Source of the DNA: Candidatus Sericytochromatia bacterium
GTDB taxonomy: Bacteria; Cyanobacteriota; Sericytochromatia; S15B-MN24; UBA4093
Length of the DNA stretch: 64,000 nucleotides
Reading direction: 5' to 3'
NCBI GenBank assembly: GCA_036676985.1
Contig: JAKFBU010000039.1
Location: 128,001 to 192,000, forward strand
Positions 1 to 64,000 of this stretch are shown here, piece after piece; position 1 is the stretch's first letter; every line of letters starts with the position of its first letter. The notes under the pieces were generated by a model. That model searched no databases. It saw only the letters and a list, made by a program, of their open reading frames with translations, and was not told the DNA's origin. Position numbers and translations under genes: made by a program.

Positions 1-1
1 G

Positions 2-916
2 TCGCCCGACATCGCGGCGGCCGTCGACCGCGCCTGGGAGCTGCGCGGCGGCCTCTCGGACGCCGAGGTGGACGCCAAGATCGACGCCATCGGCGCCGGC
101 GACCAGGGCCTCATGTTCGGCTACGCCTGCAACGAGACCCCCGAGCTCATGCCCCTGCCCATCGCCCTGGCGCACCGCCTGGCCCGCCAGCTCACCGAGG
201 TCCGCAAGAACGGCACCCTCAGCTACCTGCGCCCCGACGGCAAGACCCAGGTCACCGTCGAGTACGACGGCCTCACGCCGGTCCGGGTCGACACCATCCT
301 CATCTCGACCCAGCATGCTCCCGAGGTCACCCAGGAGCAGATCGAGCGCGACCTCATCCAGTACGTGATCAAGCCGGTGGTCGAGGAGCAGCTCCTCAAG
401 GACACCCGCTTCCTCATCAACCCGTCCGGCCGCTTCGTCGTGGGCGGCCCCATGGGGGATGCGGGCCTCACGGGCCGCAAGATCATCGTCGACACCTACG
501 GCGGCTACGCCCGCCACGGCGGCGGCGCCTTCTCGGGCAAGGATCCCACGAAGGTCGACCGCTCGGCCGCCTACGCCGCGCGCTACGTCGCCAAGAACGT
601 GGTAGCCGCGGGTCTCGCCGACCGCTGTGAGGTCCAGGTTTCCTACGCCATCGGCGTGGCGCGTCCCACCTCGGTGATGGTCGACTGCCAGGGCACCAAC
701 CGGATCCCCGAGGAGCGCATCGAGGAGCTCATCAAGGAGCACTTCGACCTGCGTCCCGCGGGCATCATCCGCGCCCTGGACCTGCGCCGGCCCATCTACC
801 GCCAGACGGCCGCCTACGGTCACTTCGGCCGCCTCGACCTCGACCTGCCGTGGGAGCGCACGGACAAGGCCGAGACCCTCAAGAGGGCGCTCAACGGGGC
901 GGCTGCCCTCGCGTAG
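2..916 (+). CDS. metK: S-adenosylmethionine synthetase (5' truncated by window edge)
   Basis: [31 protein letters not shown] and YGHFGR signatures; frame open from base 2. Confidence 0.97.
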
Positions 917-1001
917 ACCGCCCCACCTCCGAGACCGCCGGGACCGCATGGTCCCGGCGGTCTTCCTTGATCAGTGGGGCACGCGTCCCTATAATTGCGG
1001 C

Positions 1002-2195
1002 ATGTCAAAGCATCGTTCGCGCCCCGGCGTCTTTGCCGTCCGCTCTTGGGCCTGCGGCCTCGCGCTCCTCGTCACCCTGCTGGTCACCCCCGCATGGGGC
1101 GCCGAGGCCGTCGTGCGGCTCGAGTACTCCCCCATCGCGCCCGTGGGCGACGTTCGCGCCCTGCAGAGCCTCGCCTCCGACGAGTGGCTCGGCAGCCTCT
1201 ACGTGGCCTTCCCCGAGGACCTGCGTCCCAAGATCCAGCTCGTCTCCCTGGAGAACCTCGAGCACGGCGTCGCCTTCCGGATCGACGTGGCCGGCAGCGA
1301 GGCGGACCGCGCGCGGGCCGTGGCGATCGCCCGCGACCGGATCGCGGCCCTGGTCCAGGACGCCTCCCTCAGCTACGCCTACAACCTGACGACTCCGGGC
1401 GAGCCCGCCCCCCAGGCCCCGACGCCCGTGGATCCCACGCCGTTTTGGGTGGCGGGGGTGGTGGCCGTCTCGGCCCTGGCGCTCACGATCCTGCTCGTCG
1501 TCCAGCGGCGCCTCTTCCTCTCCTTGCCCCAGTTCCACGGCCTGCCCGTGCTCGGCATCCTGCCCGCGGGCATCGGCATGGGCGGCCGCTTCCTGGAGCT
1601 GCAGAGCCCTCCTAGCCAAGCGCTCGGCGTGTTCTTCCGGCGCCTGCTCGCCAAGCTGTCGCCCGGAGCGCGCGAGGCGGCCGTCTTCTCCCTGAGCAAC
1701 CTCGAGGCGAGCGCGGCGGTCACGGCGTGCCTCGCGATCGCCCTGTTGCGCGAGCGGGGACGGGTGCTGGTGGTGGATCTGGCGGGCGAGGACAGCAGCC
1801 TGCCCGCCATCCTCGAGGAGACGGACGACGCCGGCGAGTTCCCCATCGAGGGCACGCTGCGCGCGACCTCCATCTCGGACCTGGACCTGCTCACGGGCCT
1901 CAAGCCCCTGGGCTCACGCCGCCCGCCCCTGCCGCAGGAGCTGCTCGCGCGCTACCGGTGGGTCCTCTACCACGTGCCGCTTGCCGAGCCGCTCGAGCGG
2001 ACGCGGCACCTCCTGGTCCTGAGCACGGGCGAGGGCCGCAAGGAGGCCATGCGCGGCCGCTTCCTCGCCTGGTGGCGCCAGGCTAGCCTGCTCGGCACCG
2101 TGCTCGTGGGCGTCGAGGTCCCGCCGCGCATGCGCGACAGCTTCATGGCCCGCTTCTACTTCGAGAAGCTGCAGGCCCAAGAGGTCTCCGCGTGA
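1002..2195 (+). CDS. Membrane protein with Wzz/Wzc-like layout and a degenerate C-terminal P-loop (BY-kinase-like) domain
   Basis: Signal-like N-terminus, one TM helix, PVLGILP, then LAIAL..RVLVVDL without a GKS/T; ATG 1002 chosen over 948. Confidence 0.5.
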   Translation: MSKHRSRPGVFAVRSWACGLALLVTLLVTPAWGAEAVVRLEYSPIAPVGDVRALQSLASDEWLGSLYVAFPEDLRPKIQLVSLENLEHGVAFRIDVAGSEADRARAVAIARDRIAALVQDASLSYAYNLTTPGEPAPQAPTPVDPTPFWVAGVVAVSALALTILLVVQRRLFLSLPQFHGLPVLGILPAGIGMGGRFLELQSPPSQALGVFFRRLLAKLSPGAREAAVFSLSNLEASAAVTACLAIALLRERGRVLVVDLAGEDSSLPAILEETDDAGEFPIEGTLRATSISDLDLLTGLKPLGSRRPPLPQELLARYRWVLYHVPLAEPLERTRHLLVLSTGEGRKEAMRGRFLAWWRQASLLGTVLVGVEVPPRMRDSFMARFYFEKLQAQEVSA

Positions 2196-2845
2196 TCGGG
2201 GCCGCGCTCGCGCTCGCGGCCCTCAACCCCGTCCTCCTGGTGCATGGGATCGACGACACGGCGAGCGTGTTCGACGCCATGCGGCCGCGCCTGGAGGCGG
2301 CGGGCTTCCAGGTGGAGGCCTTCGACATGGTCCCGAGCAACGGGGATGCGAGCCTCGCGGTGCTCGCGCTCCAGATCCGGGATCGGGTGGAGGCCATGCG
2401 CCGGCGCACGGGCGCCGAGCGGGTGGACGTGGTGGCCTTCAGCCTCGGGGGGATCGCCTCGCGCTACTACCTGCAACGCCTCGGCGGGGCCGCGCGCGTG
2501 CAGCGCTTCGTCACCATCTCGAGCCCGCACCACGGCACGCTGACGGGCTACATCCGGAACAACCCGGGGGCCACCGAGCTGCGCATCGGCAGCGCGTTCC
2601 TCGCGGACCTCGACCGGGACTGGGAGGCGACCGCCAAGCAGGTCCAGGTGACGAGCATCTGGACGCCCTTCGATCTGATGATCGTGCCCTCCATGAGCTC
2701 GCGCCTCAAAGGGGCGACGGAGGTCTTGCTGCCGGTGGCCCTGCATCCGTGGATGCTCAAGGACGCGGGCTGCGCCCAGGCCGTCGCGGCGGCCCTGCGG
2801 CAGGATCAGTCCTCTTCCGAGTCCTCGAAGTCGTCGTCCAGGTAG
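2192..2845 (+). CDS. Alpha/beta-hydrolase, lipase/esterase (class 2 lipase-like)
   Basis: PVLLVHG, AFSLGG nucleophile elbow, SSPHHGT, D-x-M-I-V-P and LHPWM. Confidence 0.85.
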   Translation: MIGAALALAALNPVLLVHGIDDTASVFDAMRPRLEAAGFQVEAFDMVPSNGDASLAVLALQIRDRVEAMRRRTGAERVDVVAFSLGGIASRYYLQRLGGAARVQRFVTISSPHHGTLTGYIRNNPGATELRIGSAFLADLDRDWEATAKQVQVTSIWTPFDLMIVPSMSSRLKGATEVLLPVALHPWMLKDAGCAQAVAAALRQDQSSSESSKSSSR

Positions 2846-3261
2846 ACCTCGGCGAAGGACTCGCCGAACAGGCGGTCCAGGGCGCCGCGCCGGACGCCCG
2901 CGGGCTCCGCGCCCCCGAGCACGGGGCTCTCCAGGGGGTCCGAGAGCGGAATGAGGCGCAGGGTGAGGCCGTCGGAGACCAGATCGACCCAGGCGCCGCC
3001 GGCCTCGTCGGTGCCGAGCTGCATGTAGTCGAAGGCGTTGACGTTGAGGTAGAGGCGCTTGTTGAGGATGACGGTGGCCGAGCGATCGCTCGCCGCCACG
3101 TGCACGATGAGCCCCTCGCCCTGGCGGCGCAGCTGATCGTCGCGCCACTCCTGGTAGCGGACTTGACCCAGATCGCGCAGGATGCGCACCATGTCCTTGT
3201 GCTGGACGAGGACGCCCTCGTCCACGATGCACTGGAGCTGGTTGGGGTCGCGGCTGTCCAC
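2806..3261 (-). CDS. Conserved hypothetical protein resembling a cyanobacterial family
   Basis: GTG start after a GGAGGAGAGGA purine tract; CIVDEG..LRDLGQVRY..QGEG..LYLNVNAFDY..LRLIPLSDPL; acidic tail. Confidence 0.65.
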   Translation of the reverse strand: MDSRDPNQLQCIVDEGVLVQHKDMVRILRDLGQVRYQEWRDDQLRRQGEGLIVHVAASDRSATVILNKRLYLNVNAFDYMQLGTDEAGGAWVDLVSDGLTLRLIPLSDPLESPVLGGAEPAGVRRGALDRLFGESFAEVYLDDDFEDSEED

Positions 3262-3446
3262 TCCTCTCCTCCCTTCCTGGGTTCCAAAGGGTGGCGACGC
3301 GGGCACATGGAGGGGCTGTGGGTGCGATCGCCGCGTCTCGCCTGGGCTCGACGCCATCGGGTTCCCGGATTATAGCACCGTGACGCCCAGCGGGCTTAAA
3401 GAATCGTAAAGAGAGCAACCGTCCCTGTTTCATCCCCGGAGGTCCC

Positions 3447-3644
3447 ATGTACCGCTTGCTGCTGATCCTACCGCTCGCCCTCGGAGCCTGTCAGAAGGCC
3501 ACTCCGCAGGCCAGCACCACCCGCCCCCACGAGGCCGAGCGCATCCGCACCCTCACGCACGACGAGGACCTCGCGGCCCCCAAGGGGGAGGCCGACTGGT
3601 CCAAGCTCGTGCCCGCGGCCTCCCAAAGCCCCGCCGCCCGCTAA
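3447..3644 (+). CDS. Small lipoprotein
   Basis: GGAGG RBS; MYR + hydrophobic stretch + LGAC lipobox. Confidence 0.65.
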   Translation: MYRLLLILPLALGACQKATPQASTTRPHEAERIRTLTHDEDLAAPKGEADWSKLVPAASQSPAAR

Positions 3645-3806
3645 TCTAGGCCCCTCGACAGGCACCGGACCGAGGCTGTCCCTGCTTGTCCTCTTCTGGT
3701 ACACTAGAGCAAGGAATAGCAGGTGAAAAACGGCTTCTTGACGGCTTTCACCCCCTGTCTCGCTGCACTCGCTCCGTTCGGAGCGCACACCATAAGGAAG
3801 AGTTCC

Positions 3807-4889
3807 ATGGCCAAGACGATGACGGCCAACCAGGGCGTGGCGCCCCCCGCGATCCCTGAGACCATGCAGGCGGTCGTCAAGACCCGCCCGGAGCGGGGCG
3901 CGACGCTCGTCACGACGGCCGTTCCCACCATCCGCCCCGACGAGGTGCTGGTCCGGGTCCAGGCGACGACGGTCTGCGGCACCGACCTCCACCTCTTCAC
4001 CTGGGATCCCTGGTCGGCGGGCCGCGTGAAGCCGCCCCTCATCATCGGGCACGAGCTCGCGGGCGAGGTCGTGGCGGTGGGCGCGGACGTCACGACCGCC
4101 CGGATCGGCGACTACGTCTCGGCCGAGACCCACGTGGTCTGCGGCCACTGCTACCAGTGCCGCACGGGCCAGGCCCACGTCTGCGCCAACACCCGGATCC
4201 TGGGCGTGGACATCCCGGGCTGCTTCGCCGAGTACGTGGCGGTGCCGGCGGCCAACCTCTGGAAGAACGACGCAAGCCTCCCCCTGGAGTGGGCGCCGGT
4301 CCAGGAGCCCCTCGGCAACGCCGTGCACACGGTGCTCGCCGGAGACGTGGCCGGCCGGACGGTCGTCATCAACGGCTGCGGCCCCATCGGCATCCTCGCC
4401 TGCGGCGTGGCCAAGGCGGCGGGCGCGGGGGCCGTCATCGCCATCGACCTCAACGCCTACCGCCTCGATCTGGCCCGCCAGCTGGGCGCGACCGTGACCA
4501 TCAAGGCCGACGAGGAGGACGCCGTGGCACGGGTCCTCCAGGAAGTGCCGGGCGGCGTGGACGTCGTCTGCGAGATGTCCGGGCACCCGCAGGCCATGCG
4601 CGACGCCTTCAAGATGGTGCGCGCGGGCGGCCGCTACTCGATCCTGGGCATCCCCGGCAAGCCGGTGGAGCTGGACGTGGCCAACGACATCGTCATGCGC
4701 GGCGTGACGGTGCAGGGCATCACGGGCCGGCGCATGATGGACACCTGGTACCAGGTGGCCAACTTGCTGAACTCGCGCCAGCTGGATCTGGCGCCCATGA
4801 TCACCCACCGCATGCCGCTCGCCGACTTCGAGGCGGCTATGGAGCTGATGCTCTCGGGCAACTGCGGCAAGATCGTCCTGACCCCCTAA
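3807..4889 (+). CDS. tdh: L-threonine 3-dehydrogenase
   Basis: CGTDLH, GHE, CGHCYQC..C zinc site, GCGPIG, GITGRRM..TWY; adjacent to kbl. Confidence 0.93.
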   Translation: MAKTMTANQGVAPPAIPETMQAVVKTRPERGATLVTTAVPTIRPDEVLVRVQATTVCGTDLHLFTWDPWSAGRVKPPLIIGHELAGEVVAVGADVTTARIGDYVSAETHVVCGHCYQCRTGQAHVCANTRILGVDIPGCFAEYVAVPAANLWKNDASLPLEWAPVQEPLGNAVHTVLAGDVAGRTVVINGCGPIGILACGVAKAAGAGAVIAIDLNAYRLDLARQLGATVTIKADEEDAVARVLQEVPGGVDVVCEMSGHPQAMRDAFKMVRAGGRYSILGIPGKPVELDVANDIVMRGVTVQGITGRRMMDTWYQVANLLNSRQLDLAPMITHRMPLADFEAAMELMLSGNCGKIVLTP

Positions 4890-4947
4890 GATTTGCCAAG
4901 GCGAGCCTCCGGGCTCGCCTTTCGTCATGACACGCAAGGAGTCCACC

Positions 4948-6156
4948 ATGTCGTACGATCCCTTCGGCTACCTCGCCGCCGAGCTCGATGACCTCAAGGC
5001 CAGGGGCCTCTACCGCATGCCCCGGGTCCTCGAGGGCAAGCAGGAGCACGATGCCAACTTCGACGGCCGCGAGGTCGTCAACCTCAGCTCCAACAACTAC
5101 CTGGGCCTCACGACCCATCCCAAGCTCGTCGCCGCCGAGCATGCGGCCATCGACCGGTTCGGCGCGGGCTCGGGCTCGGTCCGCACCATCGCGGGCACCA
5201 TGCGCGACCACGTCATCCTCGAGGAGCGGATCGCCGCCTTCAAGCACACCGAGGCCGCCCTCATCTACCAGTCGGGCTTCACGGCCAACGCCGGCACGGT
5301 CTCGGCGGTGCTCGGCAAGGAAGACGTCATCGTCTCGGACGAGCTGAACCACGCGAGCATCATCGACGGCTGCCGCCTGAGCCGCGCCAAGATCGCCGTC
5401 TTCAAGCACGCCGACGTGGCCGACATGCGCCGGGTGCTCGAAGAGGTGAACGGCAAGTACCGCCGCACGCTCGTCATCACCGACGGCGTGTTCTCCATGG
5501 ACGGCGACATCGCGCCCCTGCCGGACATCGTGGAGGTGGCCGAGCAGTACCAGGCCATCATCATGGTGGACGACGCCCATGCCTCGGGCGTGGTCGGCAA
5601 GGAGGGCCGCGGCACGGTGGATCACTTCGGCCTGCACGGCCGGGTGCACATCCAGGTGGGCACGCTCTCCAAGGCCATCGGCTGCCTGGGCGGCTACGTG
5701 GCGGGCTCGCGCACGCTCATCGACTACCTGATCCACAAGGCGCGCCCCTTCCTGTTCTCGACCTCGCACCCGCCCGCAGTCACGGCCGCGGCCCTGGCCG
5801 CCTTCGAGCTCCTGCAGACGGACGAGGGGCACCAGCTCATCGACCAGCTCTGGGACAACACCCGCTACTTCAAGGCCGGCCTCACGCGGCTGGGCTTCAA
5901 CACGGGCAACTCGGAGACGCCCATCACCCCGGTCATCGTGGGCGACGGCGCGCTTGCCATGCAGCTCTCGGATCGGCTCTTCCAGGAGGGCGTCTTCGCC
6001 CAGGGCATCGGCTTCCCGACCGTGCCCAACGACAAGAGCCGGGTGCGCACCATCGTGACGGCCACCCACACCCGCGCGGACCTGGACCAGGCGCTCGCCG
6101 CCTTCGAGAAGGTCGGCGTGGAGCTGGGGCTGATCCAGCCCGTCGGCGCCCGCTAG
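4948..6156 (+). CDS. kbl: Glycine C-acetyltransferase (2-amino-3-ketobutyrate CoA ligase)
   Basis: SNNYLGL, NHASIIDG, DGVFSMDGD, DDAH, GTLSKA PLP lysine; operon with tdh. Confidence 0.9.
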   Translation: MSYDPFGYLAAELDDLKARGLYRMPRVLEGKQEHDANFDGREVVNLSSNNYLGLTTHPKLVAAEHAAIDRFGAGSGSVRTIAGTMRDHVILEERIAAFKHTEAALIYQSGFTANAGTVSAVLGKEDVIVSDELNHASIIDGCRLSRAKIAVFKHADVADMRRVLEEVNGKYRRTLVITDGVFSMDGDIAPLPDIVEVAEQYQAIIMVDDAHASGVVGKEGRGTVDHFGLHGRVHIQVGTLSKAIGCLGGYVAGSRTLIDYLIHKARPFLFSTSHPPAVTAAALAAFELLQTDEGHQLIDQLWDNTRYFKAGLTRLGFNTGNSETPITPVIVGDGALAMQLSDRLFQEGVFAQGIGFPTVPNDKSRVRTIVTATHTRADLDQALAAFEKVGVELGLIQPVGAR

Positions 6157-6167
6157 TCGCCGCTCGT

Positions 6168-6210
6168 GCGAGGCCCGGGAGGAATTCCTCCCGGGCCTCG
6201 CGTCGTTTTT
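6168..6210 (+). terminator. Intrinsic terminator after kbl
   Basis: Perfect palindrome gcgaggcccgggagg-aatt-cctcccgggcctcgc followed by a T run. Confidence 0.8.
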
Positions 6211-6292
6211 AAACGAAAGCTCCGGGAAAGTTAACGGAAAGATTACCGATTTTCCCGCCGATGGGCCGACATTCCCGTAGGAGTGTGTGCCC

Positions 6293-7210
6293 ATGATTCA
6301 GCAGCAAGCCAACGCCTATACCTACTATCCGCCGTATCCGGCGGGGCCCACGGTGCCCATGGCGCCGGCGGCTCCGGTCCCGATGGGACCCATCGCCGCC
6401 GTTCCGGTTCCGGCGCCGACCTACGGACAGATGCTGGATCAGATGCACTTTTTGTCGTCGCAGGCGCCGGCCGCCCCCGTGGCGCCGACGCCCATCCCGG
6501 CGCCCACCCTGATGGGGCGCTTCAGCAAGCTCGTGGACAAGCTGCGCAAGCCCAAGAGCAAGCCCACGGCCCCGCCGGCCCCGACTCCGCCCAAGGCCGA
6601 AGAGCCCAAGGCCGAAGAGCCGAAGCCGCCCAAGCCGAAACCCCAGCCGCCGAAGCCGCAGCCGCCGAAGCCCAAGGCGCCGCCCGCGGACACGGCGCGC
6701 TACTTCCACGCGCAGTACCGCAGCGCCTCCAACACCAACGAGGACGCCGCCCGGAATGGGAACTGCGGTCCCACGAGCCTGACGATGATCGCCGAGGCCT
6801 TCAAGAAGATCAAGGTGACGCCATCGTCCGCCAACTCGGCCATCGAGGAGACGCGCCGCCGCATGGGGGCTGGGACCTCGCAGTCCAGCGAGTACGAAGG
6901 CACGAGCTATGAGCAGCTGCTCCGCGGCGCCAAGAGTTACGGGCTCGACGCCAAGGTCTACTACGGCAAGATCGACGTCCTCAAGAAGGAGCTCGCCAAG
7001 GGCCGGCTCGTCATCGCGCACCTGCGGCCGAGCTACCTCTTCCCGGGCACGACCTCGGGCCACTACGCGGTGGTGACGAAGGTCGCGGGCGGCAAGGTCT
7101 ACATGAACGACCCGGCGAATCCGAAGGGCCAGACGGTCCTCTCGGAGTCCACCTTCCTGCGCGCCCAGCGGGAGCGCGGGGCCTACGGGCTGGTGTCGGT
7201 CGGCCCCTAG
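6293..7210 (+). CDS. C39-like cysteine peptidase with Pro-rich N-terminal region
   Basis: NCGPTSLTM (Cys), GHYAVV (His), MNDP (Asp); PKPKPQPP linker; AGGAG RBS. Confidence 0.8.
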   Translation: MIQQQANAYTYYPPYPAGPTVPMAPAAPVPMGPIAAVPVPAPTYGQMLDQMHFLSSQAPAAPVAPTPIPAPTLMGRFSKLVDKLRKPKSKPTAPPAPTPPKAEEPKAEEPKPPKPKPQPPKPQPPKPKAPPADTARYFHAQYRSASNTNEDAARNGNCGPTSLTMIAEAFKKIKVTPSSANSAIEETRRRMGAGTSQSSEYEGTSYEQLLRGAKSYGLDAKVYYGKIDVLKKELAKGRLVIAHLRPSYLFPGTTSGHYAVVTKVAGGKVYMNDPANPKGQTVLSESTFLRAQRERGAYGLVSVGP

Positions 7211-7842
7211 CCCCCAACTCCCTTGCACGGGCCGAAGCTCATGCGATGCTGCGGGCAAACGCCATGGCGGGCGATCGCCTCCAGATGCTCCTCGGTCGGG
7301 TACCCCTTGTGGCGGTCGAAGCCGTAAACCGGATACTTGGCATGCATCCGGAACATGAGGGCGTCGCGGTGGACCTTGGCGATCACCGAGGCCGCCGCGA
7401 TGGTTATGGAACGGCCGTCACCCTTCACCAGCGCATCCTGCTTGGCCCGGAGCCCGGGAATCTTGAGGTGTCCGTCCACGAGCAGGCGATCGGGCGGCAC
7501 GTCCTTGCGGACCTTGCGGACCGCCCGGGCCATGGCGGCGTGCGTGGCCCCCAGGATGTTGCGGCGATCGATCTCGGCGACGCTGCCCTCCACGATGGCC
7601 CAGGCGAGGGCGACCTCGCGCACGACGGCCGCGAAGTGCTCGCGCTTCGCCGCGGAGAGCTTCTTGGAGTCCGTCAGGCCGTTGAGCCGCGCGCGAATGG
7701 CCGCGTACTCCGGGTGGTCCGGACCCGGCAGGATCACGCAGGCGACGACCACCGGGCCCGCCAGGGGGCCGCGCCCGACCTCGTCGACGCCCGCGAGGTG
7801 GCGCTCACCCGCTTGCCAGTAACCTTCTTCGATGTCCCACAT
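7207..7842 (-). CDS. rnhB: Ribonuclease HII
   Basis: GVDEVGRGPLAGPV, DSKKL, VKGD..IAAASVIAKV, HKGYPT; the true gene is the 3' end of the 1040-aa shadow ORF. Confidence 0.95.
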   Translation of the reverse strand: MWDIEEGYWQAGERHLAGVDEVGRGPLAGPVVVACVILPGPDHPEYAAIRARLNGLTDSKKLSAAKREHFAAVVREVALAWAIVEGSVAEIDRRNILGATHAAMARAVRKVRKDVPPDRLLVDGHLKIPGLRAKQDALVKGDGRSITIAAASVIAKVHRDALMFRMHAKYPVYGFDRHKGYPTEEHLEAIARHGVCPQHRMSFGPCKGVGG

Positions 7843-7965
7843 GCGCGTTCCCTCGATTGGTCGCAAGGCCCATTGTAGCCGAAGTTTGCGGCCCTCGCAG
7901 CACCCGTCCTGTCCTTGGCTCGCTTGGAGCGGCGTGTTACACTTCGCAAAAAAGGACTGCGCGCG

Positions 7966-10638
7966 ATGATTACCACCCCCTCGGATCCCCAGCTCCTCAT
8001 CGAGGAGTTCGCCAAAAACCAGAAGTTCCCGCTCGACTCCTTCCAGATCGAGGCGATGGAGATCCTGGCGGGCGGGAAGTCGGTCCTGGTCTCGGCGCCC
8101 ACCGGCTCCGGCAAGACGATCGTCGCCGAGTTCGCGGTGTTCCTCGCCCTGAAGTCGAACACGCGCTGCATCTACACCACGCCCCTCAAGGCCCTCTCCA
8201 ACCAGAAGTACCGCGACCTCAAGGCCGCCCTGCCGGGCAAGGTCGGGCTCATGACGGGTGATGTGGTGCTCGAGCCCGACGCGCCCATCCTCATCATGAC
8301 CACCGAGATCCTGCGGAACATCCTCCACGCGGATCCCTCGCGGGTGGCGGACGTCTCGCACGTGATCCTCGACGAGGCCCACTACATCGGCTCCGAGGGA
8401 CGCGGTACGGTCTGGGAAGAGACGATCGTCTTCCTCAACAAGCACACCTCCGTGACGGCCCTGTCGGCCACCATCCCCAACGCCGAAGAGCTCGCCACCT
8501 GGGTCAGCTCCGTCCACAAGGACATGGAGGTCGTCTACCACGCCGAGCGCCCGGTGCCCCTCAAGGCCTTCGTCGCGGCGCCCACCATCAAGCCCCTGTT
8601 CAACGATCGCGGCCGGCTCAACGTCAAGCGGTTCGGCGACGACGAGGGCTGGGTCGAGCAGCCGGACCCCGTCACGGTGGTGCGCGAGCTGAAGCAGAAG
8701 GAGATGCTGCCCGCCATCTACTTCGTCTTCAGCCGCATGGGCTGCGAGGAGCAGGCCAAGGACGTCATCAACGCGGATCTCGAGCTGACGACGCCCGAGG
8801 AGCGCGCCGAGATCGAGGCGATGGTCAAGGAGGCCGTCCAGCAGACCCCCGGCATGCTGGGCTCCCATGCGACCAAGCGCTGGCTGGACCTCTTGCCCTA
8901 CGGCGCGGCCCCTCACCATGCGGGCCTCCTGCCGCCGCTCAAGTTCCTCATCGAGCGCCTCTTCCAGAAGGCCCTCATCAAGGTCGTCTTCGCCACCGAG
9001 ACCCTCGCCGCGGGCATCAACATGCCGGCGCGCACGGTCGTGCTCTCGAGCGTCATCAAGCGCACGGACGAGGGCAACCGCATGCTCACGGTGGGCGAGT
9101 TCCAGCAGATGATGGGCCGCGCCGGCCGCCGCGGCATGGACGTGGTCGGCTACGGCGTGGTGGTCGTGAGCCACCGCTACTCGCCCATGGAGGTCGCGCA
9201 CCTGGTCTCGGGCGGCGTCGAGCCCCTCAAGAGCCGCTTCACCCTCAACTTCAACATGGTCGCGAACCTCACGCACCGCTACGACGAGGACTCCGCCCGC
9301 CGGATCGTCGAGCAGAGCTTCGCGCAGTTCCAGAGCTCCGGGGCGGTCGCCTCCCTGTTCGATCGGAGGCGCCGGGCGCAGGAGCGCCTTTCGGTCCTCG
9401 ACAGCCGCTGTCCCCTCGACGAGGCCAAGCAGCGCGAGGCACTCCTCGACGAGCTGAAGCTCATGCGCGGCAACCGCGAGAGCCTGCGCAAGCGGCTCTC
9501 CAACCTCGAGACCTCGCGCCAGTACGTGTCGCGCCAGTCGGCGGTCTCGCAGCTCGCCCAGGCCGCCAAGGGCAGCTGGGTGCTGGTGCACCCGCCGGGT
9601 ACCCCCGGCCCTCAGCTCGGCATCCTCTTGGACGTCCAGACGGTCAAGAGCGGGGACGTCCACTACTCGGTCCTCCTGGAGACGCCGGCCATCACCCGGC
9701 TGGGGGGCCGGCACCTGGTCATGGTGCTGCCGGCCGAGCCCGTGCACGGCCTGCCCGAGCAGGTGGTCGAGAAGGCGGGCCGGATCAGCTACCTGCAGCA
9801 GCACACGCCGGGCGACTACCGCCCCACCTGGCACGAGTGGATCGATGCGAGCGGGCTCGATCTCGAGGCCATGGTCAAGCCCATCACCGAGCCGCCGGAG
9901 ATCGTGAAGGCGCGCGCCAAGCTGCGCGAGGTGGAGAGCCAGCTCAAGATCTTCCCGTGCAGCGGCTGCAAGCAGCGCAAGGGCTGCCAGGACGCGGTCA
10001 AGGACGGGCGCGTCCTCGAGCAGGAGGTGGCCCGGTACTCGAAGGAGATCGACATCATCCACTCCAACCACTGGAGGGGGTTCCAGAAGCTGGTGCGCTT
10101 CCTGAACGAGACGGGCTTCATGCGGGGCCGCGAGCTGTTGGCCCGCGGTCAGGCCCTCGCCAACGTGCGAACCAGCAACGAGCTCGTCTGCGCGGAGGCG
10201 ATCGCGGGCGACTACCTCCAGGACCTGACGCCGGTCGAGATGGCAGCGGTGGTGAGCGCGCTGGTCGCCGAGCCGGTGCGCGGGCGGCAGAGCTGGCGAT
10301 CGCTCAAGTTCAGCCCGACCTTGCACCACGTCTTCGAGACGCTCGCCAAGGCGGCCAAGAACCTCGCGCGGGTGCAGCTAAAGTACGAGCTCGAGCAGCC
10401 GATCTACCTGGTGACGGACTACGTGGGCCTGACGCAGGCCTGGGCCGAGGGCCTCGAGTGGGCTCCCATCATCGAGGCGTCGGGCATCGACGAGGGCCAG
10501 CTGGTGCGGCACCTGCGCCAGGTGATCGATCTCCTGCAGCAGCTGCGGGACATCCCCGGGGTGGGCGAGACCTTCCGGGCCCGGGCCCGCGAGGCCGTCG
10601 GCCTGTTGGACCGCGATATCGTCAGGGAAGTCTTCTAG
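7966..10638 (+). CDS. Ski2/HelY-like DExH-box RNA helicase with DSHCT-type C-terminus
   Basis: APTGSGKT, PLKALSNQK, DEAH, SAT, ATETLAAGINMPA, QMMGRAGRRG. Confidence 0.92.
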   Translation: MITTPSDPQLLIEEFAKNQKFPLDSFQIEAMEILAGGKSVLVSAPTGSGKTIVAEFAVFLALKSNTRCIYTTPLKALSNQKYRDLKAALPGKVGLMTGDVVLEPDAPILIMTTEILRNILHADPSRVADVSHVILDEAHYIGSEGRGTVWEETIVFLNKHTSVTALSATIPNAEELATWVSSVHKDMEVVYHAERPVPLKAFVAAPTIKPLFNDRGRLNVKRFGDDEGWVEQPDPVTVVRELKQKEMLPAIYFVFSRMGCEEQAKDVINADLELTTPEERAEIEAMVKEAVQQTPGMLGSHATKRWLDLLPYGAAPHHAGLLPPLKFLIERLFQKALIKVVFATETLAAGINMPARTVVLSSVIKRTDEGNRMLTVGEFQQMMGRAGRRGMDVVGYGVVVVSHRYSPMEVAHLVSGGVEPLKSRFTLNFNMVANLTHRYDEDSARRIVEQSFAQFQSSGAVASLFDRRRRAQERLSVLDSRCPLDEAKQREALLDELKLMRGNRESLRKRLSNLETSRQYVSRQSAVSQLAQAAKGSWVLVHPPGTPGPQLGILLDVQTVKSGDVHYSVLLETPAITRLGGRHLVMVLPAEPVHGLPEQVVEKAGRISYLQQHTPGDYRPTWHEWIDASGLDLEAMVKPITEPPEIVKARAKLREVESQLKIFPCSGCKQRKGCQDAVKDGRVLEQEVARYSKEIDIIHSNHWRGFQKLVRFLNETGFMRGRELLARGQALANVRTSNELVCAEAIAGDYLQDLTPVEMAAVVSALVAEPVRGRQSWRSLKFSPTLHHVFETLAKAAKNLARVQLKYELEQPIYLVTDYVGLTQAWAEGLEWAPIIEASGIDEGQLVRHLRQVIDLLQQLRDIPGVGETFRARAREAVGLLDRDIVREVF

Positions 10639-10708
10639 CGAACGCCGTCGGGCGGCTCAGGCGAGCCGCCCGTCTTCATGGCAAGTGCATGTCGTGGCGG
10701 TGAAAGGC

Positions 10709-10796
10709 CGTCACCCCGGCGAAGGCCGGGGTCCAGGGCATGCGCCCGTAGAGCCGACCCTGGATCCCGGCTTTCGCCGGGATCCAGGGTCGGCTC
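10709..10796. repeat. REP-like palindrome pair (CGTC-tagged type)
   Basis: cgtc-accccggc-gaag-gccggggt-cca, then a 21-bp-stem hairpin gagccgaccctggatcccggc-tttc-gccgggatccagggtcggctc. Confidence 0.65.
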
Positions 10797-10859
10797 GCTG
10801 TCGTGGAGCTCTCCATCAAAGATGAAACGTTGGGTCGATACCAGCGAGGTGAAAGAGAC

Positions 10860-11003
10860 CTAGTGGTACGTCCCCCACCGGGCGAACGATCGTAGGGCGA
10901 AGAGGACGATCCCCGTCCACAGGATCGAGACGCCGTGCTGGTTCAACAGCGCAGGGGCCTCGCGCACGATCTGATCCATAAAAGCGCCGGCTTGCTCGAA
11001 CAT
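10860..11003 (-). CDS. 47-aa small membrane protein (below ORF track cutoff)
   Basis: GGAGGAGGAG RBS; MFEQAGAFMDQIVREAPALLNQHGVSILWTGIVLFALRSFARWGTYH. Confidence 0.55.
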   Translation of the reverse strand: MFEQAGAFMDQIVREAPALLNQHGVSILWTGIVLFALRSFARWGTYH

Positions 11004-11229
11004 GACTCCTCCTCCGCAGGGCACTCCACTCACCGTATCTTGCCGCGCGCCGGTTGAATCCCGATCACGCCGACCTTTCGGAAAGGTTGCATGTGAGAGC
11101 CTGCCTCGACTTTTACAAACCTTACGCCAGTCTTAAATCAGCCTTAAACGGATCGGCGCAAGATCCTCCGCCCATCAGTCCAAATACTGTTAAGAGCAAA
11201 GGGTTTTGGGATTCACTTGGAGGTGGAAA

Positions 11230-11811
11230 ATGACGTTTCGCAAGCAGGCCATCCTGTTGGTCGTCGGCGCCCTGTTCCTCACGATGGGGACCGGCTGCGG
11301 CCGCACCCCGACCGGCGTGGACGACGGTACGGGTAGCGACACCCCGTACGAAGATCCCAGCGGCAGCACCGGCGGCAACCTCAACAACGGCGGCAACAGC
11401 TGGAACAACAACGGCAACGGCTCGATCTTCAATCCGGGCAGCGGCCAGACCCAGACGCCGGTCCAGATCAATGCCACGGTGACCAACAAGAAGATGAAGG
11501 GCATTCTCTTCTGGAAGAAGATCGATACCGTCACCGTCCAGCTGCAGAACCCTTCGAACCAGAGTGTTTCCGGCAAGCTCACCGTGACCTTCTCCAAGAA
11601 GGGCCAGCAGGTCGAGACCCAGGATCAGACCTTCTCGCTCTCGGGCGGTCAGACCACGACGGTCGAGGTCAAGCCCGCGCAGTCGTCGGATGACGCCGTC
11701 GCATCGGCGACCAGCGACTCCGCCCTGGGCGGCGGCACCACAGGCGGCGGTTTCGGCGGCAGCACCGGCTTCGGCGGCTCGACCGGCTTCGGCGGCGGCA
11801 GCTCTTTCTAA
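11230..11811 (+). CDS. Lipoprotein with Gly/Asn-rich linker and Ig-like beta domain
   Basis: GGAGG RBS; basic-hydrophobic signal with GTGC lipobox; GGSTGF repeats at C-terminus. Confidence 0.75.
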   Translation: MTFRKQAILLVVGALFLTMGTGCGRTPTGVDDGTGSDTPYEDPSGSTGGNLNNGGNSWNNNGNGSIFNPGSGQTQTPVQINATVTNKKMKGILFWKKIDTVTVQLQNPSNQSVSGKLTVTFSKKGQQVETQDQTFSLSGGQTTTVEVKPAQSSDDAVASATSDSALGGGTTGGGFGGSTGFGGSTGFGGGSSF

Positions 11812-11848
11812 AGCGTCCCTCCCCACCCCAACCCCATTCCCCTGCTCG

Positions 11849-11888
11849 CGACAGGCCCCAGGCATTGCCTGGGGCCTGTCGTATTTTC
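11849..11888 (+). terminator. Intrinsic terminator
   Basis: cgacaggccccaggca/tgcctggggcctgtcg stem + TATTTT. Confidence 0.7.
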
Positions 11889-11941
11889 CCGAGGGGCCGA
11901 TTCCCTTGTTACCAAGCCGTTTCCGGTGGTAGGATGGTGAC

Positions 11942-12715
11942 ATGGGCCAGGCCATCATCGATCCCCTACGCAACTTCCTCACCGTGCTCGGCGGCATGGG
12001 GCGCTTTCTCGGCGACATCCTGGTCGCCATGCTCAAGCCGCCCTATTTCTTCACCGAGACCCGGCGGGCGCTGTTCAACGTCTCCTTCCAGTGCCTGGTG
12101 CCCGTGCTCGCCATCATGACGGCCGTGGGCATGATCGGCGCCCTGCAAGGCCTCGCGGTCATCCGCATCTTCGGCGCGGACCACGTGCTCTCGAGCTTGC
12201 TCGCCGAGTCCATCCTGCGCGAGATGGCCCCCACCCTCTCGGCCATCATGATCGCGGCCCAGGCGGGCACGGCGATCGCGGGCGAAATCGGCACCATGCG
12301 CGTCAAGGAAGAGATCGACGCCCTGGGCGTCATGGCCGTGCGCCCCCTCAAGTACGTCGTCATCCCGCGCCTTTTCGCCCTCATCGTGGCCTGCCCCATC
12401 ATCAGCCTGTTCGGCTCCTTGGCCGGCATGGTCGGGGGCTTTGCGGTGGCCGTCGGCCTCAAGGGCGTCACCAAGGGCGTCTTTCTCGCCAACCTCCTGG
12501 ACTTCGTCCAGATGCACGTCATCTTCGGCGGCCTGCTCAAGAGCTGCGTCTTCGGCGCCCTGATCGGCCTCATCGCCTGCTACTACGGCTACAACGTGAC
12601 CGGCGGCGCCCAGGGCGTCGGCAAGGCCGCCAACAAGACCGTCGTGCACGCCATCGTGGCGATCGCCATCTGCAACTACTTCATCACCACCTGGCTCCTC
12701 AAGGTGCTCGGCTGA
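11942..12715 (+). CDS. mlaE: MlaE-family ABC permease
   Basis: REMAP, EIGTMRVKEEIDAL, GAQGVGKA. Confidence 0.92.
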   Translation: MGQAIIDPLRNFLTVLGGMGRFLGDILVAMLKPPYFFTETRRALFNVSFQCLVPVLAIMTAVGMIGALQGLAVIRIFGADHVLSSLLAESILREMAPTLSAIMIAAQAGTAIAGEIGTMRVKEEIDALGVMAVRPLKYVVIPRLFALIVACPIISLFGSLAGMVGGFAVAVGLKGVTKGVFLANLLDFVQMHVIFGGLLKSCVFGALIGLIACYYGYNVTGGAQGVGKAANKTVVHAIVAIAICNYFITTWLLKVLG

Positions 12716-13476
12716 TGGTGCGCCTCGTCGCCAAAGGAGCGGACGTCCTCGCCGAGTTCGGCGCCGTCGTGCGCTTCTGGGGTCAGATCCTGCGCTGGAT
12801 CTTCCACAAGCGCCCGAGCTTCGCCCTGATCCTCGAGCAGATGGTCAAGATCGGCCTCGAGAGCTTCCCGGTCATCATGGCCATCTGCGCCTTCGTGGGC
12901 TCGAACATCGTGCTGGTCGGCTACTTCGTGTTCCAGCGCTTCGGCGGCCAGGACATGGTGGGCGCCTACTCGGGCCTCATGTGCCTGCGCGAGTTCTCGC
13001 CCATCATCGTGGGCGCCATGATGGCGGCCAAGCCCGGCACGGACATGACGGCCACCATCGCCACCATGCGCATCAAAGAGCAGATCGACGCCCTCGAGGT
13101 CATGGCCGTCAACCCCTTCTGGTACCTGATGGTGCCCCGGTTCATCGCCTTCGTGCTGGTGGCGCCCTGCCTGATCGTCTTCTCGTCCATGGCGGCCATC
13201 GCCGCGGGCTACCTGGTGGCCGTCTACCAGCTGGGCGTCAACTCCGGCACCTTCATCGCGGACGTGACCCGCTACCTGACGGTGCAGGACCTGCAGGCCG
13301 CCATGCTCAAGGGCTGCATCTTCGCCATCCTGACCTGCATCATCGCCTGCTACTACGGCTTCAACAGCGCGCCGGGCCCGCAGGGCGTCAGCCGGGCCAT
13401 CAACCGGACGGTCGTCGTGATCGCCACCATGATCGTCATCGTGAACTACTTTTTGTCCGAAGCGCTCTTTGGGTAG
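12715..13476 (+). CDS. mlaE: Second MlaE-family ABC permease
   Basis: TGATG coupling at 12713-12717; REFSP, TMRIKEQIDALEVM, GPQGVSRA. Confidence 0.9.
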   Translation: MVRLVAKGADVLAEFGAVVRFWGQILRWIFHKRPSFALILEQMVKIGLESFPVIMAICAFVGSNIVLVGYFVFQRFGGQDMVGAYSGLMCLREFSPIIVGAMMAAKPGTDMTATIATMRIKEQIDALEVMAVNPFWYLMVPRFIAFVLVAPCLIVFSSMAAIAAGYLVAVYQLGVNSGTFIADVTRYLTVQDLQAAMLKGCIFAILTCIIACYYGFNSAPGPQGVSRAINRTVVVIATMIVIVNYFLSEALFG

Positions 13477-13485
13477 ATAGGGCTT

Positions 13486-14289
13486 ATGAACACCGAGTCG
13501 ACACACGTCATCACGGGCTCCGGGCCGCTGCCGAACGACACCATCGTCGAGTTCCGCAACGTCCACAAGGCCTTTGGCAAGCAGAAGGTCCTCGATGACG
13601 TCAGCTTGCGCATCGAGCGCGGCAAGACCACGGTCATCATCGGCCCCTCGGGCACGGGCAAGTCCGTCTTCATCAAGCTCCTGGTCGGCCTCTTGCGGCC
13701 GGATCAGGGGGCCATCACCGTGGACGGCCTGGACATCACGCGGATGAAGGAGCGCGAGCTCTACGAGACCCGCAAGAAGTTCGGCATGCTCTTCCAGGAC
13801 GGCGCCCTGTTCGACTCGATGAACGTCGCGGACAACGTGGCCTTCCCCCTGCGCCAGCACACCAAGAAGTCCGAGCGCGAGATCCGCGAGATCGTCGCCG
13901 CCAAGCTCGCGCAGGTGGGTCTGCCCAACGTGGAGCACAAGTTCCCGTCGGAGCTCTCGGGCGGCATGCGCAAGCGCGTCGGAATCGCCCGGGCGATCGC
14001 CCTGGAGCCTGAGATCGTGCTCTTCGACGAGCCCAACTCGGGCCTGGACCCCGTCATGTCGGACGCCATCGACAAGCTGATCCTGCGCATGCAGCACGAG
14101 CTGGGCCTGACCTTCATCGTGATCAGCCACGACATCCCCGGCACCTTCCAGATCGCCGATCGCATCGCCATGCTCTACAAGAGCAAGCTGATCGCCTACG
14201 GTTCCCGCGAGAAGCTGCAAACCTCGGACAACCCCATCCTGCGCCAGTTCTTCGACCGCAGCGCGGACGGGCCCATCCAGGTCGTCTAA
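13486..14289 (+). CDS. mlaF: MlaF/Mkl ABC ATP-binding protein
   Basis: GPSGTGKS, LSGGMRKRV, FDEPNSGLDP, SHD. Confidence 0.93.
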   Translation: MNTESTHVITGSGPLPNDTIVEFRNVHKAFGKQKVLDDVSLRIERGKTTVIIGPSGTGKSVFIKLLVGLLRPDQGAITVDGLDITRMKERELYETRKKFGMLFQDGALFDSMNVADNVAFPLRQHTKKSEREIREIVAAKLAQVGLPNVEHKFPSELSGGMRKRVGIARAIALEPEIVLFDEPNSGLDPVMSDAIDKLILRMQHELGLTFIVISHDIPGTFQIADRIAMLYKSKLIAYGSREKLQTSDNPILRQFFDRSADGPIQVV

Positions 14290-14326
14290 CCAGAGGAGTC
14301 CCGAGCCCCCGGCTCACAGGAGAGTT

Positions 14327-15355
14327 ATGGAACGGAAGCTATTCAACGACGTCGCCCTCGGGGCCTTCATCGTGTCCGCCCTGGGCTTGTTGGCCTACAT
14401 GTCGATCGCGGTGGGCGGCCTCAAGGTGGGCAACGCCATCGTGGTCTCCGCGAAGTTCGACAACGCGGCGGGCCTGGTCAAGGACGGGGCCGTCATGATC
14501 GCGGGCGTGAACGTCGGCTCGGTCGACTCCCTGCAGGTGGCGCACGACAAGGCGCTGGTCAAGCTGCGGCTCAAGACCGACGCCCACGTGCGCAGCGACG
14601 TCAAGGCGGCCATCCGCATGAAGAGCCTCTTGGGCGAGAAGTACATCGAGCTCCTGCCGCAGTCCGAATCGGCCCCCATGCTCCAGAGCGGCGACACCAT
14701 CGCCGAGACCACCGTCCCGGTCGAGGTCGACGAGGTCATGAAGCAGATCGGCCCCGTGCTCAAGGACGTGGACCCCAAGGAGGTCTCGGCCATCGTGCAC
14801 GCCCTCGCCAAGAGCCTGGACGGCCGCGGCGAGACGATCGGCGCCACCCTCGACAACGCCAACGAGACGATGGTCACGCTCAACCGCTTCCTCACCAAGA
14901 ACGAGGACAGCCTCAGCCGCATGGTCGCGAGCCTCGACTCCGCCTCGAGCAAGGCCCCGGGCCTCGTCGACCGGCTCGATCGCCTCACCGCGAGCCTGGA
15001 GCCCGCCGCCAAGTCCCTCGAGACCCGCGGCCCCAGCCTGATCGCCCGCCTGGATCGGGTCTCGGAGCAGCTGGAGCCCGCGACCGCAGCACTCGCCAAG
15101 AAGGGCCCCGGCCTCATCGACAAGACGGACCGGACGCTCGCGGCCCTCGAGCCCTCGCTCACGCGCCTGCCCAAGACGCTCGACGCGGCGAGCCCCACCC
15201 TCCAGAAGCTGCCCAAGACCCTCGACACGCTGGATCGCCTGGTCACGCGGCTCGAGAGCACGCTCGACAAGGTGGAGCCGCTGGTCGACCAGACCAAGGG
15301 CCAGCAGCTCTTCGACAAGGACGGTTCCATCAAGGTCAAGGCGCGGCTCTTCTAG
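14327..15355 (+). CDS. mlaD: MlaD/MCE-family protein with long helical extension
   Basis: N-terminal TM, AAGL..G..V.IAGVNVGSV, SLLGEKYIEL. Confidence 0.9.
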   Translation: MERKLFNDVALGAFIVSALGLLAYMSIAVGGLKVGNAIVVSAKFDNAAGLVKDGAVMIAGVNVGSVDSLQVAHDKALVKLRLKTDAHVRSDVKAAIRMKSLLGEKYIELLPQSESAPMLQSGDTIAETTVPVEVDEVMKQIGPVLKDVDPKEVSAIVHALAKSLDGRGETIGATLDNANETMVTLNRFLTKNEDSLSRMVASLDSASSKAPGLVDRLDRLTASLEPAAKSLETRGPSLIARLDRVSEQLEPATAALAKKGPGLIDKTDRTLAALEPSLTRLPKTLDAASPTLQKLPKTLDTLDRLVTRLESTLDKVEPLVDQTKGQQLFDKDGSIKVKARLF

Positions 15356-15378
15356 TCGCTTCGATCGATCGGTACGCG

Positions 15379-15413
15379 ATCGCCACCCCCTCACGGCGAG
15401 GGGGTGGCGATTT
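15379..15413 (+). terminator. Intrinsic terminator after mla operon
   Basis: atcgccaccccctc-acggc-gagggggtggcgat + TT. Confidence 0.7.
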
Positions 15414-15481
15414 GCCTAGGACACAAGTTTATGGCCGGAAACGGGCATAACTAGACTATCCCTTGCCCTTCAGGAGGCGCC

Positions 15482-17092
15482 ATGTTCTCGATCGATCGCA
15501 TCCTCAATTCGTTCAAGCCATTCTCCAAGCCGGCGGAGAAGCCGCCCACGGAGAAGCCGCAGACGGGGCCCGCCGCGGCGCGGCCCGTGAGCGAGAAGGA
15601 CGCCTTGAAGCTCTCCAGCAAGCTTCCCGCAGCGGACGCGATCGCGCCGGCCAGCCTCTCGAGCGAGGAGCAGTCGCTCCAGCAGGCGCGCCTCCTGCCC
15701 GAGAACTACGCGGAGCTCAAGGCCGTGATGCTCGCCAAGGGCGTCGATGCTGCCAAGCAGCTCTACCGCAAGGGCAAGAACGGTCCCTTCTCACCGGACT
15801 TCGGCAACCCCATCGAGATGCTGAAGGCCGCCAAGCGCATCCAGGCCAGTCCGGAGCTCAGCCGCTTGGTCAAGGATGTCCGCAAGGGCGACATCGTGGT
15901 CGAGACGTACAACAAGCCCGACGATCCCATCACCCGGTTCACCAAGGGCCCCTTCGTCCATGCCAGCATTTGCATCTCGGACGAGGCGCCCCCCCAGTTC
16001 ATCGAGGCGGTGGGCATTACCGGCAGCTCCGGCGATCCGACCACCAACCGGGTCCGCTACACGACGCTGTCGGCCCACGACACGATGACCTACCGCATCG
16101 TGCGCCCCACCGAGGGCATGGACGAGCCCGCCAAGAGCCATGCCATCAACCGGGCCATCCGCTACTCGGAGGAGCAGCTGGGCAAGAGCTACGACTACGC
16201 CTTCACGGACCGGAACCGGGGTAGCGGCGTGACGGATGCCTACTACTGCAGCGAGCTCACCTACCTGGCCTACGCGAGCCCCGACGGGGCCAACCTCAAC
16301 ATGCCCGTCGGCAAGTCCACCGAGCGCGACGAGATCATCGTGGCGCTCAACGCGGTGGTGGACGCCCTCCAGCCGACCAACAAGGCCGAGCTCATGGACG
16401 AGGCCATGAAGCTCGTGAAGCGCAACCCCAAGCCCACCACCTCCGACATGGTGGCCTTCATCGTCGACGAGGTCATGACCAAGTGCGAGGCGACCGAGGA
16501 CCTGACCCGCTCCGACGCGGATCGGGACCGCCTCAAGAAGACCGTCGAGTCCCTCATGGAGGGCAAGGCCTTCGGGAACCTGCACTTTGCCCTGGGAGAG
16601 TACCACCAGCAGGAGGCCAGCGGTCAGTTCGATACGCCGGTCATCGGCTGGGGCCGCCAGCAGAAGGCGCGCGCCGCCATCGCCCTCGGCTTCGCCAAGG
16701 ACGCCGGCCACCTGCTCGGCACGAGCGGCCTGGACTTCTCGGAGACCGCCAAGACCACCTGGAACGTGCTCGCGGCCGTGTTGCCCCATTCCGAGGTCCT
16801 GGCATCCTTCCTGTTCGGCCCCAACGACGGTCGCACCCAGGCGGTGGGCAAGGTCCTGGACAGCATGGAGTGGGTCCAAAAGCATGCCCCTGATCTGCCC
16901 GTGGTCGGGGACTTCGGCCTCCATAACCTGCCGGAGCGCGCCAAGCCCAGCATCAAGACGGACTTCGTGAGCCCCACGGACCTCGCATGGAGCGGGCTCA
17001 GCGGGGAGAACTACAACGTGCTCCCGGGCCATCCGGTCGATCAGAAGGCCTTCGAGCGGACCTACGAGGAGGACCCCGTCCTGGCGAACTAG
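15482..17092 (+). CDS. Permuted papain-like amidase (YiiX/YaeF, C92) domain protein
   Basis: GDIVV, HASI, GKSYDYAF, YYCSEL, distant VSPTDL; AGGAGG RBS. Confidence 0.8.
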   Translation: MFSIDRILNSFKPFSKPAEKPPTEKPQTGPAAARPVSEKDALKLSSKLPAADAIAPASLSSEEQSLQQARLLPENYAELKAVMLAKGVDAAKQLYRKGKNGPFSPDFGNPIEMLKAAKRIQASPELSRLVKDVRKGDIVVETYNKPDDPITRFTKGPFVHASICISDEAPPQFIEAVGITGSSGDPTTNRVRYTTLSAHDTMTYRIVRPTEGMDEPAKSHAINRAIRYSEEQLGKSYDYAFTDRNRGSGVTDAYYCSELTYLAYASPDGANLNMPVGKSTERDEIIVALNAVVDALQPTNKAELMDEAMKLVKRNPKPTTSDMVAFIVDEVMTKCEATEDLTRSDADRDRLKKTVESLMEGKAFGNLHFALGEYHQQEASGQFDTPVIGWGRQQKARAAIALGFAKDAGHLLGTSGLDFSETAKTTWNVLAAVLPHSEVLASFLFGPNDGRTQAVGKVLDSMEWVQKHAPDLPVVGDFGLHNLPERAKPSIKTDFVSPTDLAWSGLSGENYNVLPGHPVDQKAFERTYEEDPVLAN

Positions 17093-17172
17093 GGTTACGG
17101 AACGTAACAAAGGGCCCCTCGGCCGCATCGTGCCTTATAATGGCCTTAACGCAAGCATCAGAGGAGAGACCC

Positions 17173-17613
17173 GTGCAGCAGCCCCAGGCCCACCCACTCC
17201 CCACGACCGAGCCGCTCGTCTCGGCCGTCGTCGCGCCGACGGCGCATCGGGTGCCGGCCGCAGCGCTCCACTTCGGCGCCCTCCTCCTGGCCCGGCGCGT
17301 CATCACGGGCGACCAGCTCGACCATGCCCTCGAGTTGCAGGCGGCGAGCCCTTACCTGCGCATCGGCGAGATCCTCCTGGGCCTCGGCTACATCTCCTTC
17401 GCTCAGCTCAAGAGCACCTTGGAGGACCAGTACCATGACGTGCGGCTCGGAGAGCTGCTGCTGCAGCTCGGCATCGTGACGCCGCCCCAGATCGAGGCAG
17501 CCCTGGAGCTGCAAGAGCGCAGCGGCCTCCGGCTCGGCCCCGCCCTCATCGAGCTCGAGGCCTGCAGCGAGGCCCATATCTACCGGGTACTCGCGAGCCA
17601 GGACCCCCACTAA
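17173..17613 (+). CDS. Stand-alone tandem MshEN (GSPII_N) domain protein, probable c-di-GMP receptor
   Basis: Four RLG-type half-motifs, e.g. RIGEILLGLGYISFAQLKSTLEDQ and RLGELLLQLGIVTPPQIEAALELQ; GAGGAG RBS before GTG. Confidence 0.8.
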   Translation: MQQPQAHPLPTTEPLVSAVVAPTAHRVPAAALHFGALLLARRVITGDQLDHALELQAASPYLRIGEILLGLGYISFAQLKSTLEDQYHDVRLGELLLQLGIVTPPQIEAALELQERSGLRLGPALIELEACSEAHIYRVLASQDPH

Positions 17614-17619
17614 ACCTTG

Positions 17620-17649
17620 AACCCCCGCGTCCGAGGACGCGGGGGTTTT
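17620..17649. terminator. Terminator between convergent genes
   Basis: aacccccgcgtcc-ga-ggacgcgggggtt-tt. Confidence 0.7.
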
Positions 17650-17657
17650 CACGGGGG

Positions 17658-17900
17658 CTAGCGCGAGGTGACGTGGAAGATCTCGTCCAGGATCGCGTCC
17701 GCCAGCACGCGGTAGTGGCTCTGCACCTCCGGGTAGTGCGACGTCGAGCTGGACGGATAGAGCAGCAGGATGACCTTCTTCTCCTCGTTGAGGTCGAAGC
17801 TCCAGGTGAGCATCTGCCGGCGCATGTCGTGCGAATAGGTCAGGATCCCGCAGTAGGTCTCCCCATCGTGGCGCTCGATGACCACGCGATCGATTTCCAT
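17658..17900 (-). CDS. Hypothetical protein (80 aa)
   Basis: AGGAGG RBS, ATG, host-like codon usage. Confidence 0.65.
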   Translation of the reverse strand: MEIDRVVIERHDGETYCGILTYSHDMRRQMLTWSFDLNEEKKVILLLYPSSSTSHYPEVQSHYRVLADAILDEIFHVTSR

Positions 17901-18241
17901 CCGGCCTCCTACAGAGAGTTGACGCAGCGTTTGAGCACTTAACAAACCGCAACATCGCGTTCCGGCTATCTTAGCACCCACCCTACCCCCCTCAAAGCTG
18001 CAAGCGACGGACATTCGTCCGGGACGCGACGCCCCCGCCCCGCACGGCGCGGTCGTTTGGCCCACGACGGCCGCCCCCCTCGGGCTTTACATTAAGAAAA
18101 CATTAAATACGCAAGTTTCGGCCCGGCCCTCCGCATAAAGCTTAAGGGATGGTTAACCAATGGTTATGGTTCAACCGAATCCCCGCTCCGGCCGCCCCTT
18201 TGACCGAGCTCCCCGCTGCCCAGAATTGGAGGACGCATCCG

Positions 18242-19534
18242 ATGAATCGCCCCACCCGTCTCGCCATCGCCCTCGGTCTCCTCTCGACCCTGAGCCTCGT
18301 CGGCTGCGGCGTGCCCAACACGCAGACCGCGCTCCGCGGCACCTCCGCTGCCGCCCTCAGCCAGGTCTACAGCGTCGGCGGCCAGCCCCAGCTCATCGTC
18401 AAGCGCCGGATGGGCATCCAGGCGGTGTCGAGCGTCAAGAACCTCCGGCGGGTGCGCGCCACGGCGATCGCCGGGGTCGAGGTGGACGCCGTCACCGACG
18501 GCAACCTGCAGGCGGCCATGGCGGCCCTCCAGGCGGATCCGACCGTCGAGTACGTCGAGCCCAACTACCGCATGACCCTCCCCGAGGGCGCGGACATGCG
18601 CTCGAACCTGCCCGGCGCCGACGCCAACGTCAACTTCCCCGGCGCCTACGGCCCCAAGGTCACGCAGGGCATCCAGGCTCACGCCAAGACCACCGGCCAG
18701 GGCCAGGTCATCGCCATCGTCGACACGGGCGTGGACCTCAAGCACCCCGACCTCGCCAAGCGCCTGGTCGCCGGCACCAACACGGTGGACGCCCGCGGCT
18801 CGGCCCATGACGACCAGGGCCACGGCACCAACGTCGCGGGCATCGCGGCGGCCGACAACAACCCCCAGGCCGGCATCGTGGGCATGGCCCCCGGCGCCAA
18901 GATCATGCCCATCAAGGTGCTGGGCGCCGACGGCAGCGGCTCGGACGCCTCGGTGGCCGAGGGCATCCGCTGGGCGACGGACCACGGCGCGACCGTCATC
19001 AACCTGAGCCTGGGCGGTCCTTCGGCGAGCCAGACGGGGGCTGACGCCGTCAAGTACGCCCTCTCCAAGGGCGTGGTCGTGGTGGCGGCCATGGGCAACA
19101 ACGGCACGGGCCAGAAGAGCTACCCCGCCGCCTACCCCGGCGTGCTCTCGGTGGGCGCCACCGACGTCAACGACCAGGTGACGAGCTTCTCGCAGTACGG
19201 CAACTGGATCTCGGTGACGGCGCCCGGCTACAGCATCCTGTCGACCTTCCCGACCCACCGCGTCGCGAGCAACGACGAGTACGAGGCGAACAAGGCGGCC
19301 TACGAGCGGAACGGCATGAAGCTGACCCAGTCGTACGCCTACGTGACGGGCACCTCGCAGGCCACCCCGCACGTGGCGGGCCTCGCGGCCCTCGTCCGCG
19401 CCGCCAACCCCGGCCTCACGCCGGCCCAGGTGAAGAGCAAGATCGAGGCCGGCGCCGTCAAGACCAAGGGCATGACCGCCGCGTTCGACACGCACTACGG
19501 CCACGGCCGCATCGACGCCCTCAAGGCGCTCTAG
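18242..19534 (+). CDS. S8 subtilisin-like serine protease, lipoprotein
   Basis: LVGC lipobox; IVDTG, HGTNVAG, GTSQATPHVAG catalytic triad. Confidence 0.93.
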   Translation: MNRPTRLAIALGLLSTLSLVGCGVPNTQTALRGTSAAALSQVYSVGGQPQLIVKRRMGIQAVSSVKNLRRVRATAIAGVEVDAVTDGNLQAAMAALQADPTVEYVEPNYRMTLPEGADMRSNLPGADANVNFPGAYGPKVTQGIQAHAKTTGQGQVIAIVDTGVDLKHPDLAKRLVAGTNTVDARGSAHDDQGHGTNVAGIAAADNNPQAGIVGMAPGAKIMPIKVLGADGSGSDASVAEGIRWATDHGATVINLSLGGPSASQTGADAVKYALSKGVVVVAAMGNNGTGQKSYPAAYPGVLSVGATDVNDQVTSFSQYGNWISVTAPGYSILSTFPTHRVASNDEYEANKAAYERNGMKLTQSYAYVTGTSQATPHVAGLAALVRAANPGLTPAQVKSKIEAGAVKTKGMTAAFDTHYGHGRIDALKAL

Positions 19535-19545
19535 GTCGAAGCATC

Positions 19546-19580
19546 AAAAGGGGGGGTGGCCGATTGGCCACCCCCCTTTT
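19546..19580. terminator. Bidirectional terminator
   Basis: aaaagggggggtggcc..ggccacccccctttt between convergent genes. Confidence 0.8.
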
Positions 19581-19583
19581 GAC

Positions 19584-20225
19584 TTAGCGACCGCTCCAGA
19601 CGAGGAGCAGGGCCGGCACGTAGCAGGCGAGAGCGATCGCCCACAGGATCACGCTCGGCGGCAGTTGCCGCCGCTCAACCTCCGCGTGCAGGCCAAGGGC
19701 GCACGCGAGGAGCTGCTCACGCAGGGTGACGGGATCGCGGCCCATGAGGAGGGTCCCCACGACCCGATCCAGCTCGGGAACGCCGCACCGGCGCGACAGG
19801 GCGATCAGGGCCTCGCGCGGAGCGTGGCCGAGCCTCGTCTCTTGCAGGTAGACCATGAGCTCGGCCTTGAGGAGCCGGTGCTCCTGCGGATGCTCGCGCA
19901 CGACGGCGCCGACCGCCGATTCGAAGGACATCCCCACGGCCATGCGGCACACGATCCGGTCCAGGAGCGGAGCGACCGAGCGGGAGAGGGTCCGACGGCG
20001 CCGATCCTGCGGGCTCCAGCGCCAGGTCCCAGCCCGGCGTAGCTGCGCGAGGCCGTCGACCCACGCCAGACGCAGGCCCTCGAAGCGCGGCCCGACGAGG
20101 TCCGGCCCATCGTCCAGGAGGCTCAGGCGCCGTGCGACGAGCTGACGCCGGCGCATGGCGCGCATGGACGTCCCCCACGTGCCGACGGCCGCGACCGAGA
20201 GCGCGGTCCAGAGGAGTACGCTCAT
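19584..20225 (-). CDS. Divergent TadC-like (T2SS-F family) membrane protein
   Basis: LD..V..MAVGMSFESAV, ETRLG..PREAL..LSRRCGVPEL, shared with TadC at 41077. Confidence 0.65.
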   Translation of the reverse strand: MSVLLWTALSVAAVGTWGTSMRAMRRRQLVARRLSLLDDGPDLVGPRFEGLRLAWVDGLAQLRRAGTWRWSPQDRRRRTLSRSVAPLLDRIVCRMAVGMSFESAVGAVVREHPQEHRLLKAELMVYLQETRLGHAPREALIALSRRCGVPELDRVVGTLLMGRDPVTLREQLLACALGLHAEVERRQLPPSVILWAIALACYVPALLLVWSGR

Positions 20226-21082
20226 GCAAGCCCTCCTTTCACGCTGCCGACCCAGGCGATGAGCAGGGTCCCCACGCCGAAGCAGCTCCAGCCCGCCATC
20301 ATGACGAGCGATCCCGAGGTGCCGGCGTAGACCATGGCCGCCCCCACCGGGACGAACAGCCCCCAAGAGACGAGCCGGGTGCGCCGGGCATGGGCCCGCG
20401 CGAGCCGGATCCGCGACTCCAGGAGCGCCTGCAGGGGACGCAGCGACTCGGCGAGGCGGCGGCCGCGCTCATGGGGCACGGCCAGGCAGGAGACGAGCAT
20501 CTCCACCTCGGGCGACGGGTTGCGCCGGGCGAGCAGCCCGAAGGCCCGCTCTTCGGTCTGACCCTGGCGCAGGCCGTGGCGCACGCGGGCCAGCTCCCGG
20601 GCAGCCGCCCGGGGGGCGTGCTGCGAGACGAACTCGAGGGCCTGGTCGAGCGAGTTGCTCTCCTGCAAGCGATCCGCGAGCAGGCGCACGGCGTCGGGCA
20701 GCTGGAAGGCCACCCGGCGCCCGCGCCACCGGCGGAAGACCAGCCGAGCGATGCCTGCTGCCATCACGAGGCCGAAGACCCCCAGGAGGCTGTTCAGCAG
20801 GCCCCAGAGACGAGCGCCGAGGGCCACGGCGAGCACGACCGTGAGCGCCACGGCCCCGAGCTGCGCGCCCCTGCGCAAGAGCTGGCGCTGCTGCTGCTGA
20901 CGGGCTCGCGCGCGCCGCCGGTCCAGGATCTGCTGGGCCTTGTCGGACGGGACGGGCCCGGCGCCGACGGCGTCGAGCGCGCCCAGCCGCGCCTTGACGA
21001 GCGAGGCGCCGGACGACGGCAAGAAGTGGAGGACGAGCAGCGCCGAGATCGTCGCTGCCATGAACACCGCCACGTAGACCAT
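20222..21082 (-). CDS. Divergent TadB-like (T2SS-F family) membrane protein
   Basis: FQLPDAVRLLADRL..SLDQAL, AARELARV, multiple TM helices. Confidence 0.7.
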   Translation of the reverse strand: MVYVAVFMAATISALLVLHFLPSSGASLVKARLGALDAVGAGPVPSDKAQQILDRRRARARQQQQRQLLRRGAQLGAVALTVVLAVALGARLWGLLNSLLGVFGLVMAAGIARLVFRRWRGRRVAFQLPDAVRLLADRLQESNSLDQALEFVSQHAPRAAARELARVRHGLRQGQTEERAFGLLARRNPSPEVEMLVSCLAVPHERGRRLAESLRPLQALLESRIRLARAHARRTRLVSWGLFVPVGAAMVYAGTSGSLVMMAGWSCFGVGTLLIAWVGSVKGGLA

Positions 21083-21083
21083 A

Positions 21084-22262
21084 TCAGGCCCCGTAGCCAG
21101 CGGCGGGCCCCTTGCGCAGCCAGGAAACGAGCTGGCCGAAGGGATTGCCGGCCTTCAAGGGCACGATGGCCGTGGTGCTCGCCTCCCCGAAGGTCAGGAC
21201 CAGGCGCTCGACCTCCCGAGCGAGCGCGCCGCGCGGGTCCGCCTGCAGGATGGGGATCCCCTGGTTGATGGCATGCCTGGCGGCCGAGGGCTCGTGCGGC
21301 AGGACCCAGTCGAGCGATCGCTTGAGGATCTTGGCGGCCTCCTGGCGGCTAACGTCACTCTTCTCGCCCCAGGTCACGAGCTCGAAGCCCCGCGTGTCCA
21401 CGCCCGCCTCCTGGAGGTCGGCGAAGTCCCGCTGCAAGGCCCGGATCTGCGTGACGTCCAGGCCCATGGGCACGAAGGTCCGGTCGGCATGGGCGAGGAT
21501 GGTGCGGTTCGTCTCGGGCATGGCGGGGTGCGTGTCCGCCACTACCCAGCAGTCGCGCTGCTTGAGCCACAAGAGCAGGCTCTTGAGCTTGTCGGTCTTG
21601 ATGTGGCGATCGCCCCGGGTCCAGCCCAGGAGCTTGATGCCCGTCGGGTGCGAGGCGAGGGCCCCGTCGAGGCGGCTGCCCGAGAGCACCGAGGCGATGC
21701 CTTGCTGGGGTTGCACGTTCAGCATGAGGTCCAGATCCCCCAGGTGGAACGCCCCGTCCAGGAGGATGGTCTCGCGCCCGGTGGCGCGGTAGAGGCCGAT
21801 GGCGAGGTTGGTCGCGAGCGTCGAGCGCCCGATGCCACCCTTGGGCGAGTAGACGGCGACGAGCCGCCCCAGGCGCTGATCGCCATTGAGCTCGGGGCCG
21901 GGCTCCGGCTTCGCGAGGCGCTCGATGGCCGCCTTGAGGGCCTTGGCGTCCTCGGCGGGCACGCACTCGGACACTCCGGCCTGGATGAAGGAGAGGCGCC
22001 GCGGGTCGTCGAGCTCGAGGCCGACCACCATCAGCTTGGCCCAGGGGACGGTCGCCCCCAGGCGGCGCACGGTGTCGAGCGCGTCGCCCGACAGGCCGAG
22101 CACCACGAGATCCGGCTGGCTGAGGCTCGCGAAGTGCAGCCCGTCCTCGCCGTCGGTGACCTCCCCGATGACCTGGCAGGCGGCGTGCGCGCGCAGGAGC
22201 GAGCGGTAGCGATCGCGCGTGGCGTCGTCAGCCAGCAGCAGGGTACGCAATGGATGGCTCAT
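21084..22262 (-). CDS. CpaE/TadZ-like receiver + MinD/ParA-type ATPase (paralog 2)
   Basis: Receiver-like N-terminus, YSPKGGIGRSTLATNLA, GDLDLMLNVQP, AINQGIP. Confidence 0.8.
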   Translation of the reverse strand: MSHPLRTLLLADDATRDRYRSLLRAHAACQVIGEVTDGEDGLHFASLSQPDLVVLGLSGDALDTVRRLGATVPWAKLMVVGLELDDPRRLSFIQAGVSECVPAEDAKALKAAIERLAKPEPGPELNGDQRLGRLVAVYSPKGGIGRSTLATNLAIGLYRATGRETILLDGAFHLGDLDLMLNVQPQQGIASVLSGSRLDGALASHPTGIKLLGWTRGDRHIKTDKLKSLLLWLKQRDCWVVADTHPAMPETNRTILAHADRTFVPMGLDVTQIRALQRDFADLQEAGVDTRGFELVTWGEKSDVSRQEAAKILKRSLDWVLPHEPSAARHAINQGIPILQADPRGALAREVERLVLTFGEASTTAIVPLKAGNPFGQLVSWLRKGPAAGYGA

Positions 22263-22271
22263 GGGGCCTCC

Positions 22272-22679
22272 TTACGGCGTGGCGACCGGAGTCGTCTTGG
22301 CGGGCAGGGCGGAGATCTTGGCCGGCGCCTTGAACGCCGGCTTGGCAGCCGGAGCCTTGGCGACCGGCGCCTTGGCGGCAGGCTTGGGAGCCGGGACGAA
22401 CTGGACCTGCAGCTCGTCGCCGTGCACCGTCAACACGACCTCACCCGGCTCCTGGTGCTTCAAGACGATCCGCTTGGGTGCCGTCTTCACGGCCACCTCC
22501 GCCTGAGGCGCGCTCGCCTGCTTCGGGGCGGGGACCGCGGCGGGGCGGGACGTCGGCTGGGCCGGGGCGGCGACGGCCGGTAGCGTCCGACCGTTGGCAT
22601 GCTGCGTGAGGTACATGCCGCCCGTGACCATGCCCCCGAACGCCAGGGCTGCGGCGAGGCGCAGCGGACTCACTCCCAT
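22272..22679 (-). CDS. Exported Ala/Pro/Lys-rich hypothetical protein
   Basis: GGAGGAGG RBS; N-terminal hydrophobic anchor; first gene of the partial tad operon. Confidence 0.6.
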   Translation of the reverse strand: MGVSPLRLAAALAFGGMVTGGMYLTQHANGRTLPAVAAPAQPTSRPAAVPAPKQASAPQAEVAVKTAPKRIVLKHQEPGEVVLTVHGDELQVQFVPAPKPAAKAPVAKAPAAKPAFKAPAKISALPAKTTPVATP

Positions 22680-22894
22680 GGTTCCTCCTCCGGAATCGTC
22701 TTGCATGGCGGATGCCCGCCTAGTTCATTACCTACCGAGGCCACGTTGAGGGACGGCTAACGCTTTGTTGCACGGAAATGAAGCAAGGCCGAATACTGGC
22801 TTAATACGTGCTTAATAGCCGCGCGAAGCGGGCGTCACAGCCCCCGCCTAGGCTGAAGCGTTGGTGACATCGCCACGGTAGGAGGAGACTGTCC

Positions 22895-24016
22895 ATGAAC
22901 AGCTGGAGGCACGCTGCCCTTGCCGGCCTCTTGGCCGCCACGCTCACGGCCTGCGGCCCGGCACCCGGTGGGGTGGACGGCTCGCCGGGCGCCGACGGCG
23001 TGCCGCACGACGTAACAGCCGAGTACTCGCCCGGCGAGGTCTCCGTCTCGCCCACCATCGAGCAGGCCCGGCCCAACGTCGTGGCCGAGACGCTCGCAGG
23101 CTCCGGCTCGCCCGGCAGCTCGGACGGCACGGGACCAGCAGCGAGCATGCTCTCGCCCGAGGGCCTCGCGGTCGCAGCCGACGGCACGGTCTACGTGGCC
23201 GAGCCCTATTCCTACCGGATCCGGCGCATCGCGCCCGACGGCCAGGTCACGACGCTTGCGGGCGGCGGCGCCGAGCCCGGGCGTCTGGACGGACAGGGCT
23301 CGCAGGCCCGGTTCATGGGGCCCAAGGACGTGGCGATCGCCCCCCAGGGCGACCTGTACGTCGTGGACTTCGACTCCGTGCGCCGCGTGAGCCCCGCGGG
23401 GACGGTGACGACCCTCGCCCTCAAGAACGCCGACGGCAGCGAGTACCAGCCCATCGAGCTCTTCGGGATCGCCGCCGACGCCCAGGGCAACCTCTACCTC
23501 TCGTCGACCTACTGGATCGACCGCGTGAGTCCGTCCGGCACCGTCTCGCGGTACGCGGGCAACGACGTCAAGGGCTACGCGGACGGCGCTGTCGGGCGCA
23601 GTTACTTCAACCTGCCGCGCAAGCTCGCCTTCGATCGCGCGGGCAACCTGTTCGTGGCGGACTACGGCAACCTGCGCATCCGGCGCATCGCACCCGATCG
23701 CTCGGTGACGACGGTGGCGGGCAACGGCATCCTCGGCTACACGGACGGTCCGGCCGCCAACTCGCGGCTCAACTTCCCGAGCGGCCTTGCCGTGGACGCG
23801 GCAGGCAACGTGCTGGTGGCCGACACCTTCAACCACTCCATCCGCCAGATCGGCACGGACGGCGTGGTCCGGACCCTGGCCGGCAACAACGCGGCGGGCT
23901 ACTCCGACGGCACCGGCACCATCCAGTTCGATCGCCCGATGGACGTCGCCGTCCGGCCCGACGGCTCGATCCTGGTGGCGGACAGCGAGAACGACCGCGT
24001 CCGCATCCTGAGGTAA
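22895..24016 (+). CDS. NHL-repeat beta-propeller lipoprotein
   Basis: LTAC lipobox; repeated P.GLAV...G..YVAD..N.RIRRI..DG.V.TLAG. Confidence 0.9.
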   Translation: MNSWRHAALAGLLAATLTACGPAPGGVDGSPGADGVPHDVTAEYSPGEVSVSPTIEQARPNVVAETLAGSGSPGSSDGTGPAASMLSPEGLAVAADGTVYVAEPYSYRIRRIAPDGQVTTLAGGGAEPGRLDGQGSQARFMGPKDVAIAPQGDLYVVDFDSVRRVSPAGTVTTLALKNADGSEYQPIELFGIAADAQGNLYLSSTYWIDRVSPSGTVSRYAGNDVKGYADGAVGRSYFNLPRKLAFDRAGNLFVADYGNLRIRRIAPDRSVTTVAGNGILGYTDGPAANSRLNFPSGLAVDAAGNVLVADTFNHSIRQIGTDGVVRTLAGNNAAGYSDGTGTIQFDRPMDVAVRPDGSILVADSENDRVRILR

Positions 24017-24018
24017 TC

Positions 24019-25197
24019 ATGCGCCGTCTCTTGCCCCTGGCGCTCTTCGGTCTCGTCGCCTGCTCCGCCCCACCCCCGTCCGTCCCCTCCACGATCGGCC
24101 CCCCGGCTCCGGTCCGGACCGCGACGCCCCGTCCTTTCCCGAGCTCGACGCCCGACGTCATCGGCGAGCGCGATCTGCTCCTGCAGACGGCCGTCGGCAG
24201 CGGCACGGCGGGCTTCGCCGGGGACGGCGGCCCTCCGCAGGAGGCCCGACTGAACACGCCGACGGGGCTCGCTATCAACCGCGGAGACCTCCTGATCGCC
24301 GACCAGGCCAACCACCGCATCCGGCGCCTCACCTACGACGGGGAGCTCGAGACCTACGTGGGCACCGGCACGCCCGGCTTCAACGGCGACGGCGCCGCGC
24401 TCACCCAGCTCCAGCTCAACTCCCCCTACAAGATCCTCTCGGACGACGCCACGGGGCTCATCTTTATCGCCGATCGGGGCAACGGGCTCATCCGCTGCAT
24501 CGACCCGAGCGATCGCCTGATCACCGTCGCCGGCGGCGGGCAAACGACCCTCACGAACGGCGGGGCGGCCGTCAGCGGCCTGGATGCCAAGCTCGACGGG
24601 GTGGCCGGCATGGCCATCGACTCGTCGGGCCACCTCTACATCACCGAGTCCTCGGGCAACCGCATCCTGCGCCTCAACGTCGATCACGAGTGGCAGATCT
24701 CGGTCTACGCGGGCACGGGCACGGCGGGCTTCGGCGGCGACGGAGGAAACGCCCTCCAGGCGCGCTTCAACCAGCCCGTGGATCTGGCCATCGACGCCCA
24801 GGACAACCTCTACGTCGCCGACATGGGCAACCACCGGATCCGCAAGATCTCCCCGGAGGGGGTGGTGTCGACCCTCGCCGGCAACGGCCTGCCCGGGTTC
24901 TTCGGCGACGGCCGGCCCGCCGAGGAGGCGAGCCTCAACCTGCCCTCGGCCGTGGCCTCGGACAACCAGGGCAACATCTTCCTGGCCGACAGCGGCAACC
25001 AGCGGATCCGGGGGGTGCGCCCCGACGGGGCCATCGTCACCCTCGCCGGCACGGGAACTGCGGGCTACTCGGGCGACGGCGGCCTGCCGGGGCTGGGCAC
25101 GTTCAACGCGCCGTGGGCGATCGCCTACTCTCCCACGGGCGGCCTCTACGTGGCCGACCGAGACAACCACGCCATCCGGCACTTCAACGTGCCCTAA
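24019..25197 (+). CDS. NHL-repeat beta-propeller lipoprotein
   Basis: LVAC lipobox; GTAGFxGDGG and NHRIR repeats. Confidence 0.9.
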   Translation: MRRLLPLALFGLVACSAPPPSVPSTIGPPAPVRTATPRPFPSSTPDVIGERDLLLQTAVGSGTAGFAGDGGPPQEARLNTPTGLAINRGDLLIADQANHRIRRLTYDGELETYVGTGTPGFNGDGAALTQLQLNSPYKILSDDATGLIFIADRGNGLIRCIDPSDRLITVAGGGQTTLTNGGAAVSGLDAKLDGVAGMAIDSSGHLYITESSGNRILRLNVDHEWQISVYAGTGTAGFGGDGGNALQARFNQPVDLAIDAQDNLYVADMGNHRIRKISPEGVVSTLAGNGLPGFFGDGRPAEEASLNLPSAVASDNQGNIFLADSGNQRIRGVRPDGAIVTLAGTGTAGYSGDGGLPGLGTFNAPWAIAYSPTGGLYVADRDNHAIRHFNVP

Positions 25198-25199
25198 GC

Positions 25200-25231
25200 C
25201 GAACGGCCCCCGGTTTCCCGGGGGCCGTTCG
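25200..25231. terminator. Hairpin between convergent operons
   Basis: cgaacggcccccgg-tttc-ccgggggccgttcg. Confidence 0.7.
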
Positions 25232-25252
25232 CTTGGTGGGTCGCGTTGGACC

Positions 25253-26488
25253 CTATTTGCTCACCTTCACGAAGGTCGCCTTGATCAGGCCCAGCGCGAC
25301 GTTGAGCTCCGATCCGTCGTCGCTGAACTGCATCGAGACCGTTTTCCCGCCTTTGCTGGCGCTCAGGTTCTTGGCGAACTGGGACGTGAACGAGTGCGAG
25401 AAGTCCGCGCCCTTGATGATCGAGAGGAACACGTCGACCTTGACGTTGTCGCTCTTGCCCGCGCGCTCGAAGGTGATGCGGCTCTCGCTGCCGCCCTTGA
25501 GCTCCCAGGCGCCCCCGATCTTGTCGATGAGGGCGACCGGAGCCGCGGTCGGCGCCGGAGTGGGCGTGGTCAGCCGGTTGGCAGCCGCCGCAGCGGCGGC
25601 CGGCGGCAGGGCATTCTTGATGGAGCCGCCGGAGGTCTGGGCCTTCTTCGCCTCGGACGCGACCGCGGAGTTCGCGCCCATGGCCGACCGCAGCTTCGAA
25701 CCCGACAGCGCCACCTGCGTGTTGCCCGCACCCTTGTTCGACAGGAAGGTTCCGACCTTGGTCTTGGCCACCTGCGAGCTGAGATCGGACAGTGCCGCCT
25801 GGGGCGAGTGAAGTCGGCCCAAGATCACCCGACGGTCGTCGGTCCCGAGCGAGTCACGCCGGCTGAAGGCGTCCTTGCCCGAGGAGGCGACGTCCTTGTT
25901 GTAGGGCGATCCGACCACCCAGTCCGTGTACTCCGGCGTGGGATCGAGCTCGCTGAAGGTCTCCTTGGTAAGGGGATCCGTCCACTCGACCAGGTAGTAG
26001 TTCACGTCCCGGGTCCGGGTCGCGTAACGGTTGTAGACGGTCCACGGCTTGTAGCCCGCCACGTCCTCGAAGAGGGAGTAGCGCGTCAGCTTGTAGGTGA
26101 CCAGGAAATCGTCCTCGTAGTAGGACTTCTTGGAGTTGGGGACGTCTCCCTGGAGCACCTCGAACTTCTTGCGGGTCGTGATCTCGTCCCCGCCGTAGAC
26201 GCGATCGGTCTTGCCCATCGAGATCTCGCCCTTTTCCTCGCGCGACGTGGACACCTTGCGGCTCAGATCCCCGTCCTGGAGGAAGTAGGTGCGGTTCTTG
26301 ACGTCCACCAACTGCCAGGAGCCCGAGCCGGGCTTCTCGGGGTTGGGAACGAAGGTCCTGACCTTGCGCTCCTTGACCACCAGCCAGTCGGCACCCAGGT
26401 TGGGGGCCTGGGCGAGGGCCGGCTGCACGAGGATCGAGAGCGCCACCAGCGAGCAGGACGCCGTGCCGACGATCTGACGAATGTTCAT
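25253..26488 (-). CDS. Secreted 'family B' protein (paralog B3)
   Basis: PALA-Q signal peptide; W.lV....r.F.P repeats; TFLS..GAGNT..ALSGS motif; Ala/Pro linker; C-terminal beta domain. Confidence 0.8.
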   Translation of the reverse strand: MNIRQIVGTASCSLVALSILVQPALAQAPNLGADWLVVKERKVRTFVPNPEKPGSGSWQLVDVKNRTYFLQDGDLSRKVSTSREEKGEISMGKTDRVYGGDEITTRKKFEVLQGDVPNSKKSYYEDDFLVTYKLTRYSLFEDVAGYKPWTVYNRYATRTRDVNYYLVEWTDPLTKETFSELDPTPEYTDWVVGSPYNKDVASSGKDAFSRRDSLGTDDRRVILGRLHSPQAALSDLSSQVAKTKVGTFLSNKGAGNTQVALSGSKLRSAMGANSAVASEAKKAQTSGGSIKNALPPAAAAAAANRLTTPTPAPTAAPVALIDKIGGAWELKGGSESRITFERAGKSDNVKVDVFLSIIKGADFSHSFTSQFAKNLSASKGGKTVSMQFSDDGSELNVALGLIKATFVKVSK

Positions 26489-26497
26489 GTTGGCCTC

Positions 26498-27979
26498 CTA
26501 CTTCTTCTGCCCGGGCGCCTGTGCCGGGTCGAGCGCAAACCACACGTCCTCGCTGAGGATGGGCTTGCCGTCGCGGATGGCCTGGCTGCGCATGAGGTAC
26601 TCGCCGTCGTCGTTGAGGACGTACTTGTGCTTCAAGGAAACCTCGGTGATGCCGACAGAGGCGAGCGAGAAGATCTCGGGCGCCTGGACGCGGCCGTCGT
26701 GGTTGCCGTCCTTCCAGAGCTTCAGGCCCTCGAGCTGTTCGCCCTTCAGGATCCCGCTGCCCATCTTGGGCATCAGGCCGGAGGTGTCGGCGAGCAACGC
26801 CGGCGTGTCCCACTTGGCGGCAAGCTTGGCATAGCCGTTGGCGTAGCCGCCCGCGTTGCCGAAGAGCAGGCTGCCGTCGATGTAGCCGTTGCCCTTGGCC
26901 GCGGCCGAGACCTTGCCCTGCCGGTCGTCGACCAGGAAGGCGTCGCCGGTGTCGTTGAGCCACTCGGTGCGCAGCTGCTTGCCTTCCGCCATCAGGTCGA
27001 ACAGGAGCGAGCCGGCGGGCACGTACTTGTTCTTGGGGTTGCGGAGCATGGCCGTGCTGAGGCCCGTGACGCCGATCTTGCCGTCGCCGTTGAGGTCGAA
27101 GGCGATGGGCGACGCCGTCCAGACGGCCTCCCGGTACAGGGCCTTGGCGAGACCGGTCGCCTCGGCGGTGGTCAGCCCGCCGACCGACAGCTTGAAGAGG
27201 TCCGAGTAGCCGCTCCAGACCTGGTAGCCCGTTTTCGAGGAGAACTTCTGCATGTACGGGTTGCTGGCGTCGTAGACGTTGTAGGTCTTGGAGCCCGCGT
27301 ACTGGCTGAAGTTGCCCGTCAGGGGCGACGCCAGGGTGAACGCGGGCAGGATGCCCGACTCCATCGCCTCGGCGATCTTCAAGAAGCGATAGGCCTGCGA
27401 GAGGATCGACTTGGTGTTGTGATAGAAGTTGTTGTTGTTCGGCGCGGCCTGCTCGGAGATGACCGCGCTGCGGCGACCTTCCCAGTCGCTCGAGTCGTTG
27501 AACTGGGCCTTGAGGACCACGCCCCAGCGAGTCTCCATCTCAGGCAGCTTGAAGGCCCGGGTGTGGTAGTCGTAGGTCGGGGTGTCCGGCGCGTTGTCGG
27601 AGGGGAAGATGCCCGTCGTCTGCACGTTGGTCAGGTAGGGCTTGAGCTCGTTGAGCTTGGTCTTGAGCTGATCCATGGTGAGCTGGCCATCGGCGATCTT
27701 CTTGGCGAGGTCATCCAGGCCCGTCTGCGAGGGGACCAGGTTGCTGCCGAAGACGTCGGAGAAGACGTTGCGGACGGCCGCCGCATCGTAGGCGACCCAG
27801 CGGAAGGTCCGCTCCTGGACGTTGATCCAGTAGCCGTTCTTGCCGTTGCTCTGGCCGCGGGTGACCGATTGCGACTTCTCGACTCGATCGGAAGCCTGGG
27901 CGGTGGCAGCGAGGGGAAGTACCAGCGTCGTCACGGCGAGCACCCCCGCCGCGAGCCGGGTCCATTGTGGCTGTTTCAT
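26498..27979 (-). CDS. Secreted 'family A' protein with FrpC SPM-like C-terminal domain (A5)
   Basis: Signal peptide; SPIAFDLNGDG..EWLND..LFG..NGYAKLA..LKLWKDGNHDG..EDVWFA. Confidence 0.8.
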   Translation of the reverse strand: MKQPQWTRLAAGVLAVTTLVLPLAATAQASDRVEKSQSVTRGQSNGKNGYWINVQERTFRWVAYDAAAVRNVFSDVFGSNLVPSQTGLDDLAKKIADGQLTMDQLKTKLNELKPYLTNVQTTGIFPSDNAPDTPTYDYHTRAFKLPEMETRWGVVLKAQFNDSSDWEGRRSAVISEQAAPNNNNFYHNTKSILSQAYRFLKIAEAMESGILPAFTLASPLTGNFSQYAGSKTYNVYDASNPYMQKFSSKTGYQVWSGYSDLFKLSVGGLTTAEATGLAKALYREAVWTASPIAFDLNGDGKIGVTGLSTAMLRNPKNKYVPAGSLLFDLMAEGKQLRTEWLNDTGDAFLVDDRQGKVSAAAKGNGYIDGSLLFGNAGGYANGYAKLAAKWDTPALLADTSGLMPKMGSGILKGEQLEGLKLWKDGNHDGRVQAPEIFSLASVGITEVSLKHKYVLNDDGEYLMRSQAIRDGKPILSEDVWFALDPAQAPGQKK

Positions 27980-28004
27980 GGCTTACTCCTTTGAGGCTCG
28001 GCGG

Positions 28005-29261
28005 CTAGCGGCGCGCGGGGGGCTCGGCAGCGAACCAGACGTCTTCGGACAGCTGACGCTTGCCATGCTGGACGTAGTAGCTCACGATGAGCGTCTCACC
28101 GTCCGCGTTCTGCCGGAACTCGGGGCGCAGGCCGATCTCGGTGATCCCGAGCGACGGCAGCGACTTGAGCTCGCCCGCCTGGACGACGGCGTCCCGGTTG
28201 CCGTCCACCCATACCTTGAGGTCCTTGAGGTCCTTACCGACGAGCTTTTCACGCTGGGCGATCGCCGGGAGGCCCTTGAGCTTCACGGCCGCGGTCGAGA
28301 TGCCGCCCGTCAGGAGCGCCAGCTTCTGGAAGCCGTGGTCGTAGCCCACCACGTTGCCGAAGAGCTTGGTACCGTCGATCCGACCGCCGGCCATGGCCGC
28401 CTTGGTGACGGCATTGCCCTTGTCGTAGACGAGGAAGCCGTCGCCGTCGCCGTTGAGCCATTCGTAGCGTTCGGCCTTGCCGCTCGCGCGCAGGTCGAAC
28501 AGGACCGACCCCTCGCGGACAAAGGAGTTCTTCGCGTTGCGGACCGCCGCCGAGCTCTTGCCCGTCACGCCGATCTTCCCGTCATGGTTGAGATCCAGCA
28601 CGATGGGCGAGTAGGTGTCGATGCCCAACTCGAAGACTTCCTTCAGCTTCGCGAGGACGGCCGCCTTGGTGAGCGCGATGTTGTACGGCCGTTCGATGTA
28701 GAAGGCCATGAAGTCGCCGCTGAAGGTGCCCTGCGGCGGGATGGCCCCCGCCTCGAGCAGCTGGTAGATGCGCGCCAGGCGTCCGGCCTCGATGAGCGAG
28801 GAAGTCGTGTTGGGCGCACCGCTCTGACCGCTGACGGTGAACACCCCTTCGAGCTGCTTGGTCAGGGTGTTGTAGGTCGAGAGCCAGGTCTTCTTGTTGC
28901 CGTTGTCGCCGACCCAGCTCGGGTTGTTGAGGACCTGGTCGACCGCGTCCCGATAAAGGGTCTTGCCGCGGAAGTTGTAGTCCCCCTTGACGACGTTGGT
29001 GCCGCTGAGGCTGTTCCAGCTCAGCAGATCGCGCAGCTCGCGATCGAGGGCATTCGAGTACCGGTAGGTGTATTCCGTGTACTCGATCCAGGTCCCCTCG
29101 CGCCCGTCCTGGGTCCCGGGGGTCTTGGTGACGGGGCCGTTCATGACCCGCTCATCACCTGCCTTTTGTGCCAGAGCCGCCGATTGAAGGGTGAAAGTAC
29201 CAGCAAGAATACCAAGTGTTAGGAATACCAGCCCACGTTTGCTTCTCATAAGCGTGTGCAT
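28005..29261 (-). CDS. Secreted 'family A' protein with SPM-like domain (A4)
   Basis: Signal peptide (start 29261 or 29249); SPIVLDLNHDG..LKVWVDGNRDA..EDVWFA. Confidence 0.8.
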   Translation of the reverse strand: MHTLMRSKRGLVFLTLGILAGTFTLQSAALAQKAGDERVMNGPVTKTPGTQDGREGTWIEYTEYTYRYSNALDRELRDLLSWNSLSGTNVVKGDYNFRGKTLYRDAVDQVLNNPSWVGDNGNKKTWLSTYNTLTKQLEGVFTVSGQSGAPNTTSSLIEAGRLARIYQLLEAGAIPPQGTFSGDFMAFYIERPYNIALTKAAVLAKLKEVFELGIDTYSPIVLDLNHDGKIGVTGKSSAAVRNAKNSFVREGSVLFDLRASGKAERYEWLNGDGDGFLVYDKGNAVTKAAMAGGRIDGTKLFGNVVGYDHGFQKLALLTGGISTAAVKLKGLPAIAQREKLVGKDLKDLKVWVDGNRDAVVQAGELKSLPSLGITEIGLRPEFRQNADGETLIVSYYVQHGKRQLSEDVWFAAEPPARR

Positions 29262-29383
29262 CCTCCCTCCTGTCAGAAAACTGTTCCTTGGTTGCTAGAA
29301 GAGTTATACCCGCGACTCGGCTCCGACTCGGGAAAATGGGCGAAAATTTTCGGGATTTTCCTCTCCGATCGAGCGATCGGCGA

Positions 29384-31588
29384 TCAGTTGCCGCCCTGGA
29401 CCGCGGAGGCCGAGACCTTGAGCTTCAGCTCGGCCAGGAGGCGCAGGCGCAGCTCGTCCGTGCTGCGCAGGCTGACGGCCTGGCCGTTGGTTCCCGGCGA
29501 CGTGAGGCGGAGGCCCACGTACTTCGCGTCCTTGAAGAAGGCCATCTCGGTGGCCGTGAGCTCGATCTGGGACGTCTGGGTCGACGTCCCGTCACCCAGG
29601 GCAAGGGACTTGGTCACGGGCGCCGGATCCGAGAAGGGGTCGTCGGTCTGGGTGAAGAGCAGGTTGAGGACCAACGGCAGGTGCAGGCCGTTGTCGATCA
29701 AGGCGGTAATGACGAAGCGGCTCACCAGCCCCTGGGCGAGGCGCTCCTTGGTGGAGGCGTCCAGGTTGAGGGGCGAGGCCGGCTTGAGGTCGTAGGGCTT
29801 GACGGCCTGGTCCAGTCCCATGGCAGGGAAGATGACGCTCAGGGGGACCGAGACCGCCACCTGGCCCGACAGCTCGTCGTACCGCGTCAACGTCACGAGC
29901 GACGTGCCCGAGTTGATGGTCACGTTGCCGCCGAACTGCAGCTCCTTGGCTCCGGCGTTGAGGATCGAGATCAGGTTGGAGTTCGTCTCGTTGATGTCGA
30001 TGATCGACGTCCGGACGTCGCCGATCGCCGCGGCGGGCTCCATCACGGCGTTGCCCGTGTAGGTCAGCGGCATGGTCGAATCGTCGGCGAGCACGGCGCG
30101 GGCATCGAGGGCGAGCACTCCCGGCAGCTGGCTCTTGTTGTTGATCTTCAGCTGGATGCTCACCCGCGCGAAGCCGATGCCCAGGTCCTTGAATTCCTTG
30201 GGAAGGCTGATGGGGGTCGAAGAGCTGCTGATGGGCACCGTCCGGTTGAGGGTGGCGGACAGGCTCTCGAAGGCGAGGGCCTGCACCGTCGCGCTGCCGG
30301 AGAGGGATTGCCCCGCCTGGTAGACGGCCATGCCGCCCGCCAGGACGAGGTTGGCCGGGATCTCGGGGGACACGGCCTCGGTATCGTAGGACTGGCCCGA
30401 TATGGTGACGCCGACGTGTGTCCCGACGATGGTGGCACCCGCCAGATCCAGGTCGACCTCCTTGACGGCGGGAGTCAGGCCGCCCGCCGGGATGACGATC
30501 GACCGGATGTAGGGATCGCCGTCCGCCTCCTTGATCCCGCTGAGCGTGACGGTCATGGCGGCGTTGACGCCGAAGCCGTTCTCCAGGTGCAGGCGGATGG
30601 ACCCGCTCGCGATCTGGATGTTGGAGATCGAGCCGATGCCGAGATCGGATGGCATGGGGAGGTCGAGGCCATCGGACACGGTCGGGAAGGCCTTGGCCGG
30701 CAGCGAAATGGCCTTGATCTTGATGTCCAGGTCGAGATCGATGGAGATCTGCTGGGAGCCGTCCAGGGACTTGACGTTGAACCCCACGGGCAGCTGTCCC
30801 TTGGTCTTGAACGAGATGGTCAAGGAGCCCGCGATGACGACGTCCGGATCGAGGTCGATGGCGACGGTGCCCGACGTGAGCGGGATCGCGGGGTGCGCGT
30901 CGAGCCACGTCTGGTTGAGGACCGTTCCACCGCTCTTGACGACGAGGTTCTCGATCTCCATGCCCAGGGAGGCCTGATCGGCCGTACCGGCCCCCGCGAC
31001 CTGGTTGACGATGTCCAGCGTGATCTGAGAGCCCGCGTCCAACTTGGCCTTGCGCAGGTCCGAGAGGCTCGTCGTCTTGCTCTGGGTCTGAGAGGGGAAG
31101 GGAACGCTCGCCGGCATGAGGATGGGAGTGATGGGGCTGTCGATTGCGTCCTGCACCGTCCCGAAGGGAGGGACCGACAGGCTCGTGATCCCCAGGTCGT
31201 CTAGCGACAACCTGGGACCCGAGAGCGACTGCGCCAGAGGCGGATCCGGCAGCGTCTGGGCCGGAAAGGTGATGGGATCCTGGGCATCGACCTTGAGGTT
31301 GTCGCCCACCTTGATGGTCGGGATCTCCTGGGCATCGGGCTCGAGCGCATAGGTCTGGTCGGCTCCGACGACAATCGGGACCGAGCCGCCCGACTCGAGG
31401 AGCTTCGAGACGGGCAGGGAAGCCTCGCCGAGTCCCGCCTTGAGATCCACCGGCCACGACGGCAGGGCGTTCACCGGGTTGCCCGAGGCCAGTCGGCTGG
31501 CCGTCTGGAACAGCTCGAAGCCGCAGCCCGTCAGGAGGAGGCTCGCGGCCACCAGCAGGGTGAAGAGTCGGATGAGGGGTCGCCGCAC
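29384..31588 (-). CDS. Large beta-rich lipoprotein of unknown function
   Basis: MRR + hydrophobic + LTGC lipobox; 734 aa with alternating beta-strand pattern. Confidence 0.75.
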   Translation of the reverse strand: MRRPLIRLFTLLVAASLLLTGCGFELFQTASRLASGNPVNALPSWPVDLKAGLGEASLPVSKLLESGGSVPIVVGADQTYALEPDAQEIPTIKVGDNLKVDAQDPITFPAQTLPDPPLAQSLSGPRLSLDDLGITSLSVPPFGTVQDAIDSPITPILMPASVPFPSQTQSKTTSLSDLRKAKLDAGSQITLDIVNQVAGAGTADQASLGMEIENLVVKSGGTVLNQTWLDAHPAIPLTSGTVAIDLDPDVVIAGSLTISFKTKGQLPVGFNVKSLDGSQQISIDLDLDIKIKAISLPAKAFPTVSDGLDLPMPSDLGIGSISNIQIASGSIRLHLENGFGVNAAMTVTLSGIKEADGDPYIRSIVIPAGGLTPAVKEVDLDLAGATIVGTHVGVTISGQSYDTEAVSPEIPANLVLAGGMAVYQAGQSLSGSATVQALAFESLSATLNRTVPISSSSTPISLPKEFKDLGIGFARVSIQLKINNKSQLPGVLALDARAVLADDSTMPLTYTGNAVMEPAAAIGDVRTSIIDINETNSNLISILNAGAKELQFGGNVTINSGTSLVTLTRYDELSGQVAVSVPLSVIFPAMGLDQAVKPYDLKPASPLNLDASTKERLAQGLVSRFVITALIDNGLHLPLVLNLLFTQTDDPFSDPAPVTKSLALGDGTSTQTSQIELTATEMAFFKDAKYVGLRLTSPGTNGQAVSLRSTDELRLRLLAELKLKVSASAVQGGN

Positions 31589-31678
31589 GATGTCCTCGCT
31601 CGGTTTCGAAACGATTGCCAGTTCCTGACATCTCGATTATTCCCGGCGCCGGGCCGCTTCATCCGTGCCCACGGATAC

Positions 31679-31709
31679 AAAAAGCCCCCCGGGCGCCGGC
31701 CCGGGGGGC
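31679..31709 (-). terminator. Intrinsic terminator of the middle A-B operon
   Basis: gccccccgggc-gccg-gcccggggggc preceded by an A run (T run on minus strand). Confidence 0.75.
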
Positions 31710-31726
31710 GATGGATCGTGTCGTGC

Positions 31727-33124
31727 CTACTGCTTGACGAACGTGCTGCTGACCGTGCTCCTCAGGAACTTGGTCGTGATCACGATCTTCTTGCGGTCCG
31801 CGCTGACCTGACCCGTCGACGTGATGCCGAGCTTGTTGGTCACGGACCAGCTGGGAGAGTACTTGACGGTCCAGTCGTGGTCGAAGGAGCCGAACTGGGA
31901 CTTGAGCACCATGTGCACCTTGATGTTGTCCGAGCTTCCGGCCCGCTGAATGGTGAAGTAGCTCTCGCTCCCGCCCGCCAGACGCCAGGTGCCGACCACG
32001 GCGTCGATCGGGTCCGCGGCCGCCGTGTTCGCAGCCGCCGCCGTGTTCGCAGCCGCCGCCGTGTTCGCAGCCGCCGCCGTGTTCGCAGCCGCCGCCGTGT
32101 TCGCAGCCGCCGCCTGAGCGGCCGAGTTGCCTCCGACGCTGTTGCCTCCGATGGCGGGGGCCGGCGTGGGCTCTTTATCCTTGTCCTTGCCCACATTCGG
32201 ATCCGTGATGGATCCGCCGGCCTTGTCGTCGGCCTTCTTGGCGGTCGAAGCGACCGCGTTGTCAGCCTTGAAGGCCACGCGCTTCTGGGAGCCCGACAGG
32301 GCGGTCTTGCTGTTGCCCGAGCCGGTATCCGAGAGGAACGTCGAGTTCTTGGTCCCCTGCGCCTTGTCCGACTCGGCGACCTTGCCCGCGAGCAGGTCGA
32401 CCACGTACTGCTGGTAGGTGGTCTGAGTCGTGTCGTCGACGCCGGTCGAGACGAGCTTGTCCAGGGCGGGGACGATGTCGCCCCGCACCCAGGCAGTCGC
32501 CTTCTCCTCGCGCTTGGTGTAGGAGTGGGTGTCCACCACCTCCTGCCCCAAGGCCGTCTTGACGAGCTTGTTGACGCGGTAGGTGTTGTCGTAGGTGTCC
32601 ACCGTCCGCGTCTCGTAGCCGAAGCGATCGACGATCCGGTACGGCGTGTGGACGTTTCGGTAGATCGGCACGTCGTAGCGGCGGATGGTCGCGGTCTGCG
32701 ACGTAAGGCGCCACTTCTTAGTGTCGGTCTCGCGGACCTCGGGGTCGTAGCTGGGCTCGCCCGAGAGCTTCTGACGGCCGCCCGAGTAGGTCTGCTGCTC
32801 GCTGCGGCTGCTCACGAACGTGCTCGAGATCAGCTGGTCGCTGCTCGACTCGGGACCGTCCGGGATGAAGTCCTTGACGTTGTCCGTGCTGACCAGCAGC
32901 CATTCCCCGCTCGCAGGGTTCTGACTGCTGATCGTGGCAGCGGTGGCGGCATCGGCCGCGTCCGCCCCCGCGGGGGGCGTGCTGCCGGGCAGGAAGTAGC
33001 GCACCGTGTCGCTGCCAATCAGCGTCCAACCGGCCGGTGCGTCTCCTTGCGCCGCATAGGCGTTGGTCCCCATACTGGCGACCAAGGCAGCGACGAGTAG
33101 CGCTGCGGTTCTCAACCGTTTCAT
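31727..33124 (-). CDS. Secreted 'family B' protein (B2) with (AAAANT)5 linker
   Basis: AAGGAGG RBS, MKRLRTAALL signal; core near-identical to 34949-36478; tip similar to 25253-26488. Confidence 0.8.
   Translation of the reverse strand: MKRLRTAALLVAALVASMGTNAYAAQGDAPAGWTLIGSDTVRYFLPGSTPPAGADAADAATAATISSQNPASGEWLLVSTDNVKDFIPDGPESSSDQLISSTFVSSRSEQQTYSGGRQKLSGEPSYDPEVRETDTKKWRLTSQTATIRRYDVPIYRNVHTPYRIVDRFGYETRTVDTYDNTYRVNKLVKTALGQEVVDTHSYTKREEKATAWVRGDIVPALDKLVSTGVDDTTQTTYQQYVVDLLAGKVAESDKAQGTKNSTFLSDTGSGNSKTALSGSQKRVAFKADNAVASTAKKADDKAGGSITDPNVGKDKDKEPTPAPAIGGNSVGGNSAAQAAAANTAAAANTAAAANTAAAANTAAAANTAAADPIDAVVGTWRLAGGSESYFTIQRAGSSDNIKVHMVLKSQFGSFDHDWTVKYSPSWSVTNKLGITSTGQVSADRKKIVITTKFLRSTVSSTFVKQ
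32019..32114. repeat. Coding 18-bp tandem repeat x5 (AAAANT)
   Basis: gccgccgtgttcgcagcc repeated five times plus a partial copy. Confidence 0.95.
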
Positions 33125-33147
33125 GGGATCCTCCTTCGTCCGCGTTG

Positions 33148-34731
33148 CTACTTGGCCTGGGTTTCGGGGTTCTCGGCGAACCACACGTCCTCGGTCATGT
33201 GGCGCTTCCCGTTCTGGACGAAGTAGGACTGGATCACGTACTCGCCATGCTGGTTCTTGAGAATGCTCGGCTTGGATCCGAGCTCGGTGATGCCGAGGGA
33301 TGCCAGGGTGTAGAGCTCCTTGGGCTGGACCGTCGCGTCACGGTTGCTGTCGACCCAGACCTTGAGCGAGTCGAGCGTCTTGCCCTTGAGCGCCGCGTTC
33401 TTGTTGTAGAGCTTCGACCACGTGACGTTGTCGTTCATCTTCAGGACCGACGCCAGGTTGATCTGGGTAGCCTTGTAGGCGAGCTTGTGGTAGCCGTTGG
33501 CATAGCCGATGGCGTCACCGAAGAGCGCGTGGGCGCTGATCATGCCGTCGCCAGCCGCGGCCTTGGAGACCCGGCCGTTGGTGTCGTCCACCAGGAAGCC
33601 GTCGCCGTCGGCATTGAGCCACTCGATGTTGCGCTTCTTGCCCTCGGCCGTGATGTCGAACCACACGGCGCCGTTGGCGACGAACTTGTTCTCCTTGAGG
33701 CGCTTCTGGGCGGTCGAGGTGCCGGTCACGCCGATCTTGCCGTCGTGGTTGAGGTCCAGGGCGACGGGCGAGTGGGTGGTCCAGCTCGAGGCGACCATCC
33801 AGCGTGAGATCTCACGCAGGCGAGCCGCCGTCGGCTGGGACTCGATGACGTGCACCGGACCGTTGACGGTGTCGACCCAGGTGTCGATCTTGAGACCCAC
33901 CGGGTTGATGCCCTTGTCGACGAGGTCCGCAAGCATGGTGTACCGGCCGGCCTGAGCCAGCGAGTCCACGATGCCCACGCCCGCCAGCTTCTTGAAGGCC
34001 GTTGGGTTGTTCAGCAGGAGGTTCTGGACCGAGCCGTTGGCGTACTGGGAATAGGTCGCCGCGTCGTACTCGGCGCTGTTGATGTAGTTGACGCCGTGCG
34101 AGTAGGACAGCGAGTGGGCGCCGTCGGACATGGTGTAGATGTACTCACCGCCGTTGTAGCTGGTGGCCATGTTGCCGCCGATGTTGTTCTGGAAGGCCTT
34201 GACGATGCCGCCGTTGAGCGCGGTGGGACCGATCAGGTCGACCAGCTGCTGGGTGTTGTCCGCCGCCATGAGCTTGCCGGCGAGTGCGACGTCGGCCGCG
34301 GAGGCCTTGGTGGCCGTCAGCGAGCCGGACGTGAGGTCGGCCTTGATGCGAGCCAGCGTGGTGTTGAAGTTGAAGTCGTGGTAGGCCGCGCCGTCGTAGT
34401 TGGCGCTGGTGGCCCGGGGGATGCCGTAGCGGCTGTAGACCGCAGCCAGCTCCGACTCGTTGAGCGCGCGGTTGAGGCCCAGGATCTGGGCGAAGGCCTC
34501 CTGGATGGTGGCATCGTAGCGACCGATCGGGTTGGCGATGAACATCTGGTTGCGCACGAAGCGCTTGCGGGCGAACTCCACCCAGTAACCCGGCTTGCCG
34601 TTGTTGGTGCCGCGGGTGTAGGTCTTATCCGACTCGATGACCATCTCTTCGGCCTGGGCGGGGGTGAGGATACCAGCGGTGGAAGCGATTACCAGCGACA
34701 GGGCGAGGAAGGCGATTTTCCTGTTTAGCAT
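33148..34731 (-). CDS. Secreted 'family A' protein with SPM-like domain (A3)
   Basis: MLNRKIAF signal, AGGAG RBS; SPVALDLNHDG..EDVWFAENPETQAK. Confidence 0.8.
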   Translation of the reverse strand: MLNRKIAFLALSLVIASTAGILTPAQAEEMVIESDKTYTRGTNNGKPGYWVEFARKRFVRNQMFIANPIGRYDATIQEAFAQILGLNRALNESELAAVYSRYGIPRATSANYDGAAYHDFNFNTTLARIKADLTSGSLTATKASAADVALAGKLMAADNTQQLVDLIGPTALNGGIVKAFQNNIGGNMATSYNGGEYIYTMSDGAHSLSYSHGVNYINSAEYDAATYSQYANGSVQNLLLNNPTAFKKLAGVGIVDSLAQAGRYTMLADLVDKGINPVGLKIDTWVDTVNGPVHVIESQPTAARLREISRWMVASSWTTHSPVALDLNHDGKIGVTGTSTAQKRLKENKFVANGAVWFDITAEGKKRNIEWLNADGDGFLVDDTNGRVSKAAAGDGMISAHALFGDAIGYANGYHKLAYKATQINLASVLKMNDNVTWSKLYNKNAALKGKTLDSLKVWVDSNRDATVQPKELYTLASLGITELGSKPSILKNQHGEYVIQSYFVQNGKRHMTEDVWFAENPETQAK

Positions 34732-34778
34732 AGCGACTCCTCTCAAAGCCATAAGCGTGTTGGCAGTAGTTATTCCTC

Positions 34779-34835
34779 TTATACGCCGCGATCCGGCTCA
34801 CCTTCGTTAAATCGATGAAAGGCGTGTTATTTTTT
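34779..34835 (-). promoter_or_regulatory. Conserved promoter block, copy 1 (upstream of A3-B2)
   Basis: 52/57 identical to 39655-39711; minus strand has an A tract upstream and ends in CGTATAA. Confidence 0.65.
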
Positions 34836-34894
34836 GATTTGCTCCCCGCGAATTTCTTGATCCCGGCCCTGCGGCCGCGGAGGCCGAAAACGAT

Positions 34895-34924
34895 CAGCCC
34901 CGCGGCCCTGTGGCCGCGGGGCTG
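34895..34924 (-). terminator. Hairpin after B1
   Basis: cagccccgcggcc-ctgt-ggccgcggggctg. Confidence 0.65.
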
Positions 34925-34948
34925 GGGTTGGCGCCGGATCGATCCCGC

Positions 34949-36478
34949 CTAGCGGGCGATCCAGTTGTTGATCGAGACGGAGGCCTTCCCCTTGGCGATC
35001 GAGCCGTTGAGCAGCCACTGGCCGTTGGCATAGGACAGCTTCAGAGTGCACTCGTTGTCGCCGCTGCTATCCACGTACGACGCCTTGTCCGTCGAGAGCT
35101 TACCCTCATACCAACCCGACGACGTGATCTTCTTGGGCACGTTCACCGTGATGGTGAGTTTCTTGCCGTTGTTCACCGAGAAGTCCAGGTACTCGGCGGC
35201 ATTGGCAGGGTTGTAGAACTTGCGGTCCCAATCCGTGGCCTTGACGTTGACCTTGGCCGCAGCGAGGGTCGCTGCGACGGCCTTCTTGGATTCCTCGGCA
35301 GCCTTCTTGGCAGCCTCCTCGGCAGCCTTGGCAGCTTCCTCGGCGGCCTTCTTGGCGGCCGCGTCCGCAGCCTTGGCAGCCTCTTCGGCAGCCCTCGCCG
35401 CGACCTTGGCGGCCTCGTCAGCAGCCTTCTTGGCGGCGTCCTCGGCCTTCTTGGCTGCCTCGGCCTTCCGGGTGGCTTCCTCCTTGCCCACGGTCGGATC
35501 CTTGATGGAACCCTTGTCCTCGGCCTTCTTGGCGACCGAGGCGACCGCCTGGTCGGCCTTGAAGGTCACGCGCTTCTGGGAGCCCGACAGGGCGGTCTTG
35601 CTGTTGCCCGAGCCGCTGTCAGACATGAAGGTCGAGGCCTTGGTGCTCTGGGCCTTGTCCGACTCGGCGACCTTGCCGGCGAGCAGGTCGACCACGTACT
35701 GCTGGTAGGTGGTCTGCGTCGTGTCGTCGACGCCGGTCGAGACGAGCTTGTCCAGAGAGGGGACGATGTCGCCCCGCACCCAGGCCGTCGGCTTGTCCTC
35801 GCGCTTGGAGTAGGTGTGGGTGTCCACCACCTCCTGGCCCAGGGCCGTCTTGACGGTCTTGCTGGCCCGGTAGGTGTTGTCGTAGGTGTCCACCCGGCGC
35901 GTCTCGTAGCCGAAGCGATCGACGATCCGGTACGGCGTGTGGACGTTCCGGTAGAGGGGCACGTCGTAGCGACGGACGGTCGCGGTCTGCGAGGTCAGGC
36001 GCCACTTCTTGGTGTCCGTCTCGCGGACCTCGGGGTCGTAGCTGGGCTCGCCCGAGAGCTTCTGACGGCCGCCCGAGTAGGTCTGCTGCTCGTTGCGGCT
36101 GCTCACGAACGTGCTCGCGACCAGCTGGTCGCTGCCCGACTCGGGACCGTCCGGGATGAAGTCCTTGACGTTCTCCGTGCCCGCCAGGAGCCATTCGTTG
36201 CTCGCCGGGTCCTGGCTCGTGATGCTCGGGGCCCGCGCGGCATCCGCCAGGTCGGCACCCGCCGGGGGCGTGCTGCCGGGCACGAAGTAGCGAACGGTGT
36301 CGCTGCCCACCAGGGTCCACCCGGCCCCCGGGTTGGCGGGATCCGCGACGAAGTACTTGCGGGGGTTGGTCTCCACCAGCTCCCAGTTGGCGCCGGGGCT
36401 CTGGGCCAGGGCCGGCGACACGAGGATCGAGACGCTCAGTAGCGATGCGGCGAGGCCGCAAAGAAGCTTGCTTTTCAT
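34949..36478 (-). CDS. Secreted 'family B' protein (B1) with EAAK-type helical stalk
   Basis: PALA-Q signal; three W.lV..F.P repeats; STFMSDSGSGNSKTALSGS; about 60-aa E/A/K stalk; unique tip. Confidence 0.8.
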   Translation of the reverse strand: MKSKLLCGLAASLLSVSILVSPALAQSPGANWELVETNPRKYFVADPANPGAGWTLVGSDTVRYFVPGSTPPAGADLADAARAPSITSQDPASNEWLLAGTENVKDFIPDGPESGSDQLVASTFVSSRNEQQTYSGGRQKLSGEPSYDPEVRETDTKKWRLTSQTATVRRYDVPLYRNVHTPYRIVDRFGYETRRVDTYDNTYRASKTVKTALGQEVVDTHTYSKREDKPTAWVRGDIVPSLDKLVSTGVDDTTQTTYQQYVVDLLAGKVAESDKAQSTKASTFMSDSGSGNSKTALSGSQKRVTFKADQAVASVAKKAEDKGSIKDPTVGKEEATRKAEAAKKAEDAAKKAADEAAKVAARAAEEAAKAADAAAKKAAEEAAKAAEEAAKKAAEESKKAVAATLAAAKVNVKATDWDRKFYNPANAAEYLDFSVNNGKKLTITVNVPKKITSSGWYEGKLSTDKASYVDSSGDNECTLKLSYANGQWLLNGSIAKGKASVSINNWIAR

Positions 36479-36487
36479 GTTGGCCTC

Positions 36488-37957
36488 CTACATCTTCTCT
36501 GCCGGGTCGATGGCGAACCACACGTCCTCAGCCAGCTTGCGCTTGCCGTTCTCGACGTAGGTGGACTGGATGAGCACCTCGCCCACCGCGTTGTTCACCT
36601 TCTTCGGGAAGACCTCGACCTCGGTGATGCCGAGGCTCTCGAGCGTGCGCAGCTCGCCGGGCTGGACCTTGGCATCCCGGTTGCCGTCCACCCAGGCCTT
36701 GAGGCCGGTGAGGGCCTGACCCCGGAGGGCCGTCATGTACTTGAAGTCCTTGCTGTCGGCCGACGCGAGGCGGTTGTACTCCGTCAGGATCAAGGCGAGC
36801 TTGATGTAGCCGTTGTCGAAGCCGCCGGCGGTCCCGAACAGCTGCTTGCCGCTGATGACGCCGTCCGAGTTGGCGGCCTTGGTGACCTCGCCCTTGCGAT
36901 CGTCCACCAGGAGGGCGTCATTCTCGCCGTTCATCCATTCGACGCGGATGGGCTTGTCGATGCCCAAGAGGTCGAACTTGACCGAGCCGGCGGTCGTGAA
37001 GCCGTGGTCGGCGTGGCGCACTTGGGCCGTGGAGCGGCCGGTGACGCCGATGCGGCTGTTGCCCGACAGGTCGAGGGCGATGGGCGAGCCCGTCTCGGCG
37101 GCGGACTTGTAGATGAGGCGCGCGGCCTCCTTGAGCTCGGCGGCAGTGGCCGTCCGGACGTCGATCTCGAGGCCGTAGCCCCAGTACTCGGCGTACCAGC
37201 GGTAGACGTCCGCCTCGGTGGTCCCCAGGCTGTAGATGTGGCTCCAGCTACCGTTGTGGTGGTTCTCGCCGTAGGCGTTGGTGGCGTTGAGCGGGTGGTA
37301 GTAAGGCGTCGTGTTGTCGAAGCCGTTGCCCGCGTAGTGGGTGAAGATGCCCTTGATGTCGAACTTGCCGCTCGGCAGGACGCCGCTCTCGACGAGCTCG
37401 GCCAGCCGCAGGAGGCGGGTGCTCTGGCCGATGATGGACATGCCGTCGCCGCCGCCGAACCAGTAGGAGCTGCCGGCCATGCTGGCCTTGGTCGCGTTGG
37501 CCGCCAGGCCGTCGATCCAGCCGCCCGAGTTGCCGAACGCCGCCCGCAGCTTGGCCAGGTTGAAGTCGCGCGAGTGCCACTCGGCGACCGGGTTGGTGTT
37601 GTAGGCGATGAGGCCCTTGGCCTCGGTGAGCTGAGCCTTGAGCTGAGCGATCGTCAGCGTTCCGTTGTCCAGTTTGGCGCGAATACCAGCGAGATCGTTG
37701 GCCGTGAAGTCGACGCCCAGGATTTCCTTGTAGGCGTCGAGGGCCTTTTGCACCGGCGGTGCGTAGCGATAGACGTACTCCGTGTACTCGACCCAGGTGC
37801 CGGGGACGCCGCCGTTGGTGCCGGGGGTCCGCTTCTCCTGACCGAGCACGCTCTTGCGTTCTCCGAGCTGCTGGGCCATCGAGGCGACGGGCGCCAGGAC
37901 CACAGCGGCGGTAATGCCCAGCGTCACGGCCCGGGCCAGCCAGTTCATCTTGTTCAT
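36488..37957 (-). CDS. Secreted 'family A' protein with SPM-like domain (A2)
   Basis: AAGGAG RBS; signal; SPIALDLSGNS..LKAWVDGNRDA..EDVWFA. Confidence 0.8.
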   Translation of the reverse strand: MNKMNWLARAVTLGITAAVVLAPVASMAQQLGERKSVLGQEKRTPGTNGGVPGTWVEYTEYVYRYAPPVQKALDAYKEILGVDFTANDLAGIRAKLDNGTLTIAQLKAQLTEAKGLIAYNTNPVAEWHSRDFNLAKLRAAFGNSGGWIDGLAANATKASMAGSSYWFGGGDGMSIIGQSTRLLRLAELVESGVLPSGKFDIKGIFTHYAGNGFDNTTPYYHPLNATNAYGENHHNGSWSHIYSLGTTEADVYRWYAEYWGYGLEIDVRTATAAELKEAARLIYKSAAETGSPIALDLSGNSRIGVTGRSTAQVRHADHGFTTAGSVKFDLLGIDKPIRVEWMNGENDALLVDDRKGEVTKAANSDGVISGKQLFGTAGGFDNGYIKLALILTEYNRLASADSKDFKYMTALRGQALTGLKAWVDGNRDAKVQPGELRTLESLGITEVEVFPKKVNNAVGEVLIQSTYVENGKRKLAEDVWFAIDPAEKM

Positions 37958-38048
37958 GACCACTCCTTCTTCAAGCAGGTTGGCTGCTGCTCATCCGGGT
38001 AGCGGTGCCGGGGCGGCGCGCTCGCCGCCCAGACACCAACCGTTGCCG

Positions 38049-39605
38049 CTACTTGGCCTGGGTCTCGGGGTTCTCGGCGAACCACACGTCCTCGGTCATG
38101 AAGCGCTTCCCGTTCTGCACGAAGTAGGACTGGATCACGTACTCGCCATGCTGGTTCTTGCGGATGGTCGGCTTGGAGCCGATCTCCGTGACGCCCAGCG
38201 ACGCCAAGGTGTGCAGCTCCTTGGGCTGGACCGTCGCGTCGCGGTTGCTGTCGACCCAGACCTTGAGCGTGTCGAGGGTCTTGCCCTTGAGCGACGCGTT
38301 CTTGTGGTAGAGCTTCGACCACGTCACGTCGTCGTTCATCTTCAGGACCGACGCCAGGTTGATCTGGGTGGCCTTGTAGGCGAGCTTGTGGTAGCCGTTG
38401 GCGTAACCGATGGCGTCACCGAAGAGCGCGTGGGCGTTGATCATGCCGTCGCCCCCCGCGGCCTTGGAGACCCGGCCGTTGGTGTCGTCCACCAGGAAGC
38501 CGTCGCCGTCGGCGTTGAGCCACTCGATGTTGCGCTTCTTGCCCTCGGCCGTGATGTCGAACCACACGGCGCCGTTGGCGACGAACTTGTTCTCCTTGAG
38601 GCGCTTCTGGGCGGTCGAGGAGCCGGTCACGCCGATCTTGCCGTCGTGGTTGAGGTCCAGGGCAATGGGCGAGTGGGTGGTCCAGCTCGAGGCGACGAGC
38701 CAGCGGGCCAGGTCACGCAGGCGAGCGGCCGACGGCTGGGACTCGACGACGTGCACCGGACCGTTGGTGGTGTCGACCCAGGTGTCGATCTTGAGGCCCG
38801 AGGGGTTGACGCCCTTGTCGATGAGCTCCGCCATCTGGATGAAGCGGCCGGCCTGGGCGTAGGAGTCGATGTTGCCCATGCCCGTCAACTTCTTGAAGGC
38901 GGCGGGGTCGTTGAGCAGCACGCTCTGGATGCCGCTGTTCTTGTAGCGGTCATAGGCGGCCTGATCGAACTGCGCCGGGTTGGTGTAGGTGACGCCGTGC
39001 GCATAGGAAATCGAGTGGGCGCCGTCCGACATGGTGTAGGTGTACTCGCCGCCGCCGTTAAAGGCAAAGGCCTTGCGGATGTAGGCATCGAGGCTGCTGG
39101 CCCCGAGGACGTCCACCAGGGCGCTCGAGTCCTTGGCGTTGGCCAACGAGGCCATCAGGGAGACGTCGGACGCCGCGACGTTGCTCGGCGCCTTCAGCTT
39201 GCCCGAGGCGATGTCCGCCCGGATCTGCTTGAGGGCGGCGTCGAAGTTGAAGTCGTGGTAGGCCCCGCCGTCGTAGTTGTTGTTGGTCGAGGTGGGGATG
39301 CCGTACTTGGTGTAGACCTGCTGCATCTCGGCCGTGGTCATGGCCCGGTTGAGACCCACCAGCTCCGCGAAGGCCTCCTGGATGGTCGCGTCGTAGCGGC
39401 CGATGGGGCTCGCGATGTGGTTGGCGTTCTTCACGTAGCGGTTGCGCTTGAACTCGACCCAGAACCCGGGCACGCCGTTGCTGGTGCCGGGGGTGTAGAC
39501 CTTGTTGGTCTCGACGACGAGTTCTTCGGCCAGGGCGGGCGAGAGCGTACCAGCGAGGGTGGCGAGTACCAGCGAGAGTGCCAGCGAGTACCGTTTCTTT
39601 AGCAT
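38049..39605 (-). CDS. Secreted 'family A' protein with SPM-like domain (A1)
   Basis: MLKKRYSL signal, GAGGAG RBS; C-terminal ~250 aa nearly identical to A3. Confidence 0.8.
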   Translation of the reverse strand: MLKKRYSLALSLVLATLAGTLSPALAEELVVETNKVYTPGTSNGVPGFWVEFKRNRYVKNANHIASPIGRYDATIQEAFAELVGLNRAMTTAEMQQVYTKYGIPTSTNNNYDGGAYHDFNFDAALKQIRADIASGKLKAPSNVAASDVSLMASLANAKDSSALVDVLGASSLDAYIRKAFAFNGGGEYTYTMSDGAHSISYAHGVTYTNPAQFDQAAYDRYKNSGIQSVLLNDPAAFKKLTGMGNIDSYAQAGRFIQMAELIDKGVNPSGLKIDTWVDTTNGPVHVVESQPSAARLRDLARWLVASSWTTHSPIALDLNHDGKIGVTGSSTAQKRLKENKFVANGAVWFDITAEGKKRNIEWLNADGDGFLVDDTNGRVSKAAGGDGMINAHALFGDAIGYANGYHKLAYKATQINLASVLKMNDDVTWSKLYHKNASLKGKTLDTLKVWVDSNRDATVQPKELHTLASLGVTEIGSKPTIRKNQHGEYVIQSYFVQNGKRFMTEDVWFAENPETQAK

Positions 39606-39654
39606 AACTGCTCCTCTCATAAAGCTGACTACCGGTAGTTAGTCGTTATGGGAG

Positions 39655-39711
39655 TTATACGCCGTGATCCGCCTCACCTTCGTTAACTGGATGAAAGGCA
39701 TGTTATTTTTT
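39655..39711 (-). promoter_or_regulatory. Conserved promoter block, copy 2 (upstream of A1-A2-B1)
   Basis: 52/57 identical to 34779-34835. Confidence 0.65.
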
Positions 39712-39822
39712 CGTTAGTCGCCCGGTATTTTTTCGTTCGAAACGGCCAATGACTCGCGGGCATCGTCTTGACGAGCGGCTTTCGGCGCCGCACCATGGAG
39801 GGCGATCGCGCAAGGAGACGTC

Positions 39823-40284
39823 ATGACGAGCTGGACCCGCCCCGATGGGCGCCCGACCCCGGAAGCCACCTACATGCAACTGGCCTTCATGTGGGCCAAA
39901 CACTCGACCTGCGTACGCATGCAGGTGGGCAGCGTCATCACGACCTCCGATCTCCGCCGCACCGTGGGGCACGGGTACAACGGGGGGGGCGTGGGCATGG
40001 GCGACAACGCCTGCGCCCATGAGGGCAAGGTCGCCGGCCAGTGCGAGCACCTGCATGCCGAGGAGAACGCCCTGCTCTTCTGCAACTACGAGGGCCCCAA
40101 GGTCCTGTTCGTGACCATCGAGCCATGCCTCCTGTGCGCCAAGCGCATCGTCAACAAGGGCAACATCCAGAAGGTCTACTTCGGCAAGGCCTCATACCGG
40201 GACAAGCGGGGACTCGAGTACCTCCAGCGGGCCGGCATCGAGACCATCCACTTCGAGCCGCCCGCCGACCACCCCCTCCCCTAG
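39823..40284 (+). CDS. dCMP deaminase / ComEB-like zinc deaminase
   Basis: STC..MQVG, GYNG, HAEENA, PCLLC. Confidence 0.88.
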   Translation: MTSWTRPDGRPTPEATYMQLAFMWAKHSTCVRMQVGSVITTSDLRRTVGHGYNGGGVGMGDNACAHEGKVAGQCEHLHAEENALLFCNYEGPKVLFVTIEPCLLCAKRIVNKGNIQKVYFGKASYRDKRGLEYLQRAGIETIHFEPPADHPLP

Positions 40285-40405
40285 GCGCCCTTCGCCCCTC
40301 CGAATGCCCGCTCGTCGCTTGATGGTGGCGTTATGATCCTGCCAGGCCACCCACCATGGGGCGGTCGGATCTCGGCCCGGACGTGCGGGCGGTTAGGAGG
40401 TCCCC

Positions 40406-41041
40406 ATGAAGGTTGCAGCGACGGTTCTGGCGATTGGGGCGCTGGTGGGCACAACGGCCCTGCCGGCGCTTGCGCACGACCACACCGACGGCATGGGCGG
40501 CGGCGGCGGGCCCGGCATGGGCATGATGGGCGGCCACAAGCACAAGGGCTTTGCCCTGCGCGCCTTCAACAACATGGCGAACGGCAGCACCTACACCATG
40601 ATGGGCATGGAGGCCGTACGCATGAGCCCCATGGGCTGGTACGGCGGCATGGCCTGGTACAAGGGCATCAACCTCGGCGTGACGGCCGGCGCGGACATGG
40701 CGAGCCACGGCGGGCTCCTCATGGGCAAGGAGTTCGGCGAGGGGCCGCTCACCTTCGATGTCGGCGTCATGCTCGGCATGGGCTACGACCTCGTGGCGAG
40801 CCCCACGCTGACCTTCTCGGGCTTCGACCTCTACTTCGTGGGCGAGCCGCGGATCGGCATCGGCTGGGTCATGAGCCCGCACTCCGAGCTCAAACTCTCG
40901 GCGGGCTACCTCGCCAGCAGTAACATGGGGGCGGCGGCGGGCCCCACCGTCACCCTGACCTTCTCCGCCATCCGGCTCGGCATGAGGCATGGCATGCGCC
41001 ATGGCCCGGGCATGGGCGAGTGTCCCGACTGCCGTCAGTAG
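40406..41041 (+). CDS. Exported Met/His/Gly-rich protein, possible small beta-barrel
   Basis: AGGAG RBS; PALA signal; HDH..GMGMMGGHKH N-terminus; C-terminal MRHGMRH..CPDC. Confidence 0.65.
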   Translation: MKVAATVLAIGALVGTTALPALAHDHTDGMGGGGGPGMGMMGGHKHKGFALRAFNNMANGSTYTMMGMEAVRMSPMGWYGGMAWYKGINLGVTAGADMASHGGLLMGKEFGEGPLTFDVGVMLGMGYDLVASPTLTFSGFDLYFVGEPRIGIGWVMSPHSELKLSAGYLASSNMGAAAGPTVTLTFSAIRLGMRHGMRHGPGMGECPDCRQ

Positions 41042-41076
41042 GGCCGAGGGCTCACCCGGCTCGCGGGCCGGGTGCT

Positions 41077-42009
41077 CTACGGCTTCGAGAAGGTGTCGAT
41101 GATCCGGATGATGGCCGGCCCCAGCGTGACGATGAACATGGCCGGGAAGATGAAGAACACCAGGGGGAAGAGCATCTTGATGGGGGCTTGCATCGCGGCC
41201 TCCTGAGCCCTCTGCCGACGCTTGTTGCGCAGGTGGAGGCTCTGGGTGCGCAGCACCTGCGCGACCCCGACGCCCAGCTGGTCCGCCTGGATGAGGGCCG
41301 CCGAGACGCCCTCCAGGTCCGGCACGCCGCAGCGCCGCGAGAGGTCGTTGAGAGCCTCGGGGCGAGTGCGGCCCATGCGCACGTCGCTCATGTACCGGCC
41401 GAGCTCCTCGCGCAGCTCCGCGCCGTGCTGCGAGGCGCGGGCCACGATCCGGAGCACTGATCCGTCGAAGCTGAGCCCCGCCTCGACGCTCGAGGTGACG
41501 AGATCCAGGGTGTCGGGCAGCGCCCGCACCAGAGCGTCCTTGCGCTGGCGGATCCTGCCGGCGATCCACTGCTCGGGGCCCATGATGCCGATCATGGCCG
41601 TCACCGCACCCCCGATCATGCCGGCCCCCGGGTTCAGGCGCCCCACGCCCCAGAAGACGATGGCCGCCACTGCAAGCATGAGGGCCTTGAAGGCCAGGAG
41701 GGTCTGCACGCCGTAGGGGCTGTAGATGCCTGCCTGCTGTAGGCGCTCGATCATGCGCGCCTTCTGGCTGCCCGGCGTCAGGCGCCCCCCCAGGGCGGCC
41801 AGGGCAGTGATGCCCGGCAGCACGGCCCGCTGGATGAAGGGCTGCTCCAGGAGCTTGGCCCGCGAAGGGGCCACGGTGCCGTCGTCGGCGATCGCCTCCA
41901 GCCGCCGGTGCGTGGCGCGCTCGGCGGGGCTCGCGAGCGACAGGCCGACCAGCGCGGCGGCGGTGACGGCCGCGAAGGAGGCGACAGCAGTCCAGGTGGG
42001 GTCGAGCAT
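41077..42009 (-). CDS. tadC: Tad pilus assembly protein TadC
   Basis: LPDTLDL..VEAGLSFD, QADQLG, APIKMLFPLVFFIFPAMFIV. Confidence 0.9.
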   Translation of the reverse strand: MLDPTWTAVASFAAVTAAALVGLSLASPAERATHRRLEAIADDGTVAPSRAKLLEQPFIQRAVLPGITALAALGGRLTPGSQKARMIERLQQAGIYSPYGVQTLLAFKALMLAVAAIVFWGVGRLNPGAGMIGGAVTAMIGIMGPEQWIAGRIRQRKDALVRALPDTLDLVTSSVEAGLSFDGSVLRIVARASQHGAELREELGRYMSDVRMGRTRPEALNDLSRRCGVPDLEGVSAALIQADQLGVGVAQVLRTQSLHLRNKRRQRAQEAAMQAPIKMLFPLVFFIFPAMFIVTLGPAIIRIIDTFSKP

Positions 42010-42017
42010 GGGGCCTC

Positions 42018-42956
42018 CTAGTACTTGATGTTCACGAGCTTGCGGATGAAGAAGATGCCCAGGAGCTGGGCGCACACGCCCGCGCCGATGAGCATGTGGC
42101 CGCGCGGATCGGTGAAGAGCCCCGAGATGTAGCCCGGGCTGATGATGAAGAACAAGACGCCGATGCCTCCGGGCAGGGCCGAGAGCACGATGCCCGACAG
42201 CCGGCCCTGGGCCGTGAGGGCCTGGACCTCGCCCGCCACCCGGACGCGATCGCGGATGGTGTCGTGGATGTTCATGAGGATCTCGCTCAGGTTGCCGCCC
42301 GTCTCGCGCTGGATGATCATGGCGGCCACCACCAGCTCGATGTCGAGGGTGCCGATCCGGTCCGAGAGGTTGGAGAGCGCGGTCTCCACGGGCAGGCCCC
42401 AGTTGATCTCGCCCACGGTGGTGGCGAACTCCTGGGCGATCGCCCCCGACATCTGCTTTGAGACGATCTGCAGCGCCTGCAGAAACGAGTTGCCGGCCCG
42501 CAGGCCGTTGATGACGAGCATCAGGGCGTCGGGCAGCTGCTCGGTCAATTGCTTGAGGACCTTCGCCCGTCGCTGCTTGAGCTGCAGGAAGGGCACCGCG
42601 CCGCCCACGGCGAAGGTCGCGAGGCCAATCAGCGGGTTGGCGAACAGGAGGCCGCCGATGGCGCCTGCTGCGAGCGCAAGCAACCCGGCCGCCGTGAGGA
42701 ACTCCCCGGGCGTCCAGGCCCAGCCCACCTGGTAGAGCTGCCGATCCAGGCTGCGCGTGATGGACAATTCCTTGATCAGGGGCTCGATGACCTTCGAGAG
42801 GATGCGCAGGATCCCCTTGCCGGGCGCCGACACCACGGCCTTGCCCTCCAGGTCCGCGATCCTTCCGCCGACGGCCGCATTCTCGGGCGCGAGCGCACCC
42901 GAGAAGACGAAGGCCGCCGCCGTGATCCCCGTGAAGATGGCGATGAAGAGCAGCAT
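42018..42956 (-). CDS. tadB: Tad pilus assembly protein TadB
   Basis: QLPDAL..GLRAGNS, IQRETGGNLSEIL, ALTAQGRLS. Confidence 0.92.
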   Translation of the reverse strand: MLLFIAIFTGITAAAFVFSGALAPENAAVGGRIADLEGKAVVSAPGKGILRILSKVIEPLIKELSITRSLDRQLYQVGWAWTPGEFLTAAGLLALAAGAIGGLLFANPLIGLATFAVGGAVPFLQLKQRRAKVLKQLTEQLPDALMLVINGLRAGNSFLQALQIVSKQMSGAIAQEFATTVGEINWGLPVETALSNLSDRIGTLDIELVVAAMIIQRETGGNLSEILMNIHDTIRDRVRVAGEVQALTAQGRLSGIVLSALPGGIGVLFFIISPGYISGLFTDPRGHMLIGAGVCAQLLGIFFIRKLVNIKY

Positions 42957-42957
42957 G

Positions 42958-44358
42958 CTAGAACCCCGCAGCCTGGAACAGCTCGACCGGAAGCGCGATG
43001 CCCTTGGTCTTGAGGGCCTCGGCGCACTTGGGGCGGATGCCCGTGGGCCGGTGCGCGCCGATGATCTTGCCGTTCTCGTCCACGCCCTCACGGACGAAGC
43101 GATAGATCTCCTGCATCTGGAGGATATCGCCCTCCATGCCCACCACCTCCGAGATGCCCGTCACCCGGCGGCTGCCGTCGCTCGCGCGCTCGATCTGGAC
43201 GATGAGGTCCAGCGCCGAGGCGGTCTGCTCGCGGATGGCCCGCAAGGGCAGGTCCATCCCCGCCATGAGCACCATGGTCTCGAGCCGGGACAGGGCGTCG
43301 CGGGCCGTGTTGGCGTGGATGGTGGCGAGGCTGCCCTCGTGGCCGGTGTTCATGGCCTGCAGCATCGCCAGCGCCTCGCCGCCGCGCACCTCGCCCAGGA
43401 TGATCCGGTCGGGGCGCATGCGCAGGCTGTTCTTCAGGAGCTCGGACTGGTCCACCCGGCCCGCGCCCTCCACGTTCGCCGGGCGCGTCTCCAGGCGGAT
43501 GACGTGGTCCTGCTGGAGCTGCAGCTCGGCCGCGTCCTCGATGGTGATGAGGCGCTCGCGATCCGGGATGAAGCTCGACAGCACGTTGAGCAAGGTGGTC
43601 TTGCCGGAGCCCGTGCCGCCCGAGATGAGGATGTTGAGACGTGCCTCGACGCAGCCCTTCAGGAAGCCCGCCATGGCCTCGCTCATGGAGCCGATGCCGA
43701 TGAGGCTCTCGACCTTGAGGGGATCCTTGCGGAACTTACGGATCGTGAGGCAGGGCCCGTCGATGGCGAGCGGCGGGATGATGGCGTTGACGCGGCTGCC
43801 GTCCGGCAGGCGCGCGTCGCACATGGGCGAGCTCTCGTCGATCCGGCGGCCGATCTTGGAGACGATGCGGTCGATCACCCGCAAGAGGTGGGCGTCGTCC
43901 GAGAAGGCCACGTCCACCTTGGTGATCCTGCCCGCGCGCTCCACGAAGACCTTGCGGGTCGAGTTGACCATGATCTCGGAGATGGCGTCGTCTGCGAGCA
44001 AGGGCTCCAGGGGCCCGAGGCCCAGCATATCGTTGTAGATCTCCTCGACCATGCGATCGCGCTCCGCGCGCGCCATGAGCCGGAAGGCCGCATGGGCGTC
44101 GGGAGCGGCGAGCACCGTGTCGAGGCCCTCGCGGATGGCGTCCTTGATCTGGTCGGGGCTCGCCGTCTCGTCAAGGGACTGCGTGCGCATGTTCTCGACC
44201 ATGAGGCGGTGGACTCGGCCCTTGAGCTCGGCGGACGGATCCACCGGCCGCACCGTGAGCTCCACGGTCTTCGCGGGTGCGCTCGGCTTGGGCTGGGCGG
44301 GTGCGGGTGCCGGCTCGGGTGCCGCCTGGCCGCCGTTAAGTCGGTTGCGTAGGAACAT
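42958..44358 (-). CDS. cpaF: Tad pilus ATPase CpaF/TadA
   Basis: GLGPLEPLL, SGGTGSGKTT, LRMRPDRIILGEVRG, MNTGHEG. Confidence 0.95.
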   Translation of the reverse strand: MFLRNRLNGGQAAPEPAPAPAQPKPSAPAKTVELTVRPVDPSAELKGRVHRLMVENMRTQSLDETASPDQIKDAIREGLDTVLAAPDAHAAFRLMARAERDRMVEEIYNDMLGLGPLEPLLADDAISEIMVNSTRKVFVERAGRITKVDVAFSDDAHLLRVIDRIVSKIGRRIDESSPMCDARLPDGSRVNAIIPPLAIDGPCLTIRKFRKDPLKVESLIGIGSMSEAMAGFLKGCVEARLNILISGGTGSGKTTLLNVLSSFIPDRERLITIEDAAELQLQQDHVIRLETRPANVEGAGRVDQSELLKNSLRMRPDRIILGEVRGGEALAMLQAMNTGHEGSLATIHANTARDALSRLETMVLMAGMDLPLRAIREQTASALDLIVQIERASDGSRRVTGISEVVGMEGDILQMQEIYRFVREGVDENGKIIGAHRPTGIRPKCAEALKTKGIALPVELFQAAGF

Positions 44359-45556
44359 CGATCATCCTCCGAAGACGGGTCCAGAGCTCATTCAGGCGCT
44401 TGGTGGGAGAGGTCGTCTTGACCAGGGCCGTCTGGGACCTCTCCACGTAGCGCTGGGCGAAGGCCTTCATGCTCTTGGCGAACGGGGCGTTGGGGGCCAG
44501 GAGCACCATGGGGCTGCCGGCGTTGACGGCCGCGAGCGACTCCTCGGGCACATACGGGAGCTGGACCGCGAGGCTGCGGTGGAGCACGCGGGCCATCGCC
44601 TCGCCGTCCACCTCGCTCTTCTGGGCCCAGCCCACGAGCTCGACCTTGGTGATGTCGATGCCCAGGTCCAGCCACAGCTTGAGGCTCTGCTGGACATGGC
44701 GCAGGCTCGCGAGATCCGGGAAGAGGGGCACGAGGATCTTGTCGGCAAGCTCCATGGCCTGCAGGATGGGCTCGGAGAGCACCGGGGCGGTGTCCACCAC
44801 GGTGTAGGCATGCCGGCCCTTGAGATCCTTGAGCACCGCTCCTGTCACCGCGCGGTCGATGAGCTCCCCGTCCTCGGGCGAAGGGGTGGAGGCGAGCACC
44901 TTGAGCCCGGTCGCATGCGTGCAGCAGGCCTGATCGATGGCCTCGGGATCCGGCTTGCCGCCGAGTTTCGCGATGTCCGAGAGGTAGGCCTGCGGCTTGA
45001 CGTTCAGGAGCAGGTCCACCTCGCCGAACTGCGGAGCCAGGTCGATGAGGGCGGCGGTGCCCTCCTTGGCGAGCGTCACCGCGAGGTTGACGGCAAGGGT
45101 CGACTTGCCGGCGCCGCCCTTGGGCGAGTGCACGACGAACACCTTGCCACTCTTGGCCCGTGCGGGCTCGCTCGTGGAGCGAGCGCCCTTGAGTCGAGTC
45201 ACGAAGACGCGCGCCCGCTCGACCGCCCCGGGCAGATCCTGGGGAGAGGCGAGCACCTCGCGGATGCCGGCCTGCATGGCCTTGCCGAGCGCCTCGGCTT
45301 CGAGGTTCGCGCCGACCAGCAGGACGATCGACATGGGGTTCGCGGCCTGGATGCCGTCCACCGTGCGGATGACGATCTCCAGGTCGCCCATGTGGGCGAG
45401 CACCACGAGCTCGGGGCGCAACGAGACGGCCATGCCGACCCCGTCCGAGGGGCTCGGCGCTTCGCCGACGATAGAGGCGGGCACGCCCTGCCCCAGCGTA
45501 GCCTTGAGGGCTTCACGCTGGGGATCCGTGCCGATGAGTAGGGTTCGCAGGGCCAT
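44336..45556 (-). CDS. cpaE: CpaE/TadZ receiver + ATPase
   Basis: AMQAGIREVL, SPKGGAGKSTLAVNLA, QFGEVDLLL. Confidence 0.87.
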   Translation of the reverse strand: MALRTLLIGTDPQREALKATLGQGVPASIVGEAPSPSDGVGMAVSLRPELVVLAHMGDLEIVIRTVDGIQAANPMSIVLLVGANLEAEALGKAMQAGIREVLASPQDLPGAVERARVFVTRLKGARSTSEPARAKSGKVFVVHSPKGGAGKSTLAVNLAVTLAKEGTAALIDLAPQFGEVDLLLNVKPQAYLSDIAKLGGKPDPEAIDQACCTHATGLKVLASTPSPEDGELIDRAVTGAVLKDLKGRHAYTVVDTAPVLSEPILQAMELADKILVPLFPDLASLRHVQQSLKLWLDLGIDITKVELVGWAQKSEVDGEAMARVLHRSLAVQLPYVPEESLAAVNAGSPMVLLAPNAPFAKSMKAFAQRYVERSQTALVKTTSPTKRLNELWTRLRRMIDVPTQPT

Positions 45557-45568
45557 GGGGTCTCCAGC

Positions 45569-46534
45569 CTACCGCAGGCTCGCGGGATCGACGGGGGGCG
45601 GAACGGGGTCCTGTTCGTCGGACAGGCGGACGGCGTACTGGAGGGCCGTGCCCTTCACTTCCGTGTCCTTCACCTTGTCGATGAAACGGCCGTAGACCTC
45701 GGACCGGCTCGTCGTGTAGGTGACGTAGAAGCGGGCGAAGCCCGTGATGGTGACGTTGGCGCGACCATTGACGTTGAAGAAGCTGTCGCCCAAGAGCGGC
45801 ACGAGCATCACGCGCGGGGTGCGCGCGCCCTTGGCGGCGTCCTGGTAGCTCGTGTGGTCGTTGCCCAGGAGCTGGTTGACGGCCGTCACGGTCGGGCCTT
45901 GCATGTTGCCGGGCTCGGTGGGCAGCATGTCACCCACGCGCACGGTGCGCTTGGCGCCGTTCAGGATGGAGGTGCGGTAGATGGTGGCGCCGGTGCCGTC
46001 GATGCCGAGGGCCTGGAAGTTGCCGTGGATCGAGCCGCCCGGACCTTGCTTGAGGATGTACTCGGCGCCCGGCTTGAAGTCCTCTTCGGGGACGCCGAAG
46101 GGACGCACGCCGTACGTGAGATCGACGCAGTGCAGGTCGGCCTGGGCCTTGGCGCCCACGTTCAGGGACTGGGCCTTGTCGGCATCGCCCGAGCCCTGGA
46201 CCGTCTCCAGCACGCGCGCCACCAGGGACTGGTTGGGCACGTCCATGGCGACCTTCATGCGGCTGCCCTGCAGGATGGTGATGTTCTTGTCCGTGAGCTC
46301 GTAGCCGTTCTTGGCGGCCATTTCCTTGGCCTGGGCGACGGCGTAGGTCTGCCCGTTGAGCAGGCCCTTGGCTCCGGCGAGGGCCGCGGCGTCAGCCGCG
46401 ACCTGCATACGGGTCCGGTGGTACATCAGTCCGCCCGTGTCCGCGACCAGGCCCGCGAACACCACCAGTCCGGTGGCGAAGAGGGCCGTGGTCACGAGCG
46501 TGGCGCCGCGTTCGAGATCTCTCCGTTTGGCCAT
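45569..46534 (-). CDS. TadG-like pilus protein
   Basis: ERGATLV, GLVADTG..R.RMQVAADAAALAGA Tad N-terminal motif. Confidence 0.8.
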   Translation of the reverse strand: MAKRRDLERGATLVTTALFATGLVVFAGLVADTGGLMYHRTRMQVAADAAALAGAKGLLNGQTYAVAQAKEMAAKNGYELTDKNITILQGSRMKVAMDVPNQSLVARVLETVQGSGDADKAQSLNVGAKAQADLHCVDLTYGVRPFGVPEEDFKPGAEYILKQGPGGSIHGNFQALGIDGTGATIYRTSILNGAKRTVRVGDMLPTEPGNMQGPTVTAVNQLLGNDHTSYQDAAKGARTPRVMLVPLLGDSFFNVNGRANVTITGFARFYVTYTTSRSEVYGRFIDKVKDTEVKGTALQYAVRLSDEQDPVPPPVDPASLR

Positions 46535-46544
46535 GGGCCACCTC

Positions 46545-47747
46545 CTACTTTGAGGCAACAAGTCGAGGGGTCACGAGAATCGTCAACTCGGTTTCGTTTC
46601 GCTGGAACTTGGTGGACTTGAACAGCTCCCCGAGGATGGGGATCTGGCCCAGAAGGGGCACGGATTCGACGGACTTGGTCTCGTTGCTCTGGATCAGGCC
46701 GCCGATGGCGAGGCCCTGACCCTGGTTGAGCACGAGCTGGGTCTCGGCGCGCCGGGTGGAGACGGCGGGCACGATGAAGTTGGCGATGCGGACGGCGTTG
46801 CTGTAGTCGAGCTGGCTCACCTCGGGGGCGACCTTCATGGAGATGCGGCCGTCCTCGAGCACGGTCGGCTCGATGAGGAGCTTGATGCCGTAGGGCTTCC
46901 AGTCGAACGTGACCTGGTTCTGCTGCTGGGCGATGGGCAGCGGGATCTCGCCGCCCGCGAGGAACTCGGCCTTGCCGCCGCTCACCGCGACCAGGTTCGG
47001 CTTGGCGAGCACGCGGGCCTGGCCGTTCTGGACCATCAGGTTGAGGCGGGCCGCGATGCGCTCGTACATGCCGAAGGCCGTGCCGCCGCCGCTGACCAGG
47101 GCCGATCCCGGCTGGTTGTTGCGCGGGTTGCGGGGATCGGACTGGATGGTCGACAGGTGGTCGGCCTCGAAGAAGTCCTCGCCGTTGGCGGTCCGGAGCA
47201 TCTGGCCCCACTTGATGCCGAGCTCCGAGGCACCGCCCTTGTTCATCTCGATGACCTCGACGTCCACCTGGACCTGCTGCACGGCGTCGGCCGCGAGCAG
47301 GTTGATGACGCGGGTCGCAAAGCCGCCCGCGAGCTTCTCGGCCATCTGGGACTGGCTCGTGCGGTCGACCTTGCCGTAGAGGAGGACGGAGTCGTTGACG
47401 ACCTCGACCTGCAGATCCTTGGCGCCGGTGGCACGCTGGATGGTGGCCTTGAGCAGGCCCGCGTCGACCCGGACGACCACGTCGTAGGTGATGCGCTTCT
47501 GCTTGGTCCAGACGATCAGGTTGGTCGTGCCGGGCTTCTTGCCGTTGATGAGCACGTCCTTCTTCGAGAGGACGGCGACGTCGGCGATGGTGGGGTCCGT
47601 GATGGACACCTTGGTCACGTCCGAGCCGACCGTGACGACCTGCGACTTGCCGACGGAAACCGGCAGTTGCTCGTCCGATAGGGCCCATGCGGGCAGGCTC
47701 GTCGAGAGCAGGACGGTGGCGGCGACCAGGAGGTGAAGGCACTTCAT
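46545..47747 (-). CDS. cpaC: Tad secretin CpaC/RcpA
   Basis: DPTIADV, GTTNLIVW, AKPNL..SG..AEFLAGGEIP, PLLGQIPILGELFKS..ETEL.ILVTP. Confidence 0.92.
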   Translation of the reverse strand: MKCLHLLVAATVLLSTSLPAWALSDEQLPVSVGKSQVVTVGSDVTKVSITDPTIADVAVLSKKDVLINGKKPGTTNLIVWTKQKRITYDVVVRVDAGLLKATIQRATGAKDLQVEVVNDSVLLYGKVDRTSQSQMAEKLAGGFATRVINLLAADAVQQVQVDVEVIEMNKGGASELGIKWGQMLRTANGEDFFEADHLSTIQSDPRNPRNNQPGSALVSGGGTAFGMYERIAARLNLMVQNGQARVLAKPNLVAVSGGKAEFLAGGEIPLPIAQQQNQVTFDWKPYGIKLLIEPTVLEDGRISMKVAPEVSQLDYSNAVRIANFIVPAVSTRRAETQLVLNQGQGLAIGGLIQSNETKSVESVPLLGQIPILGELFKSTKFQRNETELTILVTPRLVASK

Positions 47748-47822
47748 CGCGGGACAACTCACTTCTGTTGATCCGCACCCCTAGAGGGCGCGCGGGGGGA
47801 CTTAGCGCAAAAGCCGCAGGCG

Positions 47823-48671
47823 CTAGCGGGTGACCATCTCGGTCGAGGTGCCGCGGATGATCATGATCTCCGGCTTGTTGTCCACCGTGCGGACGGGGAC
47901 CATCACCTTGACGACACGGGTCTTCTCGACGATGCGGGGCTTGGCGGCAGCCTTGGGGGCGACCGGGACGGGCTTCTTGATGCCCATGACCGACTGGGGC
48001 GTGGCCCCTGCGGTCTTGGCATCGCCCGTCTCGGCCTGGTCCCGCATGGCGAGGCGGATCTTGCCGCGGTCGGCAGCAAGGATCAGCTTCTCGGCGTCGG
48101 CGGGCGAGACGGCGAGGGTGGCCGAGGAGACGACCTTGGCCTCGGAATCGTCCTTGCGCTGGGCCTCCTGGGCGCAGGCCAGGACCTTGACCTTCTGCAG
48201 CAAGAACTTGGTGACGGTCTCGCTGTCGATGTCCATGGTGCTGACGACGTCCACCATCATGCCGGGCTGGACGAAGCCGGCCACGCCCACCACCTCGTCG
48301 ACGGCGACCGTGATGGCGCGCATGCCGGGTGGCACTGGCAGGACGGCCTGAGCCTCCTCACCCTGGGCGAAGAGCTGTTTCTCGAGGACGGGCTCGCCGG
48401 GGGCGATCTCGATCTTGGTCATGCGACCGACGGCGAGCTCGGGGTTGGAGAGCGCGCCCTCGGGAGTGTAGCGGGTGGGGCGGTTCTCCACGCTGACTTG
48501 CTCGGCGAGGATCTTGGTGTTGAGGGGGATGGCCGCCTTGGCGACGAGCACCGGCCCGCGGGGCTCTCCGGCATCCGCGCGCTGGTTGGCGCCGTTGACG
48601 TAGGCGAACATGGCCCCGCTGGCGAGCAGGCCGAGGCCGGCCGCGACGAGGAACCGTTGGACTTTCTTCAT
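47823..48671 (-). CDS. cpaB: Flp pilus assembly protein CpaB
   Basis: SAF domain, GMRAITV..GVAGFVQPG..VDV. Confidence 0.92.
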   Translation of the reverse strand: MKKVQRFLVAAGLGLLASGAMFAYVNGANQRADAGEPRGPVLVAKAAIPLNTKILAEQVSVENRPTRYTPEGALSNPELAVGRMTKIEIAPGEPVLEKQLFAQGEEAQAVLPVPPGMRAITVAVDEVVGVAGFVQPGMMVDVVSTMDIDSETVTKFLLQKVKVLACAQEAQRKDDSEAKVVSSATLAVSPADAEKLILAADRGKIRLAMRDQAETGDAKTAGATPQSVMGIKKPVPVAPKAAAKPRIVEKTRVVKVMVPVRTVDNKPEIMIIRGTSTEMVTR

Positions 48672-49054
48672 TACTGCTGCTCCACGCGCATGACCGCGGA
48701 CGACTTGAGATAGAGGGGGTTGGGGACGCCCGGAAGGGCGAACACGGTCTGGAAGGGATACGAGAGGCGTACCGTGACCTCGGCCTCCGTGCCGGTCGTC
48801 CGCTCGATGGTGACCTGAGCGGTGGGCTCGGTCAGGGCGGCGCCCGAGAGGTACTTGGTGACGGCTTCCTTGATCTTGGTGTCGGACCGCCCGAGGGCGC
48901 CTAGGCGGGCGCCCTCGCGGCTGGCGTTCGTGATGACGAGCTGGGCGTTGAAGATGCGGCCGAAACCGAAGATGCCGAGCACCATCGCCAGGATCACGGG
49001 CAGGACCAGAGCGGTCTCGACTAGCGCCTGCCCTTTTTGGTTACGGCTCCGCAT
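48671..49054 (-). CDS. tadE: TadE-like pseudopilin
   Basis: KGQALVETALVLP..ASREGAR. Confidence 0.9.
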   Translation of the reverse strand: MRSRNQKGQALVETALVLPVILAMVLGIFGFGRIFNAQLVITNASREGARLGALGRSDTKIKEAVTKYLSGAALTEPTAQVTIERTTGTEAEVTVRLSYPFQTVFALPGVPNPLYLKSSAVMRVEQQ

Positions 49055-49064
49055 CGCCCAACTC

Positions 49065-49238
49065 CTACTTGCCGCTGCTGCTCAGGGTGTTGGCGATCGC
49101 GGACAGCATCTGGTTGACGTTGGTGCCCATCATGGTGAGGGCGCCGACGGTCACGACGGCGATCAGGCCGAGGATGAGGCCGTACTCGGTGAGAGCCTGG
49201 CCTTCCTCTTCCTTGATAACGCGCATCATAAGGTTCAT
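49065..49238 (-). CDS. flp: Flp type IVb pilin (copy 3)
   Basis: MNLMMRVIKEEEGQALTEYGLILGLIAV..NQMLSAIANTLSSSGK; not in ORF track. Confidence 0.93.
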   Translation of the reverse strand: MNLMMRVIKEEEGQALTEYGLILGLIAVVTVGALTMMGTNVNQMLSAIANTLSSSGK

Positions 49239-49284
49239 GTGGGTCTCCTTTTCTAGCTGGGTTAGCGATCGCCGCTCGAGCGGC

Positions 49285-49458
49285 TTACTTGGCGGTGCTG
49301 CTCAGGGTGTTGGCGATGGCCGAGAGCATCTTGTTGACGTTGGTGCCCATCATCGTGAGGGCGCCGACGGTCACGACGGCGATCAGGCCGAGGATGAGAC
49401 CGTACTCCGTGAGGGCCTGGCCTTCCTCTTCCTTGATAACGCGCATCATCAGGTTCAT
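49285..49458 (-). CDS. flp: Flp type IVb pilin (copy 2)
   Basis: MNLMMRVIKEEEGQALTEYG..NKMLSAIANTLSSTAK; not in ORF track. Confidence 0.93.
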   Translation of the reverse strand: MNLMMRVIKEEEGQALTEYGLILGLIAVVTVGALTMMGTNVNKMLSAIANTLSSTAK

Positions 49459-49502
49459 AGGGAATCTCCTTCTCTCTGAATGGGGGGTCGCTGTTCGGGC
49501 GA

Positions 49503-49676
49503 CTACTTGGCGGTGCTGCTCAGGGTGTTGGCGATGGCGGACAGCATCTTGTTGACGTTGGTGCCCATCATCGTGAGGGCGCCGACGGTCACGACGGCGA
49601 TCAGGCCGAGGATCAGACCGTACTCGGTGAGGGCCTGACCCTCTTCTTCCTTAACAAGGCGCATCATCAGGTTCAT
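49503..49676 (-). CDS. flp: Flp type IVb pilin (copy 1)
   Basis: GQALTEY Flp motif, AGGAG RBS. Confidence 0.93.
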   Translation of the reverse strand: MNLMMRLVKEEEGQALTEYGLILGLIAVVTVGALTMMGTNVNKMLSAIANTLSSTAK

Positions 49677-49991
49677 CGGGGTTCTCCTTCCCGCTAACTC
49701 AGCGGCGGTGGGCATCGGGGCTCGCTTGACCCCCTTCAACGATGTGATGATACGATTTCCGCCCTTACGCGCCCTTGAAACGTCGATTAAGTGCGCATTA
49801 ATTAACCCTCGCCTGACGAAGGCAGCGCCGAAACGCCTGTGACCCGCATCACAACTTGCTTTTCAGGATCGCCCCCCGGCCGAGCAAAATCGGGACCTTG
49901 GCGGGGTCGCGCGAAATGTTATGTTTCCGTGACCGAACGCTCCGTCGCATGTTTCGTGGAACGTGGGGGCTAGCCTCAGATCAGCGCAACG

Positions 49992-50024
49992 CCCCCCTAG
50001 CAGGGGGGGATGGGGGGCTAGATC
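49992..50024. repeat. C-run/G-run dispersed repeat
   Basis: cccccctagcagggggggatggggggctagatc, similar to units at 52244 and 52290. Confidence 0.5.
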
Positions 50025-50050
50025 CGCCTGCGCTCCGGCCATCAAAACAC

Positions 50051-50080
50051 CGACGACCGGCTCATCAGAGCCGGTCGTCG
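50051..50080 (-). terminator. Terminator after JAB-like gene
   Basis: cgacgaccggctc-atca-gagccggtcgtcg preceded by AAAA. Confidence 0.65.
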
Positions 50081-50103
50081 AGGGTGGATAAGGGTATCGA
50101 AGC

Positions 50104-51039
50104 TTACGCGAGCGCCGAAAGCCGCGCGTACGCGCTCACGAGCTGGTCATTGAAGCTGCCCACGGGCGTCTCCTTCTCGGCCTTGCCGAGCGTCTTGCGC
50201 AGCAGCGAGGACACCTGGCGCGACGAGTAGCCCAGAAGTTGGAACTGGGTCGCGACCTTGCCCGCGAGGGCGGGGATGGTGTCGGGGTCGTGGCCCTCGA
50301 GGATGCGGATCAGGTCGCCCTGCTGCTCCGTCAGGTCCCGGACGATGTGGATGAGCACGTCGCTCGAAGGGGTCCCGGTGGCGCTGGACTGCAGGATCTG
50401 GTCGTAGAACTTGATCTTGGGCGCGAGGGTGGCCATCGCCTCTTCCAGCTTCGGGTAGTGGATGACCTCGCGGGGGGCGCGGATGTCCTTCTTCACGTCG
50501 TCGATGTGGAAGCAGCCGATGTCCATGGTCCCGATGAAGTGCCACTCGTAGCCGTACAGCTCGTGCTGCTTGAGGAAGGCCTTCACGTCCATGTCGCTCA
50601 GCCACAGGAGCCGCTCGATGCGGCCGCGCAGCTGCTTCACGTTGCTGGTGTAGGCGGCGGGATGGGTGTGGAACGCGCCGATTTCCGGCACCTGGAGCGT
50701 GTTGGGCTTGCAGCGGTAGCGGACGCCGACGACCTTGCGGGACTTGGAGTGGAACACCCCGGTCGTGAGGTTCTGATACTCCTGCATGATGCCGTTGTGG
50801 CCGCCGAAGACGCCACCGCGCTCGTCGAACACGAAGATGCGGCGCTTATGAGCCAAGAGCCGGTTATCCTTCACGGTCAACGTGTTGAGCATGTTGATGC
50901 CGAAGTCGTGAACGAATTGTTCATGTACGGCGGGCTCGATCAGCACCCTTGCATCCCCCTCTAATCGTGTCAGGACAAGGCTTCTATACCAAATCACGGC
51001 CCGTCTAATCGCAACTTTTGTAAAGGTTTGGTCGGCCAT
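50104..51039 (-). CDS. Hypothetical protein with JAB/MPN-like metal motif
   Basis: ERGG..IGAFHTHP..LSDMD, with a longer than usual HxH-to-SxxD spacing. Confidence 0.55.
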   Translation of the reverse strand: MADQTFTKVAIRRAVIWYRSLVLTRLEGDARVLIEPAVHEQFVHDFGINMLNTLTVKDNRLLAHKRRIFVFDERGGVFGGHNGIMQEYQNLTTGVFHSKSRKVVGVRYRCKPNTLQVPEIGAFHTHPAAYTSNVKQLRGRIERLLWLSDMDVKAFLKQHELYGYEWHFIGTMDIGCFHIDDVKKDIRAPREVIHYPKLEEAMATLAPKIKFYDQILQSSATGTPSSDVLIHIVRDLTEQQGDLIRILEGHDPDTIPALAGKVATQFQLLGYSSRQVSSLLRKTLGKAEKETPVGSFNDQLVSAYARLSALA

Positions 51040-51170
51040 TTTTTTGTGATCGATACCCTAGCTTGGAGACGGCGTGCTATTGTAAACATGGATCAAAGAA
51101 GACATCGATCAGCCAACACCAACTGCATGTTGGCAATATGCCACCCTGCCGATCAAGGAGCCCGTGATCA

Positions 51171-52001
51171 ATGGCCAGAATCAGTCGCGTCGCAGCCCCC
51201 GCCAAAGCCGCCCCCTTCCTGAAGTGGGCCGGCGGTAAGGGGCGCCTGCTCGGCCAGTATCAGGCCCTCTTTCCGAAGCGTTTCAACCGCTACTACGAGC
51301 CGTTCGTCGGGGCGGGCGCCGTGTTCTTCCACCTGGCTCCGACCCATGCGGTGCTTTCCGACACGAACCCGGACCTGGTGGCGTGCTACCAGGTCCTCAA
51401 GAACGACGTGGACGCCCTGGTCGAGCTCTTGCGGATGTACCGGCACGACAAGGACTTCTACTATCACGTGCGCGAGCTGGACGCGGCGACGCTCAGCCCC
51501 GTGCAGCGCGCGGCGCGCATGATCTTCCTCAACAAGACGTGCTTCAACGGGTTGTGGCGGGTGAACCGGCGCGGACAGTTCAACGTGCCGTTCGGCGACT
51601 ACAAGAACCCGAAGATCCTCGACGAGGAGAACCTGCGGGCGGTGTCGGCGGCGTTGCGGCACGTGGAGGTGGAGCACAAGACGTTCGAGCACGTGCTCGA
51701 GGTGGCTCGCAAGGGGGACTTCATCTACATGGATCCTCCGTACCATCCCGTGAGCGCGACCTCGAGCTTCACGAGCTACAGCGCGGACGACTTCAAGCCC
51801 GAGGATCAGCGTCGTCTGGCGGACACCTTCCGCGAGCTGTCGAACCGGGGCTGCAAGGTCATGCTCTCCAACTCGGACGTGCCCTTCATTCGCGAGTTGT
51901 ACGCGGACTTCCGGATCGAGCAGGTCTGGGCGGCGCGGGCCATCAACCGGGACGCGTCGAAGCGCGGGGCCGTCAGCGAGGTCGTGGTCCTCAACTACTA
52001 G
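51171..52001 (+). CDS. Dam-type (D12 class) N6-adenine DNA methyltransferase, orphan
   Basis: FLKWAGGK, EPFVGAGAV, FNGLWRVN..G.FNVPFG, DPPY. Confidence 0.93.
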   Translation: MARISRVAAPAKAAPFLKWAGGKGRLLGQYQALFPKRFNRYYEPFVGAGAVFFHLAPTHAVLSDTNPDLVACYQVLKNDVDALVELLRMYRHDKDFYYHVRELDAATLSPVQRAARMIFLNKTCFNGLWRVNRRGQFNVPFGDYKNPKILDEENLRAVSAALRHVEVEHKTFEHVLEVARKGDFIYMDPPYHPVSATSSFTSYSADDFKPEDQRRLADTFRELSNRGCKVMLSNSDVPFIRELYADFRIEQVWAARAINRDASKRGAVSEVVVLNY

Positions 52002-52065
52002 GCGCGAAAAGGCCTGGTAGGGTTGGGCTTGGGCAGGGTATGATGGCCTCCAGGAGGCCGTCGCC

Positions 52066-52161
52066 ATGCGCAAGCTCATCTACTGGACCACGCTCTTGAT
52101 GTTGACGCTGAGCGCAGCGGGTTGCCGCGGCGACCTCGGCAACCTCTTCGACATCTACTAG
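52066..52161 (+). CDS. 31-aa micro-lipoprotein
   Basis: AGGAGG RBS; MRKLIYWTTLLMLTLSAAG-CRGDLGNLFDIY; own terminator. Confidence 0.6.
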   Translation: MRKLIYWTTLLMLTLSAAGCRGDLGNLFDIY

Positions 52162-52175
52162 AGCGCCCCCAGCTC

Positions 52176-52204
52176 ACGCCCCCCACCGGGGGGCGTTTTA
52201 TTTT
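52176..52204 (+). terminator. Intrinsic terminator
   Basis: acgccccc-cacc-ggggggcgt stem-loop followed by a T-rich tail. Confidence 0.75.
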
Positions 52205-52243
52205 GGCCCCGTTGAACGCCCGCAACCCGCTAGAAGAGCACTT

Positions 52244-52321
52244 CCCCCCCTCTAGAGGGGGGGCTAGGGGGGGGTCCTCCTTATAAAAGCCCCCCTTGCG
52301 AAGCAGGGGGGGATGGGGGGG
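52244..52321. repeat. Two tandem C-run/G-run palindromic dispersed repeats
   Basis: ccccccctctagagggggggctaggggggggtc and ccccccttgcgaagcagggggggatggggggg. Confidence 0.55.
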
Positions 52322-52378
52322 TGGTAACTCGGTATCCATCAGTCACGGCAGAATCCCCCACCGTGCTAAAATGACCCC

Positions 52379-54289
52379 ATGGACGTATTTTCCCAAGAGC
52401 CCATCCTCTCGCTGCGCGGCGTCACCCATCGCCACAGCGGCCGCGACATCCTCAAGGACGTGAGCCTGACAGTCCACCGGGGCAACCGGATGGGCGTCCT
52501 CGGCGTCAACGGCGCCGGCAAATCCACCCTGCTGCGCATCCTCGCGGGCGTCGAGCCCCCGGACGAGGGCGAGGTCGCCAAGGAGCGCGACCTGCGCATC
52601 GGCTATCTGCCGCAAGAGCTGGAGCTCGACCCCGACAAGACGGTCCGCGAGAGCGTCGAGGACGGCCTCGCCGAGACCCGCGCGCTCCTGAGCCGCTACC
52701 AGGAGCTGGCCGATCGCCTCGCCTCCGATCCCGCCGCCATGGCCGAGCACGAGCGCCTGCAGGCCGAGATCGACCACCGCGACGCCTGGAACCTCGACCA
52801 AGAGGTGACCCGGATCATGCAGCACCTGCGCGTGCCCGACGCCGACCGCCTGGTCCGTGGCCTGTCCGGCGGCGAACTGCGGCGCGTCACGCTGTGCCGG
52901 ACGCTCGTGTCCCACCCGGACCTGCTCATCCTGGACGAGCCCACCAACCACCTGGACTCCGAGAGCATCGAGTGGCTCGAGAACTACCTCGCCGACTACC
53001 ACGGATCCGTCGTCTTCATCACGCACGATCGCTACTTCCTCGACCGGGTCGCCGACCGCATGATCGAGGTCGAGTTCGGCCGCCTGTCCGAGTACGTCGG
53101 CAACTACTCCGACTACCTGCAGCTTAAGGCCGAGCGCATCGCCTCCGAGGCCCGCTCCGAGGAGATCCGCCAGGCCACGATCCGCCGCGAGCTGGTGTGG
53201 GTCCGCAAGCAGCCCAAGGCCCGCTCGACCAAGCAGCAGGCGCGCGTCGACCGCTACAATGACCTCGTGGACCAGGGTCCCCCGGCCGAGCGCGGCGAGG
53301 TCGAGCTCGTCATCCCGCCGGGCCCCCGGCTCGGCACCAAGGTCCTCAACCTCAAGGGCGTCACCAAGCGCTTCGGCGATCGCACCCTCATCAACGGGCT
53401 CGACCTGGAGCTGCAGGCGGGCGATCGCATCGGCGTCATCGGCCCCAACGGCATGGGCAAGACCACCCTCATGCGCCTCATCCTGGGCCAGGACGCCCCG
53501 GACGCGGGCGAGATCGAGGTCGGCCTCAACACCCGCTTCCTCTACGCGGACCAGGGCCGCAACCTCTTGGATCCCGAGAAGACGGTGGTCGAGGAGGTCG
53601 CGGGCGACTCCCAGTGGGTGCAGATCGGCGACCAGCAGATCACGGTGCGCGGGTACCTCAAGCGCTTCCTCTTCACCGACGAGCAGGCCAACACGCCCAT
53701 CAAGCGCCTATCGGGCGGTGAGCAGAATCGCGTCCAGCTCGCCAAGCTGCTGCGCGCGGGCGGCAACTTCCTCATCTTCGACGAGCCGACCAACGACCTG
53801 GACCTGCCCACCCTGCGCGTCCTCGAAGAGGCGCTGGTGGACTTCCCGGGCTGCGCGCTCATCGTCAGCCACGATCGCTACTTCCTCAACCGGGTGGCGA
53901 CGGGCATCCTCTCCTTCGAGGGGAACGGCCGCGTCGTCTACCAGGTGGGTTCCTACGACTACTACATGGAGCGGCGTGCCGTGCCGGTGGTGGCCGAGCG
54001 GTCCGCGAAGGCCGACCCCGCCCCCGTCGAGAAGCCCGCGAAGAGCGGCGTCCGCAAGCTCTCCTACAAGGAGGGCAAGGAGCTCGAGACCATCGAGGAG
54101 CGGATCATGGAGGCCGAAGAAGCGGTCGCGCGCCTCGAGGCCGCCATGCAGGACCCGGCCCTCTACTCGGAGCGCGGCTCCGAGGTCCAGGGGCTGCTCG
54201 ATCAGCTGGAAGAGGCCAAGCGCCAGGCCGCGACCCTCTACGAGCGCTGGCAGGAGCTGGAAGCCATCCGGGACGGCGTCCTCGCCTAG
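52379..54289 (+). CDS. ABC-F family ATPase (Uup/EttA-like)
   Basis: Two NBDs (GVNGAGKS, GPNGMGKT), LSGGE twice, DEPTN twice, C-terminal KLSYKE coiled coil. Confidence 0.93.
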   Translation: MDVFSQEPILSLRGVTHRHSGRDILKDVSLTVHRGNRMGVLGVNGAGKSTLLRILAGVEPPDEGEVAKERDLRIGYLPQELELDPDKTVRESVEDGLAETRALLSRYQELADRLASDPAAMAEHERLQAEIDHRDAWNLDQEVTRIMQHLRVPDADRLVRGLSGGELRRVTLCRTLVSHPDLLILDEPTNHLDSESIEWLENYLADYHGSVVFITHDRYFLDRVADRMIEVEFGRLSEYVGNYSDYLQLKAERIASEARSEEIRQATIRRELVWVRKQPKARSTKQQARVDRYNDLVDQGPPAERGEVELVIPPGPRLGTKVLNLKGVTKRFGDRTLINGLDLELQAGDRIGVIGPNGMGKTTLMRLILGQDAPDAGEIEVGLNTRFLYADQGRNLLDPEKTVVEEVAGDSQWVQIGDQQITVRGYLKRFLFTDEQANTPIKRLSGGEQNRVQLAKLLRAGGNFLIFDEPTNDLDLPTLRVLEEALVDFPGCALIVSHDRYFLNRVATGILSFEGNGRVVYQVGSYDYYMERRAVPVVAERSAKADPAPVEKPAKSGVRKLSYKEGKELETIEERIMEAEEAVARLEAAMQDPALYSERGSEVQGLLDQLEEAKRQAATLYERWQELEAIRDGVLA

Positions 54290-54495
54290 ACGTATCGCTC
54301 CACGGCGTACGCCCCGCCCGCACGGAGGGCTCCGCCCTCGCCCACGCGGTTTCCGAACTCGTCCAGGATGAAGGCGAGGCCGTTGGCGATCGCCACCTGG
54401 TCCTCGGGCCCGAGCCGCCCGATGAGGTCCCGGACGGTCGCCCCCGGAAAGAACCGGAGCGGCTCCCCGTCCAGCGTGACCTCGAAGGCGTCCAT
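54286..54495 (-). CDS. Small ThiS/MoaD-like beta-grasp protein lacking terminal GG
   Basis: Start overlaps uppP stop; VTLDGE..GATVRDLI..L..G. Confidence 0.5.
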   Translation of the reverse strand: MDAFEVTLDGEPLRFFPGATVRDLIGRLGPEDQVAIANGLAFILDEFGNRVGEGGALRAGGAYAVERYV

Positions 54496-55397
54496 CAGCC
54501 CAGGTGCGCGTTCGCGGGCAGGCGGCCTGTGGCGAGCAGGAGCAGGATCAGGACGCCCAGTACCCAACGGTACCAGATGAAGATCCACATGGACCGCTGC
54601 TTCAGGAAGGCCATGAGGAAGCGGATCGTGAGGTAGCCGACCACCGTCGAGACCACGATGCCCACCAGGAACGGCACCGTGTTGGGGCTGCGGCCCATGT
54701 GGTCGAAGAACGCCCCCATCAGGCCCATGTCCTGGACCCGGGCGGCGTTGTGCAGGGCGAAGTCCTCGAAGTAGTCCTTGCCCTTGAAGAGGCAGCTCGC
54801 GAAGATGATGGGCGTGCCCAGGAGGAACGAGAACCGCGCCGCGGCCTCACGCGAGAAGCCGAGGAGCATGGCCGACGTCATGGTCGCGCCGGAGCGCGAG
54901 GTGCCCGGGATGAGGGCGCAGGCCTGACCCACGCCGATCATGACGGCATCGAACCAGGTGAGCTGCTTGAGGTCGCGGGTGTGCTTCGCGATCTTCTCGG
55001 CCAGCGCGAGCACGAGGCCCACGCCGATGAGCATGGCGGCGATGACGTAGGGCGATCGCAGCGTCGTCTCGATCTGCTTCTCGAAGAGGAGGCCCGCGAC
55101 GCCCGCCGGGACCGAGCCCACGATGACGAGCCACGCTAGGCGCTGCATGGGATCGCCCTTGAGGTCCGGCTTGCGGAGGCTCTGGAACCACGCCACGATC
55201 ATCTCGCGGATGTCCTTCCAGAAGTACCAGACCACCGCCAGGAACGTCCCGCCCTGCAGCGCCACGTCGTAGGTGAGTCCGGGATCCTTCCAGGTCATGA
55301 ACCACGGCACGAGGATGAGGTGCGCCGTGCTGCTGATGGGCAGGAATTCGGTGATCCCTTGAACCACTCCTAAAACGGTGGCTTGAAACAGGTTCAA
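54495..55397 (-). CDS. uppP: Undecaprenyl-diphosphatase
   Basis: QGITEFLPISSTAH, PGTSRSGAT, AARFSFLL, FIWYR. Confidence 0.95.
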   Translation of the reverse strand: MNLFQATVLGVVQGITEFLPISSTAHLILVPWFMTWKDPGLTYDVALQGGTFLAVVWYFWKDIREMIVAWFQSLRKPDLKGDPMQRLAWLVIVGSVPAGVAGLLFEKQIETTLRSPYVIAAMLIGVGLVLALAEKIAKHTRDLKQLTWFDAVMIGVGQACALIPGTSRSGATMTSAMLLGFSREAAARFSFLLGTPIIFASCLFKGKDYFEDFALHNAARVQDMGLMGAFFDHMGRSPNTVPFLVGIVVSTVVGYLTIRFLMAFLKQRSMWIFIWYRWVLGVLILLLLATGRLPANAHLG

Positions 55398-55482
55398 GTC
55401 GAGCGTTCCTTTCTACAGGGCAGACAAACGCTCCGGATCATACCACAAAGGCAGGCCTGGAAAGGCCGTATCCACGCGAAAA

Positions 55483-55515
55483 GGCGCCCGTCCAGAATGC
55501 ACTGGACGGGCGCCC
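55483..55515 (-). terminator. Terminator after DUF4332-like gene
   Basis: ggcgcccgtccag..ctggacgggcgcc with upstream AAAA. Confidence 0.65.
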
Positions 55516-55527
55516 GGAAGGTGGCGA

Positions 55528-56136
55528 TTACTGCTGGGGAACGGACTGGGTCTGAGGCACGCCCAGGTTGATGACGGACCCGAGGCCGGTGCCGGCCTGC
55601 GCGAGGGCGCCCAGCTGGTCGAAGGAAGGAACCGAGTAGGTGCGGCCCTGGTTGGCGGCGATCTCGATGGCCTTGGCGGCGAGGGCGGCGTAGACGATGC
55701 CGCGCTGGATCTGGGCTCCGATGTCGCTGCCGGCGTAGCGAGAGAGCTCACCGGGGCTCTTGACGCCGGACTGGACGATCAGGTGCGCCCAGTCGGGCTG
55801 CATGCCGTTGATTCGCATCATATCGGCCATCTGGCCGTACTTGACGAGGGATTCCTGCGGGATGCCGGTCAGGAAGGAAGCGATGGCACGGCGGAAGCCG
55901 CCGCCCGCGGCGAAGCGCATCATCCCGGGGCTCGCGAGGCCCCAGCGGTTGAGGCGACCGAGGTCCTGCTCGTTGCCGATGAGCCGGCTCATCAGGTAGA
56001 GGTTGGCGTCCGATTGAGCCGCCTGGACGGGCGCCTGCTGGGGCGCCGCGGTGACGCCGCCGCCCGCTTGAACGGCCTTGGCCGGGGCGGTACTGGCGAT
56101 GCGCATGGCGTTGGGCGAGAAGCTCTGAATGGACAT
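55528..56136 (-). CDS. DUF4332-like helix-hairpin-helix protein
   Basis: ADMMRINGMQPDWAHLIVQSGVKSPGEL resembles the DUF4332 core. Confidence 0.55.
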   Translation of the reverse strand: MSIQSFSPNAMRIASTAPAKAVQAGGGVTAAPQQAPVQAAQSDANLYLMSRLIGNEQDLGRLNRWGLASPGMMRFAAGGGFRRAIASFLTGIPQESLVKYGQMADMMRINGMQPDWAHLIVQSGVKSPGELSRYAGSDIGAQIQRGIVYAALAAKAIEIAANQGRTYSVPSFDQLGALAQAGTGLGSVINLGVPQTQSVPQQ

Positions 56137-56311
56137 GGTCGTCCCCCCTATTGATGAGTGACTGGTCTTAACACCTCACAGACGTTATCGCGGAGGGGTG
56201 GAGGATCTTTCTTAGGGCGCGGTTAAGCTGCGGCTAACAATTGCCTAATGGGTGACGGATCCGGGTGGGAAGGTGGTAGGAGGGGCGGGAAGGGCGTAGG
56301 GACGCCGCGAA

Positions 56312-56341
56312 TTGACAACTGGCAAGGGAAGTTGATATTCT
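56312..56341 (+). promoter_or_regulatory. Sigma70-type promoter of the tRNA operon
   Basis: TTGACA, 18 nt, TATTCT with extended TG. Confidence 0.7.
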
Positions 56342-56352
56342 GAAACTCCTTT

Positions 56353-56429
56353 CGGGGCGTAGCGCAGCTTGGTAGCGCATCTGCTTTGGGAGCAGAGGGT
56401 CCTGGGTTCGAATCCCAGCGCTCCGACCA
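56353..56429 (+). tRNA. tRNA-Pro(TGG)
   Basis: Full cloverleaf; anticodon arm tctgc-tt TGG ga-gcaga; TTCGAAT; encoded CCA. Confidence 0.97.
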
Positions 56430-56443
56430 TTTACCTAACCCGT

Positions 56444-56518
56444 GCGGGTGTAACTCAGTGGTAGAGTTCCTGCCTTCCAAGCAGGCTGTCGTGGGTTCGA
56501 ATCCCATCGCCCGCTCCA
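56444..56518 (+). tRNA. tRNA-Gly(TCC), intact anchor of the cassette array
   Basis: gcgggtg/cgcccgc acceptor stem, cctgc-ct TCC aa-gcagg, TTCGAAT, T-CCA end. Confidence 0.97.
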
Positions 56519-56523
56519 AACAA

Positions 56524-56560
56524 GAGGCCCTGGCGTGATGCCAGGGCCTCCTTCTTTTCT
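56524..56560 (+). terminator. Terminator after tRNA-Gly
   Basis: gaggccctggc-gtgat-gccagggcctc + cttcttttct. Confidence 0.8.
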
Positions 56561-56570
56561 CCGAGTTGGC

Positions 56571-56618
56571 GGACGGAATGTGAAACGAATGAAACAGATG
56601 AAACAAGGCTTGTTTCAT
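56571..56618 (+). repeat. GGACGGAA + 3x TGAAAC (9-bp period) + inverted GTTTCA element, copy 1
   Basis: TGAAAC at 56581, 56590, 56599; GTTTCA at 56612; same spacing at 58912 and 59711. Confidence 0.8.
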
Positions 56619-56646
56619 GGACAATCAGGCAGGGAATATCCAGAAT

Positions 56647-57204
56647 ATGAGACCAGGACCCGTACTGCTTTCAGTTCTTGCCGTAGCCATCCTAAGTGGG
56701 TGTGGTGTTGTCAGGAATATTGCGGCATCGGCTCCCACGCCTCAAAGCCTTTCCTTTCGAACAGTAGCCCCAACTCCCGGATCTGGCAGCGATGTGCTCG
56801 ACGGGATTCGCGCGTCTGGGCTAGTAGCACGTAGTCAGTCTGAACTGGTTAGAGAGCTTGTAAATCGTAGATACGAGACAGAGCAAGTATCCGATAATCA
56901 AGCCTATGAGGCCTTTCTCAGCAAGTCGATTCCCACGTTAGATTTCTCAACAGAACAGGGCATTCTCGCTACTTTTGGCGCACAAGGTAACACGTGTTAC
57001 CGCGGCGAAATTGTTTCTGTTGAAGAGCGTCAAGATCGAATCGTTGTACACACTGTTCTTTGGGCACCCCGCTACGGGCAAAGCTGCGGAGCGGCGATTG
57101 TCTATCCCTACCACTACGTTGCGATCCCGAAGTCGGCAAAACCAGTCGAATTTCGCGAACCCGTTAGAAAAGAAGTTCCCGGAGCCTGGTGGCAGATCTT
57201 CTGA
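56647..57204 (+). CDS. PrcB C-terminal-domain-like lipoprotein (cassette 1)
   Basis: LSGC lipobox; LDFS..GAQ..Y.G.I..VEE..AIVYPY.YVAIP...P.EF. Confidence 0.7.
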   Translation: MRPGPVLLSVLAVAILSGCGVVRNIAASAPTPQSLSFRTVAPTPGSGSDVLDGIRASGLVARSQSELVRELVNRRYETEQVSDNQAYEAFLSKSIPTLDFSTEQGILATFGAQGNTCYRGEIVSVEERQDRIVVHTVLWAPRYGQSCGAAIVYPYHYVAIPKSAKPVEFREPVRKEVPGAWWQIF

Positions 57205-57221
57205 TAAAGGTTGATTAAACG

Positions 57222-57629
57222 ATGTTCCGCCTAAAGTTCGCCGGGGCGATTGCTGCTGGCGTGCTCGTAACAAGTTGCAGCTTCCCTGCCTCTGGAGTGG
57301 TTGTTGGCACGATCACGCACCTTTCTGTCAAAGGGTATTTCGGGACCAATGTGCCAGTAACCATTCGGGCAAGGGCAACCTTTCCTGGGGCTATCGACCA
57401 TGCGTCTCTAACGACAGACGTTTCAGCTCGATCAGGTAACACGATCCGGGTCATGGCCACAGCCAGTCGAGCCCAACATTTTCTTGGGCTTGGGGTTTTC
57501 CCCGTTGATACATCCAGCCCAAACAATACCGAGATAGAGACGACAGTTAGCGTAAGTAGCCCTGGCGTATACGTAATTGAGGGATTGCAAGATGGAGCGG
57601 TCACGGCTTCCACTTCCTTCAGCATTTGA
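57222..57629 (+). CDS. Hypothetical lipoprotein (cassette 1)
   Basis: AAAGG upstream; VTSC lipobox-like; beta-rich. Confidence 0.6.
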   Translation: MFRLKFAGAIAAGVLVTSCSFPASGVVVGTITHLSVKGYFGTNVPVTIRARATFPGAIDHASLTTDVSARSGNTIRVMATASRAQHFLGLGVFPVDTSSPNNTEIETTVSVSSPGVYVIEGLQDGAVTASTSFSI

Positions 57630-57673
57630 CTTGCCAGCAGTGCGGAAATGGCCTCGCTTTGCTGCGACACACA

Positions 57674-57803
57674 GCGGGTGTGCCACCGATGGTGGCAGCA
57701 AGCAACTCCGTGGTAGAGTTCCTGCCTTCCAAGCAGGCTGTCGTGGGTTCGAATCCCATCGCCCGCTCCAAACACGAGGCCCTGGCTTGATGCCAGGGCC
57801 TCG
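57674..57803 (+). repeat. tRNA-Gly-derived repeat R1 (nt 1-8 + 22-nt insert + nt 9-75) plus hairpin
   Basis: gcgggtgt-[gccaccgatggtggcagcaagc]-aactccgtgg...cgctcca; 66/67 match to tRNA nt 9-75. Confidence 0.92.
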
Positions 57804-57920
57804 AACTATCTCCAGTTCAGTTCTATCGCGCGAAGGCTCCGTACTTCGATTAATGAACAGAAAGCCTTATGGCGGGTAAGAAGAAAATAATCCCTATAGT
57901 CAACTGGAGTTAGAGCTCGT

Positions 57921-58760
57921 ATGGAAATCCGTGATGTCACCATTCCTGGCTTGTCAGGCGCTTTGGTAGACATGGACATAAACAGCACCGGCCGGCTCGC
58001 ATATATATGTAAATCTTTAAACGGCTACTCAGTATTTGTAGATGGCGAGAAGGTAGATATTGGGCAAGGCGTTCCCTATGATATTCGCCTTCTCTCAAAT
58101 GATGAATTCGTCTTGTTTTGCCACCACGGCGAATATATCGATAAATATTATCGACTTGAAAGGTATCAAAAATCCGCTCATTTAGGCTGGCATAGCAATT
58201 GGTCCTGGAGTATTGACCCCCAGTACGAGAATATCACCTGTACGGATCGATGGATTGCCATCGGCTTTTCCGATATGAATAGAAAAGGCGTCTTGGCAAT
58301 TCCTGACCATGGGCACTCCCTGGTTTACTATAATGACATATTCTGGGAAGAAGCAGTCCGCGGCGTCGAGATATACGCAATGTGTAAAGGGCCGCGGAAT
58401 TCAATCTATTTTCATCCCTACACCGATTTTCAACTTGTGCAATGGAATCTTGATACGATGACCCAGGTCGTATGGGTAACACCTGAGGCGGTTCACGGAT
58501 CAAATGCAGTTTCCGTAACGGATGGTACGGCCTACTTTTACTCGCCCTATGATGAAGAACAGTATGAGGGAGATGAATTCAACTGGAAAAACGTTAGAAT
58601 AACTGAGATAAGGGAGCATTCGTTCTATTCCTGGGAGATTGGAAGCTCGGTAGTAAAAAAAGTTGGCGAGTACAAGCTGAACGGGTCCACAATTAGAGGC
58701 CTTCCGGGGGGACGATTCCTTGTTATTCATCGAGACTCGTACTCAATCATCGCGTTTTAA
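57921..58760 (+). CDS. Hypothetical protein, low GC (cassette 2)
   Basis: 279-aa ORF, GGAG upstream; stop codon 3 nt before repeat R2. Confidence 0.75.
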   Translation: MEIRDVTIPGLSGALVDMDINSTGRLAYICKSLNGYSVFVDGEKVDIGQGVPYDIRLLSNDEFVLFCHHGEYIDKYYRLERYQKSAHLGWHSNWSWSIDPQYENITCTDRWIAIGFSDMNRKGVLAIPDHGHSLVYYNDIFWEEAVRGVEIYAMCKGPRNSIYFHPYTDFQLVQWNLDTMTQVVWVTPEAVHGSNAVSVTDGTAYFYSPYDEEQYEGDEFNWKNVRITEIREHSFYSWEIGSSVVKKVGEYKLNGSTIRGLPGGRFLVIHRDSYSIIAF

Positions 58761-58763
58761 GAA

Positions 58764-58892
58764 TTGGGTATGCCACCTCTGGTGGCAGCTAGCAACTCAG
58801 TGGTAGAGTTCCTGCCTTCCAAGCAGGCTGTCGTGGGTTCGAATCCCATCGCCCGCTCCAAATGCAAGCCCCCGAGCCAGTCTCGGGGGCTT
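58764..58892 (+). repeat. tRNA-Gly-derived repeat R2 plus a different hairpin
   Basis: ttgggtat-[gccacctctggtggcagctagc]-aactcagtgg...cgctcca; 67/67 match; aagcccccgag/ctcgggggctt hairpin. Confidence 0.92.
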
Positions 58893-58911
58893 CTTCGTTC
58901 TCCGGGCCAGT

Positions 58912-58959
58912 GGACGGAACGCGATACAAATAAAACAAATGAAACTACTTTTGCTTCAT
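58912..58959 (+). repeat. GGACGGAA/TGAAAC element, copy 2
   Basis: cgatac, taaaac, tgaaac at 9-bp period; gcttca at +41. Confidence 0.7.
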
Positions 58960-59069
58960 CTGCTGTCAGGGGTACGGTTGAGGCGCCGAGGACAAGTACG
59001 GCCTCGTTTGTGACTTACTCTAGATTGGCCGTATGGCCTTATCCAAGGTAAACTTTCTTGGTCCCTCCG

Positions 59070-59501
59070 ATGGCCTTTGACGTGACGCCGCGCCTTGATG
59101 ACAAGGGAATTACTTTGAAAACAGTTCGAGACCCGGCCGACGGGATCCACAGCAGAATACAGAACGGCACGATATATTCCTGGAATGTAAAGGACCTCTG
59201 GGCGTTGGCGGCAAGGCTCCCCGTCTTTCAAATTGACCCACAAGCCGTCATAGATCTGGACAAAGATGGATGGTTCGTTGGCAAAGAGCCAGTACTTCGG
59301 CTGGTGCTAGAGCACGTTCGGCGAATCCAAGACGCCGATCTCTCCTATCCGGTTATTTTGGATGCTGATGGGTCGATAATGGATGGAGCCCATCGTGTGG
59401 CCAAGGCAATCCTTGAAGGACGTCAGACGATTGACGCCGTTCAGTTTCGATATCTTCCTCCTCCATCTCGAACTGCGCTGGTAGCTGGCCAGGACAATTG
59501 A
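59070..59501 (+). CDS. Small ParB/Srx-like domain protein (cassette 3)
   Basis: ADLSYPVIL...G.IMDGAHRVAKA. Confidence 0.7.
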   Translation: MAFDVTPRLDDKGITLKTVRDPADGIHSRIQNGTIYSWNVKDLWALAARLPVFQIDPQAVIDLDKDGWFVGKEPVLRLVLEHVRRIQDADLSYPVILDADGSIMDGAHRVAKAILEGRQTIDAVQFRYLPPPSRTALVAGQDN

Positions 59502-59564
59502 CTTTAGCTTTCGGCTCATCAGTGGCGGAATTCCTGACATAGTAGAAGCATGGTCTGGATGTCA

Positions 59565-59691
59565 GCACGTGTGCCGCGACGGTGCCTGCGAGCACCTCAG
59601 TAGAGTAATTCCAGCCTTCCAAGCAGGCTGCGGTGGGTTCGAATCCCTTCGCCCGTTCCAAACACGAGGCCCTGGCGTTTGCCAGGGCCTC
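59565..59691 (+). repeat. Degenerate tRNA-Gly-derived repeat R3 plus hairpin
   Basis: gcacgtgt-[21-nt insert]-acctcag...cgttcca; about 11 mismatches in 67; gaggccctggc/gccagggcctc. Confidence 0.88.
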
Positions 59692-59710
59692 CCTCTATTC
59701 GCCAAAATGC

Positions 59711-59758
59711 GGACGGAAAATGAAACGAATGTAACAGATGATACGGGGCATGTTTCAT
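59711..59758 (+). repeat. GGACGGAA/TGAAAC element, copy 3
   Basis: tgaaac, tgtaac, tgatac at 9-bp period; gtttca at +41. Confidence 0.78.
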
Positions 59759-59841
59759 GGCTCATGTGATCTATTCTGTTATCAGGCTGCGCGATATTTA
59801 CATCAGTCATATCAAACAATCGCTGAGGGCTCATAAACGCT

Positions 59842-60387
59842 ATGCAAGCAAAACACCTCTTACTCCCGGTGGTCTGCATTTCGCTACTCTCCGGCTGCGG
59901 AATGGTTCGTAATATTGCGGGGGCAAGCCCGCTCGCTCCATCTATCTCTTTCCGGGTTGTATCACCTGCCAGTAGCCACACAGGCCGTTTCAACATTCGT
60001 GCGCAGAACCACGTCTTTAGAACCCAGCAAGAAGTCGATAGCTTCCTCGCTACTGTGCCTGTAACCGCATTCGACGGCAATGGAAACCAGGTTAGTGAAA
60101 CTCTCCCCGCTATCGATTTTTCAAAAGAAGTCGGAATTCTTGTGCTCTTTGGTGCCCAATCCGACGGAGGCTACAGCGGCGATATCTCCGCGATTGAAGA
60201 GAAGCAAGACCGATTGATCGTCCATCCGCTCCTCTGGACTCATAGTAATGAGCCTGGCGTAGGCTACACGATGGCCATCGTTTACCCCTACAAATATGTA
60301 GCAATCCCAATTAGTTCCAAGCCCATCGAGTTTGCTTCCACCGTTGATCGCCCACGCCCCAGTCCCTGGTGGTCGATCTTCTATTAG
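59842..60387 (+). CDS. PrcB C-terminal-domain-like lipoprotein (cassette 4), paralog of 56647-57204
   Basis: LSGCG.VRNIA, IDFSKE, GAQSDGGY, AIVYPYKYVAIP, WW.IF; stop 4 nt before R4. Confidence 0.75.
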   Translation: MQAKHLLLPVVCISLLSGCGMVRNIAGASPLAPSISFRVVSPASSHTGRFNIRAQNHVFRTQQEVDSFLATVPVTAFDGNGNQVSETLPAIDFSKEVGILVLFGAQSDGGYSGDISAIEEKQDRLIVHPLLWTHSNEPGVGYTMAIVYPYKYVAIPISSKPIEFASTVDRPRPSPWWSIFY

Positions 60388-60391
60388 GCTG

Positions 60392-60532
60392 GCGGGTGTG
60401 GCACCTATGGTAGCAGTAAGCAACCCAGTGGTAGCGTTCCTGCCTGCCAAGCAGGCTGTCGTGGGCCGGAATCCCATCGCCCGCTCCATTTCAAAGCCTC
60501 AGCTTGATGCCCAGGCCTCGTGTTTGGAGCGA
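60392..60532 (+). repeat. Degenerate tRNA-Gly-derived repeat R4 plus inverted 3' end
   Basis: gcgggtgt-[ggcacctatggtagcagtaagc]-aacccag...cgctcca; 6 mismatches; then cctcgtgtttggagcg (reverse complement of cgctccaaacacgagg). Confidence 0.88.
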
Positions 60533-60626
60533 ACAACAACCATCGTATAGACGTGTTGACACGAACATAAAATCATCGTAATGTCTACTGTCTCCCAATC
60601 ACGACTATGCAGACAGGGACGTAACG

Positions 60627-60995
60627 ATGCATAAGAAAATGACTGTCCTCGGCCTTTGCTTGACCACCGGCCTCCTGCTGAGCGGTTGCATTTCGACGCA
60701 AAAAATGCAGTTCGACCGTGCATTTGACCCTACCGCCGGAGACAGCCGGAATGTGGAGGTCCTCGACAGTGCCAACGTCAAGCGCTCCTATAAGGTTATC
60801 GGCATCGTTGAGGCGGATGCAGTTGCCGACTACGGATTGAACAACGTACTGTCGGCCTTGAAACTAGAGGCCAAAAAGATGGGCGGACAGGCCGTCATTG
60901 ATGTGCAGCGTGTCCCAATGTACTCCAAAACGTTTTGGGATGGCTTGTTCCCGAGTGGCCAGCGCTGGAGCGGCAAGGTCATTACCTGGGAATAG
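60627..60995 (+). CDS. Small lipoprotein, YbjQ/heavy-metal-binding-like fold (cassette 5)
   Basis: LSGC lipobox; YKVIGIVEA..LKLEAKKMGGQAVI. Confidence 0.7.
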   Translation: MHKKMTVLGLCLTTGLLLSGCISTQKMQFDRAFDPTAGDSRNVEVLDSANVKRSYKVIGIVEADAVADYGLNNVLSALKLEAKKMGGQAVIDVQRVPMYSKTFWDGLFPSGQRWSGKVITWE

Positions 60996-61017
60996 TTCAC
61001 CGATTCCATCGTCCAAG

Positions 61018-61106
61018 CCTGCCTACATAGCAGGCTGTCGTGCGATCTCGCACCAAGCAAGAGGCCCTGGCTTGATGCCGGGGCCTCTTGCTTGGAGCGG
61101 GCGATG
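61018..61106. repeat. tRNA-Gly remnant R5 with long palindrome and inverted tRNA 3' end
   Basis: cctgcctacatagcaggctgtcgtg (anticodon arm remnant); agcaagaggccctggc-ttgat-gccggggcctcttgct; tggagcgggcgatg = reverse complement of the tRNA end. Confidence 0.8.
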
Positions 61107-61248
61107 AGGGAAACAAACTGAGCAGGCTCCCCCTGCACGCTTGAGTAAGCTTTCCACGAAATTAGGGTAACCTGTCTAGTACGTGCTCGCAGCGGGTGGG
61201 TGGACAGCCAGAGACGCGCCCGAGCTCGAGACGTAGAGGAGGGCCACG

Positions 61249-61737
61249 ATGACGAAGTCCAGGATCTGCCTGTGGTATGACCGTGACGCGGAGGAAGCTG
61301 CACGCTTCTACGCCCAAACCTTTCCCGATAGCACGGTCGGCGCGGTGCAGCGAGCGCCCTCGGACTTCCCGAGCGGCAAGGCAGGCGACGTGCTGACGGT
61401 CGAGTTCACGGTCTGTGGGCTGCCTTGCCTGGGCCTCAATGGCGGGGACGCGTTCCCGCAAACCGAAGCGTTCTCCTTTCAAATCGAGACGGAGGACCAG
61501 GCGGAGACCGACCGCTATTGGAACGCGATCGTCGGAAACGGCGGTGAGGAGAGCGCGTGTGGCTGGTGCAAGGACAAATGGGGCGTGTCCTGGCAGATCA
61601 CGCCGCGTATCCTGACGGAGGCGATGGCCCAAGGGGGCGACGTCGCGAAGCGCGCGTTTGAGGCGATGATGGAGATGCAAAAGATCGACGTCGCCAAAAT
61701 CGAGGCGGCGGTGCGCGGCGAGACCGAGTCGAAATAA
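61249..61737 (+). CDS. VOC/PhnB family protein (3-demethylubiquinone-9 3-methyltransferase-like)
   Basis: CLWYD.DAEEAARFY, LNGG, CGWCKDKWGVSWQITP, MMEMQKID. Confidence 0.9.
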   Translation: MTKSRICLWYDRDAEEAARFYAQTFPDSTVGAVQRAPSDFPSGKAGDVLTVEFTVCGLPCLGLNGGDAFPQTEAFSFQIETEDQAETDRYWNAIVGNGGEESACGWCKDKWGVSWQITPRILTEAMAQGGDVAKRAFEAMMEMQKIDVAKIEAAVRGETESK

Positions 61738-62012
61738 ATCACCCGACTCCCGTATCGAAGCCTCGGCCTTGCGCCGGGGCTTCGGTGTTTCTCCGACCAA
61801 ATGTGACCCGTTAAGGCCGTGACTCAAGAAGGCGCGAAGCGATCGGCTCGCTCAAAGGCAAATCGCTCACCGGAAAGTGCTTGTGGAAAGCATCCCATGA
61901 CTGTTGGTAGAAGCACCGTTGAACGAAGAACGCTTGCCTGGCAGCATATCGAAAGGCCTCGTTTGATGTGCCATTTGCTTGGCACGGCGCGATAGCAAGA
62001 GGGAGCGAAGCG

Positions 62013-62711
62013 ATGAATCACAACCTCGGCAGCATCCTGATGATGGGGCTCATCTTCTGTCCACTGGTGCTCACGGGTTGCTTGACCGCGCCTTCGGCCA
62101 CGACGCTGTTTCAGCATGACACCTCACGATCGGCCCCGGACGGCTATCAGGTAGCCGCCATCCGCAGCTTCTCCAAGCACAAGGGCGACTACCTTCCGGC
62201 GCATAACTTCAAACTAGAGATGGATGCGGTCGTGGTCGGCTCGTTCCAGAACGCCCAGGGAGTCCCACGATCGCCTGTCCTTCAAGAGGCTGATTGGCCG
62301 GCAATCGACCTGCGAACCGGTGGGTTCAAAGAGGTCAGCGGACTCGAGGCGGAAGTGGAAGTCATCGAGTACCGGAACGGTGACGATCCCATCACTCACA
62401 AACGCGCCGGTAAGGCCAAGTATAAGAACATCACCCTCAAACGGGGTCAATTCAGCGATCCTTCGGTAGCCGACTGGCTTAAAAAGGTCCTCGCTGGAAC
62501 AACGGACCGTAAAAGTGGCAGCATTATCTACCTCGACCGCGAGGGGAGCGAGATATTACGCTATAACTTCTTCGAGGCATGGCCAGTCCGCTGGAAAATC
62601 GCCAATCGGGACAGTCAAGCCATCGTTGAGATTGAGTTTGCGGTGGAACGAATTGAGCCAGCCGGCAAAGCCCTGCCTGGTGATCCGATTCCCGGAATCG
62701 ATGTTCGTTAG
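62013..62711 (+). CDS. Contractile tail tube protein (T4 gp19/Afp1-like) fused to a lipoprotein signal
   Basis: LTGC lipobox; FKEVSGL..EVIEYRNG, KYKNITLKRG, RKSGSI..LD..G, YNFFEAWPVRW. Confidence 0.8.
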   Translation: MNHNLGSILMMGLIFCPLVLTGCLTAPSATTLFQHDTSRSAPDGYQVAAIRSFSKHKGDYLPAHNFKLEMDAVVVGSFQNAQGVPRSPVLQEADWPAIDLRTGGFKEVSGLEAEVEVIEYRNGDDPITHKRAGKAKYKNITLKRGQFSDPSVADWLKKVLAGTTDRKSGSIIYLDREGSEILRYNFFEAWPVRWKIANRDSQAIVEIEFAVERIEPAGKALPGDPIPGIDVR

Positions 62712-62853
62712 AGCATAACTTAGCGTTCTCAGACGCTCGACCCGATAGAGAAATGGACTTTCCACGGGAATTCCACCCGAAGGCCCGATCGGGCATTTGT
62801 GGCAGCCGTCCTCATTTTGAAGTGGTTCGCGATGCGATGAGCGCTCCACAGAC

Positions 62854-63036
62854 CTACAGCACTGGTCGCCCGAGAACAGTGCCACGGGGCTTGAGCGGAT
62901 TATCTGGCTTGCCAATCTGAATTCCCTGGGTGTTATCCAAAAAAGCAAGCAATAATCCCATGGCCAAGATGGCACTCGCAACTATCAGCAAGCTCTTAAG
63001 AGGGTTGCGAACAAAGAAGTCTGCAAATCGTTTCAT
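62854..63036 (-). CDS. Small membrane protein
   Basis: AGGA upstream; one TM helix. Confidence 0.4.
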   Translation of the reverse strand: MKRFADFFVRNPLKSLLIVASAILAMGLLLAFLDNTQGIQIGKPDNPLKPRGTVLGRPVL

Positions 63037-63123
63037 CACTTTTCCTATTGCACTTCATACGACTCCTGCTACTTGGAGTATTTGAGGCGGCGCGTGCTAC
63101 GGAGTTAATTCTATTAATCGGGG

Positions 63124-63218
63124 TCGGGTGTGTACATCCCCAATGGTGGCAGCAAGCAGGTCGAATCCCATCGCCCGCTCTCCCCCTCGAGGCCCCGACG
63201 TAACGCCGGGGCCTCGAG
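63124..63218 (+). repeat. Internally deleted tRNA-Gly-derived repeat R6 plus hairpin
   Basis: tcgggtgt..atggtggcagcaagc joined to agg-tcgaatcccatcgcccgctc; ctcgaggcccc/ggggcctcgag. Confidence 0.82.
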
Positions 63219-63378
63219 CCTTTGCCACTCCAACGAAAAACGGGGGGAAATATTTCTCGCCGATTGACCTAGGACGGTCACGGTCAACCAGCTATCACAA
63301 GACCAAAGACCCGCTCCTGTCCCCCGATTGGCCGCCCGGCGCAAACTTGGATCCCGGGCGAGAAAGGGGATACTCCCC

Positions 63379-64000
63379 ATGGCGACCGAACCAATCAAAT
63401 TGACGCCCGGCAGGCTCACCGCCACGATTCTCTACCTCCTGGCCTACCCCTTCTTGATCTTGGGCCTGGGAGGCGACAGGAAATGGGCCGAGGGCTGGAT
63501 CTTCAGCACCTGGTTCGTGACGTTCTGCATCGCGACCATCGTCTACCTCTACTTCAACGATCCCGCCCTGCTCGCCGAGCGTTACCGCCGGCCGGGAAAA
63601 GACAGTGGCGAACAGACGTGGGACCGGTACTTCATCTATGCCATCGGCATCTTCTTCATGGCTTGGTTCGTCGTGATGCCGCTGGATGCCCGGAGATTCG
63701 ACTGGTCCCCGGATTTCCCCCTCTGGCTCGTCTTGACCGGAGCCCTGTTGCTGGCAGGAGCGACCTACTTCATGTTTCGCGCCTATTCGGACAACACGTA
63801 TCTGTCCCCTCTGGTCAGGATCCAGGCCGAACGTCAGCAGCGAGTGGTTTCAACGGGGGTCTACGGCTTCGTGCGGCACCCCATGTACCTGGGAGCCATT
63901 TGCCTGATGCTGGGGGCCCCCCTGTTTCTGTCGTCACTCGGCGGCCTCGCGATCGGCGTGCTCATGGTCGCCCTATTGATCGCTCGTATCGTCGGTGAAG
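63379..64000 (+). CDS. Isoprenylcysteine carboxylmethyltransferase (ICMT/Ste14) family membrane protein, 3' truncated
   Basis: MATEPIKL..DPALLAER..NTYLSPLVRIQ..VVSTGVYGFVRHPMYLG; not in ORF track. Confidence 0.88.
   Translation, partial: MATEPIKLTPGRLTATILYLLAYPFLILGLGGDRKWAEGWIFSTWFVTFCIATIVYLYFNDPALLAERYRRPGKDSGEQTWDRYFIYAIGIFFMAWFVVMPLDARRFDWSPDFPLWLVLTGALLLAGATYFMFRAYSDNTYLSPLVRIQAERQQRVVSTGVYGFVRHPMYLGAICLMLGAPLFLSSLGGLAIGVLMVALLIARIVGE

What the first reader, a model, noticed from the sequence alone, without database searches (positions are those of the whole stretch)
56444..64000. Integron-like gene-cassette array built on tRNA-Gly-derived repeats
Seen: after the intact tRNA-Gly(TCC), six tRNA-derived repeats (57674, 58764, 59565, 60392, 61018, 63124) delimit segments of about 1.15, 1.0, 0.7, 0.7, 0.5 and 2.0 kb plus a seventh running off the window. 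Each segment has 1-3 lower-GC genes, nearly all co-oriented. Two genes stop 3-4 nt before the next repeat, as integron ORFs abut attC. No integrase, transposase or attC is visible. Established: islands integrating at tRNAs normally duplicate only a 3' fragment and usually carry their own integrase over many kb. Here almost the whole tRNA recurs around gene-sized cargo. Inference: a possibly undescribed capture system in which a trans-acting recombinase inserts minimal circles at tRNA-Gly, restoring the tRNA and pushing older cassettes downstream.
Basis: partly seen in the sequence, partly recalled or inferred. Interest (0 to 1): 0.92.

Follow-up and report, generated by a model that had tools for sequence, protein, structure and literature searches.

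The report
Stacked mini-islands behind a tRNA-Gly gene
Behind one glycine tRNA gene of a soil bacterium lie six small blocks of foreign genes, each ending in a decaying copy of that tRNA, which is best read as the stacked scars of repeated insertions of small mobile elements at one spot, a known way of building genomic islands.

Summary
After the single-copy tRNA-Gly(TCC) (56444-56518) there are six tRNA-Gly-derived repeats, at 57674, 58764, 59565, 60392, 61018 and 63124. They bound six low-GC segments of 0.5-2 kb whose eight main genes are co-oriented. There is no recombinase in the array. There is no seventh segment: the array ends at 63180.

New details: five repeats carry tRNA nt 1-8, then a 23-nt palindromic insert, then nt 9-76. 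Three segments start with a terminator plus a 'GAAAC box' (three TGAAAC at 9-nt spacing plus one inverted copy).

In related genomes the same box lies about 100-125 nt from the anticodon loop of tRNA-Gly, tRNA-Val and tRNA-Thr. It occurs there in elements that carry a tyrosine integrase (HTH_17 + Phage_integrase), either intact or as a fragment. One such element has inverted boxes on its other arm.

In the window, repeat cores are far better conserved than their arms, and they decay with distance from the tRNA.

Best reading (about 0.65): serial site-specific integration at tRNA-Gly, with newcomers pushing older units downstream. This gives an accretion array of integrase-less units, like CIMEs or tycheposon islands. 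A working, trans-mobilised cassette system that resembles an integron is not excluded (about 0.2). It is supported only by the compact units and by weak contig joints.

The parts
56353..56429 (+). tRNA-Pro(TGG), upstream neighbour in the same tRNA cluster. This pair is syntenic in G004 and G007.
56444..56518 (+). Intact, single-copy tRNA-Gly(TCC). It is the integration target (attL core).
56524..56630 (+). P' arm of the youngest unit: terminator hairpin 56524-56550 and GAAAC box 56563-56630 (TGAAAC at 56581, 56590, 56599; inverted GTTTCA at 56612).
56617..57629 (+). Segment 1 cargo: a PrcB_C-like lipoprotein (56617/56647-57204) and a 135-aa putative lipoprotein (57222-57629).
57674..57802 (+). 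R1: P arm 57674-57704 (tRNA nt 1-8 plus the 23-nt palindromic insert), core 57705-57770 (66/67 identical; the one change is at D-loop position A14), terminator 57776-57802.
57921..58760 (+). Segment 2 cargo: a 279-aa protein with no family. Its stop codon lies 3 nt before R2.
58764..58972 (+). R2: P arm 58764-58794, core 58795-58860 (67/67), a distinct terminator 58866-58892, and a degenerate GAAAC box 58903-58972.
59058..59501 (+). Segment 3 cargo: a 147-aa protein matching phrog_17560 (function unknown).
59565..59766 (+). R3: decayed P arm and core (57/66), a terminator, and GAAAC box 59704-59766.
59842..60387 (+). Segment 4 cargo: a PrcB_C-like lipoprotein, 43% identical to the one in segment 1. 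Its stop codon lies 4 nt before R4.
60392..60531 (+). R4: P arm and core (61/67), followed by an extended palindrome whose right arm (60502-60531) is an inverted copy of the tRNA 3' end plus terminator.
   Evidence: (D12, I3, I4, I10)
60627..60995 (+). Segment 5 cargo: a 122-aa putative lipoprotein.
61018..61106 (+). R5: only tRNA nt 26-55 (25/30), then a terminator palindrome extended by an inverted tRNA 3' end (61077-61106).
   Evidence: (D3, I1, I9)
61249..62711 (+). Segment 6 cargo: a 3-dmu-9_3-mt family protein (61249-61737) and a tail-tube (T4 gp19 / CIS tube)-like protein with a signal-like N-terminus (61968-62711).
63124..63216 (+). R6: P arm with insert joined directly to tRNA nt 54-73 (20/20), then the terminator 63187-63216, taken to be the original chromosomal one. 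This is the end of the array.
   Evidence: (D6, D8, I6)

Best explanation
The locus is an accretion array: a small genomic island built by at least six successive site-specific integrations of related small integrative elements into the single tRNA-Gly(TCC) gene.

Mechanism:
- Each incoming circle carried an attP made of three parts: a short P arm (tRNA nt 1-8 plus a 23-nt palindrome), a core identical to the tRNA from nt 9 or from the anticodon stem to the 3' end, and a P' arm (terminator, often followed by a GAAAC box).
- Recombination within the core rebuilt a working tRNA on the left. It left a hybrid junction (P arm of the newcomer, core, P' arm of the previous unit) on the right, so older units moved downstream.
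- The recombinase is inferred to be a tyrosine integrase of the HTH_17 + Phage_integrase type found in relatives. The TGAAAC repeats are inferred to be its arm-type binding sites.
- None of the six units now holds an integrase, and no cognate integrase is seen in this genome. The units are therefore integrase-less derivatives or satellites (CIME-like), and the older junctions are decaying as neutral scars.

Shown: the repeats, their gradient of decay, conserved cores beside diverged arms, foreign composition, and the shared arm motif in integrase-bearing relatives.

Inferred: the crossover position, the role of the GAAAC box, and whether each unit arrived without an integrase or lost it.
For: 1. 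Seven tRNA-Gly cores in direct orientation, of which only the first is intact.
2. Decay with distance from the tRNA: 66/67, 67/67, 57/66, 61/67, then two fragments. R1's single change hits the D-loop position A14 (the universal conservation of A14 is recalled). Only R1 still folds as a cloverleaf, and no copy folds better than shuffles (z -1.4 to +0.4).
3. R1 against R2: core 65/66, P arm 25/31, following P' arm 26/48. This fits diverged elements sharing one core, and does not fit a local duplication.
4. GC is 0.47-0.61 in the array against 0.673 for the genome.
5. The GAAAC box was found in 5 of 27 genomes of the order, all in the window's family. Of the 10 places listed, 7 lie just after a tRNA gene or tRNA fragment, 2 lie inside the G007 tRNA-Gly island, and 1 has no tRNA in its 10-kb locus. 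The two-unit motif gave 32 matches against 1 for the reversed control in 10 genomes.
6. G007 has an element of about 12 kb at tRNA-Thr(CGT). It carries the box on its P' side, two inverted boxes on its P side, an intact HTH_17 + Phage_integrase gene and a Hachiman defence system. The hamB gene is split over two contig ends, which links the element's two halves.
7. G007 at tRNA-Val(GAC): a 47-nt, 100% identical tRNA repeat bounds a 4.17-kb unit. Each copy is followed by a terminator and a box that are about 80% identical. The unit holds an integrase N-terminal fragment 56% identical to the intact integrase.
8. The G007 tRNA-Gly(TCC) island is 17.5 kb. It has four boxes and a terminal tRNA fragment starting near nt 18, and a cargo stop codon lies about 12 nt before that fragment.
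9. G000 itself holds a 6.7-kb element at tRNA-SeC with a 60-bp perfect repeat and an integrase of the same architecture.
10. The array is not an assembly artefact. A 1682-nt contig from a run of another study is identical over window 59406-61087, across R3, R4 and R5.
Against: - No integrase or remnant was found in any of the six units.
- No GAAAC-type site occurs elsewhere in this genome. The nearest integrase to the G007 one is only 31% identical and sits at tRNA-SeC.
- No integrase-bearing element at tRNA-Gly(TCC) was found in the 10 family genomes.
- The P arm with its palindromic insert was found nowhere else: 0 convincing matches in the 46 other genomes of the class, 1 chance hit in metagenome contigs, and 0 in viral contigs. 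The claim that these are copies of a mobile family therefore rests on this one locus.
- Homology among the five P arms starts at the same base (tRNA nt 1). In segments 2 and 4 full-length genes end 3-4 nt before it. Independent random deletions of integrase genes would not be expected to give this.
- Only 3 of the 6 units have a box.
- The role of the box as an arm site is inferred from position only.
Confidence: 0.65

Rival explanations
1. A working gene-capture platform. The units are minimal, integrase-less cassettes (P' arm, one or two genes, 31-nt P arm plus tRNA core). A recombinase encoded elsewhere, or brought by a visiting element, excises them as circles and inserts them at tRNA-Gly. 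This works like an integron but is built on a tRNA.
For: - The units are compact. Segment 4 is 733 nt: box, conserved leader, one full-length gene, then the P arm 4 nt after the stop. Segment 2's gene is full length (its G008 relative has a 278-aa frame) and stops 3 nt before R2.
- All five P arms start at the same base.
- 8 of 8 main genes are co-oriented.
- No integrase remnant is present.
- Contigs of run X4 (another study) show a joint from window 56624, just after box 1, to 57673, one base before R1. It skips exactly the segment 1 cargo, with what lies between unknown. Other joints link terminators of R1 or R2 type to a box-1-like sequence.
Against: - No cognate recombinase was found in the genome.
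- The P arm was seen in no other genome or contig searched.
- The older junctions decay without any sign of selection.
- Relatives of the arm motif sit in ordinary integrase-bearing elements.
- The X4 joints come from short contigs at 90% likeness over repeats and may stem from related strains or from alignment choices.
Confidence: 0.2
2. Local evolution without site-specific recombination. One pseudo-tRNA with the insert was duplicated in tandem. The copies then served as portable homology for RecA-dependent gain, loss and replacement of the DNA between them, with gene conversion from the real tRNA keeping the young cores intact.
For: - All P-arm copies lie in one locus of one genome.
- The P' terminators resemble the chromosomal terminator after R6 (28-35 of 47-53 positions).
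- The palindromes at R4 and R5 show that template-switch or conversion events have acted here.
- Two units carry paralogous lipoproteins, 43% identical.
Against: - Four of the six units hold unrelated genes.
- The arms of R1 and R2 differ by 19% and 46% beside a 98% identical core. That would need conversion tracts ending exactly at the core.
- The same box and terminator architecture recurs at three different tRNA genes in other genera, with integrase genes present.
Confidence: 0.1
3. Assembly artefact of a metagenome-assembled genome: repeats chained wrongly, or a chimeric contig.
For: The genome has 79 contigs and an estimated 5.09% contamination. Repeats of 67-107 nt can mislead short-read assemblers.
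Against: - A 1682-nt contig from a run of a different study is identical over R3, segment 4, R4, segment 5 and R5. Other contigs from four runs are identical or nearly so over single segments.
- The left flank with tRNA-Pro and tRNA-Gly is syntenic with G004 and G007 at 71-72% identity.
Confidence: 0.03

Closest known systems
Tandem accretion of integrative elements and cis-mobilizable elements (CIMEs), described for ICESt1-related elements of Streptococcus thermophilus. Seen as passages and the reference list of review PMC5704250. The primary papers (Pavlovic 2004, Bellanger 2011) were not read.
   Same: - Site-specific integration into the 3' part of a tRNA or other target gene.
- Decay to units that have lost their integration genes but keep attL and attR.
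- A new element integrates at an att site of the resident one, giving tandem arrays.
   Different: - Here there are six units in a row, each only 0.5-2 kb.
- No unit has an integrase and no cognate integrase was seen in the genome.
- The repeat covers nearly the whole tRNA and carries a 23-nt palindromic insert.
- No conjugation genes are involved.
Tycheposon-built genomic islands next to tRNA genes in Prochlorococcus. Seen as passages of preprint 10.1101/2020.12.28.424599; supplements not seen.
   Same: [quoted passage not shown]
- This is read as successive integrations in which newcomers push older elements into the island.
- Fragmented integrases and partial tRNAs occur as remnants.
- The host belongs to the same phylum in the wide sense.
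   Different: - Membership was not tested: the integrase clades and replication modules of tycheposons were not compared.
- Here the repeats are near full-length tRNA copies.
- The units are much smaller than the elements described there.
- A GAAAC box arm motif is present.
Integrons (IntI, attI, attC cassettes). The defining features are recalled from general knowledge.
   Same: - Small, co-oriented units of one or two genes, stacked at one site, each ending in a repeat.
- The newest unit lies nearest the insertion point.
- Genes abut the repeat.
   Different: - No intI next to the array.
- The repeats are tRNA-derived, not attC.
- The insertion point is a functional tRNA gene that is rebuilt each time.
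- Several units have their own terminator.
Lambda-type attP with arm-type integrase sites (P1, P2 and P'1-P'3). Recalled from general knowledge.
   Same: - Three tandem direct repeats on the P' side, about 100-125 bp from the presumed crossover.
- Inverted copies on the P side in the one complete element seen (G007, tRNA-Thr).
   Different: - The repeat unit is a hexamer at 9-bp spacing.
- The integrase N-terminus is an HTH_17 domain.
- Binding has not been shown.
- The window's units have no P-side boxes.

Membership tests
Integron | An intI tyrosine recombinase gene adjacent to the array | tested here: not met
   The eight cargo ORFs have no PF00589 match. The five PF00589 places in the genome are all on other contigs. 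tblastn with integrases on 56400-63400 gave a best E of 0.68.
Integron | Cassettes end in attC sites (imperfect palindromes with R''/L''-L'/R' boxes) | not testable with these tools
   No attC model or IntegronFinder is at hand. The repeats are demonstrably tRNA-Gly copies, so they are not attC by origin.
Integron | Co-oriented, mostly promoterless single-gene cassettes | tested here: inconclusive
   8 of 8 main ORFs are on the + strand. Promoter-like matches number 6 against 4.4 expected, so nothing can be said about promoters.
Accretion array of tRNA-targeting integrative elements (CIME-like units) | An intact target gene at one end, and direct repeats of its att core bounding every unit | tested here: met
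Accretion array of tRNA-targeting integrative elements (CIME-like units) | Core conserved while the arms of different units diverge | tested here: met
   R1 against R2: core 65/66, P arm 25/31, P' arm 26/48.
Accretion array of tRNA-targeting integrative elements (CIME-like units) | Units lack integration genes but keep both att sites | tested here: met
   no integrase or resolvase; arms present at R1-R4 and R6.
Accretion array of tRNA-targeting integrative elements (CIME-like units) | Related elements with an integrase use the same kind of site | tested here: met
   G007 tRNA-Thr element with an intact integrase and boxes on both arms. G007 tRNA-Val tandem with an integrase fragment. No integrase-bearing element was found at tRNA-Gly(TCC) itself.
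Accretion array of tRNA-targeting integrative elements (CIME-like units) | Excision or integration observed | tested here: inconclusive
   Only contigs could be laid. Joints in run X4 hint at variants but cannot show circles.
Tycheposons | A tyrosine recombinase of the tycheposon clades with the associated replication or packaging modules | not tested
   No tycheposon sequences were compared. Only the island-building logic is shared.
Lambda-type attP arm sites (GAAAC box) | Repeated motif at a fixed distance from the core, on both arms, bound by the integrase N-terminal domain | tested here: inconclusive
   The position is conserved at three tRNA targets, about 100-125 nt from the anticodon loop. 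Inverted copies on the P side occur in 1 element and in 0 of the 5 window P arms. Binding is not testable here.

The most novel reading that the evidence does not exclude
The six units are complete, minimal mobile cassettes. Each has a P' arm (terminator with or without a GAAAC box), one or two genes packed to within 3-4 nt of a 31-nt P arm (tRNA nt 1-8 plus a palindrome that may bind an accessory protein), and a tRNA core. An HTH_17-type integrase supplied in trans shuffles them at tRNA-Gly. This would be a tRNA-based analogue of the integron in a non-photosynthetic sister lineage of the cyanobacteria.
Probability: 0.18. Interest if true: 0.8.

Novelty: new variant of a known kind. Interest (0 to 1): 0.42.

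Why it matters
The locus is an unusually clean fossil record of island building at a tRNA gene: six dated layers, each with both arms preserved, in Sericytochromatia, a lineage whose mobile elements are hardly described. A full-text search for Sericytochromatia, integrase and tRNA found one paper, and it is not about this.

The work also defines a candidate arm-site motif, the GAAAC box, for a family of HTH_17 integrases that target tRNA-Gly, tRNA-Val and tRNA-Thr. One of these elements carries a Hachiman defence system.

If the compact integrase-less units prove to be mobilised in trans, the locus would show that cassette-style gene capture can evolve on a tRNA target without integron machinery. 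If not, it is an ordinary, if tidy, accretion island.

Tried and rejected
A second call sent in the same turn returned a format error. No earlier findings were used.
Counts of contigs per cargo protein could therefore not be made.
- Supplements of the tycheposon preprint, which list its tandem examples, were not seen and may bear on how small integrase-less units get there.

**RNA and read evidence**
- No RNA holder was listed among the 17 runs.
- Parts of the stretch without contig cover in runs X5, X7 and X8 are not used as evidence.

**Searches for the P arm and the box elsewhere**
- P-arm junction pattern in metagenome contigs: one hit, inside a GC-rich coding region with no tRNA, so a chance match.
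- The same pattern in viral contigs: 0 hits.
- In the 46 other genomes of the class: only matches with 2-3 mismatches in GC-rich DNA, against 2 control matches.
- GAAAC-box pattern across one genome per species: 18 loci. Only two (L017, L024) are the family's own. The others, and the 3 viral loci, have no tRNA or related integrase nearby.

**Features considered and dropped**
- A seventh, very decayed repeat at 61740-61800: rejected. The local alignment to the unit is only a 9-nt match, reached by 49 of 1000 shuffles and by 100 of 1223 windows outside the array.
- P-side GAAAC boxes in the window: only single GTTTCA hexamers, at 57420, 59987, 62108 and 63030.
- Reading the box as a small peptide: the variable positions fall on second codon positions and two copies carry stops. 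This was judged by eye, so it was rejected.
- Rfam sub-threshold matches (YrlA 34 bits against a threshold of 69, BjrC68, rli61 and snoRNAs) are artefacts of adjacent tRNAs and terminators.
- R1 and R2 as working tRNA genes with an intron-like insert: ARAGORN does not call them. R1 is mutated at A14. Folds are no better than shuffles.

**Other checks**
- Two tRNA-Thr(CGT) copies in G000 turned out to be overlapping contig ends, not an island.
- Cargo function: PADLOC gave no hit in 8 of 8 proteins. The segment 2 protein matched 2 of 47 class genomes: G000 itself and one weak relative in G008. The segment 4 lipoprotein has only 2 relatives (51-52% identical) among 5.8 billion proteins with that query.
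- ARAGORN run on the multi-FASTA genome without the linear option missed tRNAs (one search gave 46, one search gave 57). Counts are not used. One search's tRNA result was repeated properly.

Full report
**Where the window lies.** The window is G000:C39:128001-192000, in a 4.68-Mb genome of 79 contigs with 67.3% GC. Named records returned by a pattern scan place the family in Candidatus Sericytochromatia. Their sequence equals loci of one family member (compare).

**The observation.** ARAGORN finds tRNA-Pro(TGG) at 56353-56429 and tRNA-Gly(TCC) at 56444-56518. With the linear option, tRNA-Gly(TCC) is single-copy in the genome. Downstream there are six further tRNA-Gly-derived copies, at 57674, 58764, 59565, 60392, 61018 and 63124.
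- Identity to tRNA nt 9-75 is 66/67, 67/67, 57/66 and 61/67 for R1-R4.
- R5 keeps only nt 26-55 (25/30) and R6 only nt 54-73 (20/20).
- Rfam's tRNA model scores R1 and R2 above threshold over positions 9-63.
- No copy occurs after 63180 on the contig or elsewhere in the genome.
- GC climbs back to 0.63-0.71 about 1 kb past the window.
- The gene running off the window has 66-70% identical counterparts in other genomes.

The array therefore has six segments, not seven. A suspected seventh scar at 61740-61800 is not supported.

**Anatomy of a junction.** R1-R4 and R6 begin with the tRNA's first eight bases. A 23-nt insert follows whose centre is a 7-bp palindrome with a 3-nt spacer, and then comes tRNA nt 9 onward.
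- Homology among these five P arms starts at the same base, and nothing upstream aligns.
- Each core is followed by a terminator hairpin.
- After the tRNA itself, after R2 (degenerate) and after R3 there is a roughly 60-nt 'GAAAC box': TGAAAC three times at 9-nt spacing, then an inverted copy 7 nt on.
- R4 and R5 are followed by palindromes whose right arms are inverted copies of the tRNA 3' end (I1, I3, I9). I read these as template-switch extensions of the terminator stems.

**Cargo.** Eight main ORFs, all on the + strand, fill the segments:
- two PrcB_C-like lipoproteins, in segments 1 and 4, 43% identical to each other
- two further putative lipoproteins
- a 279-aa orphan
- a 147-aa protein matching phrog_17560
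- a 3-dmu-9_3-mt family protein
- a tail-tube-like protein

None matches a defence model. No integrase, resolvase or transposase family is present, and tblastn with relatives' integrases finds nothing. The stops of the segment 2 and segment 4 genes lie 3 and 4 nt before R2 and R4. Both genes look full length by comparison with relatives.

**Relatives.** The tRNA-Pro and tRNA-Gly pair and its left flank are syntenic in G004 and G007, a different genus of the same family, at 71-72% identity. Both have low-GC DNA after the tRNA, with a GAAAC box right after the terminator.
- The full box pattern occurs in 5 of 27 genomes of the order, all in the family.
- Of its 10 places, 7 follow a tRNA gene or fragment: tRNA-Gly(TCC) in G000, G004 and G007; a tRNA-Gly fragment in G004:C70; tRNA-Thr(CGT) in G002 and G005; and a tRNA-Thr 5' half in G007:C30.
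- A further 2 lie inside the G007 tRNA-Gly island, and 1 has no tRNA nearby.
- The two-unit motif gives 32 matches against 1 for the reversed control.

**Link to integrases.** In G007, tRNA-Thr nt 1-37 with about 150 nt of upstream DNA is duplicated.
- One copy (C30) is followed about 100 nt later by a box. The other (C28) is preceded by two inverted boxes and continues as the intact tRNA.
- Between them lie an XRE regulator, a resolvase, a PolA-like gene, an HTH_17 + Phage_integrase gene, and hamA-hamB. The hamB gene is split across the two contig ends (model positions 4-115 and 218-738), which joins the halves into one element of about 12 kb.
- At G007's tRNA-Val(GAC), a 47-nt perfect repeat of the tRNA 3' part bounds a 4.17-kb unit. 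Each copy is followed by a terminator and a box at about 80% identity. The unit holds a 108-aa integrase N-terminal fragment, 56% identical to the intact integrase.
- G007's tRNA-Gly(TCC) island is 17.5 kb and ends in a tRNA fragment starting near nt 18. A cargo stop lies about 12 nt before it, and there is no P-side box.

From this I infer that the box is the arm-type site of this integrase family. It sits about 100-125 nt from the anticodon loop at three different tRNA targets.

**This genome's recombinases.** G000 has five PF00589 places:
- two on C61 and C4 that I take to be Xer-like (my label; no call tested it)
- a fragment beside a tRNA-Met
- one on C41
- one on C62

The C62 integrase has HTH_17 + Phage_integrase and is 31% identical to the G007 one. 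It lies in a 6.7-kb element bounded by a 60-bp perfect repeat of tRNA-SeC. There are two resolvase places, on C41 and C61. No GAAAC-type array exists outside the window locus. No cognate integrase for the array is therefore visible.

**Why serial integration is the best reading.**
- The cores decay with distance from the tRNA.
- For the two youngest junctions the core is 65/66 identical, while the P arms are 25/31 and the following P' arms 26/48. Diverged elements sharing a core give this pattern. A local duplication would age all parts alike.
- The process is in print: accretion and CIMEs (passages of PMC5704250), and tandem tycheposons separated by partial tRNAs, with newcomers pushing older ones into the island (passages of 10.1101/2020.12.28.424599).

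**What stays odd.**
- The P arm with its palindrome was found nowhere else.
- The repeat reaches the tRNA's first base, and the units are extremely compact with intact genes abutting the P arm.
- Random loss of integrase genes six times over would not be expected to leave such tidy ends. The units may therefore have been integrase-less satellites when they arrived.
- Contigs of run X4, from another study, hint at variants. One joint runs from just after box 1 (window 56624) to one base before R1 (57673), and others join terminators of R1 or R2 type to a box-1-like sequence. These are short contigs over repeats at 90% likeness, with unknown letters between.
- The same call shows a 1682-nt contig identical across R3 to R5, which rules out an assembly artefact for that part.

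**Verdict.** The locus is an accretion island at tRNA-Gly built from small integrase-less units of a lineage-specific family of tRNA-targeting elements. That makes it a new variant of a known kind. The integron-like reading remains possible but unproven.

Noticed in passing
G007:C28 (L042 8515-17937) and G007:C30 (L040 3500-6147): An integrative element of about 12 kb at tRNA-Thr(CGT) that duplicates the tRNA's 5' half plus about 150 nt upstream. It carries a Hachiman defence system (hamA, with hamB split over two contig ends), a PolA-like gene, a resolvase, an XRE regulator and an HTH_17 + Phage_integrase gene.
   Followed up: partly
G000:C62:9445-16171 (outside the window): A 6.7-kb low-GC element bounded by a 60-bp perfect direct repeat of the 5' part of tRNA-SeC, with an HTH_17 + Phage_integrase gene next to the tRNA.
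   Followed up: partly
window 60482-60531 and 61049-61106: The terminator hairpins after R4 and R5 are extended into long palindromes. Their right arms are inverted copies of the tRNA 3' end, as if copied by intrastrand template switching.
   Followed up: no
G004:C70 (L013 6137-6294): A solitary tRNA-Gly 3' fragment (from the anticodon stem) with terminator and GAAAC box. It resembles G007's tRNA-Gly locus more than G004's own. It sits in a normal-GC intergenic region directly after an efflux-pump-like gene, with no island beside it.
   Followed up: partly
G005:C136 (L038 3450-3700), G002:C1 (L039 4230-4481), G005:C31 (L014 6400-6480): In this genus the GAAAC box is followed at once by its own terminator hairpin. 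It therefore looks like a short transcription unit or a bare att arm. Two copies lie about 95 nt after tRNA-Thr(CGT) and one lies away from any tRNA.
   Followed up: no
L047 9100-9230 (IMG/VR contig) and L020 6380-6450 (Acidobacteriota MAG): Unrelated contigs carry similar clusters of ATGAAAC units at 9-nt spacing next to inverted GTTTCA copies, with no tRNA or related integrase within the fetched stretch. The motif may be a wider protein-binding array.
   Followed up: partly
window 61249-61737: The 3-dmu-9_3-mt family gene inside the array is single-copy in this genome. It is 80-88% identical at DNA level to genes in five genomes of the order, where it lies in other contexts. That is well above the roughly 70% seen for flanking orthologues. 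The homology is limited to the gene.
   Followed up: partly
window 61968-62711: A tail-tube (T4 gp19 / contractile-injection-system tube)-like domain fused to a signal or lipoprotein-like N-terminus, standing alone without other tail genes.
   Followed up: no
window 59761-59841 and G007:C22 (L011 3540-3625): A conserved non-coding leader between the GAAAC box and the PrcB_C-like lipoprotein gene, shared between genera although the reading frames across it differ.
   Followed up: no

What the first reader, a model, noticed from the sequence alone, without database searches (positions are those of the whole stretch)
57674..57770. Conserved 22-nt hairpin insert between tRNA nucleotides 8 and 9 in every long repeat
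Seen: the repeats keep the tRNA 5' end (gcgggtgt) and nt 9-75 but carry an insert: gccaccGATggtggcagcaagc (R1), gccaccTCTggtggcagctagc (R2), gccgcgacggtgcctgcgagc (R3), ggcaccTATggtagcagtaagc (R4) and ..ccAATggtggcagcaagc (R6). The tgccacc/ggtggca stem is largely kept while the 3-nt loop varies. Ordinary att duplication does not produce this. Inference: the cassette site is a tRNA mimic with an extra arm, serving as a recombinase-binding palindrome, a folded ssDNA substrate analogous to attC, or an RNase P/Z punctuation signal that is not a working tRNA.
Basis: partly seen in the sequence, partly recalled or inferred. Interest (0 to 1): 0.78.

Follow-up and report, generated by a model that had tools for sequence, protein, structure and literature searches.

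The report
Hairpin-marked pseudo-tRNA scars between gene cassettes
Downstream of a glycine tRNA gene, a soil bacterium has stacked short foreign gene cassettes, each ending in a disabled copy of the tRNA with the same 22-base hairpin insertion; the layout recalls an integron, but nothing yet shows that the hairpin has a function.

Summary
Five repeats (R1, R2, R3, R4, R6) after the single-copy tRNA-Gly(TCC) gene carry a homologous 21-26 nt insert directly after tRNA nt 8. Contigs from four other sequencing runs carry the same junctions, so this is not an assembly artefact.

The repeats bound 0.5-1.3 kb, low-GC, same-strand cassettes with mostly unrelated ORFs. I read them as the distal junctions of an integrase-less cassette array seeded at the tRNA. 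The insert arose once and travels with the cassette-borne half of the junction.

Points for constraint:
- R1 and R2 keep a perfect 7-bp stem while the loop, linker and acceptor strand differ.
- The module is far better conserved than the only homologous cargo pair (43% aa identity).

Points against a proven function:
- 0 of 28 pairs covary.
- R3, R4 and R6 decay without compensation.
- There is no other copy in this genome, 60 relatives, 185,579 species genomes, JGI metagenomes, IMG/VR, plasmids or phages.
- No recombinase lies on the contig.
- Relatives with the same island type have ordinary partial-tRNA scars.

Verdict: a new variant of tRNA-seeded island accretion with integron-like architecture. 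The hairpin's role is unresolved. Interest is moderate.

The parts
56353..56429 (+). tRNA-Pro(TGG), co-located with the target tRNA
   Evidence: ARAGORN; Rfam tRNA 66.2 bits
56444..56518 (+). Intact tRNA-Gly(TCC), the head of the array. It is the only TCC isoacceptor in the genome.
   Evidence: 69.4 bits; 1 of 56 tRNAs found contig by contig
56524..56550 (+). Terminator T0. Near-identical copies follow R1 (57776-57802) and R3 (59666-59691). A different, compensated stem follows R2 (58866-58892).
   Evidence: (families D4, D5)
56569..56620 (+). Leader with three direct TGAAAC repeats and one inverted copy. It is repeated at 58910-58961 and 59709-59760.
   Evidence: family D6. The same module follows tRNA-Gly, tRNA-Val and tRNA-Thr genes in family relatives.
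56647..57629 (+). Cassette 1: PrcB_C-like lipoprotein (to 57204) plus a 135-aa ORF (57222-57629)
57674..57770 (+). R1 pseudo-tRNA-Gly. Insert 57682-57703 with a perfect 7-bp stem and loop GAT.
57921..58760 (+). Cassette 2: 279-aa ORF of no known family. Its stop lies 3 nt before R2.
58764..58860 (+). R2 pseudo-tRNA-Gly. Insert 58772-58793 with a perfect stem and loop TCT. Nt 9-75 are identical to the tRNA, while the 5' acceptor strand differs at 3 of 7 positions.
   Evidence: junction seen in four other runs
59058..59501 (+). Cassette 3: 147-aa ORF with no family hit
59565..59660 (+). R3, a degenerate copy. Its 21-nt insert is 59573-59593. The D arm, T stem and acceptor stem are broken.
59842..60387 (+). 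Cassette 4: second PrcB_C-like lipoprotein, 43% aa identical to cassette 1. Its stop lies 4 nt before R4.
60392..60488 (+). R4. Insert 60400-60421 with two uncompensated stem mismatches. The T loop is mutated.
60627..60995 (+). Cassette 5: 122-aa lipoprotein-like ORF
61017..61055 (+). R5, an ordinary partial scar that starts at the anticodon stem and has no insert. It is followed by terminator T5 and an inverted copy of the tRNA 3' end (61061-61106).
61249..62711 (+). Cassettes 6 and 7: a PF06983 (3-demethylubiquinone-9 3-methyltransferase family) protein (61249-61737) and a lipobox-bearing gp19/CIS tube-like protein (61968-62711)
63124..63180 (+). R6, the last scar. It has tcgggtgt, a 26-nt insert-like stretch that keeps GGTGGCAGCAAGC, then the T loop to the 3' end. 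Terminator T6 is at 63189-63215.
   Evidence: (family D7)

Best explanation
The long repeats are the distal junctions (attR-type scars) of at least five short cassettes without an integrase. The cassettes were stacked, newest next to the gene, at the single-copy tRNA-Gly(TCC) gene.

Each cassette appears to consist of the tRNA 3' part, a terminator, sometimes a TGAAAC leader, one or two ORFs, and a disabled copy of the tRNA 5' part. In this lineage that cassette-borne 5' part is a full-length tRNA copy. It carries one ancestral 22-nt palindromic insertion after nt 8.

The insertion happened once and is inherited as part of the cassette's site module. It is intact in the two youngest copies and decays without compensation once a junction is buried in the array. 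Any role therefore belongs to the mobile or newly integrated state.

Shown: the anatomy, the common origin of the insert, the foreign composition, the lack of a recombinase in cis, and a different cassette order in another population.

Inferred: integration by a recombinase encoded elsewhere (or by homologous recombination through the roughly 100-190 nt module), and that the stem is kept because that process or protein needs it. Alternatively it only keeps the distal copy from being a second tRNA gene.
For: 1. The array has a head-to-tail layout with an intact tRNA only at the proximal end.
2. Cassettes are 45-62.5% GC, against 65.7% for the upstream host DNA.
3. All cassette ORFs are on the + strand. 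Stop codons lie 3-4 nt before R2 and R4.
4. The cargo is unrelated apart from c1a and c4. These are 43% aa identical, with third codon positions 33% identical. The adjacent 30-nt 5' modules of R1 and R4 differ at only 4 of 30 positions (Fisher p = 6e-8 against third positions). The module is therefore either constrained or much younger than the cargo.
5. R1 and R2 show 6 differences in the 30 positions outside the tRNA body, none of them in the 14 stem positions (p = 0.013).
6. Family relatives (G004, G005, G007, G008) have low-GC islands after tRNA-Gly(TCC), tRNA-Val(GAC) and tRNA-Thr(CGT) genes. These carry the same terminator and TGAAAC module, repeated tRNA fragments and no integrase on those contigs. 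A PrcB-like cassette with the same leader sits in the G007 tRNA-Gly island.
7. In run X4, from another study, contigs join the 5' part of R2 to the terminator and leader of cassette 1. They also join terminators T1 and T2 to a c1-type leader, and join the end of cassette 7 to an R4-like hairpin segment and then the host flank at 93% identity. This is the modular reshuffling the model predicts.
8. The tycheposon preprint describes the same general accretion model, with partial tRNAs scattered in islands next to a full tRNA (passages read).
Against: - No tyrosine or serine recombinase and no Y1 transposase lies on the 212-kb contig. The extra integrases in this genome and its relatives sit at other tRNAs: Sec, Met and Leu.
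- There is no covariation. 0 of 28 pairs change on both sides, and shuffles do as well as the data.
- R4, R3 and R6 lose the stem without compensation.
- No circular form or empty site was seen.
- The hairpin-type site was not found outside this strain and one relative.
- Homologous cassettes in G007 and in L116 manage without it, so the hairpin is not needed by the island type as a whole.
- The stem-versus-loop contrast rests on a single pair (R1 and R2) and was noticed after the fact.
Confidence: 0.5

Rival explanations
1. The insert is a neutral hitch-hiker. A 22-nt palindromic insertion, for example from a template switch, hit one redundant tRNA copy. It was then spread by unequal crossing-over or duplication of repeat units, and the cargo was later replaced. 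The hairpin does nothing.
For: - There is no covariation.
- Distal copies decay in both the hairpin and the tRNA body.
- No copy exists elsewhere in this genome or in the reference collections.
- Relatives' islands have ordinary scars.
- Other pseudo-tRNAs in this island family carry unrelated inserts at other positions: L116 after nt 26, and G007:C30 after the anticodon loop.
Against: - Duplication does not explain five unrelated cargoes with GC from 45% to 62.5%.
- If R1 and R4 were duplicated together with c1a and c4, the insert should be near saturation like the third codon positions. It shows 4 differences in 23 positions against 119 in 178 (p = 1e-5).
- R1 and R2 differ at 6 of 16 non-stem positions but at 0 of 14 stem positions.
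- R5, an ordinary scar, sits between hairpin-type scars. Hairpin-type cassettes therefore arrived at different times.
Confidence: 0.25
2. The repeat acts as RNA. It would be a tRNA-like element with an extra arm at the 3' end of each cassette transcript, cut by RNase P or RNase Z or used to stabilise the mRNA.
For: - R1 folds into an acceptor stem, an extra hairpin and a cloverleaf (-39.6 kcal/mol, z = -2.0).
- The repeat starts exactly at tRNA nt 1, and variant contigs in X4 also start their match at 57673.
- ORF stops lie 3-4 nt upstream of R2 and R4, and a terminator follows each repeat.
- The CCA end is encoded.
Against: - The acceptor stems of R2 and R3 are broken without compensation, the T stem of R3 is broken and the T loop of R4 is mutated.
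- Folds of R2, R3 and R4 are no better than shuffles (z = -0.75, +0.44, -1.23).
- No Rfam family other than tRNA matches at the gathering score.
- Homologous cassettes in G007 and L116 lack the element.
Confidence: 0.1
3. The insert is a small hairpin transposable element of the REP/RAYT kind, or derived from IS200/IS605, that inserted into a tRNA copy.
For: It is a 7-bp palindrome with a 3-nt spacer that starts with TG and ends with CA, followed by a 6-nt tail. This geometry resembles the subterminal hairpins of such elements. That comparison is recalled and was not tested.
Against: - The palindrome occurs only in the array. The 2 exact hits genome-wide are R1 and R2, and all motif hits next to tRNA sequence are array copies.
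- The genome has no Y1 transposase (0 matches).
Confidence: 0.03
4. The repeats are an assembly or binning artefact of a repetitive region in a metagenome-assembled genome.
For: The genome is in 79 contigs with 5.09% contamination.
Against: - Independent contigs from four other runs, from four studies, cover the junctions with 0-1 differences. Examples are X4 59406-61087 and X5 58396-58830.
- The repeats differ from one another and flank unique cargo.
Confidence: 0.01

Closest known systems
tRNA-seeded genomic islands built by repeated integration (tycheposon islands of Prochlorococcus; passages of bioRxiv 10.1101/2020.12.28.424599 read)
   Same: A full tRNA at the proximal end. tRNA-derived direct repeats lie scattered through foreign, low-GC cargo. 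Newer material sits next to the tRNA, and degenerate older remnants lie distally.
   Different: Here the units are 0.5-1.3 kb with one or two ORFs, and no integrase or replication module was found. The repeats are full-length tRNA copies with a shared 22-nt hairpin insertion, not fragments of about 40 nt from the 3' part.
Integron cassette arrays (attI, attC, IntI; features recalled, no paper read here)
   Same: A one-way array of short, mostly single-ORF cassettes in the same orientation. Each ends in a conserved palindrome-bearing site just after the stop codon, and the order differs between populations.
   Different: No intI gene is nearby. The site is a tRNA copy, and the 17-nt palindrome has neither the length nor the R/L boxes of attC. 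Several cassettes bring their own leader and terminator. No ssDNA substrate has been shown.
Tandem ssrA-specific islands of Dehalococcoides (PMC3146451; only the search listing and the start of the abstract seen)
   Same: Islands integrated at a single-copy small-RNA gene.
   Different: Those are large islands and carry no hairpin-marked full-length gene copy. The tandem arrangement with direct repeats of the gene's 3' end, and their site-specific recombinase, are recalled and were not read here.
Ordinary scars in the same bacterial family (G007 tRNA-Val and tRNA-Gly islands, G004:C70)
   Same: The same terminator and TGAAAC leader module, the same kind of cargo (including a PrcB-like lipoprotein cassette), and no integrase on the contig.
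   Different: Their repeats start at the anticodon stem or loop (G007 tRNA-Val scars, G004:C70) or at the 3' side of the D stem (G007 tRNA-Gly scar). They have no 5' half and no hairpin.

Membership tests
tRNA-gene integration scars (attL/attR of integrative islands) | Intact target tRNA at one end, with tRNA-derived direct repeats bounding the inserted DNA | tested here: met
tRNA-gene integration scars (attL/attR of integrative islands) | Inserted DNA is compositionally foreign | tested here: met
   Cassettes are 45-62.5% GC against 65.7% upstream
tRNA-gene integration scars (attL/attR of integrative islands) | The repeat is only the 3' part of the tRNA, from the anticodon or T loop onward | tested here: not met
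   R1-R4 hold nt 1-75 plus the insert. Only R5 and the relatives' scars fit.
tRNA-gene integration scars (attL/attR of integrative islands) | A site-specific recombinase encoded in the element | tested here: not met
   0 of 5 PF00589 matches and 0 of 2 PF00239 matches lie on C39
Integron | An intI gene with attI and a promoter next to the array | tested here: not met
   No PF00589 match on the contig. Upstream genes are host genes that are syntenic in relatives.
Integron | attC sites: imperfect palindromes of about 55-140 nt with R''/L'' and L'/R' boxes (recalled definition) | tested here: not met
   By sequence reading, the palindrome is 17 nt and has no GTTRRRY box
Integron | Short cassettes in the same orientation whose order varies between strains | tested here: met
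   The variation is seen only as contig joints in one run.
Functional or intron-bearing tRNA | Recognised as a tRNA, with stems kept by compensation | tested here: not met
   ARAGORN calls none. Rfam matches only positions 9-63. 0 compensatory pairs.
REP/RAYT or IS200/IS605-derived hairpin elements | Many dispersed copies and a Y1 transposase | tested here: not met
Conserved structured RNA | Covariation across homologues, or a match to a curated family | tested here: not met
   (no covariation, but only 4 sequences); nothing apart from the tRNA model reaches its family's gathering score.

The most novel reading that the evidence does not exclude
This is an integron-like gene-capture platform. 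The tRNA-Gly gene would play the part of attI. A tRNA mimic with an extra hairpin arm would be the cassette-borne site, possibly read as folded single-stranded DNA. A recombinase encoded elsewhere in the genome, or on a helper element, would move integrase-less single-gene cassettes among soil and groundwater bacteria of this family.
Probability: 0.15. Interest if true: 0.85.

Novelty: new variant of a known kind. Interest (0 to 1): 0.45.

Why it matters
If the hairpin-bearing tRNA copy is a working recombination site, this would be a cassette system that borrows a tRNA gene as its docking point and needs no integrase of its own. That would be a second route, besides integrons, to gene-by-gene capture. 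It would also offer a way to ask how cassette sites become attached to unrelated ORFs. If the hairpin is only a lineage marker, it is still useful. It tags one family of cassettes, so their order, gain and loss can be followed across metagenomes. The wider point stands on the data either way. In this bacterial family, islands after tRNA-Gly, tRNA-Val and tRNA-Thr genes are built from short cargo units bounded by conserved modules, and no recombinase was found near those modules.

Tried and rejected
Searches for the hairpin-type site elsewhere:
- BLAST of R1 plus flanks against 60 relatives. 55 of 61 genomes matched, but outside G000 no match starts before query base 35, so none covers the hairpin.
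- A covariance model built from R1-R4, run over all 47 genomes of the class. Only R1, R2, R4 and R3 (122-79 bits) score above ordinary tRNA-Gly genes (78.3 bits or less). I checked 9 long-span hits, and all were ordinary tRNAs with upstream flank forced into the hairpin positions.
- Genome contigs pattern: 1 hit, a Pseudomonas coding region.
- Metagenome contigs pattern: 0 hits.
- Viral contigs: 16 chance hits for the first pattern and 0 for the second.
- Plasmids and phages: no match.
- Records of the window's own genome may be left out of these collections.

Other leads that went nowhere:
- The iteron pattern in viral contigs gave 3 unrelated AT-rich hits.
- A protein-guided metagenome scan with three PrcB-like proteins gave 1 locus, L116. 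It has module-2 boundaries and a pseudo-tRNA-Thr with a different insert, but no Gly-type hairpin.
- The only homologue of cassette 2 (G008, 29% identity) is not next to tRNA-like sequence.
- Integrases elsewhere in G000, G004 and G007 sit beside tRNA-Sec, tRNA-Met and tRNA-Leu, without the TGAAAC module. I could not tie them to this array.
- REP/IS200-type element: rejected.
- A sigma-54 promoter reading of the insert and a parS-half-site reading of TGAAAC/GTTTCA were considered by eye against recalled consensus sequences. Neither fits in spacing or orientation, and no tool test was made.
- A weak GTGGYAG similarity between the insert and the D loop is at chance level by my rough count, which no call computed.
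- No RNA holder is listed among the 17 runs, so expression and RNA ends could not be examined.
- In one search the cassette 1 region has lower summed contig depth than cassettes 2-5 in X4, X5 and X7. Contig depth cannot rank parts, so I draw nothing from it.
- Literature searches found no description of a hairpin-interrupted pseudo-tRNA as a cassette boundary. The terms were 'pseudo-tRNA / genomic island / integrase / tandem'; 'gene cassette / tRNA-like / recombination site / array'; 'integrase-less / tRNA / genomic islet / direct repeat'; and 'attP / entire tRNA / integrase / pseudo-tRNA'. Subscription journals are not covered, and supplements were not opened.

Full report
WHAT IS THERE

The window is G000:C39:128001-192000. 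A tRNA-Pro(TGG) gene (56353-56429) and a tRNA-Gly(TCC) gene (56444-56518) are called by ARAGORN and by Rfam. They are followed by about 6.7 kb of DNA at 45-62.5% GC, in a genome region of about 66% GC.

Repeat finding and alignment show four 96-97 nt copies of the whole tRNA-Gly. These are R1 (57674-57770), R2 (58764-58860), R3 (59565-59660) and R4 (60392-60488). There is also an internally deleted copy, R6 (63124-63180), and a short ordinary fragment, R5 (61017-61055).

R1-R4 each have 21-22 extra bases directly after tRNA nt 8. R6 has 26 extra bases there, whose 3' half and linker match R1. The extra bases read TGCCACC-NNN-GGTGGCA (with the first T being nt 8) plus GCWAGC.

The real tRNA has no insert, and it is the only TCC isoacceptor among the 56 tRNAs found contig by contig. 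The caveats are that the 5' ends of R2 and R3 differ from gcgggtgt, and that only R1 and R2 have a perfect stem.

IS IT REAL?

The exact palindrome GCCACC-N3-GGTGGC occurs twice in 4.68 Mb, at R1 and R2. Seventeen public runs from 8 studies hold parts of the stretch. I laid four of them, from four studies, on the window. Their contigs cover the c2-R2 junction (X5 58396-58830, X7 58645-58829, X8 58584-58816) and the R3-R4-R5 stretch (X4 59406-61087) with 0-1 differences. This rules out an assembly artefact.

CONTEXT

Between the repeats lie one or two ORFs, all on the + strand:
- two PrcB_C-like lipoproteins (cassettes 1 and 4), which are 43% identical;
- three ORFs without any family;
- a small lipoprotein-like ORF;
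- a PF06983 protein;
- a gp19/contractile-injection tube-like protein with a lipobox.

The stop codons of cassettes 2 and 4 lie 3 and 4 nt before the repeat. Each repeat is followed by a terminator hairpin. In cassettes 1, 3 and 4 there is also a leader with three direct TGAAAC repeats and one inverted copy (family D6).

No tyrosine recombinase, resolvase or Y1 transposase lies on the 212-kb contig.

RELATIVES

The upstream DUF4332 gene and the tRNA pair are syntenic in the family, but the cargo is not.

G004, G005, G007 and G008 carry low-GC islands after tRNA-Gly(TCC), tRNA-Val(GAC) and tRNA-Thr(CGT) genes. These islands have the same terminator and TGAAAC module. The pattern was found in 7 of 47 class genomes, 5 of which are true hits, all in family f1.

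In G007 the tRNA-Val island holds two units of 4.2 and 4.9 kb, bounded by copies of the tRNA from the anticodon loop onward. Their cargo includes an IS3-type transposase, a glyoxalase and a beta-lactamase-like ORF, and no integrase. No PF00589 match lies on any contig that carries the module, except G007:C30, where the match is 219 kb from the module.

A PrcB-like cassette with the same leader sits in the G007 tRNA-Gly island and ends in an ordinary scar without the hairpin.

The island type is therefore shared by the family. The hairpin-marked full-length scar is special to G000.

IS THE HAIRPIN CONSTRAINED?

For constraint:
- R1 and R2 differ at 6 of the 16 non-stem positions of the 30-nt 5' module and at 0 of the 14 stem positions (p = 0.013).
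- The 5' modules of R1 and R4 differ at 4 of 30 positions. The cargo genes beside them (c1a and c4) are near saturation at third codon positions, with 119 of 178 differing (p = 6e-8).
- The ordinary scar R5 lies between hairpin-type scars, so hairpin-type cassettes arrived more than once.

Against constraint:
- On R1-R4, 0 of 28 pairs change on both sides. In the hairpin helix 3 pairs never vary, 1 varies on one side only and 3 vary only by becoming unpaired. The shuffle control does equally well.
- R3, R4 and R6 lose the stem, and parts of the tRNA body, without compensation.
- RNA folds of R2-R4 are no better than shuffles.
- No further copy was found in 60 relatives, in the CM search of 47 genomes, or in the genome, metagenome, viral, plasmid and phage collections.

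MOBILITY

Run X4, a groundwater sample from a different study, contains the G000 arrangement and also contigs with other joints:
- the 5' part of R2 is followed by the terminator and leader of cassette 1;
- terminators T1 and T2 are followed, after 12-19 other bases, by a c1-type leader;
- two contigs have a leader match that is followed by a match starting at 57673, one base before R1;
- an 801-nt contig runs from the end of cassette 7 into an R4-like segment (60402-60454) and then into the host flank at about 93% identity.

These joints keep the 5' module with the cassette on its left, and the terminator and leader with the cassette on its right. A unit of the form [tRNA 3' part - terminator - leader - ORF - disabled 5' part] predicts exactly this. 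The joints are short-sided matches at 90% likeness or more in a metagenome, so they are suggestive rather than proof.

MOST LIKELY MECHANISM

The array grew by repeated insertion of small circular or linear cassettes at the tRNA-Gly gene. Each event restored the gene from the cassette's 3' part and pushed the older junctions outward. This is the accretion model described for tycheposon islands (passages read).

In this cassette lineage the site module is a full tRNA copy, disabled by one ancestral 22-nt palindromic insertion. The insertion is inherited and not re-created.

Whether a recombinase encoded elsewhere reads the palindrome, or whether it only inactivates the distal tRNA copy, or whether it is a passenger, cannot be decided with five related copies. 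I put 0.5 on the scar-of-a-cassette-lineage reading. Within that, roughly half goes to a real role for the stem. I put 0.25 on a purely neutral passenger in an array shaped by duplication and replacement, 0.1 on an RNA role, and little on the rest.

COMPARISON AND NOVELTY

The array works like tRNA-seeded island accretion, and its layout looks like an integron array. It fails membership of integrons, having no intI and no attC features. It also departs from ordinary att scars, because the copy is full-length and interrupted and there is no integrase in cis. I file it as a new variant of a known kind.

The boldest reading the data allow is a tRNA-docked, integron-like capture system with a tRNA-mimic cassette site. 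I give that 0.15.

Noticed in passing
window 56569-56620, 58910-58961, 59709-59760; also G004:C35, C70, C25; G007:C22 (several) and C30; G005:C31, C136; G008:C57: A conserved leader with three direct (A)TGAAAC repeats at 9-nt spacing plus one inverted copy. It always lies roughly 40-160 nt after a tRNA or tRNA scar and its terminator, at tRNA-Gly, tRNA-Val and tRNA-Thr loci. It is confined to one bacterial family in the 47 class genomes searched. It could be recombinase arm-type sites or a shared operator.
   Followed up: partly
L072, L073, L076 (G007:C22), L116, G000:C4:53689: A second repeated boundary module: a GC-rich hairpin (GCCCGCCGGGTGTGCGTCCGGCGGGC) followed by TCAGAGAGGTGGTGTGTGGTTGATG...TTGCCAC. 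It has 7 copies in the G007 loci and 2 in L116, where two similar hairpin-plus-motif stretches at L116:3780-3850 and 4766-4846 flank the PrcB-like cassette. G000 has one copy.
   Followed up: partly
L116:441-545 (JGI contig) and L092 (G007:C30): Two tRNA-Thr(CGT)-like copies are interrupted by unrelated inserts of about 31 nt after nt 26 and about 28 nt after the anticodon loop. Both are followed by the TGAAAC module, and ARAGORN calls neither. Interrupted full-length tRNA copies may be a recurring feature of these islands.
   Followed up: partly
window 60520-60537 and 61088-61106: Right after the loops of terminators T4 and T5, the sequence is the reverse complement of the tRNA-Gly 3' end. 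This makes palindromes of about 23-27 bp that reach into the acceptor strand. The origin is unexplained. It could be an inverted scar or a fold-back event.
   Followed up: no
window 61968-62711: The ORF combines a lipoprotein-type signal (…LVLTGC) with a T4 gp19/contractile-injection inner-tube domain (PF06841, E = 1.5e-29). It stands alone, with no other tail genes nearby.
   Followed up: no
L118 (G008:C76): The only homologue of the 279-aa cassette 2 protein (29% identity) lies directly after a long ORF that, by eye, resembles the end of a secreted polymorphic toxin. Cassette 2 could be an orphan immunity gene. This was not tested.
   Followed up: no
L073:11169-12083 (G007:C22): A cargo unit of the tRNA-Val island in an environmental relative encodes a class-A beta-lactamase-like protein (PF13354, E = 8.6e-45). 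An IS3-type transposase sits in the neighbouring unit.
   Followed up: no
Run contig by contig it gives 56. A 90-nt 'tRNA-Gly(ccc)' on C76 is a false call inside GC-rich coding DNA.
   Followed up: yes
window 56478-56559 and 59620-59700: Sub-threshold Rfam matches to BjrC68, a Bradyrhizobiaceae sRNA (24.1 and 19.9 bits; gathering score 39). They cover the tRNA T arm plus the terminator. The match may reflect tRNA-derived sequence, but I did not look at the family.
   Followed up: no
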